Source: Fonticula-like sp. SCN 57-25 (taxonomy: Eukaryota). From it: DNA of 64,000 bases. A program made the position numbers and the translations under genes. Of the stretch, positions 1 through 64,000 are shown one piece after another. Below the pieces are notes generated by a model that searched no databases, was not told where the DNA came from, and saw nothing but the letters and a program-made list of their open reading frames with translations. Numbering within the stretch: the first letter of the stretch is position 1; every line of letters starts with the position of its first letter. The DNA lies in the NCBI GenBank assembly GCA_001724245.1, contig MEDX01000011.1, forward strand, positions 1-64,000, read 5' to 3'.

Positions 1-847
1 CGCTTCCTCTTTTGCAGCTGCTCCTTTGCCTTCTGCTGCTGCTGCTGCTGCTCTCTCGCCTGCTGCTGTTTATACAGCTGCTCCTGCGACGGCCGTGACC
101 TTTGAGGCGTCTGCGGCTCCTGGTCGGCGTCCTTGAGGTCGACGAATGTATCGGGCGAGTCGGGCGGGCTGTACTCGAGCGGCCGCGTGTGGCCCAGGTT
201 CTGCAGCTCGAGCACAATCTGGCTCGCGAGCGGCGACGAATACGGCGGCGGCGTAAACTGAGACCCCCGCCGGTTGCCCGCGGGGCTCGCCAGCGATGCG
301 GACGACTGGCCGGCCGTGAGATCGACAAACGGAACAGCGGACTCGCGGCGCTGATTGTTGTTGTTGTTGTTGCTATTGGCGTAGCGGGGCTCTGCAAAAG
401 ACGGCGTGAGAAGGCAACGTATACGAAGGGGAGGAACGCACGAAGCTTCTTGACGGCGATGTTGTGGACGGACCGCACGAGCGTCCGGCCCGCATTCGCC
501 ACATTGTGACTCGCCTGCGAAACGTTTTGCGAGATCCACTGGCCGGCGGCGCTCGGGCCTTCGCGCTCGCGGCGATTAAAGTACGAGTACTGCTGCTCCG
601 TCGTCGGCTCCTATGGGAAAACAAAACACAGCAAGGAGATCAGCGATCCGCGGCCATGCGCGCAACAAAAACACCTGGCGCGCACCGATCCAACGCCAAA
701 GAATCGCATAGTCGCATTCTTAGCCTGCGCCAGGCGTTGGCCGCCCTCGCGCATCGCGCGCTTCGGCGCCGTCTCCTTGGTCTCCACCCTAAAGTCTTCG
801 GTGCTCTCGCCCACATCCATCTGCACCTGCAGGTGACGCGCGCTCAT
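1..847 (-). CDS. 5' part of a spliced gene running off the window; low-complexity N/Q-rich N-terminus with a PPPY motif; product unknown
   Basis: ATG at 847. GT-AG introns at about 685-611 and 441-393 join an open frame (MSARHLQ...RFFGVGS|EPTTEQQY...KKL|QPRYANSNNNNN...FTPPPYSS...QQQQQKAKEQ) that continues past base 1. Confidence 0.6.
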
Positions 848-1193
848 GCTCGCGTTGTACTCCGCCCGCCGCAGGACGGGGTGCGCTGTTTGTGGTTGGC
901 GGGAATTGGGATCGCGCGCCTGTGATTGGTCAAATCTCTGGAATGTACCAGGAAGTGCAACCATCCCTCGCTATCTATCTATCCACAGCTGGCAGGCTCA
1001 AGAGTCGAAATGATGTATTCGGAATAGTAACAAAAAGGCAAAGAGACCACAAGTCTGACGGTACCCGTACACAAAGGATAGTAATGCATTTGGTATAAAC
1101 GAAGGCGGGAAACACAAAGCACTGTGGCATAGAAAAAGAGTAAACATGTACACGAGCAAAAACCCGCATTTGCTACGAGCAAACCAAAATGAA

Positions 1194-3890
1194 TTACAGT
1201 GTCTCCTCATCGCGCGCCGGCTTGCGACGCGTCGGCAGAGTCTGCATCCGCGTCAAACTGCACATTCAAACAGCGTCAGCACAGCAATCAACCAAGGCGA
1301 TTGCGTACGAATCTGAACTTGTTGCCTTCTCGAGCTCCATCGCGCTGTGGATTCCGTGGCGGCCCAGCGTCATCGACCCGGCCGGGACGGACGACCGGAT
1401 ATGCGACGCGCTGTGCGTGCTCGAGATGCTCGAGACGCTCGAAATGGTCGATGTGTCGTCCGTATCTACCGCGCGCGCGTCAGTTTCCAATAAAAGGGCT
1501 CTTTGTCAACGTACCGCTGCCCTCGCCCGGGTCGACCTCGACGATGAGCTCGTTGCTCTCCATGCTGTGTGACGACGACGACGACTTTACGCGGAAGAGG
1601 CCCGCGCGCATAGCAAACTTTCTAAACGCGCTCCTGCTGTCGGTGCGATGCTCGGTGACGAGCTTTGGCTCGACGACGATGGCGGCGCGCTTGCTGAGGT
1701 CCGTGATGAACGCCTGCAGCTTGTCGATGACGGGCTTTTGGACGTGCGACATGATGTGCGCCTGCTCGCGGATGAGCGACATGAAGGACTGCTTGTCGGC
1801 GAGCGACGAGAAGGAGAGGTATAGGAGGCGGCCCGACCCGTTCGAGACGTCCACCACGTTCTGGTGCCAGCCGCTGTCCTTGACGTCGGTGCACTTTAGC
1901 CGCGCCATGCTCATGAGGCTGCGGAACTCTTCGCGCTTGCGCTTGTTGGACTTGCAGAGCAGCACGCAGTCGTTGAAGACGTGGATGTTGCGGCTCAGCC
2001 GCGCGGGGTGCTGGATGAGGATGTCCTGGATCTCGTCGGCGCGGAACATAAACAGGTGCTGGCGGCACTCCTCCTTGAGCTCGGGCAGCGGCGCCTCAAA
2101 GTGCTCCACGATCGGGCCAAGCGGGTCCTCGGCGCGCATGCGGATCTCATTGTTCACAATCGACGAGTAGAGCTTCTTGAGGTACTCGAGCGGCAGGTCG
2201 CCGCCGTCGTTGATGCCGCGGTTGTTGCGCACAAACTGCGCCTCGGTCATGCGGTTGCGCACGTTCGGGTTGTGCGCGTCCGTGTTGAGCATCAGCGTCG
2301 AAAAGGCAAGGATGTACGCCGCGTCGGGGTTGGCAAACACCTTGCTCTCAATGGTCGCCTCGTAAAAGATGCGGCCAAACGACTCCATCATGCGGTCGAT
2401 CACCTGCGCCTCGCCGCCGACCCTAAAGTTGGAGTCGACGAGGAACTTGCGCAGCGCCAGGTCAAAGTCGAGGCCCTTAAAGTCGACCGACCGCGTGAAC
2501 GCGTCGCGGATGGGCACAATGTCGGGGTCCGACGACCCGAGGTAGTCGCCCACCTTGACATTGTTCAGCCGCTTCTCGGTGCGCAAAAAGTCGGCGATCG
2601 CCTCGTCCGTGTCCTCCACAAAGCCCAGGTTCACCAGCAGAGACAGGCCCAACGCGGGCTTGCGGTTGAACTCGTAGATGGCCGCGAGGAACTTTTGGTT
2701 CAGCTCGCCCGACGGGTTCTCAATCTTTTCCACAGAGTCCTGATTCAAAAGCAGCGCGCGGCGCGACCCAAGGCGGCGGATCTCGTCAATCGGGGTGCAC
2801 ACCGTCTGGCGAACCTTGGCGCGGTCCACCATCGCCATGAAGCGCTTGCGCACAGTGTAGTAGCGGTACCACCGCTGGATCACGCGCGCAGCAGTGTCAA
2901 GCTGGTGCGTTTCAAAATCCATATCATCAACTGAGCCAGAAAAAAAATATTAAAGGTCAGCAAAGAACATTCCAAGAGAGAAAAGGGCGCACCGAGCTTG
3001 TCGCGCAGGTCAGCGCTGCCGTCGCTTGGAATTGCCTGCGAGCCGGACGATGTGCGCCGCAGCAGGTCGCTGTAGCTGCCGAGCGAGCCGCTGCGGAGGC
3101 GGGGCGGCTCGTCCACGGCGGGGGACGGCTGGTCGTCGTCGTTAAAGGTCGCGAGCTTTGTGTTGGCGTCAAAGGAGCGCTCCCGGCGCTTGCGGCGAAT
3201 CTGCGAGCCCTCCTCGCCAAACAACTTTGGCTGCAGGCGGACGAGGCGGTCGACCGTTTTCGACATGGCGCCCGAGGCGGTGAGCTGGTCGTACTTGATG
3301 GAGCGCCGAGCTTTGGTCTCCTCCTCGGCGGGGAACGACGAAACATTGTCCTCGCGATCAACAAAGTCCTTGAGATCAAGCATGATGGCCTGGTACTCCT
3401 TTTCGGCATTGCGGCGGTCCTTACGAATCGACTTTTTGCGATTCATCTCACCTTCATTGTACTCGATGGACGCATTGTCGGTCGAGCGGCGGCGCAGAAG
3501 CTTCAGCTCAACCTCGAGCGCCTTGATGATCTCGTGCTGATTCTCAATCACAGCAGAGAGCTCCTCCATCTCGGCGGCGTGCTTCGCCTTCAGCCCAGCA
3601 ACCAGGCTGTGATCAGCCCGGCCGTCGGCCACCGACTTGGAATGCAGCGTCCGAAGCTTACGAAGCCTTGACTCGATCTCGGCCAACGTGTCGGCAAACT
3701 CAAGATCGGGCTCTGACTCCTGGAGCGACGATAGGCTAGTGCTCACCGACGGTGGCTGAAGCGTCTTGGATGCCACAGAAGAGCTATCCAGCTCTTCTTT
3801 GCTGTCCAACTTGTTGGCCGAGGCAGCTGCGGCCGCCGCGGCCGCCGCAGCCGCCGACTCGGGTGTCGTGCTATGTCTCCGTCGAAACAT
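1194..3890 (-). CDS. IQ-Sec7-PH ARF guanine nucleotide exchange factor (IQSEC/BRAG-like) with N-terminal coiled coil
   Basis: IQ motif AARVIQRWYRYYTVRKRF; Sec7 motifs FRVGGEAQVIDR and AYILAFSTLMLNTDAHN; PH-like IHVFNDCVLLCK. Introns near 2990-2932, 1514-1466 and 1308-1258; stop at 1194-1196. Confidence 0.85.
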
Positions 3891-4162
3891 GTCGTTTACA
3901 CAGTCCGTTCAGACAACGGAAACGGCGAATGCGCTCGAAGGCGAGGGCGGTCGAGCGGGAAACACTGCGGGGCACTAAAACTCAAATTCCAGGTAGCAGT
4001 GCGCACCGAGATCTCAAACCACAGACCTTTGTTTTTCTTTGGTGGTTTTTCCTTCCAGAATGATGAATGTTTCAATTGAAAAGCGCAAATTGCAAACTAG
4101 GATGCTGTGCAAACTGCATTGCAAACTAGCTGGCCGGTGCGGGAGCGGACACCAGGGCGAGC

Positions 4163-5376
4163 ATGGCGGGGTACTACAAGTCAGGGGGGCAAGGAGAGGC
4201 CACCAGCATCAACCAGAGCAATGTACGGGCTTGCTTCTTTGTTATCACGGTATTGATGGCACGCGCAGGTCTACAAATATGGCGGGACTGACGCGGACGA
4301 TCTGCTGCCCATGCCGCAGATGGGGTTCGAGCCGGACGTTACGCTACAGTTCAAGAAGGTCCCTACGCTATGGATTCTTTTGCTTCAGCCCCTGCTATTG
4401 ATAGCGGTGGACGTGCTATTGTTCCTGGACTTTAACACGGACTTTTTCCCGGTGACGGGCGCCGATTCGCACTTTTTGTTTTGCGTTCTCCTTCATGTAT
4501 TCGTGTTCCTCATCGTCGTGCTCGCGGAGCGCTACGTGCAGCACTACCAGCGGCGCGCGCGCCTTATGGGCTACCTCGAGTTTTACCGGAAGACGCGGAC
4601 GCTCCGCAAGGTGCCCTCTCTAATCCTGTCGCTCGGCAACGCCGCCATCCTGATCCTCATGAGCCTGTGGCCCACCGCCGTCGAGTACGCAGGCTTTGCG
4701 CGGATCAACGTGCTTCAGGTGATCGTCACCGCTGAACTCGTCGTCTGCGCCCCTGCTTTTCTTCTCCTTATCTGTGTGGCCTTTCTCTTTCTTTATTTTT
4801 TGCTGATTTGCTCTTTGTCGCGCAGTCCGTACGTGGCAGTTCAACGCCGCACGCCCTCGTCCCGACGCGGCAGCTATGCTTGCCCCGTCGTTCGAGCCCG
4901 CGTCAAAGCTGCTTGCAGCCCCCCAGCAGAGTGGCGGTGCCGGCGCGCCTCCCACCCACGTGGAGCTCGGTTTTGGCGGCGGCGGCGGCGACGAGTACTA
5001 CAACGACGTCATGGAGCGCCAGGCTGACATGATCAAGTACCTCCAGCAGCAGAAGGAGTCGCTGAGCCTCAATATCGTGCAGCTGACCGACAGGCTGCGC
5101 CGCTACGAGCAGAGCGCGCTCGAGCCCACCGAGGTGCGATGACGAAGGTTATGGCAGCACCCGCTAACCACCTTCGCGCGACAGAGCGACTTTCAGAACT
5201 TGCTCAAGGCAAAGGACCAGGAAATGCGCGCTGCGCTTGCAGAGGTACGATGGTCCTTGAAATGAGCCTTTATGACTCACATTTGTGCCTTGCTTCTCTA
5301 GCGGGACGAGAGGATTCGCGCGCTCGAGCAGCAGGTCGCCCGTCAGGCGTCTCCGGCCGTGGAAGCCAGCGACTGA
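4163..5376 (+). CDS. TMEM192: Transmembrane protein 192 homologue (lysosomal membrane protein)
   Basis: Four hydrophobic segments, GYLEFYRKTRTLRKVP...SLGN, and C-terminal coiled coil MERQADMIKYL match recalled TMEM192; about 5 exons. Confidence 0.85.
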
Positions 5377-5498
5377 GCGCGCGTCGACGCAGGCGTAGCA
5401 ATGTACATTTGTAGAGGCGTTACATTTATGGTTCTTATGTATCGCAGGTTATTTAAAACGTTTATTTTCTGTTGTATTGGGGCGATGCCCCGCCTTGG

Positions 5499-6186
5499 TC
5501 AGGCATTGGCAATAGGCAAGTACAGTTTGAATTCCGTGGGCAACTCCTCCTCCGTTTTCGGCTTGTCGGCAAAGTACACTCTCCTCAGCCTGCAGTTGGC
5601 GTGCACCGTGACGCTCAGCGTCTCGACAAAGCCGCTCCCGTACGCGCGCCGGACGAGATCCGCAAGGTTGAGCTGCACCTGATTCCAGCCGGGGTCCAGC
5701 CGCAGCGGCATCGTGCAGATCGCGTCCGTCACTCGTACCTCTGTCTGATAATTAGAGACGCGGAAACGCCGCTTCACGCGCTTATCGTCCATTACTTCCA
5801 CTTCAAAGGAAAAGTACCGATCAATGTTTTTTACCACAAGCACCACGATTGCTGTCGCGCCGCAAAGAGGCATGAGCAAGCGTCAGAGAAAGAGGGGCGC
5901 CGTACGAAGCTTGATGCCAAGGGTCTGAGACGGCTCCGCAGGGCAGCTCATGTAAACCTGAGATATATTGTCCGCCTGCAGCTCGTACACGGCCGATCTA
6001 ATGTCCGCATCGAGCACCACCTGGATCGATGCGGCATCGCTTTGGCACACGCGCCATAGCTGCAATGGCTTCGAGCCGAGGCTATAAAAGATAGAAAGGA
6101 GGCCCGCCTATGCGCGCAAAGTGAACGAGTGAGCGCTCGTAGGTCGAATAAGCGCGCTTGCGCACCTGGAACGTATTACGAAACAT
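5499..6186 (-). CDS. CFAP20: Cilia- and flagella-associated protein 20 (BUG22/C16orf80)
   Basis: Spliced protein [25 protein letters not shown]...RRFRVSNYQ...[13 protein letters not shown]...[11 protein letters not shown]...[10 protein letters not shown]; 3 exons. Confidence 0.95.
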
Positions 6187-6242
6187 TCGGTGGCGGTGGC
6201 TCTAGCCAGGAGGCTGGTCCAATCGTTGTGCTTGCTGACGCG

Positions 6243-7194
6243 ATGACTCCCGCCAAATTTTTCGCGGCATCGGACGACGCGTCGCCGACGAGTACTGCGC
6301 TCCGGGATGCCGAGGACTATGTATATAATGCGCGTTCCGCCCTTTTACGAGGCCCTTCCGGCAGGTATGGCGCTTTTTTGTGCTACGAGCGCGCTCTCAC
6401 CCCTTCGTACTTGCCGCAGCATCCTCGCATCCCTGCTCATGCAGCTGTCGATCCGGCATGCGCAGGACCACGAGGGCGTTCTCTTCCTCGCTCCCAGCAG
6501 CGCAGCGCTGCTTTCAATAAAGGCATTCCCGACATGGTCGTCGCTGGACAAGGCCGTTCTCTCGCGCATTCAAATATGGTCCGTTTCATTTTACACCGCG
6601 CATTGTGCTTACGCGAGAGATCAGCTACTGCTCGCCCGACGAGGCCCGCGCGGTCCTTGCCTCAATACCGCTCCTGCCGCGCGCGCCGTCGATGCTTGTC
6701 CTCCACGAGCTGACGAGCATGACGGACGGGACGGCCGCCGGCCTTGCCGAAACATCCGCGCTGATCCGCAGCGCCGTCGCTTCGCTGCGGTACCCACAAT
6801 CCCTTTCTCGCCACCCTTGCGCTCACCAACACGCTACAGCCGGACGCACGGCATCGCGTGCCACGTCGTTGCCTCCGAGTCATCTGACGCGGCGACCGGC
6901 CAGACGCCCCAGCGGCACATTTCGTCGCTCCTTGCGTCGTACTTTCCGCTCCAGCTTGCCATCAGGGGTGCGCCACTAGGCAGTGTATGCGGGTGCTTAC
7001 GCGACGCACAGCCGGCGCAGCGGGTCCGCACTCATATATATTGGTGACAGAGTCAGTGTACGGTAAAAGAGACGGCCTGGGCCTCGAGATCTCCTTTACA
7101 GAGGTACGCTGGCTACTATCTGTGGTGAATGCTCACGTATGGATAGGGGCATTCGGACCTGTGTGTGAGCCAAGTGTTGCTCAACAAGAGTTAA
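6243..7194 (+). CDS. SWSAP1: SWSAP1-like Rad51 paralogue (Shu complex subunit)
   Basis: Spliced LLRGPSGSILASLL...VLFLAP...LSRIQI|..YC...PSMLVLHEL follows the recalled SWSAP1 pattern (LLGxPGSGKT, VLFL, LxKIxFxY, PSLLLLD); about 6 exons. Confidence 0.6.
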
Positions 7195-7376
7195 GTATTG
7201 TGTATAAATTTTGTATTATGTAAAGTAATGAAAAAGGGCGAATTGGACGCGGCGGCCACACTATCGGGCTACTTTCAGCGGGACTGCAACGCAAAGATTA
7301 TTGAAACATTGTTGCGGTTGTACATGCGAGGCGAGAGGAACTAGGCGCGGAGAGCCGCCCTAGCACCGCCACGCGC

Positions 7377-7990
7377 TCAAGTCGAAGTAGACTTTCGTGT
7401 AAAGAAAAAGTACGTAACGAAAAACACAAATACAATAAAGATTGTGAGGTAGCAGAACTGGCGGCCGTGCGGCGTGTTTGAAAAGTCGCTCAGGCGCTTC
7501 ATCGTCCCGCCCAAAAGTCCGCCCGTCCTATCAAAGTCGGTTTCCTGACGCACGCGTGAATACATAAAGCGCCAATAATATAAATGAGCGCACCATCTGC
7601 GAAATGAAGCGATTATGCTCCGTGATCTCGTGCCCGATGTCAATGGTCAGCTACAGCCAGCATCGGCATCAGCAAGCAGGTAGCGAGAAAACGGAATGGC
7701 CATGAAAGACGTACCGACTTTAACGTGCTCACACGCGCGCTGAGCATGTCCACGGCGTCGTCATTGTGGCGCTCCATAATGTCCTCGCTGCATCGCACGG
7801 TTAGTCACGATAATCTCTCTCTGCGACCAGGCATCGGGATGACGCACTTTTGCATCATGGCATGCGAGCTGGATGCCTTGGCCTCGCCCAACAGCATATT
7901 GCGCCTATTCACATCTTCATTAGCAAGCGGCGGCGGCGCGGCGCGAGAGGCGCACCGAGCGGCGTTGTTGATGCTCGCTGTCGACCGCAT
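7377..7990 (-). CDS. BET1: Bet1-like Qc-SNARE
   Basis: SNARE heptad MERHNDDAVDMLSARVSTLKS|LTIDIGHEI...DFDRTGGLLGGTMKRL plus C-terminal TM helix; several short introns. Confidence 0.85.
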
Positions 7991-8068
7991 CCCCGGCCGG
8001 CTCATTCACCCCCCAACACACTATGTTCACGTGACCTGACTCTTCTGTGCGTTTGTGCTTTCAGCGGC

Positions 8069-9711
8069 ATGTCGACCGAGTTTGCGGTGTTTGTCACGCA
8101 GCCCGTGCGGCTCGACTACCAGTGCTTCCAGCTGTGGGTCAAGGGCCACCCAGGTTTGCCTCTCCCGCTTTGTGCTATGTCCTGTACTGATCTTTGCGTG
8201 CCCCATTAAGTGGAGCAAGCGATCTCCTTATGGACGCCGCCGCAGTCGTCGAGTCAGCTGGGGATCGCGGCGCGCACGCACGTCGACTTTGTGCGTAACC
8301 AGTTCCAGACGCTTGACCTGCTGGAGCACTACCTGGAGTACCCGAATGGTGCGGCGCTCTCTTGATGCCCGACGTGTGCTCACATCATGCATGCTTGTCT
8401 GGCATCCGTTGGATCTTGCAGGGGAGGAGGGTCGCGCGCCCATCTTTACCGAGCAGACGGTCATCCGCCTGCCGCCACACGTCCAGTCAATCATTCTCGA
8501 CAGGTACGCAGTCTCTTTTCGCGCCTCTGTTTTCGTTTTCTTTGTCCCTAATACTCATCCCCGTGCAGCTACTATGCGCTGGACGATGCCGTGCTGCGCG
8601 AGATGATGGGCAAGAAGCTGTCGTCCCGCCTGCGCAAGGATCTCGAGGTCGTGGCGGAGGAGAGCAATCACGCCATCCAGGTGCAGAGCTGCCGGCGACA
8701 GGTGCGCTTTTAACAGCCCTTTGCGATCTTTCTCTGACGCAGTTTCCCTCCCCTGCCCAGTTTGACAATGTGAAGCGCGTCTTTCGCGAGGTGGAGGACA
8801 TGCCAGGCCACCTCCCCGAGCTCATCCAAAAAATCTTTCTTGTGTCGCCCGAGCTCGCCAGGTGCGCCTCTTTCTTGCCTTGCTATTTTTGTGACGCTCA
8901 CACGCATGCAGGCGGTACGCGCATCTCGTCTTCCTCGCAAAGAACCGCGTCGACACGACACGCAAGCGGCTGGCGCTCCTAACATTTGGTGACATTGACT
9001 TTTGCGCCGGCGTGCTTATGGAGAACTGGACGGGTGAGATGCCGGGGCAGCCGAGCTCGGAGCTCGATACGGCCTTTATTCGCGACATTGCCGAAGTGAA
9101 AAGTGCGTACCATTATTTTTATTTTGGTTGTGTTGTCTCGTTTTCCGACATTTTAATTACGTATTTTGTCTTGTTCCCGTCATTTTTGTCACTTTTCCCG
9201 TCATTTTCACCTTTAACTAAACGTTCCGCAGCCATCACGTCGCACCAGAGCGAAACGCTTGAAGAGTACAGGCTCGCGATCTGCACGACATTTGAGCATG
9301 CCGGCCGCGCCAGTGTCGCTCACAAATGTACGTCATCCTTTTTTATTGTCACTATTGCTGACGGCGGCGTGGTACAGCGCACATCAAGCAGCTCATTCGC
9401 ACGTGTCTCCACCTCGGCGCCGGCCTGCGCCTTGAAAAAGAGTTTAAGGATCTCTTGTTTGATATTGTGCGTTGTTGTTGCCGTTGCTGCGCTTCTAACG
9501 ACCTTTTGTGCAGGCCGACAAAATCATTGAGCCGAGCAAAAAGATTGGATGGAGCACGAGCGACTTTGAGCTCTTTTTCACTGCGTTTACTGAGCGGTTT
9601 TCAGGTCTACGCACGCTCGACGTCGCGGCAAAGGAGCGGTACGCGAGCACGGTGGCGCGGTTTGCGCGCGTCCTCTCGGCGGCGTCCATCAGAATGTACC
9701 GCATCGGGTAG
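8069..9711 (+). CDS. FIBP: Acidic FGF intracellular-binding protein homologue
   Basis: MSTEFAVFV...FQLWVKG, YYALDDAVLREMMGKKLS, SCRRQFDNVKRVF and FCAGVLMENWT match recalled FIBP; about 8 exons. Confidence 0.9.
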
Positions 9712-9954
9712 CGGCGCCGCTTTAGCATTCCAATTGTACTTTTAATACATGCATCTCTTTGGTATTGTGGCAGATTTATCGTCAAAGGCTTTGAAAGTCG
9801 CACTGGAAGAGCCTTAATCGAAGTGGACTTACCTTCAAATGTGCACAATCCTGCTACAGAAATATCAAGAAGCTGCTCTTCAGCTGATATGTCCTATATA
9901 TTTATTCAATGATCATCTATGGATACAAAATGGTTATGACACGAAATCCTACAC

Positions 9955-12900
9955 TCACCGCCGCGTGACCCACTCGATGACGTGCATGAGCACCGGCATG
10001 GCGTGGTACGCCGCAATGTTTCTAAATGTCTTGGCGCTATACACTTTGTCAGCACACACAAACAAAATTCACTCAAAGCGTACAATGTGGCAAAGTCTGC
10101 TGGCGACGACTGCGCGTTGACGAACCGCCCCGAGCAGACGCAAAACTCTGCGAGGTTGTCTGGCTTGACCATCCTGCAGCGCACGCACTTTAGGTCCTGT
10201 AGCTGGTACTGCGCGACGCGCTTGCTAAACGACGCGACGAGCTGCTGCTCGATGGCGGCGCGGTCGTACTCGTTCTTGCAGAGCGGGCACAGCCAGCGCG
10301 CCGCGGGGGCCGCCGCCTGCGCCGCCGGGGCGCCGTCCGCGGGCGCCTCAATGACGAGGTGCTTGTCGCGGCACAGGTCGACATCGCGGCAGAAGCAGCA
10401 GTACGTGCAGATCACCTCGCTCAGGCGGTACGACAGGCACGGGTTCACAAACGCGGCAGCAGCGGCAAACTCGCCAACGCCAAGAAGCGTCAGCGCGTTC
10501 TTGCGGATCGTGTGCGCGGCAGAGGCGAGCTCGCGGTCAAGCTGGAGAACCTGCACGACCTGCTTTACAAGCTCAAGCGCGGGGCTGTCCATCGAGAGGT
10601 GCGAGCCGGGAAGCTGAGGGAACTCAAAGTTGGCGCCGGTACCGTTTTGGAGCTGAGGAAGGACGCTGAGAAGGCGAGGGCCAAAGCGTTGCTGCACAAA
10701 CTCGGCAAAGGCCGCCAAAGTGCCAGCCTGCAAAGCGTCAGGACAAGAAGAAAGAATATGAAAAGTGAACGTACGGCGGCAGCGGGGAGCTCGGCGTCAA
10801 TGTCCATGGCGTTCTCGTCGTCGCTCAAGTCGGCAGAGACGTTCTCCGAATGCCGGCCGACACCGCGCGCCTCTGCTCAGGCGAGAACATCAGTATCATG
10901 GCATGCAATGAGAAGGAATAACACGCACTGCGCATGTCGCGGACGTTGTTGAGCGTCTGCAGAATATAGTCGCCAACGAGCGCGACGAACGCGCGGCGCG
11001 ACGCCGGCGGCAGATAGTCCGCCATGTTCCAGTGCATCTCGACGCCTATATCTGATGTTAGCTGCCCTGTTTCAACTTTGCAATTCCCGCCACGCACGGT
11101 CGCTTCCCGCGAGGACGCCCGCGTAGTTTGCCTCGTCCATCCAGTGCAGCGTGTCCCAGTACGTCGTCGGCTCGAGCTCGAGCCAGCTAAACAGCGGCTT
11201 TGCCTTGATTGTCTTTGTCAAAAATGCGGCGTACGCCTGCGCGTGCGGCAGCGACGTCTTGCTCGTGCTGACCACGAGGCGGTTAAAGTTGCCGAGCACG
11301 ACCGTGGCGCCGAGTCGCTTGAACTCGCCGAGCAGCATGAGGAAGACCTTCTTCATCATGCCCTGCACGAGCGAGCGCAGCGCGGGGTCAAATAGAAGCG
11401 CCGTGCCGCTCGTCAGCCAGCGGTAAAAGTGCAGCATCAGCAGGTCGGCGTAAACGTTGCCCGCAGTGGCGGCCTCGTGCGACCTACGCGAGCTAAGGTT
11501 AGTGCACTGGCGGTGCAGAAAGGGGGCGCGTGCCATTGACAGACGAGCGCGCGAAGCAGCTTGAAGGCGCTGCCCTCGGCCTCCTGCGCGAGATGGCTCG
11601 ACTCGATGAGCGTGTTGTACGCGAGATGGAGCAAATCAAACTCGACCGTGAGCGAGCGGTAGCACCCGGTGACATTGATGTCCTTGAGCAGCGCCTGCCC
11701 ATCGTCCATCCTGCACAGCGTAAGCATCAAAATATATCAGCGTAATATAAGTGCGTACGTGTTCTCGTCGGCCTCCTTGCCGCCGAGGTCGGGCCGCTCC
11801 GAACCCGACACCCACAGCAGGCAGTTGTTCTGCTTGAGCTGGCGGGCGAGCAGCACGTCAATCACGAGCTGCGAGTGGTCGTCGACCATGTTGCAGAGCG
11901 GCAGGTTGGCATAGTGCGACAGGCCGAGCGTGTTGTGCAGTACAGCGTTCAGGTTGAACAGCTGGCCAACAAACCGCCGCGACGCAAAGCGCTCCCAGCC
12001 AAGAGCGGGGAACTGCGAATCCTGTTGGCATATCACGTGTGTCAGAGGCGGAAAATTAGAGCAAGAAAGCGGCGTACGGATGCGCTCGTCGCCAGGCGGA
12101 GCACGGGCACCTCGTCCCACAGCCGCAGCAGGCCGACCAGCGTCGCCGAGCATTGCGCACTCTGCAGCACAGGGTCAGCACAAACACTTTTACCCATCAT
12201 TTAGTACGCACCACAAGGACAGGGCCGCGGCGCTCGTTCTTGATCGCAAGGATGGTGCGCGCCGCCAGGCGGGCGGCCTCCTTGACCGTACCCACCGTAT
12301 GCAGCGTGACGTTCACGGCCTCGGGCAGGTTGACAATATCCGGCACGGCCTCCTCCTGACGCTCGAGGAACGCGGCGCGCGCCTCGGTGTAGTGGCGCGG
12401 CAGACCGCCCTGCTGATTCGCATTTGTTGGGCCGACAAAGATGGCGACGACACTGGCGGTGTCGGGGCAGCACACTGCGATGAGGTGGCGCGACTCTGAG
12501 CCGGCGTGGTAGAGGTACACGTGGCGCATCTGCGCGTCCGAGATAAACTGCCCAATGCCGCCGTGGCCGAGGGCCGGCGGCGTGCGCAGCGACACATCGG
12601 CGAGCGAAAAGTGGTCGCCCTCGCCGAGCGCCGAGCGCGCGCGCGACACTTGGCAAGAACCGCCCATGCCGACCAAAGCGCGGAACAGCAGCGGGACGTG
12701 CGTCTCGTACACGCCCTCGACCTCGGCGCTGTTGAAAAAGTCGGTCACTTCCTTGGCGCGCGAAATGAACTGCGTCTCGGGCATCGTGATCTCGTAGAGG
12801 TATTCGGGCTTTTGGTCGCGCGGCAGGGTGAACGACACGCGCTTGCTCGCAAGCTGGGGCGCCTCCTTGCGCGTGTTTACAAAGACAGTCCGCGGTACCG

Positions 12901-15900
12901 TCAGCTGGAGGCAGTGAACCGTCCGGCCAACGACAACATGCACGCGGAACTCGCCGGGAACGGCAGTCTACAGCTTCAAGTTAGCATCAAAAGAAGGCAA
13001 AAAACCACAGATTCGCACCTCTGCGAGCTGCAGGACTGTCCAGGGCGACTCGTACAGCGTCTTTGCCTGCTGGTGGAGGAAGCGCTCCATCCCCGCGCTG
13101 TCGAGCCCGCGCGGTACCTCGCCGAGGTCGCGTCTGCGCTTGATCTTTGCGCGGATCTGCCGCCACTTTGCCTTGCTAAACTGCATCCATGCCTCATAGT
13201 CCTCATGGATATCGGGCGGCGTGCCGGCCACGACGACCGCCTGCGCCTCCTCTTCTTCCACTGCGGCGGCGGGCGGCGGCGACACGTCAACGTCCATGGT
13301 GTCGCTGTCGATGGGCTCGACGCCGCTGTCGTCGGCCGCGTTGCCCTCCTCGGCGGGCACGAGTCTGCGCCGCTTGGTGACCTGCGGGCGCGGGTAGCGC
13401 GGGCGGGTGCCCGGCGACGCAAACATGTCCTCGACGTCGCCGCTCGCCGCCGTCCCCTGCGTCAGCGCGCCGCCCATCATCTCGGAGAGGCGCGCCTGCC
13501 GCGTCTTGTCCTCGCGCGAGTTGACGCGGCGCATCAGCCAGTCGGGGTGGCGCACGCGCGGAACGGGGTTGGACACCTTTTGCATCGCGGCGGGAATCGT
13601 GATGAGCTTTTGCACGGTCGAAGAGTAGCGCTCAATGTAGTACGACCAGTCGAGGATCGTGCGGATGTCAAAGTCCGACAGGCTCGGGTCCTTGAGCCTA
13701 ATAAAAAGTGGTGAGCGCTGATAGGCGGGGTGGCATAAAGAGAGCGCACCATTTGCGCAAAAAGTGCTTCTTGACGGCCTCCTCGGCAGAAAAGATAGCG
13801 ACGGGAATGGCGCGCTCCGTGACGGGCGTCCCCAGCGGTTTCTGCACATCAACACATCAGTACTTCAAATATAAACGTCAACGCCAAGCGCACCTCGCTG
13901 ATGATGAACTGGCAGGTCAGGCCCTTGTCCTTGACCATCTGGTCACCCAGGAACTCTGCCAGGCGGCGCGCAGTACTGATGGAAGTTGATTTTTGTCCGC
14001 CATACTCTTCCAGCGTGCGCGACATGCTGCGGTTCTCGCACAGAAGGTCAATCACCTCGTGGTCCTCCATGTCGATTGCTGCGAGGCCGTGTGTTAGCAA
14101 GCGACTACCAATGGCCTACCGCTGCGTACCTTTGCTGTAGAGCGTGTCGAGCCACTGGTCAGCAATGCCGCCGACGGCGCGGTAGCACTCTTCGAGGCTG
14201 GAGCCGTCCAAAAAGTGCTCGAAAATCTGCGACTGGAAAATCTTGATGAGCTTGAGCTCGCCGCGGCGCTTCACCTCAAAGCCCTTTAGCTCGGCCAGCG
14301 AGCCGTCGGGGTGGAACACGGCATAGCGCTTCTTGAGCAGCTTGTCCTCTTCCTTTGCCGCAGGAAGAATCATGGCGCGGTAGGGGCCGTCGACCTCAAA
14401 GAAAATAGAGTTTTCGCTCCGCTATAAAGGAGATATGGTCAGCAATGTGCGGAATAGAGGAAAAAAGTCATACCTGCTGGTACTCGAGCGTCGTCTTGTC
14501 CACGAGGTCCTGGTACTGGTGGTTGGTGAACTTGTCGTGCACAAGGTGGTTCAGCATCGCGCCGGGGAAAGAGAGTCCGAATCTGCCACTCATGCTTAGC
14601 ATCTTTTAATCTGTTGATCACGTGCGTACTTTCCGCCGTTGGCAGTTTTGAATGTGTAGTTTTCAGGGAAGCTGCCCGGAAGAATGCACCAAATACCGTC
14701 CGTGTCAAGCTCAAGCGGGCGACCTACGCGACAATATAAGCAAAACACACAAAATTATACATGCATACCGATACGCTCGACGAGCTGGCGAGCCATTGTA
14801 ATAATCGAGGCACCGGTGGCGCACACTGCACTCGAATTAGTATCCAAAATATTCTTACGCGACAGCGCACCAATTCCCGCCATCTCCATAGAGTACCAGC
14901 GCGCGCCGCGACGCATCACGTATCCGTAGAAAGAGTTGAGAATACACTTGTGGGCCAGCTGCAGCGAGTCGTAAAGAATAATCATCTTTTTGGCCTCTTC
15001 AATCTTGACCGGGTTGTTTTCCTTGACGGCGTCGTCAAAGTTTTTCTTCCACTGCTTGTGCAGATTCTTGTAGTCATAGCGGCTGCAGGCAGTTTAGCGA
15101 TCCAAAAAAGATATCAAAAGAGACGCACCGATCGCGGAAATCTCTCACTGTGTTGATATAGAACGGATTCTCGCGCTGGCAAATGACCGACTCGCGCTCC
15201 TGCACCTTTGTCTGCTTTGCCTTTCTGTACACCTTGCGCGAGTAGTCGCCCAGGCGCTTGTGCAGCAGCGTGGTCTGCTCGACGTGCGGCAGCTCATTAA
15301 ACCGCTTCGTCTGTCCAGGGAACTTGCCAGGGAAAGCTAAGAAAACACGTGTCAGTCAAGTTCTTATACTCTGAACCAGCAGAAAAGTACGCACATTCAG
15401 ACTCGAGCTGGTTGCGAATCATTGTAAACTCGCTCGTCGTGGCGGGAAAGAATTCGCCGCGCCACGACCACTTCATGCGGCGCTGGCACGTGGCCTCGGG
15501 CACGTTAAAGTCGCAAGCGGCGCACATGGTCTCGTCCACCATGGCGGGCGGCTGCATGCGGTTGGTCAAAATGATGTTGGGGTACATGGCGGCAACGTCC
15601 AAGTGGTAGATGAGCGGCTCCTGAAGGCGCGTCGGGTTGTCGCGCAGCTCAGTCAGCTTGGCGACAATATTCTCCTTGATCTACGCGCAATTGAGTCAGA
15701 GAAACAAACAAAAAAGGAGCCAAAAAGCGACAAACCTCGTCAAAGTTGACGTATGTGGACGCGTCCTGCTTTCCTTCGACCTCAATGGCAAACTTTAGAA
15801 TCTCGTCCGCGTGGTCAATCAGCTAGAAGGTGTGTCAGCAACGCGACCATGAACAGCCGCCGCGCACCTGCTGGAACGCCGAGGCGTCGAGGCGGAAGCG

Positions 15901-18006
15901 CGACATGAGGTCGCTGCGGAAGACGCCCGACTCGATGGCCTCCACGTGGCCTCCGACGTACGTCTCGGACTCGAGCAGGTGGCCCTCAAACATCTTTCCG
16001 GACGCGTCGACCTGCTTGTTGGGCATGATGACATTGACCTTGTACGCTTCGACCTGCAGCATGCGCGTCAGCAAAAGAGCAATTTAAAGTAAGTGCGTAC
16101 CATGAGGAGCGTCTCGCAGAGTGTGCCCGAGCCCTTGCGCAGCACGTCGTCCGGGTGGAGCGGAATGATATTGCAGAGCGAAAAGATGAACGGGTGCACG
16201 TACTTCATGTAGAGGTAGTAGGTGGCGACGGCGTCGGAAACCGAGTAGGACGCGAGCACCTGCGGGCAGCTCATCGCGAACCTGGTCACGCATTAATATT
16301 ATCCTGCAACATTCACGGTAGCGTACGGCGTCATGTTCTCGGGGTCGAGCTCGAGCGGGTTGTAGCCCAGCTTGGCCGTCGTGACGGCCTTGAGGCCGTG
16401 ACTGCCCGCCGGCAGGTAACTGTCACGCTTTACCCAGCGGAACGTGTCCATGTGCGACGCGTGGCGCGCCTGGTACTCGCCCGCGTCGTCCCTCTTAAAA
16501 CCGGTTTCCTATGCGCGCGCGTCAGCATCAAAGGGGCATTCAGACGGGTCGCACCTGGAAAAGGTCAAAGCCGTGCGCCTCGGCGCGCGCCTGCACGAAC
16601 GGCCAATCGAAAGAGTCGCCGTTGAATGTCGCAATGACCGACGGCTTCACCTCTTGGATGTGCGTAAAGAAGCGGCTGAGAAGCGCCTTTTCGTTCGCCT
16701 CGTTAAAGATGATGAACGGGCCCTGGTACTCGGGCTTGGGCGTGTACTCAAAGTTTTCAATGTCCTCGGAGACGACCTCGCGGTTCGTGATGAGGTAACC
16801 CTGCGCGTCAATCATGTACGAAATCATCATGATGGCGTCCGTGCGCGCGTCGGGGAACTTTAGCGGCTGCTTTGTACACTCGATGTCAAAAGCTGCCGAG
16901 GGTGAGCGGAGTGGAGAAGGCGGAAATGGGCGTACCGAGGACGACGGGTTCCGCACGCTGGACGAGGTCCTCGCGGCGCTCGGTGGTGATCTTGCCGGCC
17001 TTGGCGCGCACATTGTACCAATGACCGACACGCAGATCTACACAGGGATGAGAAAGAGAAAAAATGACAACATACGAACCCTTGTCGATGGTGACGCGCA
17101 GGTAGTACGGGATGTCATACTCGCGGATATCGATGATATAGTCCTGCACGTCGCGGTTGCGAGGGCGAGCAAAGCTGTCCCTAAGGCAACACGGTCAGTC
17201 GCGGTTAGGCAAGCAAAATACACAAAAACGCACTCTTCGTAGACGTTGGCTGCGTCCGCCTTGAGCTCCTGGTTGCGCCGGACCATCGGCATAATGAGCT
17301 TGCGGACGCGCATGAGGTCGCCCACATTGCGGAACACGAGCTGCAAGTACGTCCGCTGAAGGCCGACCAAGTGGTTCGGCTGGCCAAGATCGTCCTTTTG
17401 CACGCGGTTCACCTGCAGAATGAGCTGCTCAAATTTGCGGCGAAGGAACTGCTCGACCTCGGTCTCGGCACGGTCCTTGACACGGATGAAAAAGTACGGC
17501 TCGACGGCAATCGTCGCCTTGAAATGGCCGCCGTCCTGCTGGAGAAAGTAAAAGTCAACGGCAGAGCGTCCAGTTGGCCATTCGGAATCCCTCAAAAGAG
17601 TCTTTAGGTCGAATGTTAGTCAAGGGAGCCAGCAGGCAAGGATCACGCACAGGCTGCATCGTGAGGAGCCAACCGAGCCGATCGGGCCCGTCCTCGAAGC
17701 GCTCATACCCAAACTTGAGGTCGACTGCGTCATTCTTCTCCACCTCCTCGAAGCGAGCGGCCTGGTCAGCGTCCTCTACAAGGCTGCTCCCACCTTTCGC
17801 GTCAATCACTCGAGCACGCGTCAAACACGCGAATCGCACCCTTCATTGGCCCCCGAGCTGCCTCCCTCAAATGACCCCGACCGCGGTCCCTCATAGACCG
17901 CCGTAAAGCGCGTTCGGCTACCACCGGGTTTTGACGACCGACCCTGGCCGAACACGGCGGCGCCACCGCCGCCTCGCGAGCTTGTCCGTCGCCCGACGCC
18001 TTGCAT
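9955..18006 (-). CDS. POLE: DNA polymerase epsilon catalytic subunit
   Basis: Exo [16 protein letters not shown]; polymerase motifs [24 protein letters not shown] and ELDTDGIWC; CysX CAACDF; C-terminal CysA/CysB (CTYC..CPLC, CVRC..CVC); more than 20 exons. Confidence 0.97.
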
Positions 18007-18110
18007 CGTCAAAGGACCTTTCGCGCTCAAATCGATTCGCGCCAAAACTTTAGCCAATCAGCGACATCCCGTTCTTGAGGGGCAGCGCATTGCGAGCGGA
18101 ACCCGCCAAC

Positions 18111-18633
18111 ATGCGTCCCACGAACGTTGCGCTGGCGCTGGTGTCCCTCGCCTGCGTGCTCTTCTTTGCAAGCGCGCTCTTTTCTGGGAGCAGCGACGCT
18201 TCGGCTTCGTTGCCGGCCAACGCCGTTGTGTACAATAGCCGTCTCGGCAACGCCACCGTTCGCGCGGAACTCGGGCGATCGACATGGACGCTACTCCACA
18301 CGATGGCTGCCCGGTACCCGGAGGATCCCCTAGAAGAGCAGCAGCAAGATGCGACCACATTTATCACACTTCTTTCGCGCCTCTACGCCTGTGGGCAGTG
18401 CGCAGAGGAGTTTCAAAAGATTCTCGCGGTGCATCCTCCCCGGGTACGCGATGGCTGACGTGACCATCGACGACTAACCTGATGCCTTGATGTCGCAGTT
18501 GCAATCTCAAGATGAGTTTATTCAATGGGCGTGCGAGGTACACAACATTGTTAACAAGCGGCTGGAGAAGCCGATCTTTGATTGCTCGACCGTACGAGAC
18601 CGGTGGACATGCGGCTGCGCCTCTGAAGTCTAG
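18111..18633 (+). CDS. ERV2: Erv2-type FAD-linked sulfhydryl oxidase (ER)
   Basis: N-terminal signal/anchor, ELGRSTWTLLHTMAARYP, CGQC, WACEVHNIVNKRLEKPIFDC and C-terminal CGC; one intron at about 18444-18498. Confidence 0.9.
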
Positions 18634-18759
18634 AATAGCGGCGCTTGACAGCATATATGTACAGAGTGTAAAGCTTTCCATTTTTCCTTGGCATAAGGCG
18701 GTTATACATTGATCATTCGTAATACATATAATGATACATCTTGATGGAGATATAGAAGC

Positions 18760-19475
18760 CTAGCTATCGTCTTCCTCATCGTCTCCGAACAGGGCCCAAT
18801 TCACCATGCAGAATGATTTCAGCATGGAAAGGAATTCGTGAGACAGGTCGCCTGTCGTAGTCGCCGCGGTACCCGCGCTGCTGCTCTGAGGATTAACCGA
18901 CACCGGGTGGTTCCAAGAGATCACCAGATCGGTCTGCACGTGAGGGAGACGCACGACCGCCAGCATAATCTGCACTCTATTCTTGACGCCCTCATTGAAC
19001 TTTGCCACGTTTTGGTACCCGCGCAAAAGTTGGCAGGTCGCCCCCTGGGCATTCCTGTCAAAGGGGTTAGTCGACAGCACGGATGCGCCGAAGGCGTACA
19101 GGAACGATGGGGGAAGGGCGCCCGCCTGGTCCACCTCGATCACCGAGTCCTGTGGCGCAACATCGTTGGACTCTGCAATGGCTCCAAAATGGAATCTAGT
19201 TCGTCATATTAGCCGTGCTACCGCAAGGGCGGCACAAACCGCTGACGTACGATGCGGACGCTTCGTCGCCTACCTCGGCCATCTCTAGAAACTCAATCAT
19301 GATGCTGTCATCGTCAACCTTGTTGGCAAACACCTCCTGGTTGTCAGGAACCTCTCGAAATTGACTACTGGTGTTTAGCACAAAGTATAGACATATATAA
19401 GTCATACCTGATGTCGACGAAACCGGTCGGGATTGCGATCTCGCACGCCCCGCCAAATAACTGCCGGGTCTCCAT
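18760..19475 (-). CDS. MOG1: Ran guanine nucleotide release factor Mog1
   Basis: METRQLFGGA...FVDIS|QFREVPDNQEVF...SIMIEFLE...RLPHVQTDLVISWN...NWALFG; 3 exons. Confidence 0.93.
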
Positions 19476-19695
19476 GCTGTGATGCCTCTGGTGACTGCAA
19501 ACTGCAAACCAACTATTGGAGGGCTGTCATCCCACAAGCGCACCGAAAACCTGTCAAAAATACCCAACACCAATCAAAAGGCAATTTTGACATTGGTTCG
19601 GTCGTTTAGTGTCTGCACATCCCGCTGACTGATGTCTGCCAGTCGATGTCTGCCAGTCTGCAAACGAGAATTGGAAGTATGGAGAAAAGGCGCAG

Positions 19696-19733
19696 TATAA
19701 AAGTCCCCTGCAAAGGCGGCCGAAAGGTCACTC
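19696..19733 (+). promoter_or_regulatory. TATA box with Inr-like element upstream of the 19789 ORF
   Basis: TATAAAAG at 19696-19703 and TCACT at 19728-19732, roughly 30 nt apart. A 14-nt tandem duplication GATGTCTGCCAGTC lies at 19631-19658. Confidence 0.45.
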
Positions 19734-19788
19734 GCAATCTGCACTAGCTCCTACTCTACTCGGATCAAGCAAGAAGACATCGTCTGCT

Positions 19789-20097
19789 ATGCGGTGCTGC
19801 CTCGACTATCCTGAATGTGACCACGAAGACGAGAGAAGGAAGAAGAAGTATAACGATGAAGTCGCTGCCAGGATCGCGGAAAGGAGGCGCAGGAACCCCA
19901 ACTACGACGAGGAGCTGATGGCCTACTACGTCCCGGGCGCTCGTGTGTTCCACTATTTGCCCGGCACCTGCAACACCAGGAACACCAGGCCCATCAGCTT
20001 GGCGGAAATCAAGCGGCGCAATCTGCACCCCTGCTCAAACTGCAGGCTCCCGCACGGAGACTGGTACGACATTTACGAAGCCCGGGAAGTCTTTTAA
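19789..20097 (+). CDS. Small basic intronless protein with putative H-C-CxxC zinc module (Ada-like metal-binding type)
   Basis: 102 aa ORF containing VFHYLPGTC...RPISLAEIKRRNLHPCSNC; upstream TATA; AT-rich 3' region. Confidence 0.55.
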   Translation: MRCCLDYPECDHEDERRKKKYNDEVAARIAERRRRNPNYDEELMAYYVPGARVFHYLPGTCNTRNTRPISLAEIKRRNLHPCSNCRLPHGDWYDIYEAREVF

Positions 20098-20297
20098 GTG
20101 TTGCATTCATGGCTGCCCTTTCGTTGCGATTGTATCACCTGTGACAATGTACACGCTTTCAAATGAATACGGGCATTCAAACGTCAATTATATTATATTG
20201 ATATTGTTTGGGATTGATACACGCAAACATGATATATATATGTATATGGGAATAATGAGAGCCAAAATTGGCGATAAACGCAGTTGCAAAAACACGT

Positions 20298-21056
20298 TCA
20301 CTCCATCTTGTCGGGAACCGCCGTAGCCGCCACCTTCTTGGCCTTGCCCATCGCAAACAGCTTGCCCAGAATAAGCCTGCTCCAGTTCAAGTTGAGAGCG
20401 CGCGTAACCGTCACGCAAGCAAACATGAAGCAAAACGCTGACGCCTCCACAGTGCCTGGCATCAGCGCAAGGCCTTCCCTGGCGTGGTACGCCAGCGTGA
20501 GGTAAATGGCGCTGCCGCACACCATGCGGCTGAAGAGGAACGTGAGGGCAAACGTCACGCTGAACCAGTGATACGCGACCGGGCGATTACGGGCAAAGTA
20601 TTTTAGGTTCAAGAAGGGCGTCGAAAGCTCCTCGATCAGGAAGAAGAACATGTAGGGAACGGCAACGTTCAGATAGGTGCCGCCAACCATGGACGACGCA
20701 ACGGTAAAGTGGTGCACGAACGACTGCCAGTCGGCGGTCTCGGGGTACGCAATCATGACAATAAAGTCGTACATAAAGTAGCCAAAGCTGTAGAGGATCA
20801 GGTACGGCATGAGCTCGTCGCCGGTGCCGATGACGCCGAGGAACATGCGCGTCGGATTCCAAAAGTCTGGAGAGTACACGCAATTCCACGCGAGCACGGC
20901 GACTACGCAGTTAATCGCATGGATCGTAGACGCAAAGAGCGACCGCTCGCGAGGCGATCCCGGGAACAACCGAAAGAGCACAAAGTGTGCAAACGAAGAG
21001 GCCGCGACGTAGGCGGCCCACCACTCAAAGCTACGAGTCGAATTCAACGGCTCCAT
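20298..21056 (-). CDS. TLC (TRAM/LAG1/CLN8) domain membrane protein, TLCD4/TMEM56-like
   Basis: Intronless 252 aa ORF; STIHA, SFGYFMYD, FVHH, EELSTPFLN and FLFSR motifs; multiple TM helices. Confidence 0.9.
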   Translation of the reverse strand: MEPLNSTRSFEWWAAYVAASSFAHFVLFRLFPGSPRERSLFASTIHAINCVVAVLAWNCVYSPDFWNPTRMFLGVIGTGDELMPYLILYSFGYFMYDFIVMIAYPETADWQSFVHHFTVASSMVGGTYLNVAVPYMFFFLIEELSTPFLNLKYFARNRPVAYHWFSVTFALTFLFSRMVCGSAIYLTLAYHAREGLALMPGTVEASAFCFMFACVTVTRALNLNWSRLILGKLFAMGKAKKVAATAVPDKME

Positions 21057-21359
21057 CGTCGAATTTGAATCTACCGTTTTCTATTGTGTAGAGAGTGGCT
21101 TGCTTGCTGAAAAGGCTTCTGCGACAGGTGCGCGTGGCTAGACAGACACCAACGACGACGTTGCGAGACTGCTTGCGTCCCTTGACCCCACAGTCGTGGT
21201 CACGTGATGTAAACACTACAAAAGGAAAGCATTGCACCTGATATTGCCTTTTATGGGAATGGTCTCACACTGGTATGGTAAATGATGACTGTGCGTTACA
21301 TGCCGAAGTGACTACAAAATAATGACAAAATATAAAACGATAAGTAAACTGCACTTGCT

Positions 21360-22789
21360 CTAGTCGCCCCCGTCCGAGTCCCCGAGGTCTCCCGAGTCGT
21401 TGTCGAGGAACTTGTGACTGAGCACGTCTAATTCGCTTGTGAGGGTGTCTGGCATCTGGCCACCATTCGACGACACGACCTGCTTTTGTAACCTCCGGTT
21501 GGCCTCCTGGAGGTACCGGATGTAGTCTGCTGATTTGCGAAGAATGATTCCCTTGTTTGGCTTTGACGACGGGTTGACCTCATCGACGCAGTCGGGCACG
21601 AGCAGCGACAGCTCCGTGATGCGGTCATTGATATTGTCTCTCCGCCGGCGCTCGACTGAGGGAACAGGTAGGGTAAGAAAAAAGGGATGGCCTGCGACAG
21701 GAAAGCGTACCAGCATTATGGCTCTCGCGGCGGCGGCGGCGCTTTTCGGCGGCCCACGCGTCGGGACTAGCGCGCAAGTCAGGGACCCCTGAGGAATGCA
21801 ATGCGAGCGCGTACTCTGGGGACTTGTGCTCTTCCTTAAAGGTCGTCGGCACGGACGAGCTAAAGTGGAATTGGTAGTTGCCGGACGGCGCCACAAAGTT
21901 GGGAACGGTGCCCGAGCCGACGGACGCCGACCCGACCCAGTCGGCCGGCACCACACCGGGGGCGGACACGGGGATCGGGACGGCGCCATGGCCAGACTGA
22001 GGCCGGCCCTGCACAGCCATCGGCGCTGAGGACACATGCAGGTAAGCAACTGCGATAGGGAAACGGCCAAAATACGCACCAACCATGCCGTAGTTTCCAT
22101 ACGCAGGGGCCGAGGCGTGCCCGTCCATCTGCTGCTGTTGCTGCTGCTGGTGCTGCTGATGGTGCTGCTGCAGCAATTGTTGCTGCTGAAATTGCTGTTG
22201 TTGCTGCTGCTGCACTTGCTGCTGCTGTACCGGCTCGAGGTCCAAAAAGGTCAGAGGATCCTGCGCCTATGAAAAGGGTTAGAAAACCGACCGGTCAGCG
22301 CGAGGGTCGCACCAGTCCTGGCGAGTAGGTCATGTCAACTGATGGGCTTGGCGACATCGCAATGTCCATGTTCTCATTCAAAGGGTTGTGCGCGTCCAAA
22401 AACTCTGCGCTAATATTTCCTTGCACCTGCATCATGAAGGGGTCCGAGATTGACCGCTCGTCGAGGAGTCCACCAAGGCTGTCGCTCTCCTGCTTGATTA
22501 GCGGAGACGTCTGCGGCTGCTGCTGAGGCTGCTGGGGTTGCAAGTGCTGCTCGGCGTTCGCGCTAGACGCGTCCGCCGCAGCGCCGCCTGTCGTCTGCTG
22601 CAGATGGTAATTCGTGGGGAACAGAAGGCGGGCAGGCTGCTGCTGCTGGTACTTGGCCTCGAGCGTACTCCTGACCTCGGGCTCAAGCGGAACATCGCTC
22701 ATCGTCTTCATGTTTCGTAACCGCTCCCGCTCCTCCTCCTCGTTCATTTGTTGGCGTTGAAGCCATTGTCGCTGCTGGTAGCGGTACAT
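21360..22789 (-). CDS. MiT/TFE-family bHLH-zipper transcription factor (TFEB/MITF-like)
   Basis: Spliced bHLH RRRESHNA|VERRRRDNINDRITELSLLVP...NKGIILRKSADYIRYLQ; polyQ tracts; N-terminal PTNYHLQQ. Confidence 0.88.
22128..22228 (-). repeat. CAG/CAA trinucleotide repeat encoding polyQ in the bHLH gene
   Basis: Imperfect (CTG/TTG)n on the + strand translating to QQQQVQQQQQQQFQQQQLLQQHHQQHQQQQQQQ. Confidence 0.85.
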
Positions 22790-23096
22790 GGCGGGCGTCT
22801 AGCGGCCGGCTGGAGAAGACGGCGCGGGTCGATGCCGGAAACAAGACACACCGGCAAACAAAAGGGGATGAAAGGGACAAGGTCGTGAATCCGAAAGAGG
22901 ATAGTCCAAAGACCAAAGAAGTCTAAAGCGCCGGTGCACGCAAATTTAAAACAGAGCCTCGTAAAAGTGTAGCTGCTCAGAGGAAGACTGTGCGGCCAGG
23001 AGACCAGCTCGCGATCCTCGCCTCTATCGACGTGTATCAAATCAAAAGAGAAGCCACAACATTGCCACAACCCTGTAGGTTTCACACGTTATCAAG

Positions 23097-23693
23097 ATGG
23101 CGGTGACGGTCGGGGAGGGCGCCGTCGTGTGCCAGGCGGCCGAGCTGATCGGGTCCGTCACAATAGGGAGCGGCGCAGTGCTGCACCCGAAATGTAGAAT
23201 TGATGGCAGCAAAGCGCCGGTCACGATCGGGGCCGGCACGATCATTGAGGAGAATGTACAGATCGTCGCGGGAGGAGAGGCGCTCGTGATCGGCGACAAC
23301 TGCCTCATCGCCGTCGCAACGGGTCCGCCGCTGCTTTCCCTTTTTTGCTCACTAACACGGAGGATGTAACAGTTATGAATGATGCGTCCGCTGGAGCTGG
23401 CAACCGCATCGGCCCTCTCGGTACGCCACTTCTACCGCCCCATCCACCACTAACACGCCCCAACAGCGCAGATTACCGAAGGAACGCGCCTGGGCGACTA
23501 TAACTTTGTCGGCGCGCGCTGCACGGTCGGGCCTGCATCGAATGGGTGCAACGACACAGAGTTTTCCGCTCTGGGCGTTTGTGCGCGCGCGGAAGGGAGG
23601 GGAGACGTTGACGATTTGCATCAAAAGCTGCTCGCCGTTCAGAGCAAGTCTCTCCAGCGTCACCATACGCTGCGGCCCGCCGGCTCATCCTAA
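23097..23693 (+). CDS. DCTN6: Dynactin subunit 6 (p27)
   Basis: Left-handed beta-helix hexapeptides AVVCQAAELIGSVTIGSGAVLHPKCRI...GTIIEEN and C-terminal LQRHHTL; 3 exons. Confidence 0.85.
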
Positions 23694-23877
23694 AACATTT
23701 CCCTCATTTGCGCACACGCGCTCCCTCTTGTACTTTTCAGTAATGTATTCAACTATGCTTCATGTTATATTTGTTTTTCAATTATAAAGCCGGTTTGTCA
23801 CACGCAAGGGGGTCAGTAACTGCATAATGAGTGGCAAAACAAGCGAGGGAAAGAATGATAAGCGACAGTCACGGAAA

Positions 23878-24990
23878 TTACTGCATCTTGAGCATGATGT
23901 TCTGGCCACTTTCGCCGCTGGGCGGGAGATACGTAACGTTGCGCGACGACGAGAGCGTCTGGGCGATCTCCTTGGCGGCCTCGATACGGCGGAGCTCAAT
24001 GAGACCCATGCCCGACTTCTGGAGCGACTCTGAGATGAGCTTGGCGGCAGCCGACTCACCCTCAGCGCGGATGACGGCGGCCTGCTTCTCCTGCTCGGCC
24101 TTCTCCACTACGAAGCGCTGGCGCTCGGCCTCCTGCTGGGCTGCACGACGCAAACGCCACGTCAGCCACGCCAAAAGAAAAATAGAGTAGCAGTCACGCA
24201 CCAACCTGCTTGGCCTCGACGGCCTGTGTAAACTCGCGACCGAACGAAAGGTCAACCTATTCAAAATGGGTTAGCAAAACAGGCGCGGGCATCGATGGCG
24301 GCAACGCACAATCGAAATGTCGTCGAGGACAAGGTGGAAGTGCTCAGCACGCTTGGTCAGCTCCTCGCGAACGCGGCTGGAGACCTGTTCACATCCGTTA
24401 GCACAGAAAACGAGTAATAGCGAGGCAGTGGAGCAGGGCGCGCGACGTACGTGCTCACGCATGGTGATAAGCTCCGAGGCATCGAAGCCGGCGACGACGG
24501 CCTTGAGGACCTCGTTACCGATGGACGGCAGCACGCGGTCGTCGTAGTCGACACCGTACTTTGAGTAAATGTCGGCAAGGTGGCTCTCCACGGGGCGGTG
24601 GAGCACACGAAGAGTAATGCGAATGGTCTGCATATCTACACGTTCGAGGCGGGTGGTGAGCAAAAGGAGGGGCGCGGCGGCAATAATACGGACCTTTCGT
24701 GCCGGTCGAGGTCTCAATGCGGCGCGGCCGTACACGCACGTCAAACATAATGGGACGCTGGAGGAACGGCACGCGGAACTTGGTGCCCTCGCCGATCACG
24801 GCGGGCATGACTCCGCGAACCTGATCGAAAATGATGGCGCGGTGGCCGGCATCGACTATTCGACGAAAAGGAAAAAAAATGTTAAGAAATAAATCACGGA
24901 CTGTGTCCTCGTACCGTTGTACATAGACGTCTGAAGCACAGCACCGGTAATACCAAGCCCGAGGGCAACACGCGCAAGACCGCTGGCCAT
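23878..24990 (-). CDS. PHB1: Prohibitin 1
   Basis: [50 protein letters not shown] and IELRRIEAA. Confidence 0.95.
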
Positions 24991-25095
24991 CTTTCGGTGG
25001 TGGGCGATGACGAACGTCGCTAAAGGTGATTTGTGTCACCTCGTGTACGAATCTGTGACGTAGATGAATCTCTGTTGTCCGATTGGGTGAAATCG

Positions 25096-25105
25096 GTGAC
25101 GTCAC
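25096..25105. promoter_or_regulatory. Palindromic CRE/ATF-type site in the PHB1/importin-beta divergent promoter
   Basis: GTGACGTCAC, next to a reverse CCAAT box (GATTGG at 25081). Confidence 0.4.
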
Positions 25106-25296
25106 GGCCGTTCAACTACGCGCGCCTTTCTCGCACCTCGCCTTGCTGCAGCGGAGAAGAGGGCACGCGAGAGGAAGGGAAAAACCAATCCTTTCTTCCA
25201 CCGGCGTGCTATTCGTTTGCCACAAGGGGACTACCCGGCGTATTCAGTGTATATTTGACGCTCTAGCTTTGCGTCCCTGCGCGCTTGAAAGTCGAA

Positions 25297-28294
25297 ATGG
25301 CCACTCCTGCCGAGCAGCTCGGGCAAAACCTGCTCCACTCGATTGGCATCGGTACGACCTGCTTTACGAGAACGACCCGTGCGCCTGGTGCTCACCGCTG
25401 TGCTAGATAACAATCTTCGTGTTGCCGCCGAGCAAAACCTTCAGCTTGCCGCCAAGGAAAACTTGGTACGTGCCGGCCTTTGCCGCGCCTGCCCCCGTTG
25501 ACCGTCGTGCTGATGAGTGATATCAATAGGCCCTGTACCTTGACCTTCTCGTGTCCGAGCTGAGCAACTGGAATGGCAACGCGGACGTGCGCCGTGCGGC
25601 CGGTCTTGCCGCCAAGAACGCGCTCGTCTCGCGCGACCTTGCCCTCAAGGCGGAGACTGACCAGCGCTGGCTCTCGCTCGCCGCTGACCTGCGCGACTCG
25701 ATCAAGCAGAAGGTACACTTTGGGCACTGGGCGTCCATCGTTAGTAACACGGTGCATCTTAGGCTGTTAGCACGCTTTCTACGCCCGAGCCCGCGGTCGG
25801 TGCCGTCTCGGCGCAGCTCGTCGCCGCCATCGCCTCGATCGAGCTCCCGATCGGCCAGTGGGGCGATGTCATGCGCATTCTTTCAGAGGCCGTGACGAAC
25901 CCCCAGAGCGCCGCGCACATGAAGAAGGCCGCTCTTGAGGCGATTGAGTTTATTTGCGAGGATATCGTACGAGGACGCGCCGCGCTGTAGGTCCTAGACT
26001 AACTCTGTTGTAGCCTTCGGAGGCCCTTGATGCGTACTCCAACATGGTGCTCACTGCCCTTGTTGCCGGCGCGCGCCCCGAGGAGCCCAATGAGGTCCGC
26101 CGCGCCGCCATGAGCGCGCTCGGTGGTGCCATCCGCTTCTTTGACAAGAACTTTAAGCTGGAGGCGGAGCGCAACTACATCATGCAGATCGTCTGCCAGG
26201 CCACGCAGAGCCCCGACACGCAGGTGCTCATCAAGGCGTACGAGTGCCTTGTCAAGATCATGGCGTACCAGTATGAGGTCATGGCGCCCTACATGGACGT
26301 TGCCCTCGTTGGCGTACGCACAGCTTTTCGTCTTTCCGGCCTTATCTAAACGTGTGCTCTTTGCAGCTTACAATTGTCGCGATGAAGTCGCAGGACAATG
26401 ACGTTGCCATGCAGGGTATTGAATTCTGGTCGACCGTGTGCGAGGAGGAGCTGAACATTGTTATGGAGAACGCCGAGGCCATGGAGTCGAACCAGCCGCC
26501 GCCGCGCCAGTTCCACAATTTCGCGCAGGCCGCCCTGCCGCAGATCGTCCCTGTGCTGACGCACCTCTTGACTCAGCAGGAGGAGGGCGACGACGAGGAC
26601 GACTGGAACGCCTCGATGGCCGCCTCGACGTGCCTGACGCTGCTCACCAACTGCGTAACTGACAACATTCTCCCGCACATCCTCCCGTTCGTCGAGAGCA
26701 ACATTGCCAGCCAGCGGTGGCAGCAGCGCGAGGCCGCCGTAATGGCCTTTGGCTGCGTGCTCGAGGGCCCCGACCCCCGCAAGCTCGAGCCCATCGTCAC
26801 GCAGGCGCTCCCCGAGCTCGTGAACCGCATGAACGACCCCAACATTGCCGTCCAGGACACCGCCGCGTGGACCATCGGTAAGGTCTGCGAGGTCATGGGC
26901 GACAGTAACGACGGCAACAGCGTCCTCAACCAGGCCGCCATCGACGCCATCGTGCCCGTCCTGCTCCACGGACTCAAGAAGCCCGCCCGCGTCGCGTCCA
27001 ACTGCGCCTACGTACGATTCCTTGAATCTATTTCCACTGTGTTGCTGACCCTCTGACCGCCGCAGGCCCTCATGAACCTCGTGGAGCAGCTCGGCTACGA
27101 GTACGCCGAGCCCGAGAATCTCCCGTCGTTTGCCCTTTCAAAGTTCTTCTCTGACATAATCACCGCCCTTGTGCAGGCTGCCGATCGGTACGACAATGGT
27201 CTCTTTTACCCCGCTCTTTACTGACGCTTTTGTGCTTGTTTTTCAGCCCCGATGGCAGCTCGCACAACCTGCGCTCGATCACCTACGACGCCCTTTCACA
27301 ATTCGTCAGCTTCACTGCCGGCGACACCTTCCCGGTTCTTATCCAGCTCATTGAGGTTATGCTTCAGAGGTTAGAGAGCTCTGTTTCTGCGTCTGCGACT
27401 GCGCCGTCTGCGGAGAACCAGGAGCTGCAGAGCAATTTGTGCATTGTGCTCCAGGCGCTGACGCGCAAGCTTCGCCTGCACGTGCAGCCGTACGCCGACC
27501 GGATGATGACTGTCTACCTGCACATGTTCTCGAACACGACGTCGGGGAAGCAGGCGACGATTCAGGAGGACGCGCTGACTGCCGCCGCGAGCCTCATCGC
27601 CGCCATCGGCAGCGACTTTATGCGCTACCTCCCTGCGTTTGTGCCGTTTGTGTGCCAGGCGCTGCAGAACACGTCCGAGGCGTCGCTGTGCCAGATTGGC
27701 GTCGGCATTGTCGGCGACCTTGCGCGCAACCTCGGCGAGGCGATTGAGCCCTTCTGCAACCAGCTGATGACGCTCCTGCTGCAGGCGCTGCAGAGCAACA
27801 CGCTGCACCGCTCCGTCAAGCCGACCGTCATCGCCGCTTTTGGCGACGTTGCTGTTGCCATCAAGGGCGGCTTTGCGCCGTACGCGAGCGTCTGCTTTGA
27901 GGTGCTGCGCCAGGCCGCGCAGGTGCCCGCCAACCCGGACAACTATGAGCAGCACGAGTACGTCGGGCAGCTGCGCGAGGGCATCCTCGAGGGCTACTCT
28001 GGCATCGTGCAGGGCACCAAGGACGTGCAGCTGCTCGTCCCGCAGGCCGAGTTCATGCTCGTGTTCATGGCCGATTCGTTCAATGCCTTCCACTACGACT
28101 CGATGGTCCAGAACGTCGTCGCCCTGCTGGGTGACCTCTGCGACGTGTGCGGGTCGACCATCGCGCCGCTCCTCAAGCAGCACAACGAGTGGATCAAGTC
28201 GGCACTCAGGCGCGCGCGCGCGTCCAACAACCCGCAATCAAAGGAGCTCGCCGGATGGACCAACAGCAAGTTCCAAAAGGCCCTGTCAGGCTGA
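25297..28294 (+). CDS. KPNB1: Importin subunit beta-1
   Basis: AGLAAKNAL, ERNYIMQIVCQATQ, QGIEFWSTVCEEE, DDEDDWNASMAASTCL, REAAVMAFG, LHRSVKP and LREGILEGYSGIVQG. Confidence 0.96.
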
Positions 28295-28752
28295 ATTGAC
28301 AACTAAAAAGATTGGATAATTCGCTTTTTTGTTCATTTTGCTGTGGACTGCGGCTCAAATTTTCTTTTCTCTCTACCTCTTAATCTCTTAATATCAGGAA
28401 AACTCTACATTGCCAAAATTATCTCGCTGCTCTTTTGATGCCCGCTCGCACCACACAAGGAGGCGATTGTTTCCCCGCTCGTTGACAGTTTGTAACTCGA
28501 CGTAATGAAATCAAAACTATTAAAGCATTAGGAGAGCTACGAGTGTGCCCACTATGCCGAGTGCAGATCTGTGCATCTTGGCAGCATCTTGGTACTGAAG
28601 CTCCGAGATTCCAAGATGTTCCTGTGATTCCAGCCCTGATTTTTCAATGGTGACAAAATGCTGACATGTCGGGTCGGCCTGCTCGATCTACCACTCCATC
28701 GGCTAGAGACGGTGAGAGACTGGGTGGGTAGCCAGCGAAGAGGCCGCATGAA

Positions 28753-30522
28753 ATGATGCTTTCGTCATGTAGTAGTTCCAATTTTCTCAAGACTCTTGAA
28801 TTAACGAATTTCAAGCGCTTTGCAAACATTTCCGTGCCGCTCGGCCCGAGCCCGCAGGTAATCATTGGCCGCAACGGTGCGGGCAAGACACAAATCCTCC
28901 ACGCCATCCTCTTCTACTTGCGAGCATACAACAAGCAATTTTCGGACTTGAAGGAGCCGTTCTACGTTGGCTCTGACGAGCTTTTCGGCGAAACCTTTTA
29001 TTTGGGCGACGTGAACGACGTTAGGGAATCCTTTGCTCGGCAACAGCAGTATCCTGCTGCTCGGAGCTTTTCTTTAAAGGGCACTTTTGGCGATGCCACA
29101 ACCAGCACTTTTGATTATACTCCTATGGGAGGATTAGTATTAAAGGAGACCGATCTTCGACCAAAGCGCGACTATGTTCGCTTTGCGTTCGTGCAGCCAA
29201 CCTACCAATGGGGTACCGAACGCAAGGAGAGCTACGCCACCAGGTCCCCCCAACCCCTCACTTTCCTCACGACTGGGGCGCAGCACATGCGCTGTCGCTT
29301 ATATGACTTGTCAAGTGAAGACAGAGATTTCATCGCGTCGCGCATGCAGGAGATTATTGGGTTTGACCTCTCATTTGAATTCGGCAAATTGTTGCGCACG
29401 TTTGTGGTTGACAGATCCAACAACACGCGTCTTGAAATCGCACTGTGCGGCGCCTCTCTGCAGAAACTTGTCGCCCTTTATATTTGTTTCTGTACACTGC
29501 GCACATCTGAGTTTCCGCAGCGCATTTTACTGCTGGACGAACCCGAGACACATTTGTGCGACAACGTCACAGATCGCCTTTTCCGCGCACTTGTCGCAGA
29601 CTGCGGCTCGAGTGGTGTGCAGCTGATTCTCACAAGCAACTCGCCAGTGATTATCAATCAAGTGGACCCCGCAAATCGTCTGTACCTCTCTTCCGTTTCT
29701 CCGTACGCGATGTCGTCTCCGTCGGTCGAGTACTTTTCCGAGCTGGCGCAGCTTTCAAGCAGTGGCAAGGCGGTGCTCGTCGTTGACGGACCGCATGACC
29801 GCGAGTTTGTGTTCAAGTTCATGCCAGAGATAACAGACGCTTATCAGATTATCGTCCAACAGGTTGACTGGGTGTCACGCAAGAAGATGGCGGCGGCTGT
29901 GCGCCACGAGATGAAGACAAAGATTGCGTTTCTCAGCGACAGTGGGATGCTGGCAACGCTGCCTGATGATGATGTGCAGCGCATTGAAATCGACTTGAGC
30001 GCGCATGTGAGCTCTGGTGCTAAAGCACGTGACGCCTGCGTGGTGTTGCAGCCGCTGCCTTCGATTGAGGCATATCTCCTTCTCTCTGCCTACTTGAATG
30101 GCAGCGAGGATGTGCGGCGGTCTTTCTGCCAATGCTTGATGGAATATGTGCAGAAAGGTTCATCGGCCGCTTCCTTTTCCGTCAACTTTAAAAAAACGTT
30201 CAGTGGTGTAAAGAATATTAGTGTACAGCGGAAACTTTCAACTGACCTAATGGATCAGTGCTGGGCTCGGCATGCTCGTAGCGCCTTCCTCGAGCCGGAC
30301 CAAGTGAATATTGAATCGCTGCTTCGCGTTGTTCAGGGCCATGACGTTGTTTCCAAGCTTTCGAGAACTATTTTTTCCGGTGTTGCCAATATGTCATCAA
30401 AGGCGAAAAGAAACATTTCGACATCAACTCTCGTCGAGTTGTCTGCCCCGCTTCATGCTGACGTGCTGGAACGCTTCATTACCCCAGTAAAGAGTCGGCT
30501 GCTGAACTTTCTCGCGAATTAG
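28753..30522 (+). CDS. ABC-type ATPase (AAA_15/AAA_21-like) fused to a TOPRIM-like domain; OLD-family / fused PARIS-like protein
   Basis: Intronless 589 aa. LELTNFKRF; Walker A GRNGAGKT (28867); signature-like CGASLQ; Walker B/D-loop LLLDEPETHL (about 29527); switch LTSNSP; TOPRIM-like VLVVDGPHD (29782), FLSDSG, SIEAYL and GHD. Confidence 0.8.
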   Translation: MMLSSCSSSNFLKTLELTNFKRFANISVPLGPSPQVIIGRNGAGKTQILHAILFYLRAYNKQFSDLKEPFYVGSDELFGETFYLGDVNDVRESFARQQQYPAARSFSLKGTFGDATTSTFDYTPMGGLVLKETDLRPKRDYVRFAFVQPTYQWGTERKESYATRSPQPLTFLTTGAQHMRCRLYDLSSEDRDFIASRMQEIIGFDLSFEFGKLLRTFVVDRSNNTRLEIALCGASLQKLVALYICFCTLRTSEFPQRILLLDEPETHLCDNVTDRLFRALVADCGSSGVQLILTSNSPVIINQVDPANRLYLSSVSPYAMSSPSVEYFSELAQLSSSGKAVLVVDGPHDREFVFKFMPEITDAYQIIVQQVDWVSRKKMAAAVRHEMKTKIAFLSDSGMLATLPDDDVQRIEIDLSAHVSSGAKARDACVVLQPLPSIEAYLLLSAYLNGSEDVRRSFCQCLMEYVQKGSSAASFSVNFKKTFSGVKNISVQRKLSTDLMDQCWARHARSAFLEPDQVNIESLLRVVQGHDVVSKLSRTIFSGVANMSSKAKRNISTSTLVELSAPLHADVLERFITPVKSRLLNFLAN

Positions 30523-30863
30523 GCAAGCACGAATGGGGTCTAGCCGCCACGCTGCTTCAGCTGTCTCTAGGCGGTGAGCCATCATCTATCAGTCTATCAG
30601 TTTGTGTTTTTCATTGGTAAAAGTAGAATCTCTCTCGATCAATAGTAATATTGCTTTTAGGCACATAGTATTTTCTCTGAATCGCCAAGCATTAGAAATT
30701 GCTATGATGAGACGATTTTACAATTTTATCTTTATTCTAATCTGTGATTCTGACATTGTAGGTGTGTAACACCCATACGAAAATATAAAATCAATACACG
30801 TCAATACACCCTCAGTCTGCCCATTAAAGCCTCATTGTACTGTGCTTCACATTCGCCCTACTT

Positions 30864-32818
30864 TTACCGGAATCGCCTGAGGCTGAGCAGCGTCGTGATG
30901 ACGCGCTCCTCGGCGACCTCCATGCGCGCGGCCACCTTGTGGATGCGGAGCGCCTCGGCGGGAGACGTCGTGTGCGACATCTTGTCGAGCACGTCCAAAT
31001 CTACACAGTGTGTCAGCACATTTTCCGCTTATCATGTGTCATTGAGCGCACCCTGCTCGTTTGTCTCGACGAGCAGCCGCTGCCTCAGCTTGCAGATTGT
31101 TCCGATGCACTCGCGCGTGCACTGCATCACGGCATCGTCGAGCGACGCGCGGAAGAGGAAGAATGTGCGCGAGACGGCGCGGTCGGGCGTCTTGGGGATC
31201 TCTTGCAGGCTGAGGAAGCCCGCGCTCATCATTGTGTACAGCTTGGAGCGCGCCTCATTCACGGCCACCATCGCCATTTGCGCCACCTATAAAGCACATT
31301 AGCAACAAGGTATAAAAAGGCATGGCAGCGCACCGTCTTTTGTTCGAGAAACTTTTTGTCGAGCAATATCCTAAACATGCGCCGCGACGCCGCGCCAAAC
31401 TTTTCCAGCACAATTGACTCGACCTGCGCCTGTTGTAGCGTGGCAAGGACGCGCTCGGTATCTGCGGCAAGCGCGTCAGCTTCGCAACATAACAGTTTTC
31501 CTGACGTACTGATGGCGTATGTCCCGCCGCCAATGTCGTCGATGCGGCTCAAAAAGCCCGCGGCGTCGTGCGTCAGCAGCTCGAGGTAGACGTCGAGCGT
31601 CGACTCGAGCGGGTCGGGCGACGTCCACCGGTGCCGCAGCGCCTGCACAAGCTGGTGATGTGTCACTGACGCTGAAACGGCGTCAGAATTCACATAAAGA
31701 GACGCGTAAAGGATTGACAAGACACGAAAAAGAGGAGAACTACAAGGAAAAAGGCGCATACCGGTCATTTTGCCGGGGGAAAAGAAGCCCTCGGCGGTGA
31801 TCTGCTTGTCGCCGAGCTGCACAACGCAGCCGAGGACGTCACCGGCAAACGGGCCGACCTTTTCCTTTGCAAAGCTGATGATGGCCGCCATGGCCAGGTG
31901 GTTCAGGAAGCGGTCCGTGCTGACGACCCACGGCACCTCGCCCGCGGGGATCGACGCCGATGGGGGGGCGCTCGCGACCGACGACGGCGGCGCAGAAGGC
32001 TCAACGCGGCGCTTCTTTGTCTAGAAAAAGGTGTCAGCAAGCAGCGCGTGGTCCACGTGGGGAGGGTACCTTGGAGGCATCGGCGCCATAGTCCTTTTCC
32101 TTGGGGGCGCCCTTGCTGTTGAGGCGCTCAATGTAGTGCTGCGCGGCGAGGGACTCGATGATCTCGTTCGTGCGTTGCTTTGACACTGAAAGAAAGAGAA
32201 CAAGTCAGAGAATGAAAGCAATGACAAGTGTTGTGTCGTACGTTTAAGGTGCTCGGCTTCGGCTAGGAGGACCTCGGTCGAGAGGGACCCGTGCAACAGA
32301 AGAAGGCGGATGACGGACGCATGCTGTGCACGATCGTAAGCAAAATATAAAACAAACATATAAAAAGGTCCAAAACAACAGCAACAACAACTACACGTAT
32401 AAACACTGGCGTACGTCTGCGCTAAAGAGTGACTCGGCCGCCGCGAGGAAGCGCGGGTAAAACAGGCGCAGGTGGACGCGAGGGACATCGAGTGTGTACA
32501 TGATGCTCGCCTTCACTGGCCCGCGCATGGAAACGTCCATGTCCCACTTGACAAGGCGCTGCTGAATTAGGACGAAAATGCCCGCCTGGACATGCTTGGA
32601 CTTTAGGCCCGTGTTCTTGACGATGGACGGCAGCGTTTGCCGCCCTTTCGACAAGAGACACTCGGCCATGGTCTGCCAAGGGAACAAAGTTTTGGTTAGT
32701 AAAAATGACAAAATAACATTCAATTATTCAGCGGAGCTATGTCGCTTCGCACCCCAACAAGCTCGCCATAATGATCGCCCACGAGCTCGCGGACCAACGC
32801 GACCTCGCTCGTTGCCAT
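30864..32818 (-). CDS. POLR3C: RNA polymerase III subunit RPC3 (RPC62/RPC82)
   Basis: LVGDHYGELVG|TMAECLLSKGR, VLIQQRLV, IVLEKFGAASRRMFRILLDKKFLEQK and LQEIPKTPDRAVSRTFFLF. Confidence 0.92.
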
Positions 32819-32930
32819 GCCCGCACCACGCACGATGCGTCGCAATGCGCAAACCGAGATGCAATCTGACGATGATTGGCGGAAATCCGGTGTGTCAGCG
32901 CTGTGGACGCCGTCGAGTGCCGTCGAGCGC

Positions 32931-34241
32931 ATGTTTGGGGTCGTCGTGCACGGTGCGCAAGAGATGCGGGAGGGGTGACAGCGCCAGGCCACTAATGCTT
33001 GCGTACCAGCCGGCGCTGGGTATCATAGTCCTGCCAATGAGCAAGTAAATATTGATGTCTGCAAGCGTGCGTGCGCCGCCGCGATGCGGGTGCTCGAGGC
33101 AGGCGGCTCTGCGCTCGATGCTGCAGAGGCGGCCGTCGTCGTATTAGAGGTGCGGCGCGCCGCGTGCGCTGTTTGCGCTAATGTGTTGTAATAGGACGAT
33201 CCAGTGACGAATGCGGGGCTCGGTTCGAACCTGACGATGCACGGGCGGGTCGAGTGCGATGCGGCGATCGTGGACGGCGTGACGGGTGCCATTGGCGCGG
33301 TGGGCGCCGCCCCGGGCATCAAGAACCCCGTCAAGGCGGCGCATGTGCTTTTAAAGCAGGATAGAGACAACAATTTACCACTTGGTCTTGTACCTCCAAT
33401 GTACGCCACCGCGACTGGTCGCTGCCATTGACACACCTATGTAGATTGCTGGTGGGTGAAGGCGCGTACCACTTTGCGGCCGAGCGCTCTTTAGATGTTG
33501 CCGATTCGCCCTCTAATCCGACATACTTGACAACAAGTGCGCATAATTGACCACTATACGACTGCTGACTCTGTGACAAGGCACGCGGCTGGCGTCGCAT
33601 GAGCGGCACCTCGCCCGCCTGCGCGACCACTCGACCTCGGTTGCGGACCGGTACGAGGAGGGTAACCACGACACCGTCGGGGCCGTCTGCATCGACGAAC
33701 GAGGCCATGTGGCAGCCGCTGTATCGTCCGGCGGCATGATTTTGAAGCAGCCCGGGCGTGTCGGCCACGTACGCAAAACACTGTTTTTGCGCTCCACTCG
33801 CTAATATCCACGCAGGCGTCGATTCCGGGGTGCGGCTGCCACGCCGCGATGCCCTCAGGCGCTGCCGTCGGAGTGAGCGTAACGGGAAAAGGGGAGCAGA
33901 TAATGAAGACGGCCTTGGGCCGCGTCGTGTGCGAGGCGGCGGCGTCGGCGGACGAGCCGCCATTGGCCGTGCGGTCGGTCGTCCGCGAGGCCTTTCTGGA
34001 CGCCCCGGCGCTCGCGCGATATCCGGAACGGGATGCCGGGCTGGTGCTCCTGCGTATGCGCGAGGGCGTGCTCGACGTGCTGTGGGCGCACACGACGCCG
34101 AGCATGATCGTCGCCTACGCGACGTCGCGGTCGAGAAAGCCGCGCGGTGTTGTTTCGCGCAAGGAGGCGCACGAACGGATTGTTGTTTCGGGTACAAAAT
34201 GTGTGTGCGGCGGCGAGCATGCAACAGTACAACTTATGTAA
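32931..34241 (+). CDS. TASP1: Threonine aspartase 1 (Taspase1, Ntn-hydrolase)
   Basis: VVHG|xAGYHS, LE|DDPVTNAGLGSNLT...ECDA and autocleavage site D/TVGAVC...AAAVSSGGMILKQPGRVG. Confidence 0.9.
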
Positions 34242-34393
34242 TTTTATAATAACTCGGTGAGCAAATAAAGGTGCTACAAGAACGCGCAAAGAGTATCGAC
34301 ACGATACATAAAAAACAACAAACGCCTTCTTGCGCTCCCCATCAGCGAGCATGGATCACGATGCGCGATACAAATAGACAACTTGATGCGAAT

Positions 34394-35690
<1,297 letters not shown>

Positions 35691-37064
35691 GTTGGACGCG
35701 ACGATCTGTGAGGAAAGTGAAAGTGCCGGAGAACTGAAGCAAAAAACCAAAGAAATGCCGCTGAAAAGGGCCGCTCCTGTTTCGGTTAACTGCGGACAGA
35801 CGTCACCCAAAAGGGGCCTGTCCGAAACCTTCCAGCAGGGGGACTGTGTACACGCTTTGAATCCGCGGTTTTGTATCAGCCAATCATATCGTCGGGAAAT
35901 TGCGATCAACCAATCACGAAAGGCGGACCCGTACAAGCAACGTGCGACTGCATGTGCCGCGGCGCAGTCTGATGCTATATGGAGAACATGCAGAACGTAG
36001 CTTGGCGTCCCCAGTGGCATGCAGCTATAAGTACTGAGTGAACCGTGTATTTTGTATCATGTTTTGTGGATGTGCTTCCAACAATAATCGCCGTGACACA
36101 TTAGATTCTGCACACTTGCTAAATGATGTGACGCCCTCGAGCAAGACTTTGATATGGCGCCAAGTGCCGCCGCATTTAAACGCGTTCTGCAGTGTTTTAC
36201 TGTGTACCGCCGTGTATTCGCTCCCTGCCACTATGGTATCCGATGCCGCGGTCGGAATTACACTATCAATCTGCTATCAATCTCCTTTTTGGGACGAGAA
36301 CGCTCGTTTCGACCAATAGATGAGGACCGGAACAAGTTGAGGCACCGCTGACCACCTGCCAGCGCCGCGGAATCCCCCCTTCACTGCGTTTGTTCGAGGA
36401 AACAAATGAAGCAGCCTAAAAGCGAAACAAACACGCGTCCGTAGAGCGCTTTTCAAAGACTTTTTGAAGTCACTAGGCGAGTTTAGTCGGAACATTCTTA
36501 TTTGACTTTATGGACGCAATAGCAAACCCGAACAATTACGAAGCGCAATAACAAAGTATATCAATTAAGCAGCATATTACACGTGGCGTGTACTTTTGCA
36601 CAAAACAGCGCTTTCCCTATTCGTACACCTCACGCGCAGCAAGGCCTTCAAACTGTCTTTGATTAATCCGTGGAGCACATATTCGATTTATCGACCGAGC
36701 AAGTTGCCGCTGCGCTTCGCTCCCTTCAGTGTATTGCACTGCCGCATAACACTGGTCACGCGCGTGAATAAATGAGCGTTTCCGCGTATCCGCCAGTGCC
36801 GCACGCCGCTTGTTTACACTCCCTACCCCCCGACCCTTTGTTTTGATCGATCACAGCATTGTCACAACATTGCGCATGCACGGTCCATTTTCAGATTCCT
36901 GAAAACCAAAGCGGCGTTCACGGCGGCCGACTGGCACCATCCCCGCGAAGTCTGGCCGAGCACTAGCAAGCCCGCAGCAGCAACAGTTTACGTCAGTGCG
37001 TGCGGCTGTGTGTCTATTTCTAGTGGATCCTTGCGGGAAACGGACCGTCCGGTGATTCGGAGCG

Positions 37065-40000
37065 ATGGAGAGCAATAGCTGTTTCAACCGCCTGCGGCGA
37101 CGGTTTTTCGACAGTGTACGCGGTGGGGACGTGGGCCGCTCATGTTGCGCGCGAGGCGGCGTGCGCTTGAAAGATCTGGATGCTGACTTTGTGTTGCAGT
37201 CGCCCGGCGTTACTCCGCCGCGCTCGATCGAGATCAATGATCCCAACTGGCGGCCTCACTCGTTTTCGGACAACCGCATCTTCACGGCAAAGTACACGAT
37301 TTGGTCGTTCCTGCCAAAGTTCCTCTTTGAGCAGTTCATGCGACTGGCCAACTTTTACTTTTTGGTCGTCTCCATTATTCAGGTGCGTTGCTTTTGGTGC
37401 TTGCTCCTTGGATCGCTCACCCTCGCGCCCAGATGTCGAGCGAGCGTCTCGCGCCGACTGGTCAATATTACACCTTCGTCCCGCTCATGGTCATTCTTGC
37501 GCTTACCGGCTTTAAGGAGATCCTCGAGGACTGGGTGCGCAGTTCCATTGCATTTCCCGCCGCGATCCTCACCTCTCCATTTCTCGCCCCTAGCGTCGCC
37601 ACAGCCAGGACGACATCACCAACAACCGCACGGTGATCGTGAGCAGGAACAACGGCAGGTTCATTGCCGTAAAGTGGAAGAACGTGGTGGTCGGTGACAT
37701 TGTGCTCATCAAGAACGGCGACCCGTTCCCCGCTGACCTGCTGCTCCTCTCATCCTCGGAGCCCGAGGCGCTCTGCTACGTCGAGACGTCCCAGCTTGAC
37801 GGGTACGCACCTTGCCCGATCCCGCTGCTCTTGTGCTGATGATGTTGGTGATGCAGAGAGACAAACCTCAAGATCCGCCAGGGCGTGTCGCAGACGTCGC
37901 CCTTTGACAAGCAGGAAAAGATCTCTGGCCTGCGCGGTACGTCGCTGCTCTGACGCGCGCGTTTGTCACTCACGCATCGAATTGCAGCCACGTTTGACTA
38001 CGAGGGGCCCAACAACAGCCTGTACACCTTTGAGGGGTCGCTCAACATTGACGGCACCAAGGTGCCCATCGGACCGATGCAGATTTTGCTCCGCGTACGC
38101 CTTTTCAAACTGCTCTGCCGCCTGTTTACTCACAGTGGCTCGCTAGGGATCGCGCCTCGTGAACACCAACTTTGTCTTTGGCCTGGTTGTCTACACCGGC
38201 CACCAGTCCAAGCTGCTCATGAACGCTCGGTAGGCAAATCTTTCTATTAATTTGTAAAACTAATTTTGTCTTGCAGCTCGACGCCGATCAAAAAGTCGCG
38301 CTTGGAAAAGATGGTGAACAAGCAGATTATCGCCATTTTCGGCCTTTTGCTCCTCATGGCGGCCATTTGCACTGTCGGCTTTGTTCTCTGGGTACGCACG
38401 CCGTCCGCTTTGGCCCACTTTTCTGACACTTTTTATTCGTAGAATCGTGATATTGGTGTGGACGCGTGGTACCTTGAGTTTGGCGCGTCGTCTGGCAGCG
38501 GAACAGCGCTCGACAACTTTACGCAGTTTGTCGTCTTTGTCATCCTTTTCAACACGGTCGTCCCTATCAGGTACGAGTGCCCTTGCGCTTTTCTTTCTTT
38601 TTTAACATGTCTCTTGCAGTCTGTATGTGTCGGTTGAGTTTGTAAAGTTCTTCCAGGCCATCCTGATCAACAACGACGTCGAGATGTACTATGACGAGAA
38701 CGACACGCCCGCGCAGGCTCGCACGTCCAACCTGAACGAGGAGCTTGGCCAGATTGACTTTGTGTTCAGCGACAAGACTGGCACGCTCACTCGCAACCAG
38801 ATGCAGTTCCGCAAATGCAGCGTCGGCGGCATCAAGTACGGCGCTGGCTACACTGAGGCGTACCGCGCGATGGCGGCGCGCACCAACATCAAGCTCGAGC
38901 CGGACCCGCCGGAGCTCGCTGCGACCGCGACGGACGACTTTTGCTTCTACGACCCGACGCTGATGGAGAACCTGACGATCAACAAGCACATCACGTCGCC
39001 GTTCATCCGCGAGTTCCTCATCATGCTCGCCGTGTGCCACACTGTGATCCCCGAGCGCGACAAGAACGACCCGCAAAAGACGCTTTACCAGGCCGCGTCG
39101 CCCGACGAGGCCGCGCTCGTCAAGGCCGCCAAGGAGTTTGGCTTTTACTTTTACGCGCGCAAGCCCGACACTGTCCGCATCATGGCGCTCAACAAGCCGC
39201 TCGAGTACAAGATCCTCGCCGTGCTCGAGTTCAACAGCACGCGCAAGCGCATGTCGGTCATCTGCCGCTCGCCCGAGAACAAGATCATGCTGTACTGCAA
39301 GGGCGCCGACAATGTCATCCTCGAGCGCCTGAGCCCGCAGCAGCCGTTCCGCGACCCGACCATTGACCACCTGCAGTCGTTCGCCGCCGAGGGCCTGCGC
39401 ACGCTCTGCTGCGCGGTTCGCGAGATCCCGCCGGCCGAGTTTGAAGAGTGGATGGCGCGCTTCCAGGAGGCCTCGACGACGCTCGAGAACCGCTCGGAGA
39501 AGATGGACGCGTGCGCCGAGGAGATTGAGCGCGGCCTGCTGCTGATTGGCGCGACCGCGATCGAGGACCGGCTCCAGGACGGCGTCGCTTCGACGATTGA
39601 CAGCCTGCTCGACGCCGGCATCCGCGTGTGGATGCTCACGGGCGACAAGAAGGAGACCGCCGTCAACATTGGCTACTGCTCGCAGCTCATCCGCGAGGAC
39701 ATGCAGGTGAAGCAGTGCGACAAGGAGACGTCCGAGGAGATTGCCCAGTGGGCCACCGAGACGCTCGAGGAGCACAAGCGGAACCCGACGCAGCCCATCG
39801 CGCTCGTCATCGACGGAAAGACGCTCACGTACGCGTTCGAGGACGCGACGTCAAAGCAGGCGATTATCGACCTGTCGCTCGCGTGCAGCTCGTGCATCTG
39901 CTGCCGCGTGTCGCCGCTCCAAAAGGCGCTCGTCGTGCGCGCAGTGCGCTCCAACCTGCGGTGCCGCACGCTCGCGATTGGTGACGGCGCAAACGACGTC

Positions 40001-41421
40001 ACGATGATCCAGACGGCCGACGTCGGTGTCGGTATCACGGGTCTCGAGGGCTTGCAGGCGTCGCGCGCTGCGGACTATTCAATTGGCCAATTCCGGTACG
40101 CCTTTTCGGATGAAAAGGTTTGATTTCAGCTGCTAACCGCGTCTTTTTTGTTTTGTTTTGCAGCTTTTTGAAGAAGCTGCTGCTTGTGCACGGCACGCTG
40201 TCGTACCGCCGCCTCTCCAAGGTCATTCTGTACTCGTTCTACAAGACGCTGACGCTGTACCTCGTGTCGTTTTACTTTTCCTTTGACAATGGCTTTTCGG
40301 GCCAGATCCCGTGGGACAAGATGTCCAACGCGCTCTGGAACATTGTGTACACGTCGCTGCCGGTCATCGTGCTCGGCCTGTTTGACCAGGATGTCACGCC
40401 AGAGCAGCTCATGCTTCACCCGCAGCTCTACCGCAGCGGACAGCGCAACGACTTTGTACGCACAATTTTTTTGATAATGCCCTTATTGTTCATGTTCATG
40501 ATATTACTGTTGTTTATGTTGATGTCGTTGATATTGATGTTATTTCATCGCTAACCGAATGTTTAGTTCAAAGCGACTGTGTTTGCCGGCTGGTTTATCA
40601 ACGCCATCTTCCAGTCACTTGTCATCTACTACGTTATCAACCACCTGCTCTTCTTCCTCAACGTGTTCACCAGCGGCGCGTCCTTTGACCTCTACATCAA
40701 CGGCACGATGCTCTTTGGCACTGTCCTGCTCGTCGTCTCGTTCAAAATGGCCTTTATCACGAGCTACTGGACCGTCTGGAATCACGTGTTCTTGTGGTGC
40801 TCGCTCGCGGTCTACTACATCATTGTCATTGTCTGCGGCGCGGTGGATATCAAGTTCTACGCCGATGCCCAGGTGCTCTTCCAGGTCATGACGGGGCTGC
40901 TCAGCTCGGCCCTGTTTTACTTTTCGACGGTCGTCATTGTCGTCGGCCTTGTCATGCGCGACTATGCCTGGAAATAGTGCGTTTTTTGTTTGGTTTCGCT
41001 CTTGGTTTGCCTGATTTTTGGTTGGTTTTGCTTGGTTTTGCTCGTTCTTGCTCGTTTTCCTGTGCTCGTGGCTGACATGTCTCTCCCCCAAAGCTTTGTG
41101 CGCCAGTTCCTCGTGCAGGACTACCACGTCATCCAGGAGGACGCCGCTCGTCAGCGCAACGCGCCGGCGGACGTCGATTTCGAGCTCGGTGACAGTGCGC
41201 ACACTTTTCTTCCTTGTCCGCCGTGCTAACTTTCAATTGCAGTGGATGCGCACAGGCGCATGACGATGAAGTACAATGCAAACCACGGCATCGGGGCCGG
41301 GTTTGCGTTCTCGCAGGATGAGCGCGAAGGGTCCAAGCAGATCGTCCCGCAGGCAAAGCTCACGCAGGTGTACGACTCGGACAAGCGCAACGACTCGCCA
41401 ACAACGGCGCCCTCGCATTAA
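37065..41421 (+). CDS. P4-ATPase phospholipid flippase, Drs2/ATP8A type
   Basis: [36 protein letters not shown] and GDGAND; C-terminal YHVIQE and autoinhibitory GFAFS. Confidence 0.95.
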
Positions 41422-41932
41422 GCAATGGTTATATATTTGGTGGGGGTTGTGGTGGCGGCGGCGTCGGCGGCCGGCGGCGGCCTTTGGCGCGCGTTCTCGT
41501 ACATATGTTGCATATCTCACAGTCACTTTTTTCGTTCTTTCGTGGCATGGTCCGTGCGCTCGCTCTGCCTTCATTCGCGGCAGGGAAGGGCAGCATGCAC
41601 AATGTATCCATCTTTGTCTTCTTTCACTTTTTGTGTTTGCTTCATTGCCATTTGTCGTCCAGGTGGCCTCGTCTTCCCTGCTCCACGTGGGCAGCAACTT
41701 TTTTTTCTCCTTTTCTCGAGATATATCCATACTGTTTGACTGTCTTGTTTTGTTACACTCCGCGAGCCACCATGGTTGGCTCCCACGTGGGTCTCTAGTG
41801 GTGCCTCGTCGGCCGGTTTGAGAAAGCTGCGATTCACTGTTCTATTTTGTAAAGGGGAATAACACGAACGCTGCTGCAAAAAAAGTGTCTGCTGCATTGA
41901 ATGGTACACAAAATATATACACAAAATGAATA

Positions 41933-43036
41933 TTACATTCTATGGCGCTCAGCGACGAGCGCCCGCCAAAGCTCGTCCGACTTGGCGCGCCTCCGCGCGG
42001 CCTCCTCGGCCGACACAGCGGGGGGCGCTTCGGGGCGCCGCTGACGCTCCATCCGCTTGGACGCGGGGCCGGGGCCGCTGCCGTGCCACGCGGGCGCCTC
42101 CTTGTATACTGCGCGCTTCACTTGCTGCTGCTGCTGCGGCGGCGGCGGCGGCGACGTTGGTGCGCGCGGCGGCATCTTGAGCTTTTCGGCGATAACGGCG
42201 AGCGAAAGGTCACCCAGCTGCGTCCCAATAGTCAGCAACGTTTTCCCTCCCTACTTTGCGCGTACCATGACCGCCTCGTCAATCTTGAATGGCCCCTGGG
42301 CCGTCCGCAGGAGGTACGTCATGACGGCGCCCGTGCCGAGCGCCTCGCCGAGATCGTGCACGAGCGAGCGCACGTAAAACCCAGACGACACGCGCATGGA
42401 GAGCTCGACCTCGGGCGTCTCAAAGCCAGTCATGCTGAGCGCATTGACGGTCACCTGCACCGGCTTGGGCGCGGGCATCGGCTGGCCGGAGCGCGCCAGA
42501 ACGTAGCTGCGCACGCCGCCGATGCGCTTGGCAGAGAAGCGGGGGGGGAGCTGTGCGTACGAGCCGCGGAACTTTGCGAGCTGCGTCTCAATGGCCTCGG
42601 CTGTCACGCCGTCGGCGGGGCGCTCGCTAGTCACTGTGCCTTCCATGTCGTACGAGTCGGTGCTCACGCCGAGGCGCGCGCGGCAGTGGTACTCCTTCTC
42701 GCAGCCGGTCAGCATCGACGAGAGATGAGCGCAACCGCGGTTGATGCCCACAACTGCAAGGCGCAGAAAGACACAGTAGTCAGAAAATGACACTGCTCAT
42801 AACAGAGATCGCGCACCCAAAAGCCCTTGCGCAAGCGGATCAAGCGTGCCACCATGGCCGACCTTGACCGATGGCTGGAAGCGACCGCGTCAGTAACAGC
42901 AGCGATCGCAAACGAGACAACATACGTCATTCAGTATCTTTTTCATGACGCGGAGAACGTCCATGGAGGACGCGCCCAGCGGCTTCCACACAGCCATTAG
43001 GCCGTGCAGATCGCGAGGCCTCAGCGCCGCCGCCAT
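41933..43036 (-). CDS. TruB-family tRNA pseudouridine-55 synthase (TRUB1/Pus4-like)
   Basis: GLMAVWKPLG, KVGHGGTLDPLA, YAQLPPRFSAKRIGG, SSGFYVRSLVHDLG and LLRTAQGPF. Confidence 0.93.
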
Positions 43037-43198
43037 GATGCGCCGGATCGCTTGAGGGGCAGTTAGATACTGGTTTCCCGCCATTTCGCAACGATGGCCG
43101 ACAGAAACGTACGGCGCATGCGCATACTCGATCACGCTACTAACGCAATACGTCGAGGATAGATCGGCCCGCAGCTACCGCCTCATTTGGCGCATTTA

Positions 43199-44338
43199 AT
43201 GAAACAGTCAGGTTCGCAGTCCGATTCTGACGACGACGGCGACGTTGGCCCGGCGCCTCCTCAAACGGCGGCGGCCGCTCCCCCGGCCGACGCACCGGCG
43301 GAGCCCGTCGCCGATGACTATGGGCCTTCGCTACCGCCAGAGTTGATGAAAGAAAGGCAGACGCGCACTGTTGGCCCGCAGATGCCGTCAGCGCTTGGTA
43401 TGCTTTCTTTTGCTCATTTGCTGCCATGGCTGACCTTGTGTGCGCGCAGTGGACACGCTGAGGCGGGCTGCCGACGCCGACGAGAAAGGGCCCGAGCTCA
43501 AGCGGCGTCGCGCGGACGAGGATGACTCGTCTGACGACGATACAGTGGGGCCGCGGCCGCCGTCGGCATCGGACGCTGCGGCTACAGAGGAGGAGACGAA
43601 TGATGCTGCCGCGCGCATCATCGAGAACGCGGAAAAGATGCGGCGCAAACTGGCCGGCGAAGATGTACGCCCGTTATATTCGTTTTACACTCATACTTAT
43701 GTGGATGAAAGGCGGCGCCCTTGACGCGCGGTGAGTGGATGACGCAGCTTCCCGAGCACAATTTCTTGACAGGTGCGATTGAACGCCAGCATGGTGAACT
43801 CGTCTGTCTAGTCTTGTTTTCGTGTGATATATATGTTCTTTTCTTTCTCCTTTCCTATTTGTTTTTATATCCTCCCGTTTATCTAATATGCGGCATGATA
43901 GGCGCCGCGCTTGATCCGATGCGCTCGCGCCAGTTCAAGCGTCACGACCGCCAAGTTCAGCAGGACTCTTCGTGGACGGACACGCCGGCAGACCGCGAGC
44001 GCCGCCGCATGGAGCGCATGAACGAAATTTCGGTGAGCAAAAAGTCGGCCGCCAAGGCGCAGGAGGAGTCTGACGCGCCCTCGGAGAAGGATCTCGAGAC
44101 GGCCAGGTTTGTGGCGGGGCACAACGCCGCGCACAGGGGCAAGTCGCTGATGGAGGTGTACAAGGAGGACCACATGCAGGAGCGCGCGGACGCCGCTCGC
44201 GCAGATATGAACAGGCCCTTTGACCGCGACCGCGACCTCACCGCGCGGTCAATGACGGCGGAGAAGCGCGCAGAGTACCTCAAGCAGGCGTCGGAGCTCA
44301 ACACGCGATTCTCGGCGGGGAAAAAGACGTTTCTGTAA
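43199..44338 (+). CDS. GPALPP1: GPALPP motif-containing protein 1 homologue (DUF3752)
   Basis: Repeated GPxxP motifs (VGPAPP, YGPSLPP, VGPQMP, VGPRPP), RGEWMTQLP, WTDTP, RGKSLM, RPFDRDRDL and LNTRFS. Confidence 0.9.
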
Positions 44339-44541
44339 ATTTATGTATAGTTTTATGGCGCACACGCGTCTCCAATGATAGCTTTGTATACTGTTACATG
44401 CTTGTATTGTGAATTTGCACGTTTCATTGCCTTGTAATACGCGGCGAAAACTCTCTCAATCTCACTCATTTCGCGCGCGAAAAAGCGATTCTTCCGCATT
44501 TGGTGTGTCAGCAGTTTGGCGTGCGCGAGTGTTGGCAGACC

Positions 44542-46178
44542 ATGGCGCTCGCGCGGGGCGGCAAGGGCGACATTGCCCTCGAACCGAGCGAGCGGACACC
44601 GACGGTTTTCTTCGTGCGCTTCTCTGACGCCATGGCGGACGCCCTTGAGCAGGATGACGCGGGCGAGCTTACCGTGACCTTGGACGAAAGGGCGGGACAG
44701 CAGGTGCGCGACCCGTGCATTGCGGCAGCCCTATGTCACTGACACTCACTTGAGCAGATGTTTCGCCTAGGGACACAGGAATTCAAGTTTTCGCGCTCAA
44801 AGGTGTGTTTCCTTGCTTAATTTGCTCTGTGATTGGACGGCTCGCTGATGCGCGTGCGCAGGAGCCGATTCAGCTAGACTGCTTCAAGGAAGGCGACAGC
44901 CGCATGATGTTTGTAGGATCCACCCAGGAGAAGCTAATTGTTAAGAGCGTCTATACCACACAAGAAATGGCGGGATATCAGCTAAAGGAGGTTGAGAGGT
45001 ACGCGCTGTGCCATGATGCGCTTTTGCTGATCTGCTTTGTTGCATCACCAGGCAAAAGACGCTGTCGGACAATGCCACCATGTGTACGCCAGCGCGCCTC
45101 GAATGTGTGTTTCCCATACTAACTTTTGTCTAGCGAAAGGCAAAGGCGTTGCCTCACGACAGAAGCCGGCGCCCACGGCCAGTCGCGTACGCGCATGACT
45201 ATTGCCTTGCTTGTTCTCACGACGCTGTAGTCCTCGCAAGGGCACGACACCGCGCAGCCTCTCCGCCGGCGGCTTGTGCAGCTCCTGGCGATGCGGCCCC
45301 TTCCCCTTGACACTATTTCTCAGACGCTGTCAGCCTCGCGAAGCGAGCTGCAGCCCGTTCTGCGCGAGGTCGCCAACCTGGAAGGACCGGCGTACGCGCT
45401 CAAGCAGGCCATCTTTAAGGAAGTGAGCGTGAACGAGTGGCCAAGCTACACCGAGCACGAGCGGAAACTCGTACTCACCAATATGAGCAAAGGTGCGTTT
45501 CCCGCCCTGTGGCGCTCTTTTCATTGGCTGAACTTTTGGTTTAGCCGCCGCTGCCTCTGAGGCGCCGCCGTCGCGGCCGACCTCGACGACGCCCAACATG
45601 GCCGCCCGCAACGTCGTCCTCGAGCGGCCCAAGGTGGCTCCGCCGCCGCCCGCCCGCAAGCGCAAATCGGACGAGGCGCCCGCCGCCGCCGATGCCGTGA
45701 AAAAGCCCAAGCCGACGATGCCGACGACGCCCATCGCTAAAAAGCCTGTGGTGGCCGCCGCAGCGAGCACCGGGTCGCGGCCCAGCACGGCAAAGAAGCC
45801 GACGGGTGACTCGGCGATCGAGACGTACCAAGAGTACAGCGCGGCCGTCGAGCGGTACAACGAGCTTCATCCAAAGTACAAGGCGCTCTTTGACAAGATC
45901 CGGGACAACCGCGTTCTCTTTACAAAGTACGCAGGGCAACCCATTGGTAAAGGAATCTAACCATGCACTTCTCTTTTAGGTTAAAGCAGGATCTTGATCA
46001 GGCAGGGGACGAGGACTCGGCCGTGCGCAAGCGGATCAAGGTCGAGTACGATAAAAGGGGGGGCGAGCGGTTGCGGCGCGACTATGACGCGCTGCACGAG
46101 CAGATCTCAAACCTGAAAAAGAGAATATCAGACTATGTTGCAAAGTGCGATAAGCAGCAGGTCAAGCCGGGGCCGTGA
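44542..46178 (+). CDS. ELL: RNA polymerase II elongation factor ELL homologue
   Basis: N-terminal FFVRFSD; central LVQLLAMRP...LREVA...EVSVNEWPSYTEHER; C-terminal occludin/ELL domain (IETYQEY...YDALHEQISNLKKRISDY). Confidence 0.85.
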
Positions 46179-46267
46179 CGGATAAGAAGCGATTCCCGAA
46201 AATTATGTTATTATGTTGCTGACAGTGTGAATAATAAAATGAAACGATATTTAACACGTAAAATTAC

Positions 46268-47204
46268 TCAGAACAAAAAGGTCGCGGACTCTACCCTGCC
46301 GACGCCCTGCATCTCGATCCTGCCGTCAAACACGCGAATGAGGGCGTACGACGTGCCGTCCTGCGGGGCCTCCAGCACCGCCGGCATAGTAAAGTGGTGC
46401 ACAACGCCCCCGGCGCCCTCTTTCCGCTCCCTGGCGTGGTACCCGCCGACGTGGTGGTGCCCAGCGAGGACCATGATGGGGCTCGCGTGACGATCAATGA
46501 CGGCATTGACGGCCTCGTGGTTGTAGAGGAGGAGCGCCGGCGTCGACGCCTCAATGTCCAGCGGGATGTGCGTACAAATGATGGCACGCTGACCTGCTTC
46601 GTCGGCCTCGGTCAGCTGCATGAGTGGTTAGTACAGGGATGCCACAGGTGCAATGGCGCACCTCGGCATCGAGCCATTGGAGCTGGCGATCCCCGACGCC
46701 CCCGTTGTACGCCTTTGCGTAGCTCAGCTCCGCGTTCTCCTCAAGGAAACGCTGCGCAATAAAGTGCTCCTCGCAGTCAGCGCCGCGGCCGACTTGCACC
46801 TCCACGCTGTCCAGCACGATGATGCGGCACCTGCCGCTGACAAAGGAGTAGTAGGGACGGTCCTCGGCGAGGCCGAGAAGGCGGCAAAGATCGGGTCGAG
46901 GGACCTCCAGGCAATGGTTACCAAGCACGTGGCGCACTGGCTGCACATTCAGCTCACTGAACGCGGCCAGCACGCGGTGAAGGTCCGCCATCGTCGCGTC
47001 TTCGTCCGGCATGCCGTCAATGATGTCGCCCAGATGCACCACGAACGATACCTCGGGGCCCTTGTTGATCAAGTCAACCGCGCGCTTGAGCTTGTCCACC
47101 GCATCGGCGTAGTGCCTCTCGCGGTTTTCACATACACGCGGAGGCTTATTGGCGTACTGGACGTCGGCGAGAACCGCAAAGACGGCCCAAGGCTCGGCGG
47201 CCAT
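46268..47204 (-). CDS. ADPRM: Mn-dependent ADP-ribose/CDP-alcohol diphosphatase (metallophosphoesterase)
   Basis: ADVQYA, HLGDIIDG, LGNHC, YNGGVG..QLQWL, THIP, AGHHHVGGY and VLEAP. Confidence 0.9.
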
Positions 47205-47457
47205 TTTACTTGAGGGTCAGATGTTTACAACTTTTGCCTAGGATGGCTAGAGTGGCTGAATTGACTCGTGCGAATATGACAGTAGCCAAAGCATAACAGA
47301 AACGCAACAAGAAGAAAATTAGAACCAACGAGTGCAACTACTTTGGTCAGTACACTAAACATACTTGAAAAGACAATGCTATATTATACAAAAAGTGTCA
47401 AGGATGTACGCGTCAGGCCGCTCGATGCCGCACGATGCCGCACGACCAACAGCGGGC

Positions 47458-48406
47458 CTACCCCGAGTCTGTTGAAAAGTTGTCGTAGCTCTCGAGATCC
47501 GCGAGCTGCTCCTTGTTGATCCAGCCCTGCACGGCGGCCTTGCGGAAGGCGCACCTGGCATGGTGGTTGAGCACCCTGAGGAACGGGATCTTGTCATCGG
47601 GCAGGATGAGCGGCCTGTTTTGCAACTCGCTCCACTTTAGCGGGTCATTCTTTACGACGCGCTTGTTGAGCAGCGCCGGGTTGAGGACCTGCAGCAGCAG
47701 CCTTCTCGACTTGTCGTTCTCGAACGGGTTGTAAAAGAAGCAAATTTCCTTCTGGTCAAACGCCTCCTCAATGTTCTTGTCGAGCAGGAGGCCGTTGCGC
47801 GGGTTGCTCTCGGCGTCGCGCGGGAGACCAAGCGCAATCCACTTGTTGGACCGCCGCTTGAGGCGGCTCGGCATCAGATGCGCGGCCACAACTTCGCCCG
47901 TGTTGCGGCCGAGAATCATGCAGTCCACCTTCTTGCCAATGTTGTAGGGCTGGTAGTACGCGATCACCGCACGCCGGAACTGGTGCTGGTCGGTCGAGTT
48001 GTAACTCGACGCGGCGTCGCTCACGCTCAGCTCCCAAAAGTCCGGCGGCTCGCTGATATCCGGGAACAGGAGCGAGCTCTCAACAGGGACCGGCGGGCGC
48101 CGCCGCCGCACCGTCACATATATCGTCAACCGCTTCGCGCCGGCGGGGACGGGTGGAAGCGGCTCACCAAGGTCAACGCCAATGATCGGCTTTCCATCGT
48201 ACGTGATCTACAACGGGCACCAGTGAGAATCCCTGGTGTTGCCTCACAACCCCGCGTACAGTGACATCCTCGTAGTTGATCGCGTCGCTAAGACGACCCA
48301 CGTTGAACGTGTCAGTAATGCGGTCGCGCACTTGGTACCACGCAGAGTCCTCGTCGTCAAACTCGTAGCCGCCCGTGGCGTCGCCCGTCCAGAACACGCG
48401 CACCAT
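47458..48406 (-). CDS. HNH endonuclease (HNH_2-like) with N-terminal ubiquitin-like header; Crinkler-like effector
   Basis: Two exons (48406-48260, 48207-47458; 52-nt GTACGC..TAG intron) giving 298 aa; FRRAVIAYY, CMILG, AAHLMP, NPRNGLLLDKNIEEAFD and PFLRVLNHHA. Confidence 0.8.
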
Positions 48407-48551
48407 GTGTTTGGTCTGCTGCCGCACAACCGGGTGCGACCTGTCAGCGTCAACCAGTCTGGGATGAGTGTTTGGGGTGGAATCCGGGCTTGATTCGTGC
48501 TCGTTAACACTCTTTTTCCCTGATCAAGCGTCCCAGGGCGAGGAAGGAAAG

Positions 48552-51500
48552 ATGGTGCGCGAGCGCGGCGGATGAGGGCGGGAAGTGACATGAAGGGCCG
48601 GGAGAGGGCGCAGCGCGTGCCACTGATAACCGCATTATGTTGATTTGCTGCTTGATTGCTAACACTTTTGACGCGCTTCTTTTTTCTTCCCCGTATCTTT
48701 TGTGTTGGTGCACAGCCGCTTCGGTTGGAAATCAAGGTGCGACGCCCGCTTGCGCGCGCCCTACAGCGAGTTAACCTTGCTTTCTTTTCTTTTAATGTTG
48801 CAGCGGAAGATTTCGGCCCGCTCGGACCGTGTCAAGGCGGTTGACTTTCACCCGACCGAGCCGTGGATCCTCGCGGCGCTCTACAATGGCAATGTTCACG
48901 TGTGGAACTATGAGAACAAGAACATGGTCAAGTCTTTTGAGGTGTCGGAGCTGCCCGGTGCGTCACTGTTAATACACTAGTTGTGTTGCTTATGTGCTTT
49001 TCAGTGCGCGCCGGCAAGTTTATCCCCCGCAAGAACTGGATTGTAACTGGCGCGGACGACATGTTTGTGCGCGTGTTCAACTACAACACGCACGAAAAGG
49101 TATCTGCGTTCGAGGCGCACGCCGACTACATCCGCAGCATCTCTGTTCACCCGACTCAGCCTTTCTTCATCACCTGCGCCGATGACATGCTCATCAAGCT
49201 GTGGGATTGGGACAAGGGGTTCAAGAACGTGCAGGTGTTTGAGGGCCACAGCCACTACGTAATGCAGGTGCTGTTCAACCCCAAGGACTCGAACACCTTT
49301 GCCAGCGCGTCGCTCGATCGCACCGTCAAGGTGTGGAGCCTCGGCTCGCCCGTGCCCAACCTCACCCTCGAGGGCCACGAGAAGGGCGTCAACTGCCTCG
49401 ACTACTTCCCCGGCGGCGAGAAGCCGTACCTCGTGTCCGGCGCCGACGACCAGTGCGCCGCTTTTTCCCGGCTTTTTGCTATCTCTTGCTAACGCACGGC
49501 CGCCAGCACGGTCAAGGTCTGGGACTACCAGCAGAAGACGTGCGTGCAGACGCTCGAGGGCCACACGCAGAACGTCTCTGTCGTCGGCTTCCACCCCGAG
49601 CTGCCCCTCATCATCAGTGGCTCCGAGGACGGTACGTTAACCCTGCTCGCTGTGAGCCCCGCGCTCATTGCCTTTTTTGCAGGAACGATCCGCCTGTGGC
49701 ACTCGAACACGTACCGCCTGGAGAACACGCTCAACTATGGCATGGAGCGCGTCTGGGCGCTGAGCGTCATGCGCGGGTCGAACGACGTCGGTCTCGGTTT
49801 CGACGAGGGCTGCGTCGTCATCAAGCTCGGCCGCGAAGAGCCGGCGGTCAGCATGGACTCGAGCGGCAAGATCGTGTGGGCGCGCCACAATGAGATTCAG
49901 ACGGTGAACCTCAAGAGCGGTATCAACGAGGATGCCGTTGACGGCGAGCGCCTCAACCTCCCCGTCAAGGACCTCGGGAGCTGCGAGGTGTACCCGCAGA
50001 CGCTGCAGCACAACCCGAACGGCCGCTTTGTCGTCGTTTGCGGCGACGGCGAGTACATTATTTACACGGCGCTCGCGTGGCGCAACAAGAGCTTTGGACA
50101 GGCGCTCGATGTCGTCTGGTCGGCCGATTCGAACGAGTATGCCGTCCGCGAGACGTCGATCAAGGTGAAGCTTTTCAAGAACTTTAAGGAGAGGCATTCC
50201 ATGAAAATGGCCTTTGCTGCCGACGGTATTTTCGGCGGCGCTCTTTTGGCGCTCAAGGGCAGCAACTTTGTCTGCTTTTACGACTGGGAGACGTGCGCGC
50301 TGATTCGCCGTATCGATGTCTTGCCAAAGAATGTCTACTGGTCGGCGGAGGGCGACATGCTTGTGATCGCCTGCGAGTCGTCTTTCTTTGTTCTTCGCTA
50401 CAACCGTGATGCTGTCGCGGAAAAGATCAACTCGGCGGGCCCCGAGGGCGTCGAGGAGGCCTTTGAGGTGCTGTCCGAGATTAACGAGACGGTGCAGACG
50501 GGCTGCTGGGAGGGCGACTGCTTCATCTACACGAGCACGGCCAACAGGCTAGACTACTACGTTGGCGGCCAGACCACGACGGTCGCTCACTTTGACAAGC
50601 CCCTGTACCTCCTCGGCTACATCTCGGCCAACAACCGCGTCTACCTCGTGGACAAGGACCAAAACATCACGAGCTACGGCCTTTCGCTGCTCGTGCTCGA
50701 GTACCAGACTGCGATCCTGCGCGACGAGGACGAGGTCGCCGCGTCCATTCTCCCGCGCCTCCCCGACGACCAGCGCAACAAGATCGCGCGCTTCCTCGAG
50801 TCCCGCGGCAAGGTCGACCTGGCGCTCGAGGTGTCCACGGACGCCAGCTACCGCTTTGACCTGGCGGTGCAGCTCAAGCGCCTCGAGACGGCGTTTGCGA
50901 TCGCGTCCGATGTTGACTCGCCGCAAAAGTGGCGCCAGCTGGCGGACCTGTCGCTGACGGACCCGTCCAAGGTTTCCATCGCCGAGGACTGCCTGCGCAA
51001 GGCCAAGGACATGAGCGGGCTCCTCCTCCTCTACCTCGCGCAGGGCAACGCCGACGGGCTCTCCTACGTGGCCAAGGAGGCCGAGGCCTCGGGCCAGCAC
51101 AACGTCGCGTTTGTCTCGCTCTTCCTCCACGGCCAGCTCGAAAAGTGCATTGACCTGCTCGTCAAGGCCGACCGCGTCCCCGAGGCCGCCTTCCTCGCGC
51201 GCACTTTCCTCCCCAGCCAGGTGCCGCCGCTCGTCAAGCTCTGGCGCGAGTCGCTCGCAAAGACGCACAAAAAGTTTTCGGACGCGCTCGCCGACCCGTC
51301 GTCGCACCCGGACTTGTTCCCCGACTATGCGCTGGTACGCTGCGCCGTACACTGATGCGGCTGTGAATGCTGACCTTGTGTTGCAGGGGCTCGAGGCCGA
51401 ACAGATCTTCCGCGAGGAGCGCGACGACCCGCTTTCGTCGATCACTTACGTGGACAATCGCCAGTCGCTTCATCGTGACATGCTCGACGGTGCGCTTTTT

Positions 51501-51810
51501 TTTTGCTCGTGGACGGCTGCTGACGCCAGATACAGAGGCCCGGAACCCGATTCCGGCCGAGGACGAGGAGGCCGGGCAGACCCCGACCGCGCCGGCCAGC
51601 CCCGTAAAGGCGCCGTTGAGCCCCGCCAAGGCGCCGGGTAGCCCCGCGAGGGTCGCGTCAGAGGACAGCGTGCCCAGCCCGGCTCGCACTCCGGTGCAGG
51701 CGACGCCAGCGGCCGAGCCTGAACTCGACCTTGATGAGGAGCTCGAGCTGGCCGACGAGGGCGCCGACGGCGTTGCTGACGACGCCGAGTTTGACGAGCT
51801 ACTTGGTTAG
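48552..51810 (+). CDS. COPB2: Coatomer subunit beta'
   Basis: [31 protein letters not shown]40 repeats, [16 protein letters not shown] and [12 protein letters not shown]; acidic tail. Confidence 0.97.
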
Positions 51811-52003
51811 GCGCCTGCCGTGCTCGCCCCCTTGCCATAGGACCGAGCACATTTGCTTGTATTTCTCTCTTTTATACTACGACACCTTTCTTGCATCGCG
51901 CAATACAATCGAAACGAATGAACCAAAATAATCGCGATCGATGGTCGATCCGGATTGATCTGTCAACATTCAGCATTCCGTGACACGATTGGGTGCGGCA
52001 AGG

Positions 52004-53010
52004 ATGGGCAAGATCGAGCGGATTATTGAGGAGGCGGAGGCGATAAATGCCAAAAAGCTCAACCTGGGAGACATGGGTCTCAAGGAAGCGCCCGCCGACT
52101 TGAAAAGGCTGGAAAAGCTCGAGTTGCTGACGCTTTCCAACAACAAGATCAAGTCGCTCCCGGCGACGTTCTTCACTGGACTGCCGCGCTTGGAGAGTCT
52201 CAACCTGTTCAACAACGGTCTGAAAGAAATCCCCGCAAACATCAATACGCTCTCCCATTTGCGCACATTACTCGCTTCGTACGTTTTTTTGGCCTTGAGT
52301 TGTGCCATTTCTTACGCGGTCCCACAGTGTAAACAGCATCAAGGCGATCCCCCGCGGGTTTGGTAGCTGCCCCTCGCTCACATTTGTCGATTTGAGCTTT
52401 AACCAGATTGACGTGATCCCCGCCAACATTGGCTTTTTGAGTGCGCTCTTCTTTTAGCGGAATGTACTTAAGCTGACACGCGTATCCAGCGACGCTGCGC
52501 GTCCTGCATCTCGCCGATAACAAGCTGACTGTTTTGCCGCCAGAGATCGGCAAGCTCACTCAGCTTGAGACTGTACGTAGTGTGTACATGCCGCCTCCGT
52601 ACGCTGACGTATTTCTGTAGCTTGTCCTGCGCGACAACAGCATCACGGCCATCCCCGCCGAGATCGGCAGCTGCTCGCGGCTCAAGGTGCTCTTCCTTCA
52701 AAACAACCTGATCGAGGCTTTCCCGCGGGAAATCTGTGCGTCTCCCGCTTCAGTCCTTTTCTTTTTTCTAATGGGCATCGCTAGGCGGCCTCGACCTCCT
52801 CGGGCCAAAGTCGGCGTTCAAGATCAGCAGCAACCCGATCATGCCCGATCTCTTGAAGCACTTTCAGGTCAGCGTCGCCGACGCCTTTGAGTACATGCGC
52901 TCGGACCAGTACGACACCGACCTGCTGTCGCACAGGTACGACTGAATGGCCACTTTTTCTTATCTTGTTACTAACGCGTGTTCGGCGATCATAGGATGAA
53001 GGCCAAGTAG
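52004..53010 (+). CDS. RSU1: Ras suppressor protein 1 (LRR protein, PINCH partner)
   Basis: LRRs with IPRGFGS, TTLRVLHLADN, LPPEIGKLTQLE and LRDN; C-terminal LDLLGPKSAFK...NP...FQVSVADAFEYMRS parallels recalled RSU1. Confidence 0.88.
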
Positions 53011-53475
53011 TGGACTCTTTTCTTATGTAAATTATTATGATTTTCAAGTATTCATTACAATGGCATACAAGCAAACAAACGCGTATAATTACAAATCAAA
53101 AAGTATCTCACACAAAATGGAGCGAAACCAGCTCCTGGTGGGGCACGAGTGGGCAGCAGATGCTTGCCTGTCGCTGAACGACGATAGCGGGTAAGCATAT
53201 GCTTTCGTATTCCAATCCCACGCTAGTGCGTACTGAAATAGGCTTCAGTGGTGAACCACTGCGAGGCGTCGGAATGACGCAAGCCTGTGCTTGGTAGTAT
53301 ACCTTATGTCTGGTCGCACCAATGGAGAGGGGGGGCGGGAACCTAGCCATGCATCGCACACAGATAACCGTACCCAGAGACGCAGCCACAAATGCTGACA
53401 GAAACCGGGAATGAGCTACGCCGACACAAACGAGCTAAAGTCAAAACTAATAAATTCTCACGCTATATCTCTCTA

Positions 53476-53871
53476 TCAGTGAGCGGGGACGACGCGGTTC
53501 CCGTTGAGGTCCGTGAGACGGAGGAGGACGGAGTTGCGGCCCTTGGGGCGCGACCCGTGAAGGCGACGGCGAACAGAGCGACGACGAGCAAACCTAGACT
53601 TGAAGGAAGACCTACGATCTGTGGGCAAGAGGCTAGAATGCTGGTCCACATCAAAGTATTCAATGAGTGAGCTGTACCCGCTAGAGTGCGACGCGGGTGC
53701 CGAGATTCCTTCGTGCTCAGGGAACACTGGGGGGTCACAAGCGTCAGCATTCTGTACATCCTCACAACAACAACTACTCTCATCCTCACAAACCACGCAT
53801 GACTTACCCAGAAAAGTCTCGTGGGACTCAATCCCAAACATGTTCATCATGTCCTGCAGCGACGGCGACAT
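53476..53871 (-). CDS. Possible small hypothetical gene
   Basis: ATG ORF of 131 aa containing a plausible GTAAGT...GCTGAC...CAG intron; no recognisable domain. Confidence 0.3.
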   Translation of the reverse strand: MSPSLQDMMNMFGIESHETFLGKSCVVCEDESSCCCEDVQNADACDPPVFPEHEGISAPASHSSGYSSLIEYFDVDQHSSLLPTDRRSSFKSRFARRRSVRRRLHGSRPKGRNSVLLRLTDLNGNRVVPAH

Positions 53872-54180
53872 GATGGCGCGTAGATGGATGCGTACGAAGC
53901 GGCGATTCAGCGGCGGATGGCGCCGGGGATGGATGCTGTGTTGTTGGCGGGCACGGATGACGCACTCGAGCGTTGACCAAACTAGGTGGTGCCACTTTGA
54001 TCTACCCCGAGCGATTTCAGAGGGACAATTTTTAACAATTTTTATTCTACCCTCATAATCGCATGCGTTTACGCACTTGTCAACTTCAAATTTCGAAACT
54101 TCCGCTGCGCGGAGAGTTGTTCAGGAGTACTAAACATCCCACTCACCACCTCGGCCACCGCTGACGTGTCTTGGCGAGGC

Positions 54181-56634
54181 ATGTTTGTGACGTCTTTGGC
54201 AAAGCTGCGCTGGAACCAGTCGCCCACCGAGATCATTCGCGGTGCGAATGAAGCGGTCCAGCGCCTGCGGAGCGTCTACGACGCCGTCTCCAAGTCGGCT
54301 GCGAGCAACAATGTGAGCGTTGAGACGATCCTCACTCCCGTGATTGAGGCGGAGACCGAGTACGCATCGGTGCGTGCCATGTTTGAGTTTCCCCAGCATG
54401 TGTCGCCCGACAAGGCGGCGCGCGACGCCAGCCACGATGCGGCAAAGACGCTCAGCTCCTTTGACGTGGAGACGAGCATGCGCAAGGACCTCTTTGAGGC
54501 ATTCTCCAAGCTGGACGAGCAGATCACGTCGCGCGGGCCTACGCTCCCCAGCGAGCACGAACGGTTCGCGCGCCCTACCTTTCCTGTGCGTGTATGTTAA
54601 CCACTTGTTCCGAAAAGGTACCTGAAGCGCGCACTGCGCGATGCGCGTCGTGACGGCCTCCACCTCGACGAGAGCCTCCGCACGCAGGTGCAGGAGTGCA
54701 AGGACACGATCAGCAAGCTCGGCCTCGAGTTTTCCAAAAACCTCAACGAGGAGAACACGATGCTCGAGTTTAGCGAGAGCGAGCTGGAGGGCCTCCCCGC
54801 CGACCTGCTCGAGACGCTCGAGAAGACCAGCGACGGTCGCCGCCGCATCTCCCTTAAGGTGCGCGCCGACGCCCCCTGCCACCGCCCGCATGCTCACATT
54901 TGCGCCATAGTACCCGCACTATTTCCCGGCGATGAAGACTGTAGTTAAGCCCGAGACGCGCCGCGCCCTTGAAAAGGCGTTCAACTCGCGCTGCAAGGAG
55001 AGCAACGCGCCGCTCCTTAAGCAGCTGAGCAGCTGGCGCCACAAGTTTGCGCAGCTCGTCGGGTTCCCGAACTATGCGCAGTACATGTCAGAGATCCTCA
55101 TGTCAAAGTCGTCGCTCACGGTGAAGGAGGTGCGCGTGTGCATGCGATTATGCACAATGCTTACGCTTCCTCTGCATAGTTCCTGGCGTCGCTCTGCGTC
55201 CGTCTGGAGGGCCTCGCGAGCGAGGAGCGCCGCGCGCTGCTGCTGCTCAAGGAGAAGGAGTGCAAGGCGCGCGGCCTTCACTTTGACGGCCACATCTTTG
55301 CGTGGGACTTTCGCTACTACCTCGGCAAGTACGAGGCCGAGCACTTCAAGGTGGACCACCAGGCGCTCAAGCTCTACTTTCCCATGGAGACGGTGACCAA
55401 GGGCCTGCTGCACATCTACCAGCACCTGCTCCACCTGCGCTTTATCAAGGTCGAGGGCGCCGCGACCGACGCGTGGCACCCCGACGTTGAGCTCTACCGC
55501 GCCGAAGACGCCGACACGAACGCGCTCGTCGGCCACTTTTACCTCGACCTCTTCCCGCGCGAAGGAAAGTACGGCCACGCCGCCGTCTTTGGGCTCCAGC
55601 CGGGCTGCGACCTCCCCGACGGGACGCGCCAGACGGCTGTGGCCGCCATGGTGGCAAACTTTTCAAAGCCGACGCAGGGGAGACCGTCCCTGCTGCTCCA
55701 CGAAGAAGGTCCGCAGCGAGCGCTCTTGTTATAGTATGCTGACATTATCATTGCAGTTGAGACGTACTTTCACGAGTTTGGGTACATTGTTGGTCGTCGC
55801 TCTTTTCTGTGCGCTAACCACTGAAACAGCCATCTGATGCACCAGCTGTGCTCCGTGGCCAAGCTCGCGCGCTTCAGCGGCACGAGAGTTGAGGTTCGCA
55901 GCCGCACTTTTATCTCTTTTCTTTGCTAACATTTTGCGCAGCGCGACTTTGTCGAGAGTGCGCCGAGGCCTTTTCTGTTTCATGCTTGATACTAATTTGT
56001 TTGTGCAGTGCCGTCGCAGATGCTTGAGAACTGGTGCTGGGAGCCGTCTTCGCTGGCGCTGATGAGCGGCCACTACGAGACCGGCGCGCCTATCCCCGAG
56101 GAAATGCTGCAGAACCTTCTTGCGTCCCGCACTGCCATGGTGCGCTGCCGAGCGTTGCCTTTGTTTGCACTCACCTTTGGTCTGTTAGGCCGGCCTCTTG
56201 ACGCGCCGCCAGATCCACCTCGCCACGTTCGACCAGTTCATGCACACGCAGCCGAACAACGACCTCCCCGCCATCTACCGCGTGCTTTCCGAGCAGATTG
56301 CGGGCATCCCCGCCACCGAGGGTACCGACATGTCGGCCTCGTTCGGCCACCTCGCCGCCGGCTATGCCGCGCAGTACTATGGCTACCTGGTACGCTACTT
56401 CAACTCTCTTTGCTGTTTGCTTATCGGGTGCTGAAGTGGAGCGAGGTGTACTCGTGCGACGCCTTTGAGACGCGGTTCAAGAAGAACGTCATGGACGCCG
56501 ACGCCGGTATGGACTATCGCATGTGCATCCTCGCGCCGGGCGGGTCCAAGGACGGCATCGATATGCTGAAAGACTTTATCGGCCGCGCCCCCAGCCAGGA
56601 TGCGTTCCTGCGCAGCCGGGGCCTTCACGTGTAA
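54181..56634 (+). CDS. M3A oligopeptidase (thimet oligopeptidase/neurolysin/Prd1-like)
   Basis: FYLDLFPREGKYGHAA, spliced zinc motif YFHEFG|HLMH, RDFVExPSQMLENW and FGHLAAGYAAQYYGYL|WSEV. Confidence 0.95.
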
Positions 56635-56735
56635 TCCAAGCAAGCCATATTGTATCGAATTTATTGTATCACTGCTTCCAAATCAATATACGCATTCGTG
56701 TCTGCTGCATTTTACAAGGTAATGTACTTACCACG

Positions 56736-57248
56736 TCACGCCCCGTGAAGATGCTCGGGGTGTAAACAGTGAACCGCTGACACAGGCTTTAACCTTTCCC
56801 CAAGCTCCAACGAAGCGGTCCCTATGCACAGCGCGAAACGGTCCACTGGCCGATCCTTCCACGCCGGAAAGTAGGCCTCGAGGGTGCGGAGCGCCTCGGC
56901 CTCGTCATTGTCGAGGCGCGCAGATGTATGAAACTCGAAACGCCGCCCTGTCAATGACATGGCGCCCTCCAGCTGCGCCAACTCTATAAAATCGCCTTTT
57001 AGTGCCTCGGCGTCCCAGCCGGTGCCTTTCCCCGCCGACATCTCGGCGGCAAACACGCGCGGGAGACCCTGAGGGAAGCAGCAATCGTTGAAAAAATCGG
57101 GCGGCGCCTCCGTCTCTTCCCCCTTTAATAAAACCACTTGCTTTGTGCTCCTGTCCACCAGGTGCGCCAGAAAAGCCCACTTTGCCGCCTCCTCATCTCC
57201 CCTGTTGTCCAGCGCCACCACGGCGATCCACCGATCCCGCGTGTCCAT
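56736..57248 (-). CDS. Intronless orphan protein (about 170 aa)
   Basis: Open frame from ATG 57248 with globular-protein composition, divergent from the next gene across a CCAAT-containing spacer; no motif recognised. Confidence 0.5.
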   Translation of the reverse strand: MDTRDRWIAVVALDNRGDEEAAKWAFLAHLVDRSTKQVVLLKGEETEAPPDFFNDCCFPQGLPRVFAAEMSAGKGTGWDAEALKGDFIELAQLEGAMSLTGRRFEFHTSARLDNDEAEALRTLEAYFPAWKDRPVDRFALCIGTASLELGERLKPVSAVHCLHPEHLHGA

Positions 57249-57453
57249 TTGGCGGGAAAACACTGCTAACAAACCCCCCGTCGTAATGCTGACTGTCCTT
57301 TACCAATCATTACGCCAAGATTACGGTTGTCAGTTGGGAAAACCGCCTGCGGGTACGCTAGCGGCGGGCATCTTGAAGGGTCTTCCCATTTGCTGCCGCG
57401 TTCCTCGGTTGCCGCAGCCCCTGCTCTGCATACGCTGACGATCTAGAGGCACG

Positions 57454-58389
57454 ATGGATCCCGCAGTGATGCCGCCGCTTCCTGCGGACAAGCAAGTTCC
57501 TTCCCCCAACGTCCTGTCCTCGTCCGTGGTCGGATTCAGCGAGTCTGAGCTGCTCTCGGCCATCACCAAGGAGCTGCAGATCTTGCGCGAGGAGGTCCGC
57601 GAGCTGCGTCGGTTTGACGCGCGCATGTCCGAGATCGAGAAGCGCCAGCTGCTGCACCAGGAGGTGATGGACAGGCTGACGCGCGTGCTCGACGAGCAGA
57701 CCAACCCGCTCGAGCTGACGCTGTCGCACAAGAGGCGGCTCCGGCGCTTCCTCAAGGAGCTCGACCTGAACGAGAAGCTGTCGCAGGCGTCCACTTCGCG
57801 CATGGTGCGCATAACATGATTTTGTAGATGCCGTACGGTTGGCTGATGACGCGCATGCTGTGAGCAGTACAGCGCAATGTACGACGACCTCACCCAGCAG
57901 GCGATGGAGGACGCCAGCATCCAGCCCACGATGCGCGACCTCGTTCGCGAATACATCATCAAGGCTGTCAAGAATCGCAAGGACCATATCCGCCGGAGCT
58001 CGGAAGGCGGCTTGCAAAAGTCAAAAGGGTGCGCACCTGATCTTTTTCTGCCTTGACTCACAATGTCGCTTGCAGGCACGAGAGGTCCGACTCGGACGTA
58101 CGCCTATCTACCCGCCTGCCCATCGCCGCGCGCCTTTACTGACCCCTTTTTGCCTCTTTTTTCCCCCTTTTGCTCACAGTCTGACCGCGAATCGTCGTCC
58201 AAGGTATCGTCGCGGCCGGTGACCGATGCCGACATGCCGATCGACCCTTCGTCGTCCGCGCACCAGATGCTCGGCGTCGGCATGATCGCGGGCCTCAATG
58301 ATCAGCCCAGCTTGCCCATGCTCCCCGAGAGCAGCGCCGATACCAAGAACATCCCGGCGCTCAAGCGCCCGCGCATCGACTCCCGCTAG
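57454..58389 (+). CDS. Coiled-coil, probably nuclear protein of unknown function
   Basis: Host-like codon usage and canonical introns; N-terminal coiled coil (KELQILREEVRELRRFDARMSEIEKRQ); C-terminal NLS-like KRPRID. Confidence 0.7.
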
Positions 58390-58634
58390 ATTTGCTTTCT
58401 ATTGCTTCTGCCCTTTTGCTGTTTGTTTGACTTTGAGCCGCGCCTCGCTGGTCGCTGCGGGGCCGCAGTCGCTTTCGTGTCGCACCTTTGAGCGCCATTT
58501 TCGAATATGCGCTCTAGTTTTAGACCTTTATTTGCTTTGATTTGCGTGTTTCCCTTTGTGCCATGTTGATCGCCTGCCGGCATTCCCAATGGACTAGAAA
58601 TCTATATTGACAAACTGGTACACTTTCCCGCGTT

Positions 58635-61600
58635 CTACCGCCGCTTTGTTTCGCGCGAAAACATTCCGATGAGCTGGTCGCGGATGTGCCCGACGTTAAG
58701 CTTGTCCTCGGGCCCCGCGAGTATGCTTCCGCCGCCGTCGCGGGCCGACTTTGGCCGGCCGCCCTCGGTGGGCTTGAGCAGCTCGATGAGGTCGTACACG
58801 CTGTAGTTCTTGGGCTGCACCTCCCATATGCGCTCCAGGAGCGGCGAGGGGGCGGCGTCGGGCGAGTTGAGAAAGGTCGTCAGCAGAGTGTGGTACAGCT
58901 CAAACTGCTCTACAATGTCGCGCTCATTGTTTTGAAGCTGCAAAGATGGCGGTTAGAGAAGCAGATACACAAAGATACAGATACAAGCACACATACAGAT
59001 ACACAGACGAGCACACACACACACGCACACACACACACGGAAATCAAGTCAAACACGTACGAGTGCGATGCCCTGCTCCCATCTCTCGAGCGACAAAAGG
59101 AACCGCAGCGCGCGCGAAGACTCTTCCGCGCTCACCAGCAGCTGCACAATCGCCTCAATCGCACCCTCCGCGTCACGGTGACCAAGCACGTCCGCCGCGT
59201 CCACCGGCACGACCTTTTCCATGCGTCAGTCACAGTCACAGCCAATCAGCGAGCGACGTACCACGCGGATGGCGCGGCGGCGGAACGAGTTGAGGTTCTT
59301 GAGCGTGTCCTTGCGGCTGGCGCGCATCGGACGGCTCGAGTTCTGGAACGTCGTCGAGCTGGCGGCGGTGCCGCGCGTGTTGAGTGTCGCGGCGGCGCGC
59401 ATGGAGCAGTGGTGCGCGAGCTGCACGAGCAGAGGGACGAGCGGCGGGTCCTCGGCGATGGCGAGCGAGCACAGCTGCTCAAAGAGAGGGTGACGGCCAG
59501 AGCGACCGCGGTGGCCCTGGATAGAAAGGTGAGAAGGTCATGTGGAGAAAAGTGGAACATGTACCTCAAAGGAGAACTCTTGGATCGCTTCCTCGGCAAA
59601 CAGGCTGTCGAGTAGAAGCGCGTCATCGCCCTCGGGCATATTTGCCTCGCCTATAAAATTGCACAAAACGGCACAAAATGGCACAATGGTACAAAAACAA
59701 GAACAACAACAAATTATCAACAGCGTAGTGAGCATTTCATATCAAAAAAGCATTAACGCACTGTACGACCGCAGCTTCAAGTGCGCCTCGAGGCTTGCAA
59801 GCACGATGGCTGGCTCGTTCCTCACAAGCTCCTCCATCCTGGCGCGGTCCGCCTTGTCCGCCGGCGTCTTATTGAGCCTAAACTGCGCGATGGCGCGCTC
59901 GACGATGGCGTCCACCTCTGTCGCCGTGTTGCGCGCCATAAGAATGAGCTGCTCGTCGGTGGCGAGCGGCGCGTGCTGCGGCTCCTCGTTCAGCCACTGC
60001 CGCAGCGACGGCTCGACAAGGTCGTTTAACGGCGTGCGAGTGCGGAACGCGCGGAAGGCCGCCGACGCCTCGGCAGAGTCCGCCTTGGCGAGCGCGGCGA
60101 GGCTATCGCCCGACGCTTGGTCGCCGCGGAAGACGGTCAGGAAGCGCGCGACGAGCTCGCGGACGGGCGCTTCGAAGCGGGGGAGGTGCTGAAGGAGAGC
60201 GACTACAAGGGCGGGGGACTCGAGCAGCTCGTCATCCACAAGAGAGTGGACAACTTGAAGCAAAAGTGACGTCTGCTCGGCGGTCAGCGGCGTTTGCTGA
60301 AAAAAAGTCGGTCAGCATCAGCAGCAAAAGAGCAGAGAGACAATCAAGAATGACACACTCAAGTATGAGACAATCAAATGGATAGACACGGCAATCAAAG
60401 AGGTAACAAAATGAGCAAATCCACTTTATCAAAGACAACAAACATGTAATGTAAATCGCACCTGAGCGCGCTGCTGCAGCTCGAGTGCCGCATCGATGAG
60501 GTGCTTTGCGCGGTGCCTCCTCAGCGACCACACGCGCGACGTCGCAAGCGCGTCGAGCTGCGCCGGGCTGAGCACCTCGCTGCCGTCGCCCGCCGCCTCC
60601 GCGCCCGCCGTGACGAGCACGCGGTCAAACTGGAGCTGCCACGCGCCGCCCGCGCTCCACATGCCCACATTGTGCGTGTCGCGCGTCGGCACCCACACTC
60701 GCGGGCTGTCCAGCTGCAGCGGGTACTGCACCTCGCGGATCAGCGCGCCCGTGCGGATCGAAAAGACGCGGCAGGATGTAAAGTTGAAGACAATGGCGTG
60801 CGTGCGGTGGAGCGCAAAGGAGAGGACGCGCGTGTCCATCGTGCCGGCGGGGAGTGTGCAAAGAGGCTGAAGTTGAACGCCGCCGTCTGCAATGCGGCAC
60901 AGAACCTGTCAAAGGCATCAGTAAAAGGAAGAATATGGTGCAAAGAGGGTAAAAGGGGCATGTAATACTGCAAAACGTACCAGACGACCGGTGGATTCGA
61001 GTACGACGAGCTCGTGCGTGGAAGGGTGCGATGCGACACCAGAAATGTGCGGGATCCGAACGGTGTCGGAGAACGCGTCCTTTGCAACGGCCCGCGCGCC
61101 GGCGTCCGTGCCGGGCGTGTAGCCAACCTTGTAGTCAATCATCTCCTCATGGAAGGCGTCGGGGCCGGTGGACAGCGACGCGCCCCATACCTATGGCGAT
61201 CGTGTTAGCTCACGAGTCATGAACTTATAAGAGGAAAAAGATACGCACCAGTGAGTAGAGCTCTTGCTTTTTCCTTGAATAAAAATAGATCTGGTCGGGA
61301 TCGCCCCTCCTGTGAATGTCGTTGGACACTGCGCTGACGATTGCAAACCCGCCGGTCGTCTCCCAGATGCCGCCGGCCGCCGAGACGCCGCACGCGACAG
61401 CGACGGGTAGCGATACATTCAGCTCAAAAGCATTGCTGCTGCCGCCTGTGTGTGTCCGAGCGGCCGCTGTAAACGATACTTCTTGCAGAAAAACGTCCGA
61501 CATGGCCGGATCGTCCGTCTCGCTTGCCGCCAACGCATAGACAACATAGATTTTGTCAGAGTGCAGCGCGACGCGCCCCATGGAAATGTTGAGCGTCCCT

Positions 61601-62052
61601 TGTGAAAAGAGCTTGACGCCGCTGTGCACGCGCTCCCACACCATCGCGGTCGATGCCAGGTAGCGCCACAGCTCGAGGGAGCCGTCCTGCCGCAGGCAGC
61701 ACAGCGTCTGGACATGATCGCGCGCGCCCACGCCAATATCAAAATCGTTCGCAACAAAAACGTCTACAATAGGCGACGTGTTCTCCGTCGAGTGAAGCGG
61801 TTGAGCGGCCATTCCGCCAAAGCCCGTGTCGACAACGGCGCGCTGCCGACCCCCTACCTGCCGCGCGCCGACATCCCCGGTCGATGAAACGGCATCCACC
61901 GCCGCGAGCTCGTATTTTCCGGGCGATGGCGACACGCTCAGTATCAAGTGGCCCTTGGCATTCCACACGCGCTGTACCGTGGGCCACACGGACGTCAGCG
62001 GGAGCGGACTCCGCAGCGGCGGCCAGCAGTACTCGACGCGCTCGAGCCGCAT
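58635..62052 (-). CDS. Large beta-propeller + alpha-helical protein, probable BLOC-2 subunit HPS6 homologue
   Basis: Multi-exon gene. SPIVDVFV...LRQDGSLELW...WERV and C-terminal IWEVQP...DLIELL...EDKLNVGHIRDQL resemble recalled HPS6 segments. Start codon uncertain. Confidence 0.55.
58961..59038. repeat. CA-rich microsatellite-like tract in an intron
   Basis: GATACA/CACA units ending in (CA)n. Confidence 0.8.
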
Positions 62053-62211
62053 CACAACACAGGTGCAAACTGCAAACTACGCATGATCACCCGACCGCGC
62101 TGAGTAGTGACAGCATCACACATTGATCGAAGCGGGGCAACGGCAACACGGAGCGACGCTTGAAATTGGGCTCGCAGCAGCACTGCGCCTCTCAAGTGGG
62201 CGCTATTCATC

Positions 62212-63546
62212 ATGAGCATGCGATATGGCGCCTTGGCGCAAATACACGCAAGGTTCGTGATCATACACCATTGTTGTTGGAAACTGACATAAAAACGGGA
62301 TTGGTAGTAAGGCGCTCACGATGCTGTGCATGGCCGCTGCCGTGGTGCTTATTGCCGCGCGCGCAGACGGCCTCATCAACGCGTCGCTCTGGTCCGTATT
62401 TGTACCGCTCTTTGTGTGGGACGCGGCGGCGATCGTCGGCGCTGCAATGGGACTCGCGGTGCTTGTCCGGCTGCCCGCCTACGAGTGCGCTTCAAACCCG
62501 AAACCGTATCCCGCGTGGCTAACAGATACTTTCCTCTTTATCAGAATTGAGCCCACTGACCACGAGGACGTCAAGAACATTCTTTTGACGGCGAGCCTCT
62601 TTGTATGCAAGCTTGTCTTTGAGCTGTTGGTGTGCGCCAAGGTTGATGGCGCGGTCATGATGTCGTGGTCCCTGGTCTTCATCCCGTCGTACGTGCTCGC
62701 CGTCGCGAGCATGGCTGTCTGCGTGTACCAGAAGCGGCACGAGCGCCCGGCAGACGTCGAAGGCGCGTTCGCCCTCCTCGCGCTCTTTTTCGTGCTCCTG
62801 CCGCTCAAGCTGGACGGCGTGGTCGACTGGGGGTGGCAGGTGCGCTCTCTCCTCCCCGCCATGCTTGCGCTGACTGAGCGCGGCCCGTAGATTGTGTTTA
62901 TCCCTATCTGGATCATGCTCGCGATTGGCACGGCCGCGGTGCTCTTCTTTGTCTTTGTCTACATGGGCTCCCAGCCCGCGCTCGAGGACGACCGCTCAGA
63001 GTACATCGGGCGGCTCGCCGTGCTCTCCTTTGTCGTCGCAATGATGGCCGTTTCCACGGTACGTTTCTTATTGCCTGTTTGACTGCCATTACTGAACTGG
63101 ATTTGTGTGCTTTTGCTTTTCTTGTTGCTACTAGGGATTGATCACGGCAAGACTGAGTGGCGCCATTGACGGGCTGTACACGGCGATGGTCACTCCTTTC
63201 CTCGCCGCCTGCGCCGTCGTCTTTTGGAGAAGCATCGTCCGAAGCGGCGGTAACCCATGTTCGTGCTTTCTATCTGTTGCATTCTGTTCTGACGCTCCTC
63301 TGTCGTAGGGTGGTTTGGACTCAGGCTACATACCAACCGCGAGAACGAATTCCTCCCCGTGTTCAAAGAGGTACGATAGTCTTTTTTGCTTGTGTATTGG
63401 CTGGCCCGCTCACTTGCTCTGATTAGGATGAGGGCGAGGCGCAGCCGCTCAATGGGGAATCCAGCTTGATCGACGACGAAAAGGCCGAGCCAGTCGTTAC
63501 TTTTACACCGCCGCCGCCAGTGCGGTCGCTCATGGTGCCCGATTGA
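62212..63546 (+). CDS. TMEM185: Transmembrane protein 185 homologue
   Basis: Repeated (R/K)xDG....W..VFxP units, FELLVC, WFGL and C-terminal xPD match recalled TMEM185A/B. Confidence 0.85.
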
Positions 63547-63736
63547 GCAGCCGTATGAGTAGTACCTTTTTTGTCATATCGTGTAATGTTTTATATTAGC
63601 CCATTTTGGTACAGTACCTTTTCCATGTTGTGTTTTCTCGGTTCGTGCGCGACACTGAATAACAAACGATATATTTAATGGTTATTGTACAGCTATACAC
63701 ACAAAGAAACAGCGAAAATGGCCCGCGAAGCGGCGC

Positions 63737-64000
63737 TCACCCGTACGACTGCCGCGCGAATTCCCGCAGGTCAGCCGCACTTACCCTGGACGCCGCGCTC
63801 TCACCAAACGTGCTCGACCATGTGCTCTGCTCGCGCCCCTGGCGAGACGCATTGTGCCGCCCGTAGGGGTCAGACGATACGGGCGCCGGCTGCCTCGTCG
63901 ACCTGTTGAGCGGCGGCCTTTCGGCGGGCGCATTTGCCGTCGCGTGCCTGGAAGAGCGGGGGTGAGCAATACCATAAAGGCCAGAAATGGGCGCACCGCT
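63737..64000 (-). CDS. Probable last exon of a gene entering from beyond the window
   Basis: GTGCGC...CCAG intron at about 63996-63948, then an open frame HATANAPAERP...REFARQSYG-stop. Confidence 0.45.
   Translation of the reverse strand, partial: SGAPISGLYGIAHPRSSRHATANAPAERPPLNRSTRQPAPVSSDPYGRHNASRQGREQSTWSSTFGESAASRVSAADLREFARQSYG

What the first reader, a model, noticed from the sequence alone, without database searches (positions are those of the whole stretch)
21360..22789. TFEB-like factor that keeps apparent Rag-binding and mTORC1/14-3-3 motifs
Seen: N-terminus RQWLQRQQMNEEEERER...LLFPTNYHLQQ, and HFSSSVP shortly before the bHLH. Established: animal TFEB has RMQLMREQAQQEEQRER and LENPTSYHLQQ in its Rag GTPase-binding N-terminus, and SSSCP (Ser211) as the mTORC1-dependent 14-3-3 site. 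The basic region here (RRRESHNAVERRRRDNIN) looks more like fungal members. Inference: the lysosomal Rag-mTORC1-TFEB circuit may predate animals and be intact in this protist.
Basis: partly seen in the sequence, partly recalled or inferred. Interest (0 to 1): 0.72.

Follow-up and report, generated by a model that had tools for sequence, protein, structure and literature searches.

The report
TFEB/Rtg3-type factor with Rag-docking-like head
An unidentified intron-bearing microbe encodes a DNA-binding regulator whose core matches the fungal Rtg3 type, while its first 65 residues resemble the part of animal TFEB that docks onto the Rag nutrient switch, so this nutrient-sensing link may be older than animals, though no binding has been shown.

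Summary

A profile of the family puts its bHLH closest to MITF and TFEB among solved structures. Its nearest sequence relatives are the fungal Rtg3-type proteins. That Rtg3's closest human homologue is MITF is already in print.

The new element is the N-terminus:
- It starts with a helix at residue 1. In an ungapped register this helix keeps 5 of the 8 TFEB residues that contact RagC/RagA (composition-preserving shuffle p = 0.0003).
- It also has an L-x-x-P-T-x-Y-H-L-Q-Q element like TFEB 76-86.

Profile support is only borderline. The window scores 9 bits against Pfam PF15951. A 58%-identical relative scores 26.1 bits (cut-off 27). Our own N-terminal profiles do not find human TFEB.

The helix occurs in eight sequences, seven of them unnamed, and in none of about 190 other relatives. 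Many fungal relatives keep only the P-T-x-Y-H element.

The SSSVP site is weak evidence by itself (2.5% by chance).

Rag, Ragulator and FLCN genes could not be checked, because no genome is held.

The parts
21360..22789 (-). Whole coding span of the bHLH gene: 4 exons, 424 aa, stop codon at 21362-21360.
   Evidence: The spliced CDS is 1275 nt and in frame. All three introns are GT..AG.
22313..22789 (-). Exon 1, residues 1-159.
   Evidence: There is an in-frame stop 12 nt upstream of the ATG. In one search, six of the eight relatives start with M-[YH]-R-[YF]-Q-Q at residue 1, and two carry 1-3 extra residues first.
22700..22789 (-). N-terminal helix, residues 1-30, the candidate Rag-docking helix.
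   Evidence: AlphaFold2 on alignment A2 gives a helix over residues 2-30 with pLDDT 84-91. 10 of 19 TFEB positions are identical, ungapped, p = 0.0003.
22595..22627 (-). LLFPTNYHLQQ, residues 55-65, the counterpart of TFEB 76-86.
   Evidence: In one search the profile matches TFEB 74-91 (9.6 bits). L55, L56, P58, Y61 and H62 are invariant in alignment A2. Per, TFEB 76-83 contacts RagA helix alpha4.
22267..22312 (-). Intron 1, 46 nt.
   Evidence: GTGCGA..CATAG. In relatives the conserved [FY]L[DN][FL] block follows in the exon-2 frame. No read evidence.
22080..22266 (-). Exon 2, including a poly-Q stretch.
22026..22079 (-). Intron 2, 54 nt and in frame.
   Evidence: In one search one 243-nt contig of run X11 joins 22025 to 22080. 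The skipped part reads GT..AG on the minus strand.
21711..22025 (-). Exon 3: linker and first half of the basic region.
21814..21861 (-). SSSVPTTFKEEHKSP block, residues 277-291: a candidate phospho-site (S279-V-P) followed by a hydrophobic-K-x-E-x-x-S-P motif.
   Evidence: A similar S/T-x-P followed by a hydrophobic-K-x-E/D string is visible in P0110, P0114 and P0117. P0003 has the K-x-E part without the proline.
21656..21710 (-). Intron 3, 55 nt, phase 1, inside the basic region after H-N-A.
   Evidence: P0001-P0003 read ESHNAVERRRR or ESHNLVERRRR without a break. P0008 and P0152 read through an insert at the same codon.
21360..21655 (-). Exon 4: rest of the basic region, helix-loop-helix, a short zipper and an acidic tail.
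   Evidence: Pfam HLH PF00010, E 1.3e-13.
21501..21747 (-). bHLH DNA-binding and dimerisation domain, residues 315-378, interrupted by intron 3.

Best explanation
The gene encodes a 424-aa transcription factor of the Rtg3 / MiT-TFE lineage of group-B bHLH proteins. The bHLH binds E-box DNA as a dimer; this is inferred from the family. Its extreme N-terminus (helix 1-30 plus L55..H62) is homologous to the docking domain with which animal TFEB sits between RagC-GDP and RagA-GTP and is handed to TORC1. The most likely working is this. When nutrients are plentiful, the head docks on the organism's Rag/Gtr dimer at the lysosome or vacuole. TORC1 then phosphorylates Ser-Pro sites in the linker (candidates: S146-P, S279-V-P, S291-P, S308-P), and the factor is kept out of the nucleus. 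On starvation it enters the nucleus and switches on target genes.

Shown here: the gene model, the family placement and the sequence resemblance.
Inferred: Rag binding, phosphorylation, 14-3-3 capture and the target genes.
For: Gene model:
- Searches give the model. One intron is bridged by a contig.

Family placement:
- The profile of 6 relatives ranks MITF first among solved chains (81 bits, E 1.3e-21), then TFEB at 70.5 bits, ahead of USF2 at 67.8.
- All 108 hits and the 120 listed carry HLH. Those with names are fungal.
- Their sources label three of them 'Transcription factor E3' (P0154), 'Microphthalmia-associated transcription factor' (P0170) and 'retrograde regulation protein' (P0187).
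- PMC12862490 (passages read) states that Rtg3 orthologues occur in Metazoa and that the closest human homologue is MITF.

N-terminus:
- P0113 is 58% identical to exon 1 (E 2.6e-9). It hits Pfam PF15951 at 26.1 bits, E 1.3e-5, with residues 3-75 on model positions 1-77. Its next family has E 1.2.
- The window's first 75 aa hit the same model colinearly (residues 3-66 on positions 1-76), but at only 9 bits.
- 4 of the 9 N-termini hit PF15951 at E <= 10, more than for any other family.
- In an ungapped register, TFEB R4, R8, L11, R13 and Q15 equal window R3, R7, L10, R12 and Q14. These are 5 of the 8 helix-1 contact residues listed in PMC9931586. I5 becomes Y. Overall 10 of 19 positions match, shuffle p = 0.0003.
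- The motif sits at the very N-terminus, as in TFEB.
- TFEB L76 and the His of P-T-S-Y-H, which contact RagA, correspond to L55 and H62.
- AlphaFold2 predicts a helix over residues 2-30.
Against: - The window's own exon 1 gives no PF15951 hit at E <= 1, and its first 75 aa reach only 9 bits.
- P0113's 26.1 bits is below Pfam's cut-off of 27.
- The 9-sequence N-terminal profile, the 305-position profile and P0113 alone do not find TFEB, MITF or TFE3 in the PDB set at E <= 10.
- A search of 1.84 billion representatives with exon 1 found 11 proteins and, as far as could be seen, no animal MiT protein. Seven of the nine that were not already in hand were read. P0115 and P0116 were not read, and the library carries no names.
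- Two hydrophobic Rag contacts are Gln here (L7 to Q6, M9 to Q8). TFEB S3 is Tyr here.
- The helix is rich in Q, R and E, so part of the likeness is composition.
- Exon 4 alone scores higher against USF2 (47.3 bits) than against MITF (40.3).
- The basic region has V and D where TFEB has I and F.
- No named fungal relative has the helix.
- SSS.P arises by chance in 2.5% of linker shuffles, and HMMER did not align it with TFEB S211.
- Rag genes could not be looked for.
Confidence: 0.45

Rival explanations
1. It is an Rtg3-type factor that TOR or stress signalling controls by another route, as in yeast, where Rtg3 is held by Mks1 and 14-3-3. On this reading the conserved N-terminal helix and the P-T-x-Y-H element serve another purpose, such as activation, partner binding or export, rather than Rag docking.
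For: - The basic region is identical to the fungal consensus EKRRRRRESHNAVERRRRDNIN.
- The intron position inside the basic region is shared with P0008 and P0152.
- Many fungal relatives keep P-T-x-YH without the helix: 55 of 192 ERRRR-bearing sequences match P[TS].YH[ILM], while the helix pattern occurs only in the window clade. That element therefore has a use that does not need the helix.
- Rtg3 is a rapamycin-sensitive phosphoprotein and is held in a complex with Mks1 and 14-3-3.
Against: The helix keeps the register of TFEB's Rag-contact arginines, leucine and glutamine, and it sits at residue 1 as in TFEB. PF15951 matches helix and motif colinearly in P0113.
Confidence: 0.35
2. It is a USF-type factor, and the N-terminal likeness to TFEB arises by chance in a Q/R/E-rich region.
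For: Exon 4 alone hits USF2 best (47.3 bits against 40.3 for MITF). H-N-x-V-E-R-R-R-R-D and P-D-C are shared with USF2 in that alignment. The language-model atlas gave no useful hit for exon 1.
Against: - The family profile reverses the order: MITF 81, TFEB 70.5, USF2 67.8.
- Shuffling shows an arrangement beyond composition (p = 0.0003).
- The seven-residue P-T-x-Y-H-L-Q-Q match is far too specific for chance and is conserved across the family.
Confidence: 0.08
3. The gene model is wrong and the N-terminal exon belongs to another gene.
For: Introns 1 and 3 have no read support. No run on record as RNA holds the stretch.
Against: P0002 (371 aa) and P0003 (522 aa) carry the same N-terminus and the same bHLH in one protein. 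All introns are GT..AG and restore one frame. Intron 2 is bridged by a contig.
Confidence: 0.03

Closest known systems
Animal MiT/TFE factors (TFEB, TFE3, MITF, TFEC); TFEB in the Rag-Ragulator-mTORC1 megacomplex (PDB 7ux2, 7uxc, 7uxh; PMC9931586)
   Same: - A group-B bHLH, which the family profile places closest to MITF and TFEB.
- A helix at the extreme N-terminus with R, R, L, R, Q in the register of TFEB R4, R8, L11, R13, Q15.
- An L-x-x-P-T-x-Y-H-L-Q-Q element.
- An S-S-S-x-P string upstream of the basic region.
- The same order of elements along the protein.
   Different: - The basic region and helix 1 are of the fungal type (V and D where TFEB has I and F).
- The zipper is short.
- No C-terminal MiT domain was detected.
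- The spacer between the helix and P-T-x-Y-H is about 25 residues, against about 45 in TFEB.
- TFEB S3, L7 and M9 are not kept.
- S279 lies 49 residues before ERRRR, not 33.
- Pfam's N-terminal model is not reached at its cut-off.
Fungal Rtg3-type bHLH-Zip proteins (Mucoromycota, Zoopagomycota, Glomeromycota, chytrids, Basidiomycota; yeast Rtg3)
   Same: - A near-identical basic region and helix 1.
- The intron position after H-N-A.
- The P-T-x-Y-H element near the N-terminus in many members.
- An S-x-P string upstream of the basic region (invariant in the 6 sequences of alignment A4).
- The T-I-D-P / S-D-P-F block.
   Different: None of the fungal sequences fetched has the N-terminal helix. 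The window's bHLH groups with five unnamed sequences (P0001, P0002, P0003, P0006, P0025; SH-aLRT 91) in an unrooted, poorly resolved tree.
USF1/USF2
   Same: bHLH similarity: USF2 is the best single-sequence PDB hit for exon 4.
   Different: USF2 ranks below MITF and TFEB with the family profile. That USF proteins lack the MiT-type N-terminus is recalled, not tested here.

Membership tests
MiT/TFE (MITF, TFEB, TFE3, TFEC) | bHLH-Zip closest to MiT/TFE rather than to other group-B families | tested here: inconclusive
   The family profile A4 gives MITF 81 bits, TFEB 70.5, USF2 67.8, SREBP 56.5. Exon 4 alone gives USF2 47.3 above MITF 40.3. No tree with animal sequences could be built, because none could be fetched.
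MiT/TFE (MITF, TFEB, TFE3, TFEC) | MiT-type basic region and helix 1, as printed for TFEB and MITF ([20 protein letters not shown]) | tested here: not met
   The window has H-N-A-V-E-R-R-R-R-D-N-I-N-D-R-I-T-E-L-S. The I-to-V and F-to-D differences match the fungal relatives.
MiT/TFE (MITF, TFEB, TFE3, TFEC) | N-terminal domain Pfam PF15951 (MITF_TFEB_C_3_N) | tested here: inconclusive
   Window exon 1 gives no hit at E <= 1. Its first 75 aa score 9 bits, E 2.5, colinear. Relative P0113 scores 26.1 bits, E 1.3e-5, against a cut-off of 27. 4 of 9 N-termini hit at E <= 10. 1 of 108 bHLH relatives hits at E <= 0.1.
MiT/TFE (MITF, TFEB, TFE3, TFEC) | Conserved C-terminal MiT domain (Pfam DUF3371; name recalled) | tested here: not met
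   The Pfam scan of exon 4 at E <= 1 lists HLH and weak unrelated families only.
MiT/TFE (MITF, TFEB, TFE3, TFEC) | Rag-dependent recruitment and TORC1-dependent cytosolic retention through a phospho-Ser 14-3-3 site (TFEB S211) | not testable with these tools
   Only sequence likeness is available. S277-S-S279-V-P parallels TFEB S209-S-S211-C-P. Chance of SSS.P is 2.5%. No Rag sequence of this organism is available.
Fungal Rtg3-type bHLH-Zip | Basic region E-K-R-R-R-R-R-E-S-H-N-A-V-E-R-R-R-R-D-N-I-N and P-N-K-G-x-I-L-x-K-S in helix 2 | tested here: met
   The consensus and invariant columns of the 108 relatives match window residues 315-368.
Fungal Rtg3-type bHLH-Zip | Shared intron position in the basic region | tested here: met
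   P0008 and P0152 read through an insert directly after E-S-H-N-A, at the site of window intron 3. Only two such cases were seen.
Fungal Rtg3-type bHLH-Zip | Works with Rtg1, Rtg2 and Mks1 in retrograde signalling | not testable with these tools
   No genome is held. PMC12862490 says Rtg1 is limited to budding yeasts.
USF | USF-type bHLH-Zip with a USF-specific region upstream of the basic region (feature recalled) | tested here: inconclusive
   bHLH scores as. The USF-specific region was not tested.

The most novel reading that the evidence does not exclude
Rag docking of a MiT/TFE-Rtg3-type transcription factor is older than animals. On this reading the common ancestor of this lineage and animals already had the N-terminal clamp helix plus the L-x-N-P-T-x-Y-H element. 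Fungi then lost the helix and rewired Rtg3 control. This organism would be a living intermediate, with a fungal-type DNA-binding domain and an animal-type nutrient-sensing head.
Probability: 0.3. Interest if true: 0.78.

Novelty: new variant of a known kind. Interest (0 to 1): 0.58.

Why it matters
TFEB's substrate-specific, RagC-GDP/FLCN-dependent recruitment to mTORC1 is studied as an animal mechanism. Yeast Rtg3 is studied as a separate TOR-sensitive system.

A protein joining an Rtg3-type bHLH to a TFEB-type docking head would link the two systems. It would date the docking module to before animals. It would also give a short, testable peptide (residues 1-66) for asking whether Rag/Gtr dimers of non-animals recognise it.

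I found no paper on a non-animal TFEB-type N-terminus. The searches were made, covering PubMed Central open-access papers and bioRxiv only. Sebe-Pedros et al. 2011, on transcription factors of a unicellular relative of animals (Capsaspora), may bear on this but is not held.

Tried and rejected
Searches with the N-terminus that gave nothing useful:
- Word-index search with exon 1, longer proteins: no hit.
- PDB search with exon 1: only low-complexity matches.
- Language-model atlas with exon 1: score 0.79, uninformative.
- PDB search with N-terminal profiles A1 and A2 and with P0113 alone: no MiT/TFE hit at E <= 10.

Fetching animal sequences:
- The last word-index search, with profile A4, returned 628 hits. 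The best 120 listed carried fungal names or no name, so no animal sequence was obtained.
- Hence there is no tree or profile-profile comparison against animal proteins.

Identifying the organism:
- No genome is held.
- Earlier-findings look-ups gave nothing relevant.
- Rfam found nothing in the window.
- An atlas search with the coatomer beta' exon could not resolve the lineage.
- The bHLH tree is unrooted and poorly resolved: 89 columns, and 87 of 176 branches below 80.

Expression:
- No RNA holder is listed.
- Runs X9 and X13 cover only parts of the stretch and show nothing about splicing.
- Small-share runs were not used to infer habitat.

Target sites:
- TCACGTGA occurs twice in the window (1.36 expected). 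CACGTG occurs 21 times (24.7 expected). There is no enrichment.

Rag, Ragulator, FLCN and 14-3-3 genes:
- None appeared among the 155 reading frames of 130 aa or more that were scanned, of the 162 listed. Small or exon-split genes would be missed.

Full report
WHAT IS THERE

The span 21360-22789 holds one gene on the minus strand. A script that joins the exons by coordinates gives a 1275-nt reading frame and a 424-aa protein.
- Exons: 22789-22313, 22266-22080, 22025-21711 and 21655-21360.
- Introns: 46, 54 and 55 nt, each GT..AG with GTGCG or GTACG at the 5' end.
- The ATG at 22789 is preceded by an in-frame TAG 12 nt upstream. Six of the eight relatives start with M-[YH]-R-[YF]-Q-Q at residue 1 and two carry 1-3 extra residues first, so the N-terminus is real.

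Support differs between the introns.
- Intron 2 (22079-22026). One 243-nt contig of run X11 joins 22025 to 22080. The kind of that run is not on record. The contig is therefore either spliced RNA or DNA of a strain lacking the intron. The intron is in frame, so retaining it would leave the frame open.
- Intron 3. It splits the basic region after H-N-A. Support comes from P0001-P0003, which read E-S-H-N-A/L-V-E-R-R-R-R without a break.
- Intron 1. It has no read support. A conserved [FY]-L-[DN]-[FL] block does follow in the exon-2 frame in relatives.

FAMILY OF THE bHLH

- Pfam sees only HLH, in exon 4 (E 1.3e-13).
- Exon 4 alone hits USF2 best among solved chains (47.3 bits), then MITF (40.3) and TFEB (34.3).
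- A word-index search with exon 4 gave 108 proteins, all carrying HLH. The three best are unnamed. The best named hits are early-diverging fungi: Olpidium, Basidiobolus, Podila, Fennellomyces and Rhizophagus.
- A profile of six of these (A4) found 628 proteins. The best 120 listed carry fungal names or no name. Three are labelled by their sources as 'Transcription factor E3' (Gaertneriomyces), 'Microphthalmia-associated transcription factor' (Choanephora) and 'retrograde regulation protein' (Rhizoctonia).
- The same profile against the PDB ranks MITF first (81 bits, E 1.3e-21) and TFEB at 70.5 bits, ahead of USF2 at 67.8 and SREBP-1a at 56.5.
- PMC12862490 (passages read) states that Rtg3 orthologues by reciprocal best hit occur in other fungi and in Metazoa, and that the closest human homologue is MITF.

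The bHLH therefore belongs to the Rtg3 / MiT-TFE lineage, and that link is already in print. Within the lineage the window's basic region is of the fungal type, E-K-R-R-R-R-R-E-S-H-N-A-V-E-R-R-R-R-D-N-I-N. The intron position after H-N-A recurs as a read-through insert in P0008 and P0152.

THE N-TERMINUS

A search of 1.84 billion representative proteins with exon 1 found 11 proteins.
- One is the window's own fragment (P0109, 100% identical).
- The rest carry no names. Of the nine not already in hand, I read seven. P0115 and P0116 were not read.
- Eight sequences including the window share an N-terminal M-Y-R-[YF]-Q-Q-[RK]-x-W-L-Q-[RM]-Q-Q helix, followed 25-35 residues later by L-L-[FN]-P-T-x-Y-H-[LMI].
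- P0002 (371 aa) and P0003 (522 aa) join this head to the same bHLH in one protein.

Evidence that the head is related to the MiT/TFE N-terminal domain:
1. Pfam PF15951. P0113 is 58% identical to the window over residues 1-71. It scores 26.1 bits (E 1.3e-5; cut-off 27), with residues 3-75 on model positions 1-77, and its next family has E 1.2. The window's first 75 residues align colinearly (3-66 on 1-76) but at only 9 bits (E 2.5). The fungal protein P0008 scores 17.5 bits on model positions 64-93. 4 of the 9 N-termini hit at E <= 10. 1 of the 108 bHLH relatives hits at E <= 0.1.
2. In full-length TFEB (7ux2_P), profile A4 matches TFEB 74-91 (S-Y-L-E-N-P-T-S-Y-H-L-Q-Q-S-Q-H-Q-K) as a second stretch in the right order. 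The match is weak (9.6 bits).
3. Residue register. PMC9931586 (passages read) lists eight TFEB helix-1 contacts with RagC/RagA: R4, I5, L7, R8, M9, L11, R13 and Q15. Using these together with TFEB 12-24 as printed, the window matches 10 of 19 positions without a gap, one residue out of step. The pairs are R3=R4, R7=R8, L10=L11, R12=R13, Q14=Q15, E18-E19=E19-E20 and R21-E22-R23=R22-E23-R24. Composition-preserving shuffles reach this in 0.03% of 20,000 trials, taking the best of nine registers. Seven of the nine related N-termini give p < 0.05, but they are not independent of each other.
4. The paper states that TFEB 76-83 contacts RagA alpha4, with L76 in a hydrophobic pocket and a histidine in a salt bridge. 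The window has L55 and H62 at the matching places, and both are invariant in A2.
5. AlphaFold2 on A2 predicts a helix over residues 2-30 with pLDDT 84-91. This is consistent with the reading but not diagnostic.

Evidence against:
- Exon 1 gives no PF15951 hit at E <= 1.
- The N-terminal profiles A1 and A2, and P0113 alone, do not find TFEB, MITF or TFE3 in the PDB set at E <= 10.
- TFEB L7 and M9 are Gln here, and TFEB S3 (a regulatory phospho-site) is Tyr.
- The spacer between the helix and P-T-x-Y-H is about 20 residues shorter than in TFEB.

DISTRIBUTION

A pattern for the helix is found only in the window clade among 201 sequences: the 200 fetched plus the window. P[TS].YH[ILM] occurs in 55 of the 192 that carry E-R-R-R-R. 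These include chytrids, Mucoromycota, Mortierellomycota and Glomeromycota. So the second element is widespread in the fungal family, while the helix is shared only by this clade and, on this reading, by animals.

THE S211-LIKE SITE

Window S277-S-S279-V-P281 parallels TFEB S209-S-S211-C-P213. S211 is the mTORC1-dependent 14-3-3 site (review PMC10626434, passages read).
- SSS.P arises in 2.5% of shuffles of the serine- and proline-rich linker, and SS.P in 22%.
- The distance to E-R-R-R-R is 49 residues, against 33 in TFEB.
- HMMER aligned the fungal S-M-S-x-P elsewhere in TFEB.
- An S-x-P is invariant in the six sequences of A4.
- In the window clade the site is followed by a conserved hydrophobic-K-x-E/D. 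In the window this reads F-K-E-E-H-K-S-P, which fits the phosphorylation-dependent SUMO consensus (a recalled motif). That composite pattern was defined after looking at the data, so its shuffle rarity (0.12%) should not be over-read.
- Other candidate sites are S146-P and R-A-S308-P. The latter is conserved as [ST]-P-[DE]-x-x-W in P0001 and P0003.

WHAT COULD NOT BE DONE

- No genome is held, so Rag, Ragulator and FLCN-FNIP genes could not be searched.
- The window's larger reading frames contain none of these genes.
- No animal MiT sequence could be obtained, so there is no rooted tree and no profile-profile test.
- The organism is unidentified. Gene content in the window (TMEM192, FIBP, TMEM185A, GDP-mannose dehydratase) and short introns do not settle its lineage.
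- Run X1, a bioreactor metagenome, covers the whole stretch at high identity. It may be the source sample itself.

VERDICT

- It is a member of the Rtg3 / MiT-TFE lineage. This is well supported, and the lineage link is already known.
- Its head is probably homologous to the TFEB Rag-docking domain. Support is moderate and the profile evidence is borderline.
- Rag binding, TORC1 phosphorylation and 14-3-3 retention are inferences.
- The combination of a fungal-type bHLH with an animal-type head is a new variant. I found no paper that describes it.

Noticed in passing
window 22026-22079 (-): The 54-nt intron is in frame and has no stop codon. A retained-intron transcript would therefore add 18 residues instead of truncating the protein. 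One contig of unknown kind lacks the intron.
   Followed up: partly
window 21656-21710 (-); P0008, P0152: The intron inside the basic region (after H-N-A, phase 1) appears at the same codon as read-through inserts in a Fennellomyces protein and in an unnamed protein. This suggests an old, shared intron position in this bHLH family.
   Followed up: partly
window 21200-21207: A palindromic E-box, TCACGTGA, lies between the 3' end of the bHLH gene and about 145 nt upstream of the start of the TLC-domain gene (ATG at 21056). It is one of only two in the window, which is not above chance (1.36 expected).
   Followed up: yes
window 4257-5027 (+), 8317-9527 (+), 62288-62887 (+): Reading frames match TMEM192 (a lysosomal membrane protein family), FIBP and TMEM185A. 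I recall these families as uncommon in fungi, which would hint that the organism is not a typical fungus, but their taxonomic range was not checked.
   Followed up: no
protein residues 112-120, 163-170 and 306-316 (window about 22430-22456, 22232-22255 and 21744-21776, minus strand): Further short blocks are conserved with relatives: S-D-P-F-M-M (fungal T-I-D-P-x-L-L), [FY]-L-D-[LF], and [ST]-P-[DE]-x-x-W-x-x-E-K just before the basic region. They are likely activation or regulatory motifs of unknown role.
   Followed up: no
window 47461-48207 (-): A reading frame carries an HNH_2 endonuclease domain (E 2.5e-10) among housekeeping genes.
   Followed up: no
window 22511-22653: Several other contigs of run X1 match only short Q-codon-rich pieces here and run on into unlike sequence. 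These are low-complexity CAG/CAA repeats shared with other loci or organisms, not extra copies of the gene.
   Followed up: partly

Follow-up and report, generated by a model that had tools for sequence, protein, structure and literature searches.

A single-exon gene for an ABC ATPase with a predicted TOPRIM-type domain, a member of a eukaryotic gene family, on a Fonticula-like contig

The stretch of DNA analyzed here, called the window, comprises the first 64,000 nucleotides (forward strand) of contig MEDX01000011.1 from Fonticula-like sp. SCN 57-25 (assembly GCA_001724245.1). On this metagenome-derived contig lies an intact single-exon nuclear gene of a eukaryote, whose product we call P0001. 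The gene and its neighbors are as follows.

27230 to 28294, plus strand: importin beta-1, last long exon (PF25574, E 1.1e-89; introns read directly)
28753 to 30522, plus strand: complete single-exon ORF for P0001, ATG start, 589 amino acids plus stop (sequence reading; end-to-end homologue alignment)
31262 to 32723, minus strand: exons of RPC3/RPC82 (POLR3C) (PF05645, PF22536 and PF08221; introns read directly)

The 589 codons contain no stop and no frameshift, and in the family alignment both termini of the ORF coincide with the termini of full-length homologues. By our own arithmetic a stop-free frame of 596 codons at about 51% GC has a chance of roughly 1e-12, and with E values down to 4.7e-52 the match to the protein family is far beyond that of a chance ORF. 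This ORF was the sole place in the 64-kb window matched by the family and outgroup queries (n = 31), so that there is one copy there. Direct or inverted repeats flanking the ORF were not found, nor were any Rfam families in the window. The frame of RPC3/RPC82 appears, from reading the sequence, to extend 3′ to about 30870.

An initial reading of the letters had described an intronless ORF of 1770 nt, of odd composition, among the intron-rich genes of a eukaryotic host. All of this is confirmed. There are zero introns over the 1770 nt, and Pfam matches agree with importin-beta upstream on the plus strand and RPC3 downstream on the minus strand, both eukaryotic genes split by introns of 55–100 bp with GTACG...CAG ends. 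The ORF has a GC content of 0.51 and a GC3 of 0.59 versus 0.80–0.89 in neighboring exons (Pfam-confirmed exons of importin-beta 0.83, COPB2 0.87, a P-type ATPase 0.89 and Sec7 0.87); one RPC3 exon lies below these other exons at 0.70. The GC3 of the ORF resembles that of the non-coding frames of the window. The host seems to be a free-living protist that is present in several kinds of metagenome.

The continuity of the locus was judged from sequencing runs. In run X1 one contig joins importin-beta to ORF base 28965 (25000–28965, depth 14.9) and another spans from ORF base 29028 to past RPC3 (29028–34000, depth 15.6). Both sides of the gene are thus crossed at equal depth, which speaks against the chimeric assembly that the initial reading had named as a way for it to fail. 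As X1 probably represents the source sample, its support is not independent. Pieces of the ORF and of both intergenic flanks also occur, at depths that are low but alike, in runs X2, X3 and X6 of three other studies; SNPs across ORF and flanks are common to these studies, and parts of the stretch lack cover in X3 and X6. Another X1 contig, with a joint from 27934 to 33700, has 21 letters on one side and was set aside as likely foreign. Among the listed strain SNPs within the ORF 7 are synonymous and 11 non-synonymous, giving a pN/pS of about 0.48, which on 18 sites is not significantly below 1; 40 further differences exist across the 9-kb stretch. The amino acid differences among those listed are mostly conservative (e.g., T/S, V/I, L/V, R/K, N/D, D/E).

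All eight motifs quoted in the initial reading could be located in P0001 at the level of residues. Those of the N-terminal half belong to an ABC ATPase head with the following features.

28753 to 29712, plus strand: compact ABC ATPase head (residues 1 to about 320) without a long coiled-coil insert
residues 19–23: NFKRF (sequence reading)
28867 to 28890, plus strand: Walker A, GRNGAGKT, residues 39–46; GK[TS] in 24 of the 24 family rows covering the region
29449 to 29466, plus strand: ABC signature-like GASLQK, residues 233–238; Q237 and K238 nearly invariant
29524 to 29541, plus strand: Walker B, ILLLDE, residues 258–263; E263 and E265 family-invariant
residues 259–268: LLLDEPETHL, Walker B plus D-loop (sequence reading)
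residues 293–298: LTSNSP, H-loop region (sequence reading)
29638 to 29640, plus strand: H-loop position, Asn296; His in the bacterial relative P0060

Pfam scores of the whole protein for AAA_15 (47.9 bits) and AAA_21 (39.5 bits) are both above the cut-offs, in agreement with the kind of ABC ATPase first proposed. The best PADLOC matches are NsnB (3.9e-16), PtuA, AriA, GajA and AriAB; the best stretch of the AriAB match covers residues 247–369 and reaches into TOPRIM motif 1. Of the 30 family rows, 25 have Asn at the H-loop position and the others His (2), Ile (2) or Cys (1); with His replaced by Asn in so many members ATP turnover may be atypical. A housekeeping ABC ATPase of the SMC, Rad50 or RecF type was rejected: NCBIfam scores are far below cut-off (recF 33.5 bits vs. 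172; SMC and Rad50 about 20 bits vs. at least 700) and the AF2 model has no coiled-coil. The initial reading had conceded that it would fall if the gene grouped with a vertically inherited eukaryotic SMC/Rad50/ABC family; the gene is not of the SMC or Rad50 kind, yet it does belong to a eukaryotic family (see below).

The C-terminal half has the predicted features listed here.

29764 to 30102, plus strand: TOPRIM-type core, residues about 338–450, four beta strands alternating with helices (AF2; AriB profile; hhalign)
residues 343–349: VVDGPHD (sequence reading)
29785 to 29799, plus strand: TOPRIM motif 1, D345-G-P-H-D349, aligned to AriB E26-G-R-H-D30; [DE]G in 30 of 30 rows
residues 395–398: SDSG (sequence reading)
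29938 to 29946, plus strand: TOPRIM motif 2, D396-S-G398, aligned to AriB D88-R-E90; second acid missing
residues 437–442: SIEAYL (sequence reading)
30061 to 30069, plus strand: motif 3, S437-I-E439; Glu invariant in 30 of 30 family rows
30337 to 30342, plus strand: G529-H530 (in GHD, residues 529–531), conserved basic or His position (family alignment)
30103 to 30519, plus strand: C-terminal helical region, residues about 451–589 (AF2 helices 452–588; aligned across the family)

The AF2 model, which is confident across the C-domain, places strands at residues 340–344, 364–368, 391–395 and 428–432 and helices at 347–363, 373–387, 398–421 and 438–449; a single-sequence AF2 model (pLDDT 35) was set aside. 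With the acidic residues of AriB numbered as in PMC11464382 (E26, D30, D88, E90 and E122), P0001 keeps four of the five TOPRIM acids, namely D345, D349, D396 and E439, the last of which is probably the counterpart of AriB E122, judging by order and spacing. The counterpart of E90 is Gly398, by which one predicted metal ligand is lost. All five acids are retained in the family at large; at this third position of the DxE motif Glu or Asp is present in 29 of the 30 rows and Gly in P0001 only. The position of H530 is occupied by His in 23 rows, by Lys or Arg in 6 and by Asp in 1.

As to the kind of TOPRIM domain, the profile searches that the initial reading had recommended came out divided: AAA_15 and AAA_21 are matched above cut-off, and neither DUF4435 nor OLD-like_TOPRIM is matched in P0001. 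DUF4435 (PF14491, 27-bit rule) gave no match with the whole protein at E ≤ 1 or with residues 311–589 at E ≤ 10, and none of 9 C-terminal family pieces matched it at E ≤ 1; one of 18 family members does, at E 4.6e-4. OLD-like_TOPRIM (PF20469) is absent from the matches of P0001 and from the 25 listed of the 32 families that the family members match. Taken alone, the C-terminal half of P0001 matched no TOPRIM-type Pfam family and nothing in PADLOC (both at E ≤ 10). Its sole Pfam match, Succ_CoA_lig (E 0.015), is weak and unrelated.

Profiles built from the family gave a clearer direction. A profile of 18 family sequences matches AriB (8ux9_A) with E 0.0035, and the top match of a profile of 9 C-terminal sequences is again AriB (E 0.094); both motif 1 and motif 2 are in register there. 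In hhalign comparisons the score is 92.9% over 165 columns with the C-terminus of P0060 (Pfam DUF4435, 30.6 bits) and only 14% with P0049, a protein matching PF20469 at 1.8e-13. DUF4435 clusters make up 10 of the 30 Atlas matches by features of residues 325–589, and in the Atlas structure comparison (TM normalized by query) they reach 0.59–0.61, the OLD-like_TOPRIM cluster 0.43. Foldseek matches the whole model to the Thermus scotoductus OLD protein 6p74 (E 3.1e-10, rmsd 10.8 Å), and over the whole chain the rmsd to OLD and GajA is near 11 Å. Since the ATPase head dominates such whole-model searches, the absence of AriB from the fold-search lists is no evidence. In sum, weak-to-moderate evidence from sequence and models suggests a TOPRIM-type domain in the C-terminal half, as initially read, with DUF4435/AriB as its best neighbors in sequence and structure, and we infer that in lineage it is closer to these than to the canonical OLD TOPRIM.

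P0001 belongs to a eukaryotic gene family, for which we found 30 protein clusters. Among its members are at least seven proteins of Capsaspora owczarzaki; Thecamoeba and Dermamoeba, both amoebozoans, contribute transcripts. The best named relatives of P0001 are the Capsaspora paralogues with 29–36% identity (best 36%, E 4.7e-52), followed by the amoebozoan transcripts. In a quick tree search the family is monophyletic with respect to 10 bacterial-like ABC-TOPRIM relatives (SH-aLRT 99) and P0001 is sister to the clade of Capsaspora paralogues (SH-aLRT 98) on a long branch of its own (1.38). The other branch holds 22 of the 30 rows, including the Thecamoeba and Dermamoeba transcripts. Four short metagenome contigs, found by motif scan, add no useful context.

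The explanation that we favor, with somewhat more confidence than doubt in all its parts together, is that the locus holds an intact ABC-TOPRIM gene of a eukaryotic family, of OLD/PARIS-type descent and working as those systems do. Four other accounts of the origin or fate of the gene were weighed.

The gene might have arrived comparatively late from another eukaryote or from a eukaryotic virus. The family would then hop between protists, which would explain both its patchy distribution (Filasterea, Amoebozoa, other protists) and the unadapted codon usage of P0001. The GC3 unlike that of host exons fits such an arrival, although it fits low expression equally well. The host gene COPB2, with 52–57% identity to chytrids, fish and plants alike, groups weakly with chytrids (sister to 3 of them, SH-aLRT 86, in a tree of 24 rows), whereas P0001 groups with Capsaspora, but the COPB2 sample is one without Amoebozoa and Filasterea. 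Giant viruses of the Klosneuvirus type encode full-length ABC-endonuclease look-alikes; these are, however, only 9–11% identical, and the motif scan of viral contigs gave no relative among 19 pattern matches. No donor is visible, since the branch is long and identity to anything is at most 36%. We regard a late arrival as unlikely.

It is improbable, in our view, that the gene is a decaying or catalytically dead relic, an open ORF with an inactive nuclease that drifts or serves a non-catalytic role. Such a fate would agree with Gly398 in place of an acid kept by 29 of 30 members, with a GC3 like that of non-coding frames, with a pN/pS that is not clearly below 1, and with the fact that of the 21 runs listed as holding the locus none is on record as RNA. 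The reading frame, however, is open throughout, and the ATPase motifs (Walker A, Walker B, signature) show no damage. Of the five TOPRIM acids four persist, as does the conserved His; the listed strain differences are mostly conservative, and the C-domain is modeled with confidence.

The initial reading itself had inferred horizontal acquisition, taken here as that of a prokaryotic defense gene which came recently and directly from a bacterium, a phage or a plasmid and is not yet adapted to the host. The missing introns among neighbors with many, the low GC3 and an architecture typical of prokaryotic defense proteins all invite this view. A recognizable bacterial import is nevertheless not what the comparisons indicate. 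The closest matches are eukaryotic (Capsaspora, then further family members), the family is monophyletic with respect to the bacterial-like proteins, and P0060, the named relative from bacteria, gives no better than E 1.6e-7, with about 29% identity over 167 residues. Searches with tblastn found nothing in 50,697 phage records and in 72,556 plasmids only two N-terminal Thermus matches covering 12% of the query. A motif scan of the genomes of 185,579 prokaryotic species returned one weak match, in a MAG, to ATPase residues 215–316 only; distant relatives can be missed by these scans, including that of viral contigs, because they are seeded by patterns. Neither prokaryotes nor plasmids, phages or viral contigs yielded a near relative in these scans, and no flanking repeats mark an insertion. 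We consider a recent transfer very improbable.

An assembly chimera, or bacterial contamination fused to eukaryotic DNA, is of negligible probability: the window is metagenomic, the best holder run is a bioreactor metagenome and the ORF differs in composition from the coding exons of its flanks, but the X1 contigs cross both junctions (importin-beta/ORF and ORF/RPC3) at equal depth, runs from three other studies carry the ORF with both flanks and common SNPs, and the closest homologues are eukaryotic.

Returning to an intact gene of OLD/PARIS-type descent, the family would derive from prokaryotic conflict systems of this type. By analogy with them the ATPase head would keep the nuclease inactive until it encounters an aberrant nucleic acid or a protein of foreign origin, and a two-metal TOPRIM site would then cut tRNA or DNA and so arrest the infected cell. 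With Gly at the second acid of DxE, alone among 30 members, the nuclease of P0001 may be weakened or retuned. The low GC3 and the lack of introns could mark either weak expression of the gene or its relatively late acquisition from another eukaryote or a virus. Possibly, and here we are tentative, the 30-cluster family represents a eukaryotic single-chain PARIS-type abortive-infection system (AriA-AriB-like, of the DUF4435 lineage), spread among amorphean protists (Filasterea, discosean Amoebozoa and this host), which would cut tRNA on sensing proteins of giant or other viruses and would stand apart from the OLD lineage to which the Capsaspora copies have been assigned.

ABC-TOPRIM proteins (OLD, PARIS, Gabija) are now mechanistically understood in bacteria, and prokaryotic defense modules that last in eukaryotes are candidates for unrecognized innate immunity. 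The locus adds an intact copy, firmly set between housekeeping genes of a free-living protist; it widens the family by an amoebozoan and environmental branch, and suggests that the nuclease domain of the family resembles PARIS AriB more closely than it does OLD. Should the family be antiviral, Capsaspora, or amoebae with their giant viruses, would offer tractable settings for showing it.

Among the known systems PARIS shares with P0001 the domain order of its fused AAA_15/AAA_21-DUF4435 form (Rousset 2022, PMC9122126). AriB is the top PDB sequence match of the C-domain, with the EGRHD and DRE motifs in register, and the hhalign match to P0060 is one to a bacterial AAA_15-DUF4435 protein. Under the PARIS detection rules (PMC9122126: AAA_15 ≥ 32 bits or AAA_21 ≥ 27 bits; DUF4435 ≥ 27 bits) the ATPase of P0001 qualifies, and the DUF4435 score and the set of five acids do not. 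P0001 also differs in lacking long inserts in the ATPase head and a Pfam DUF4435 match, in its H-loop Asn, in the one missing acid and in its eukaryotic host. PARIS is triggered by Ocr-like proteins and targets tRNA. For AriA/AriB the release of AriB and cleavage of tRNA are described in PMC11464382.

Class 1 OLD proteins (6p74; phage P2 Old) have in common with P0001 a single chain with an ABC ATPase followed by TOPRIM; P0001, however, lacks the PF20469 signature, its hhalign score with a strong OLD-like_TOPRIM protein is low (14%), and with an rmsd of 10.8 Å to 6p74 the domain packing differs or is not comparable. P2 OLD is presented in a preprint (10.64898/2026.07.10.737580) as a tRNase opened by tetramer destabilization. 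To Gabija GajA the sequence similarity is confined to the ATPase motifs, and where Gabija has a GajB (UvrD-like) helicase P0001 has importin-beta and RPC3 as neighbors; a further preprint (10.64898/2026.08.18.745644) reports no eukaryotic GajB. In Septu and in retrons PtuA has a separate HNH nuclease, PtuB, as partner, whereas the putative effector of P0001 is a fused TOPRIM-type domain.

The nearest comparison is with the eukaryotic OLD-like proteins themselves. The initial reading had called the locus an undescribed system, but according to the latter preprint (Maaroufi 2026) ABC-TOPRIM OLD-like genes occur in eukaryotes, 13 of them in Capsaspora, and Krishnan et al. 2020 is cited there for the transfer of OLD to Capsaspora. 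With eukaryotic members of the class already on record, the locus is less remarkable than it seemed at first. Neither of the two Capsaspora accessions named in the main text is among the Capsaspora relatives found here, and Amoebozoa, DUF4435 and PARIS do not occur in that main text. The literature searched mentions neither the affinity to DUF4435 nor the branch of amoebozoan and metagenomic sequences (22 of 30 rows). P0001 shares with these proteins the single chain of ABC ATPase and TOPRIM, often intronless and 577–844 amino acids long as given in the preprint, and the Tyr that the preprint assigns to the D-loop His position in Capsaspora matches the Capsaspora rows of our alignment. P0001 differs in its residues at this D-loop position (Cys) and in the DxE motif (Gly), and its identity to the Capsaspora copies does not exceed 36%. 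Encoded by a eukaryote, and with its closer homologues among eukaryotes and not among prokaryotes, it is a further member of the eukaryotic family already noted in Capsaspora and not a new system.

The ABC-TOPRIM ORF lies in eukaryotic surroundings: besides its two neighbours the window contains genes for COPB2, a Sec7 protein, a P-type ATPase and a GDP-mannose dehydratase.

28753..30522, + strand: ABC-TOPRIM ORF, 1770 nt, ATG start, 589 aa
Upstream of the ORF, + strand (the ORF's strand): last long exon of importin beta-1 (PF25574, E 1.1e-89)
Downstream of the ORF, - strand (opposite to the ORF): exons of RPC82/POLR3C

An open frame of 1770 nt at about 51% GC is no chance event; its product, the window protein, has clear homologues in a phmmer search, and in the alignment both start and stop match the termini of full-length relatives. 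Short introns (55-100 bp, starting with GTACG and ending with CAG) split the importin beta-1 and RPC82 exons, and there are no introns in the ORF. Its GC content is 0.51 and its GC3 0.59, compared with a GC3 of 0.80-0.89 in Pfam-confirmed exons nearby (0.70 in one RPC3 exon); non-coding frames of the window have a GC3 of about 0.55-0.65. The sequence-only reading had described an intronless ORF of lower GC between importin-beta and RPC3, which is confirmed, and all the motifs that it quoted are found in the product. The low GC3 can reflect either a weakly expressed gene whose codons are not adapted or one that arrived later from a source of lower GC. A second nuclease-type domain of this eukaryotic contig is found in an HNH_2 open frame at 47461-48207 on the - strand (249 codons, PF13391 E 2.5e-10), which has a host-like GC3 of 0.84.

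The COPB2 of the window shares 52-57% identity with its counterparts in chytrids, in fish and in plants, none standing out, and a small COPB2 tree puts three chytrids as its sister group (SH-aLRT 86). Since this sample contains neither Amoebozoa nor Filasterea, we place the host no further than "not animal or plant". The host introns at 26960-27260 and 31200-32760 are about 55-100 bp long, start with GTACG and have a CTGAC-like motif ahead of the CAG acceptor, features which are a possible aid in placing the host.

The window is apparently metagenomic in origin. The run that matches the stretch best is a bioreactor metagenome, with 0.96 of sampled words, and other studies have smaller shares of it in metagenomes from aquatic, wastewater, soil and "fungus" samples. 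In the sequencing run X1 two contigs of equal depth cover 25000-28965 (14.9) and 29028-34000 (15.6), and the gap inside the ORF is joined by two 122-bp contigs at 28936-29057. One of these matches the window exactly (depth 16.8) and the other has nine differences (depth 6.3), which suggests that the X1 sample contains a second allele, strain or copy. The support from X1 is not independent because X1 may be the source sample. Three runs from other studies (X2, X3 and X6) contain the ORF and both its intergenic flanks in short pieces, with some SNPs common across studies. Taken together these contigs and pieces make a chimeric assembly, a possibility raised with the sequence-only reading, unlikely. 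Neither flanking repeats marking a mobile insertion at the ORF nor a second copy within the 64-kb window were found. Inside the ORF 18 differences are listed, 7 synonymous and 11 non-synonymous; set against 411 synonymous sites and 1356 non-synonymous ones they give a pN/pS of about 0.48, suggestive but short of significance, and the amino-acid replacements among them are mostly conservative. Five differences between the window and an X1 contig fall within 43 bp (29563-29605) and cause four amino-acid changes, N271D, T273S, D274E and G285R, in the helix following the D-loop.

The ATPase half of the window protein is matched above cut-offs by the Pfam families AAA_15 (1.9e-12), SMC_N and AAA_21 (9e-10). 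A vertically inherited SMC/Rad50 origin is not indicated, as NCBIfam RecF, SMC and Rad50 all score far under their cut-offs. PADLOC gave matches to NsnB, PtuA, AriA, GajA and the fused AriAB model, and as the best stretch of the latter is residues 247-369, this match extends into the C-terminal domain. Walker A and Walker B are both intact, as is the signature-like GASLQK. The H-loop His (29638-29640) is replaced by Asn in the window protein, as in 25 of the 30 aligned family members, and is retained in the bacterial relative P0060. Most family members have LYP where P0020 and P0027 have LH; LHP is the consensus of typical AAA_15 proteins. From these replacements ATP hydrolysis in the family may be unusual.

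The C-terminal half alone matched no TOPRIM-type Pfam family at E<=10, its sole Pfam match being weak and unrelated (Succ_CoA_lig, E 0.015), and had no match in PADLOC; what identifies it is therefore evidence from the family as a whole. A profile built from 18 homologues matched AriB (8ux9_A) with E 0.0035 at profile positions 328-427, and AriB was again the top PDB match of a C-terminal-only profile of nine sequences, at E 0.094. The latter alignment pairs LLVEGRHD of AriB with L(L/V)VDGxxD of the family and FLCDREF with LRDxEF. Pfam DUF4435 is matched by one of the 18 family members (E 4.6e-4). With hhalign the C-domain alignment matched the C-terminus of P0060, a Methylobacterium "ATP-dependent nuclease" with AAA_15 and DUF4435 (30.6 bits), at 92.9% probability over 165 columns, and P0053, whose own OLD-like_TOPRIM match is weak, at 95.5% over 95 columns; P0049, which has a strong OLD-like_TOPRIM domain, reached only 14%. 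AlphaFold2 with 45 aligned sequences gave a confident model (pLDDT 85.5, pTM 0.82) in which residues 340-432 are predicted to form four strands alternating with helices; the acidic motifs follow directly on strands 1 and 3, and the invariant Glu on strand 4. This is the layout of TOPRIM domains. In Atlas searches, which we take as leads only, DUF4435 clusters made up 10 of the 30 nearest to residues 325-589 by features, and by structure reached a TM/query of 0.59-0.61 versus 0.43 for an OLD-like_TOPRIM cluster. The ABC ATPase-TOPRIM assignment of the sequence-only reading was thus essentially right, and the window protein is predicted to have a PARIS-like (DUF4435-type) nuclease domain.

The metal ligands of AriB are reported as E26, D30, D88, E90 and E122, and E26A abolishes defence (PMC11464382). 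The 30-row alignment has Asp/Glu at the first acidic position in all rows, Asp at the second and third in 28 and 27 rows, Glu/Asp at the fourth in 29, and the Glu of the (C/S)xE motif in 30/30. With these acids conserved, the family has the appearance of an active two-metal nuclease. The sole exception at position 4 is the window protein itself (D396-S-G398), which would thus lack one predicted metal ligand; Gly at codon 398 is the window's reading, at a codon with thin cover in the other runs, and may or may not be fixed.

An exhaustive phmmer search with the window protein gave 381 proteins at E<=1e-3, six of them at E<=1e-30, and the C-domain profile recognises 35 among the best 150 of the 381 (E < 1e-8). 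Alignment and tree comprise 29 C-domain-recognised proteins and P0151. Look-ups of the family returned seven proteins from Capsaspora owczarzaki (P0002, P0003, P0004, P0151, P0005, P0152 and P0037), of which P0152, a Rho-GAP fusion of 1231 aa, clustered with P0005. P0005 and P0152 (CAOG_01040 and CAOG_009376, models of 952 and 1231 aa) stand for one family member, annotated as an N-terminal Rho-GAP fusion, a eukaryote-specific domain joined to a prokaryote-type defence core. EukProt transcriptomes contributed Thecamoeba quadrilineata, Dermamoeba algensis and one further protein; the remaining members were drawn from metagenomes or Logan, where many of their contigs measure 1.6-2.6 kb, a single one reaches 151 kb and another 1.07 Mb. 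The short contigs (P0007-P0012, P0027, P0034, P0035, P0044, P0072) have about the length of one mRNA, which would fit a metatranscriptome or monocistronic eukaryotic origin; no poly(A) was seen at the ends of four loci (L001-L004).

A quick maximum-likelihood tree, with SH-aLRT as its sole support measure, makes the window protein the sister of a clade of six Capsaspora rows and P0020 (98) and unites the other 22 rows, both amoebozoans among them, in a second branch (92). The deep order needs care, given the long branches and unusual composition of several rows. Searching for prokaryotic, phage and viral relatives, we found by tblastn no match in phages and two Thermus matches in plasmids, over the first 75 residues only; motif-seeded scans gave no relatives in viral contigs and one weak, ATPase-only match in prokaryotic species genomes. 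These searches thus found no close prokaryotic or mobile-element relative. Foldseek against BFVD aligned giant-virus "ATP-dependent endonuclease" proteins (Catovirus, Terrestrivirus, Hyperionvirus) over the full length of the model at only 9-11% identity; A0A1V0SA06, A0A3G4ZNS6, A0A1V0S9W3 and A0A3G5AE40 are Klosneuvirus-group AAA/"ATP-dependent endonuclease" proteins of 630-850 aa. As the closest named relatives are eukaryotic and the 30 family rows are split from ten bacterial-like ABC-TOPRIM proteins (SH-aLRT 99), horizontal acquisition from prokaryotes was claimed too strongly.

The same holds for the claim of an undescribed system, because OLD-like genes have been reported in SAR, Filasterea, chytrids and several invertebrate phyla in a 2026 preprint (10.64898/2026.08.18.745644), which counts 13 in Capsaspora, credits Krishnan et al. 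2020 with an earlier report of OLD transfer to Capsaspora and Crassostrea, and describes Tyr at the D-loop His position in Capsaspora. Our Capsaspora rows agree in this Tyr, and the two sets of proteins are therefore probably the same. The main text of the preprint makes no mention of Amoebozoa, DUF4435 or PARIS, and in the other literature searched we found no eukaryotic DUF4435 or PARIS-like family. Judged by its sequence the window protein adds a new and somewhat divergent member to a family of eukaryotic ABC-TOPRIM proteins already on record.

Among known systems, the phage P2 OLD protein is reported to be a tRNase opened by tetramer loss (preprint 10.64898/2026.07.10.737580). PARIS consists of an AAA_15/AAA_21 ATPase and a DUF4435 protein, encoded by two genes or one fused gene, and occurs in 5.2% of prokaryotic genomes (PMC9122126); AriB is held by AriA until a phage trigger releases it to cleave host tRNA (PMC11464382). 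The C-domain of the window protein resembles the DUF4435-type nuclease of PARIS, and the window protein probably differs from it by the absence of one metal ligand.

Follow-up and report, generated by a model that had tools for sequence, protein, structure and literature searches.

A predicted HNH_2 nuclease module of the TagI/VcaM4I type behind an orphan N-terminal head in Fonticula-like sp. SCN 57-25

Within a 64,000-nucleotide stretch of contig MEDX01000011.1 from Fonticula-like sp. SCN 57-25 (the whole stretch is referred to as the window), a minus-strand gene was analyzed that, with a probability of roughly 60%, is nuclear and intact and encodes a protein of 298 amino acids composed of an orphan head, a disordered linker and an HNH_2 nuclease module, likely to be a conflict nuclease of the CR-HNH kind. 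Judged by sequence comparison and structure prediction, the C-terminal ~190 amino acids form a genuine HNH_2 nuclease module of the type found in TagI and VcaM4I. HNH enzymes of this type are best known from bacterial restriction enzymes, and eukaryotic HNH_2 proteins, numerous as they are, have to our knowledge hardly been studied.

Excerpts from three published sources place a header joined to an HNH_2 domain among the known kinds of protein. Table 1 of a classification of His-Me fingers files 132 eukaryotic sequences under PF13391 as its group 38, named 'Eukaryotic pathogens effector CR-HNH' (PMC5714182), HNH_2 is carried by PvCRN16 and PvCRN23 (PMC8044898), and an HNH-like motif of AeCRN13/BdCRN13 triggers DNA damage in the host (PMC5289972). 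The last of these, a review, credits Zhang et al. 2016 with describing headers of ubiquitin-like type along with toxin domains, HNH among them, and its excerpted text states that many CR proteins or headers lack LxLFLAK or a signal peptide (PMC5289972). Hence, the architecture is of a known kind in view of the CR-HNH, PvCRN16/23 and CRN13 literature, and the pairing of Crinkler/CR headers with HNH toxin domains, on which an earlier sequence-only reading of this DNA had drawn, is borne out by these excerpts.

As it stands, the gene is a routine but well-defined addition to the known HNH_2 family, of a kind already in print. Beyond this, one clade of eukaryotic HNH_2 proteins is tied here to the structurally and mutationally characterised nuclease domain of VcaM4I/TagI, a link that yields a concrete predicted active site as well as a predicted auto-inhibitory arrangement and that puts experimental tests of the family within easy reach.

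Gene Structure and Coding Character

The window consists of eukaryotic nuclear DNA of about 58% G+C with short spliceosomal introns. Splicing the two exons by script gives a protein of 298 amino acids with one terminal stop, the same length that had been obtained earlier by manual splicing. Residues are numbered throughout by the exon 2 product; adding 49 gives the number in the whole protein (H110 is H159). The features of the gene are as follows.

48260..48406, minus strand: exon 1, 49 codons; ATG at 48406..48404, the first ATG in frame; encodes the first half of the header
48208..48259, minus strand: intron of 52 nt (GTACGC...TTGTAG), deduced from the sequence
47458..48207, minus strand: exon 2, 249 codons plus the TAG stop at 47460..47458
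48088..48207, minus strand: rest of the header, corresponding to residues 1-40 of exon 2 and closing with IYVTVRRRRPP; the complete header, exon 1 included, has about 87-89 amino acids
48037..48087, minus strand: Pro/Ser-rich linker (exon 2 residues 41-57), probably disordered (pLDDT 44-46)
47473..48036, minus strand: nuclease module (exon 2 residues 58-245) with pre-HNH helix, beta-beta-alpha-metal core and C-terminal helices, as delimited by HMMER, AlphaFold and VIA-align
47737..47922, minus strand: Pfam HNH_2 (PF13391) match, exon 2 residues 96-157, from the Pfam scan
47878..47880, minus strand: codon of H110 (H159 of the whole protein), aligned with VcaM4I H224
47794..47796, minus strand: codon of N138, aligned with VcaM4I N241
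47755..47769, minus strand: codons of E147-D151 (EEAFD); E147 and D151 align with VcaM4I D250 and D254
47560..47586, minus strand: C-terminal family signature P208-x2-R211-x-L213-x2-H216 (PFLRVLNHH), from family conservation
48407..48552, no strand: divergent intergenic region between the ATG of this gene and the probable ATG of coatomer beta' (48553, placed by eye), from reading of the sequence

The frame of exon 2 meets a stop just upstream, and its first methionine, M97, lies within the HNH core, so that an upstream exon and an intron are required. The proposed intron of 52 nt belongs to the local class, since it matches in size and donor type the three introns of the neighbouring coatomer beta' gene (47, 54 and 51 nt; donors GTGCGT, GTGCGC and GTACGT; acceptors ending in AG), whose removal leaves one continuous frame of 799 codons. 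Furthermore, G+C content at the first, second and third codon positions is 0.59/0.41/0.80 in exon 1 and 0.59/0.39/0.84 in exon 2, compared with 0.61/0.40/0.87 in coatomer beta'. On account of this agreement exon 1 looks coding and the gene compositionally native. A sequencing run sharing 0.23 of the sampled words yielded 151-nt contigs that align in four pieces; none of these crosses the intron, so that the run has no bearing on splicing or expression.

The motif strings quoted in the sequence-only reading are all present in exon 2, namely IYVTVRRRRP at residues 29-38 (78-87 of the whole protein), CMILG at 96-100, AAHLMP at 108-113, NPRNGLLL at 135-142 and IEEAFD at 146-151.

The Nuclease Module and Its Predicted Active Site

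The HNH_2-type core recognised in the sequence-only reading is confirmed by the Pfam scan, in which residues 96-157 match PF13391 with an E-value of 2.5e-10 and 40.5 bits against a cut-off of 21. The PADLOC model 'HNH' (PDLC04132) matches residues 72-226 (E 5e-4), and a search of NCBIfam returned no match. In the AlphaFold model of exon 2, built with the family alignment, mean pLDDT is 83.4 and pTM 0.75; taken in blocks of ten residues, mean pLDDT is 81-98 over residues 71-240 and poor over residues 1-50. The model contains a pre-HNH helix (71-85), strands at 106-110 and 139-143 and a helix at 144-151, with pLDDT above 90 in the core. It has the beta-beta-alpha-metal fold, as a prediction, and its best structural matches are HNH nuclease domains.

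When the model was compared by VIA-align with 48,161 representative solved chains, just two reached a Z-score of at least 5. These are the nuclease domains of TagI (6ghs_A, residues 163-310; Z 9.5, 113 residues aligned, rmsd 3.0) and VcaM4I (6yex_A, residues 162-309 against residues 60-225 of the model; Z 9.1, 128 residues aligned, rmsd 3.2). EcoKMcrA follows in third place with Z 4.1, and the HNH domains of Cas9 and others come after it. Foldseek likewise ranks VcaM4I first (E 2e-3).

Alignment to VcaM4I through the family profile in HMMER sets H110, N138, E147 and D151 (H159, N187, E196 and D200 of the whole protein) on H224, N241, D250 and D254, respectively. In the excerpted description of VcaM4I, H224 activates water, N241 is the structural Asn, D250 replaces the second His and D254 is a substitute metal ligand, and the exchanges H224A, D250A and D254A drastically impair cleavage (PMC7897488). 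By this alignment, H110 is predicted to be the water activator, N138 the structural Asn, and E147 and D151 the metal ligands. Immediately ahead of the catalytic His, the family has Ala or Ser and VcaM4I has Ser. The classical second HNH His is missing, and E147 stands in its place as D250 does in VcaM4I, so that we infer activity by analogy. Most likely, to judge from these residues, the protein is an active metal-dependent nuclease.

The likeness to VcaM4I (EVE-HNH, 6yex) and TagI (SRA-HNH, 6ghs) extends over several levels. All three possess an extended beta-beta-alpha-metal domain of HNH_2 type with helices flanking the core, the active-site pattern His/Asn/acidic/Asp without a metal ligand before the first His, and an N-terminal part that is separate and joined by a helix. 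In contrast to the two solved enzymes, the gene studied here is eukaryotic and contains an intron, identity in the structural alignment is just 17-19%, and the product carries the additional signature P208/R211/H216. Moreover, it has no sensor of the PUA superfamily (SRA or EVE), as the exon products gave no Pfam match at E<=1 outside HNH_2. Its head spans about 87 amino acids, whereas the EVE domain of VcaM4I is given as 147 amino acids in the excerpts of PMC7897488, and at the position of VcaM4I D250 it has a Glu (E147).

A Divergent Family with Variable Heads

A HMMER search with exon 2 against 1.84 billion representative sequences retrieved 519 matches at E<=1e-3, 157 of them at E<=1e-10; among the matches listed, similarity was confined to residues ~58-245. 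The closest match other than the protein itself is 41% identical. The protein is accordingly not a conserved orthologue with a housekeeping role, in support of the sequence-only reading.

Exon 2 and 128 homologues were aligned as a family of 129 members, in 126 of which Pfam recognises HNH_2. The predicted active-site residues are conserved almost throughout (H110 in 125, N138 in 127, E147 in 120 and D151 in 122 of the 129), as are Y85 (119), C96 (120), R137 (121), F150 (124), F157 (121) and L213 (125). In the C-terminal signature, P208 and R211 are present in all 129 members and H216 in 128. The N-termini vary by comparison, since in the 110 members that start with Met the N-terminal extension is spread evenly between 0 and 190 amino acids. 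On visual inspection, many of the N-termini resemble coiled coils. Additional domains are rare and occur in single members above the Pfam cut-off (SAM_2, SH3, zinc knuckle and acylphosphatase), zinc knuckles being found in two family members, and one member has a Tudor-like match just below the cut-off. The family is large and very divergent, and it is taken to be fast-evolving with interchangeable heads.

In a FastTree phylogeny of the module, the protein pairs with homologue P0042 at a weak support of 0.36, and its terminal branch (0.70) is close to the median of 0.69. P0042, the nearest homologue, begins at the linker and has no header, and the two proteins have in common the motif PPDFW(E/Y)L at the end of the linker.

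Structural neighbours in the Atlas comprise clusters of eukaryotic HNH_2 proteins (Ascomycota, Basidiomycota and Chlorophyta) and bacterial HNH_2 proteins with N-termini of ScoMcrA type. The fungal and green-algal proteins belong to the same Pfam family and resemble the protein in predicted fold and length (TM 0.75 by query, to a cluster in which Chlorophyta is the most frequent phylum), but they have no header in common with it. We know of none among them with a tested function. A k-mer search with the family profile found 11 proteins, all of which are unnamed or annotated as 'hypothetical protein'.

The N-Terminal Header and Linker

The header of about 87-89 amino acids is made up of exon 1 and residues 1-40 of exon 2, so that the intron splits the domain, and it is followed by a disordered, Pro-rich linker of about 17-19 amino acids. 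Modelled without exon 1, residues 1-40 of exon 2 reach pLDDT values of 57-68; folding of the two halves as separate chains (the exon 1 peptide and exon 2 residues 1-52) gave a score of 0.02.

Of the two elements proposed in the sequence-only reading, a Crinkler-like header and an HNH_2 nuclease, the HMM searches recovered the nuclease. The two exon-encoded halves of the header, scanned separately, gave no Pfam match at E<=1, Crinkler (PF20147) and ubiquitin included. A sequence search of the PDB with exon 1 and with exon 2 residues 1-53 returned rows at chance level only (E 1.5 and 0.46), and a phmmer search with the spliced header as query detected no similarity to the N-terminal parts of 151 homologues (best E 0.16). 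Smith-Waterman alignment of the header with the N-termini of seven homologues, which appear ubiquitin-like on visual inspection, gave z-scores between -1.0 and 0.9 (500 shuffles each), that is, no similarity to any of the seven. In the spliced protein, neither an LxLF nor an RxLR motif was found, and a hydrophobic N-terminus is absent, with 9 of the first 25 residues hydrophobic. With no detectable relatives in the searches run, the header is an orphan at the level of sequence, and a Crinkler-type ubiquitin-like domain may serve here as a lead only.

By eye, the header reads as a short hydrophobic strand, an acidic hairpin, an amphipathic helix, the string 'ITYDGKPI', a terminal hydrophobic strand and prolines, an order of elements that would fit a beta-grasp. 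In its final stretch, IYVTVRRRRPP, Pro comes after a hydrophobic strand, and by eye only this stretch resembles the HVLVxxP-like end of CR headers. The ubiquitin/DWNN-like character that the sequence-only reading gave to the terminal strand found no confirmation in these searches.

Three other members of the family give sub-threshold matches of interest here. Homologue P0104 has Crinkler PF20147 as its second-best match, at E 0.029 and 15.6 bits, which is below the cut-off of 24.6, and none of the 129 members reaches this cut-off. Sub-threshold matches were also seen for homologue P0011 to DCX (E 0.073) and for homologue P0150 to YukD (E 0.016), both of which we take to be families of ubiquitin-like folds. 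In the AlphaFold model of P0104, the N-terminus (pLDDT 41-79) consists of helices, and no beta-grasp is resolved at this low confidence.

Genomic Surroundings

The gene lies between a metallophosphoesterase gene (Pfam Metallophos), its downstream neighbour on the same strand, and the divergently oriented gene for coatomer beta' upstream. If coatomer beta' has the one-codon first exon assigned to it by eye, its start codon is about 146 nt from that of this gene, and such a short divergent intergenic region leaves little space for a further upstream exon. Between positions 44000 and 52000 no flanking direct or inverted repeats were detected beyond those of chance size, and tblastn with the spliced protein against the 64-kb window found the gene itself and no paralogue. 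A metagenome contig (L001) is nearly identical, with 4 mismatches in 1753 nt, and has the same downstream neighbour; it begins inside the gene and does not cover the header.

At 17 kb from the gene, an ABC ATPase resembling OLD/GajA/PtuA is encoded at 28732-30522. The sequence-only reading had counted the HNH gene as a second conflict gene within 20 kb of this ATPase, of which the distance holds but the association does not. Numerous open reading frames occupy the interval, several of them with a family match; nothing connects the two genes, and a functional link was rejected.

Proposed Function and Alternative Explanations

As inferred from its module and active site, the protein would be a divalent-metal-dependent DNA endonuclease. 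According to the excerpts of PMC7897488, the HNH domain of VcaM4I dimerises and on its own is a toxic non-specific nuclease, which is auto-inhibited by the linker helix (residues 148-178) along with restraint from the N-terminal domain. By analogy, the protein studied here probably acts as a dimer through its HNH domains, and its variable N-terminal part together with the conserved pre-HNH helix would restrain or aim the nuclease. As the structural alignment begins at VcaM4I residue 162, helix 71-85 is located at approximately the end of the VcaM4I linker, and it may have a regulatory role akin to that of the linker. Since the family is wide and fast-evolving with interchangeable heads, the most likely role is that of a conflict nuclease of the CR-HNH kind, employed either in intracellular defence or as an effector against another organism. 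A housekeeping enzyme is unlikely. Proteins of the CR-HNH group are likewise eukaryotic HNH_2-type nucleases behind variable N-terminal headers and form a divergent family.

Two rival explanations deserve some weight. It is possible, if tentative, that the protein is a cell-autonomous nuclease against foreign or marked DNA, the equivalent in eukaryotes of type IV modification-dependent restriction enzymes, with the PUA-type sensor exchanged for other heads. TagI and VcaM4I as structural neighbours with the same H-N-D/E-D site argue for it, as does the family's retention of a pre-HNH helix where VcaM4I has its auto-inhibitory linker helix; the domains added in some members (Tudor-like, SAM, SH3, zinc knuckle) are intracellular binding modules, and the start of the protein is not hydrophobic. 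However, the protein shows no recognisable sensor domain, and the parallel in architecture is by analogy alone. Taken to its furthest, this explanation would make the whole family a eukaryotic form of type IV restriction, in which a VcaM4I/TagI-type HNH dimer would be held off by the pre-HNH helix and an exchangeable head and set free only upon a signal from foreign, modified or chromatin-marked DNA, giving a cell-autonomous immune nuclease of the nucleus that occurs widely among protists, fungi and algae; by its analogy to the bacterial enzymes this can be formulated, but it appears quite unlikely. The heads in such a scheme would be Tudor-like, SAM, SH3 or zinc-knuckle domains in other members and, in this protein, the orphan domain, which may be ubiquitin-like. 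Somewhat more doubtful than the cell-autonomous nuclease is a true Crinkler/CR-type effector, whose ubiquitin-like header would deliver the HNH toxin so that nuclear DNA is damaged in the cells of another organism. Such an effector would agree with the HNH_2-type domains in CR repertoires, a fit of the C-terminal domain at the level of the Pfam family (excerpts of PMC5714182, PMC8044898 and PMC5289972), with the by-eye compatibility of the header with a beta-grasp, with the sub-threshold Crinkler, DCX and YukD matches in P0104, P0011 and P0150, and with the statement in the excerpted review that many CR proteins have no signal peptide (PMC5289972). It is countered by header halves that match neither Crinkler nor ubiquitin when scanned separately, by the absence of LxLFLAK, LxLF and RxLR motifs, by a header unlike the N-termini of the homologues, by the failure of all 129 members to reach the Crinkler cut-off and by the model of P0104, in which no beta-grasp is resolved. 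Crinklers, in addition, typically form multi-copy families, whereas this gene is present in one copy in the 64-kb window, with native codon usage and amid housekeeping genes. Should its header nevertheless be a ubiquitin-like domain of Crinkler type, a single native CR-HNH gene among housekeeping genes would bear on how such effectors arise.

Both remaining alternatives to a conflict nuclease of the CR-HNH kind are very improbable. A mobile nuclease, homing or transposon-borne, or a recently transferred gene might be considered because HNH nucleases are common in mobile elements and two family members contain zinc knuckles. However, repeats flanking the gene in 44000-52000 are of chance size only, G+C by codon position resembles that of the neighbours, the spliceosomal intron is of local type and a second contig, L001, preserves the downstream neighbour. 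A non-catalytic scaffold or a non-functional gene, that is, a pseudogene or a mis-spliced model, would be in line with a gene model predicted from sequence, but the frame is open over 298 codons, G+C by codon position is of coding type, and the four active-site equivalents and the signature residues of the family are intact. The scaffold version has its starting point in Ctap5 of Chlamydomonas, a structural subunit of the chloroplast translocon, part of which is weakly matched by the family profile up to a point just before the catalytic His; on the strength of this match, some relatives of the module may have roles other than that of a nuclease.

Domain architecture and a possible relative of the nuclease family

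The head or tail of the nuclease module appears to be exchangeable. Pfam places additional domains beside it in single members, namely SAM_2, SH3, zinc-knuckle and acylphosphatase domains, and a Tudor-like match falling slightly below the Pfam cut-off is found in one further case. The homologues carrying such additions are P0079, P0033, P0134, P0127/P0091 and P0080. Residues 252-327 of Ctap5, a subunit of the Chlamydomonas chloroplast TOC-TIC translocon (PDB 7xzi, chain 5), are matched by the nuclease-family profiles with E-values of 0.0015 (A1, built on 129 aligned members) and 5.6e-4 (A2, a further family profile). The matched segment takes in the pre-HNH helix together with the "CM.L" strand, ending immediately ahead of the catalytic histidine; in a preprint, the region Glu215-Ala329 of Ctap5 has been described as a helical domain (10.1101/2022.11.20.517165). 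Ctap5 may be related to this nuclease family as a derived, non-catalytic form.

A defence-like ATPase in the same window

The sequence-only reading had also pointed to an "ATPase-TOPRIM gene", of which the ATPase part is borne out by matches in Pfam, PADLOC and the PDB, while the TOPRIM part received no confirmation from Pfam.

28732-30522, + strand: ABC-type ATPase, long open frame, with Pfam, PADLOC and PDB matches

Its top matches are bacterial defence ATPases, comprising AAA_15, AAA_21 and SMC_N in Pfam, NsnB, PtuA, AriA, GajA and Old in PADLOC, and, via the N-terminal P-loop region, an OLD-family nuclease and retron PtuA in the PDB. Such a bacterial-defence-like ATPase is unusual in a eukaryote.

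Sequence variation and flanks of the HNH_2 gene

The near-identical metagenome contig L001 differs from the HNH_2 gene at two sites, a synonymous change in the codon for A66 (L001 position 42, window 48010) and A109V, adjoining the catalytic histidine (L001 position 170, window 47882). Valine is absent from the residues listed at position 109 among the 129 aligned members, and the substitution may reflect polymorphism or faulty assembly.

Just past the stop codon of the HNH_2 gene, an AT-richer stretch, probably its 3' untranslated region, holds about 2.3 tandem copies of the 10-nt unit CGATGCCGCA (47423-47445). On the other side, the divergent coatomer beta' gene seems, as read by eye, to open with an exon made up of nothing but the ATG; a GTGCGC donor would come immediately after it, with an intron running for roughly 160 nt (48553-48714, + strand).
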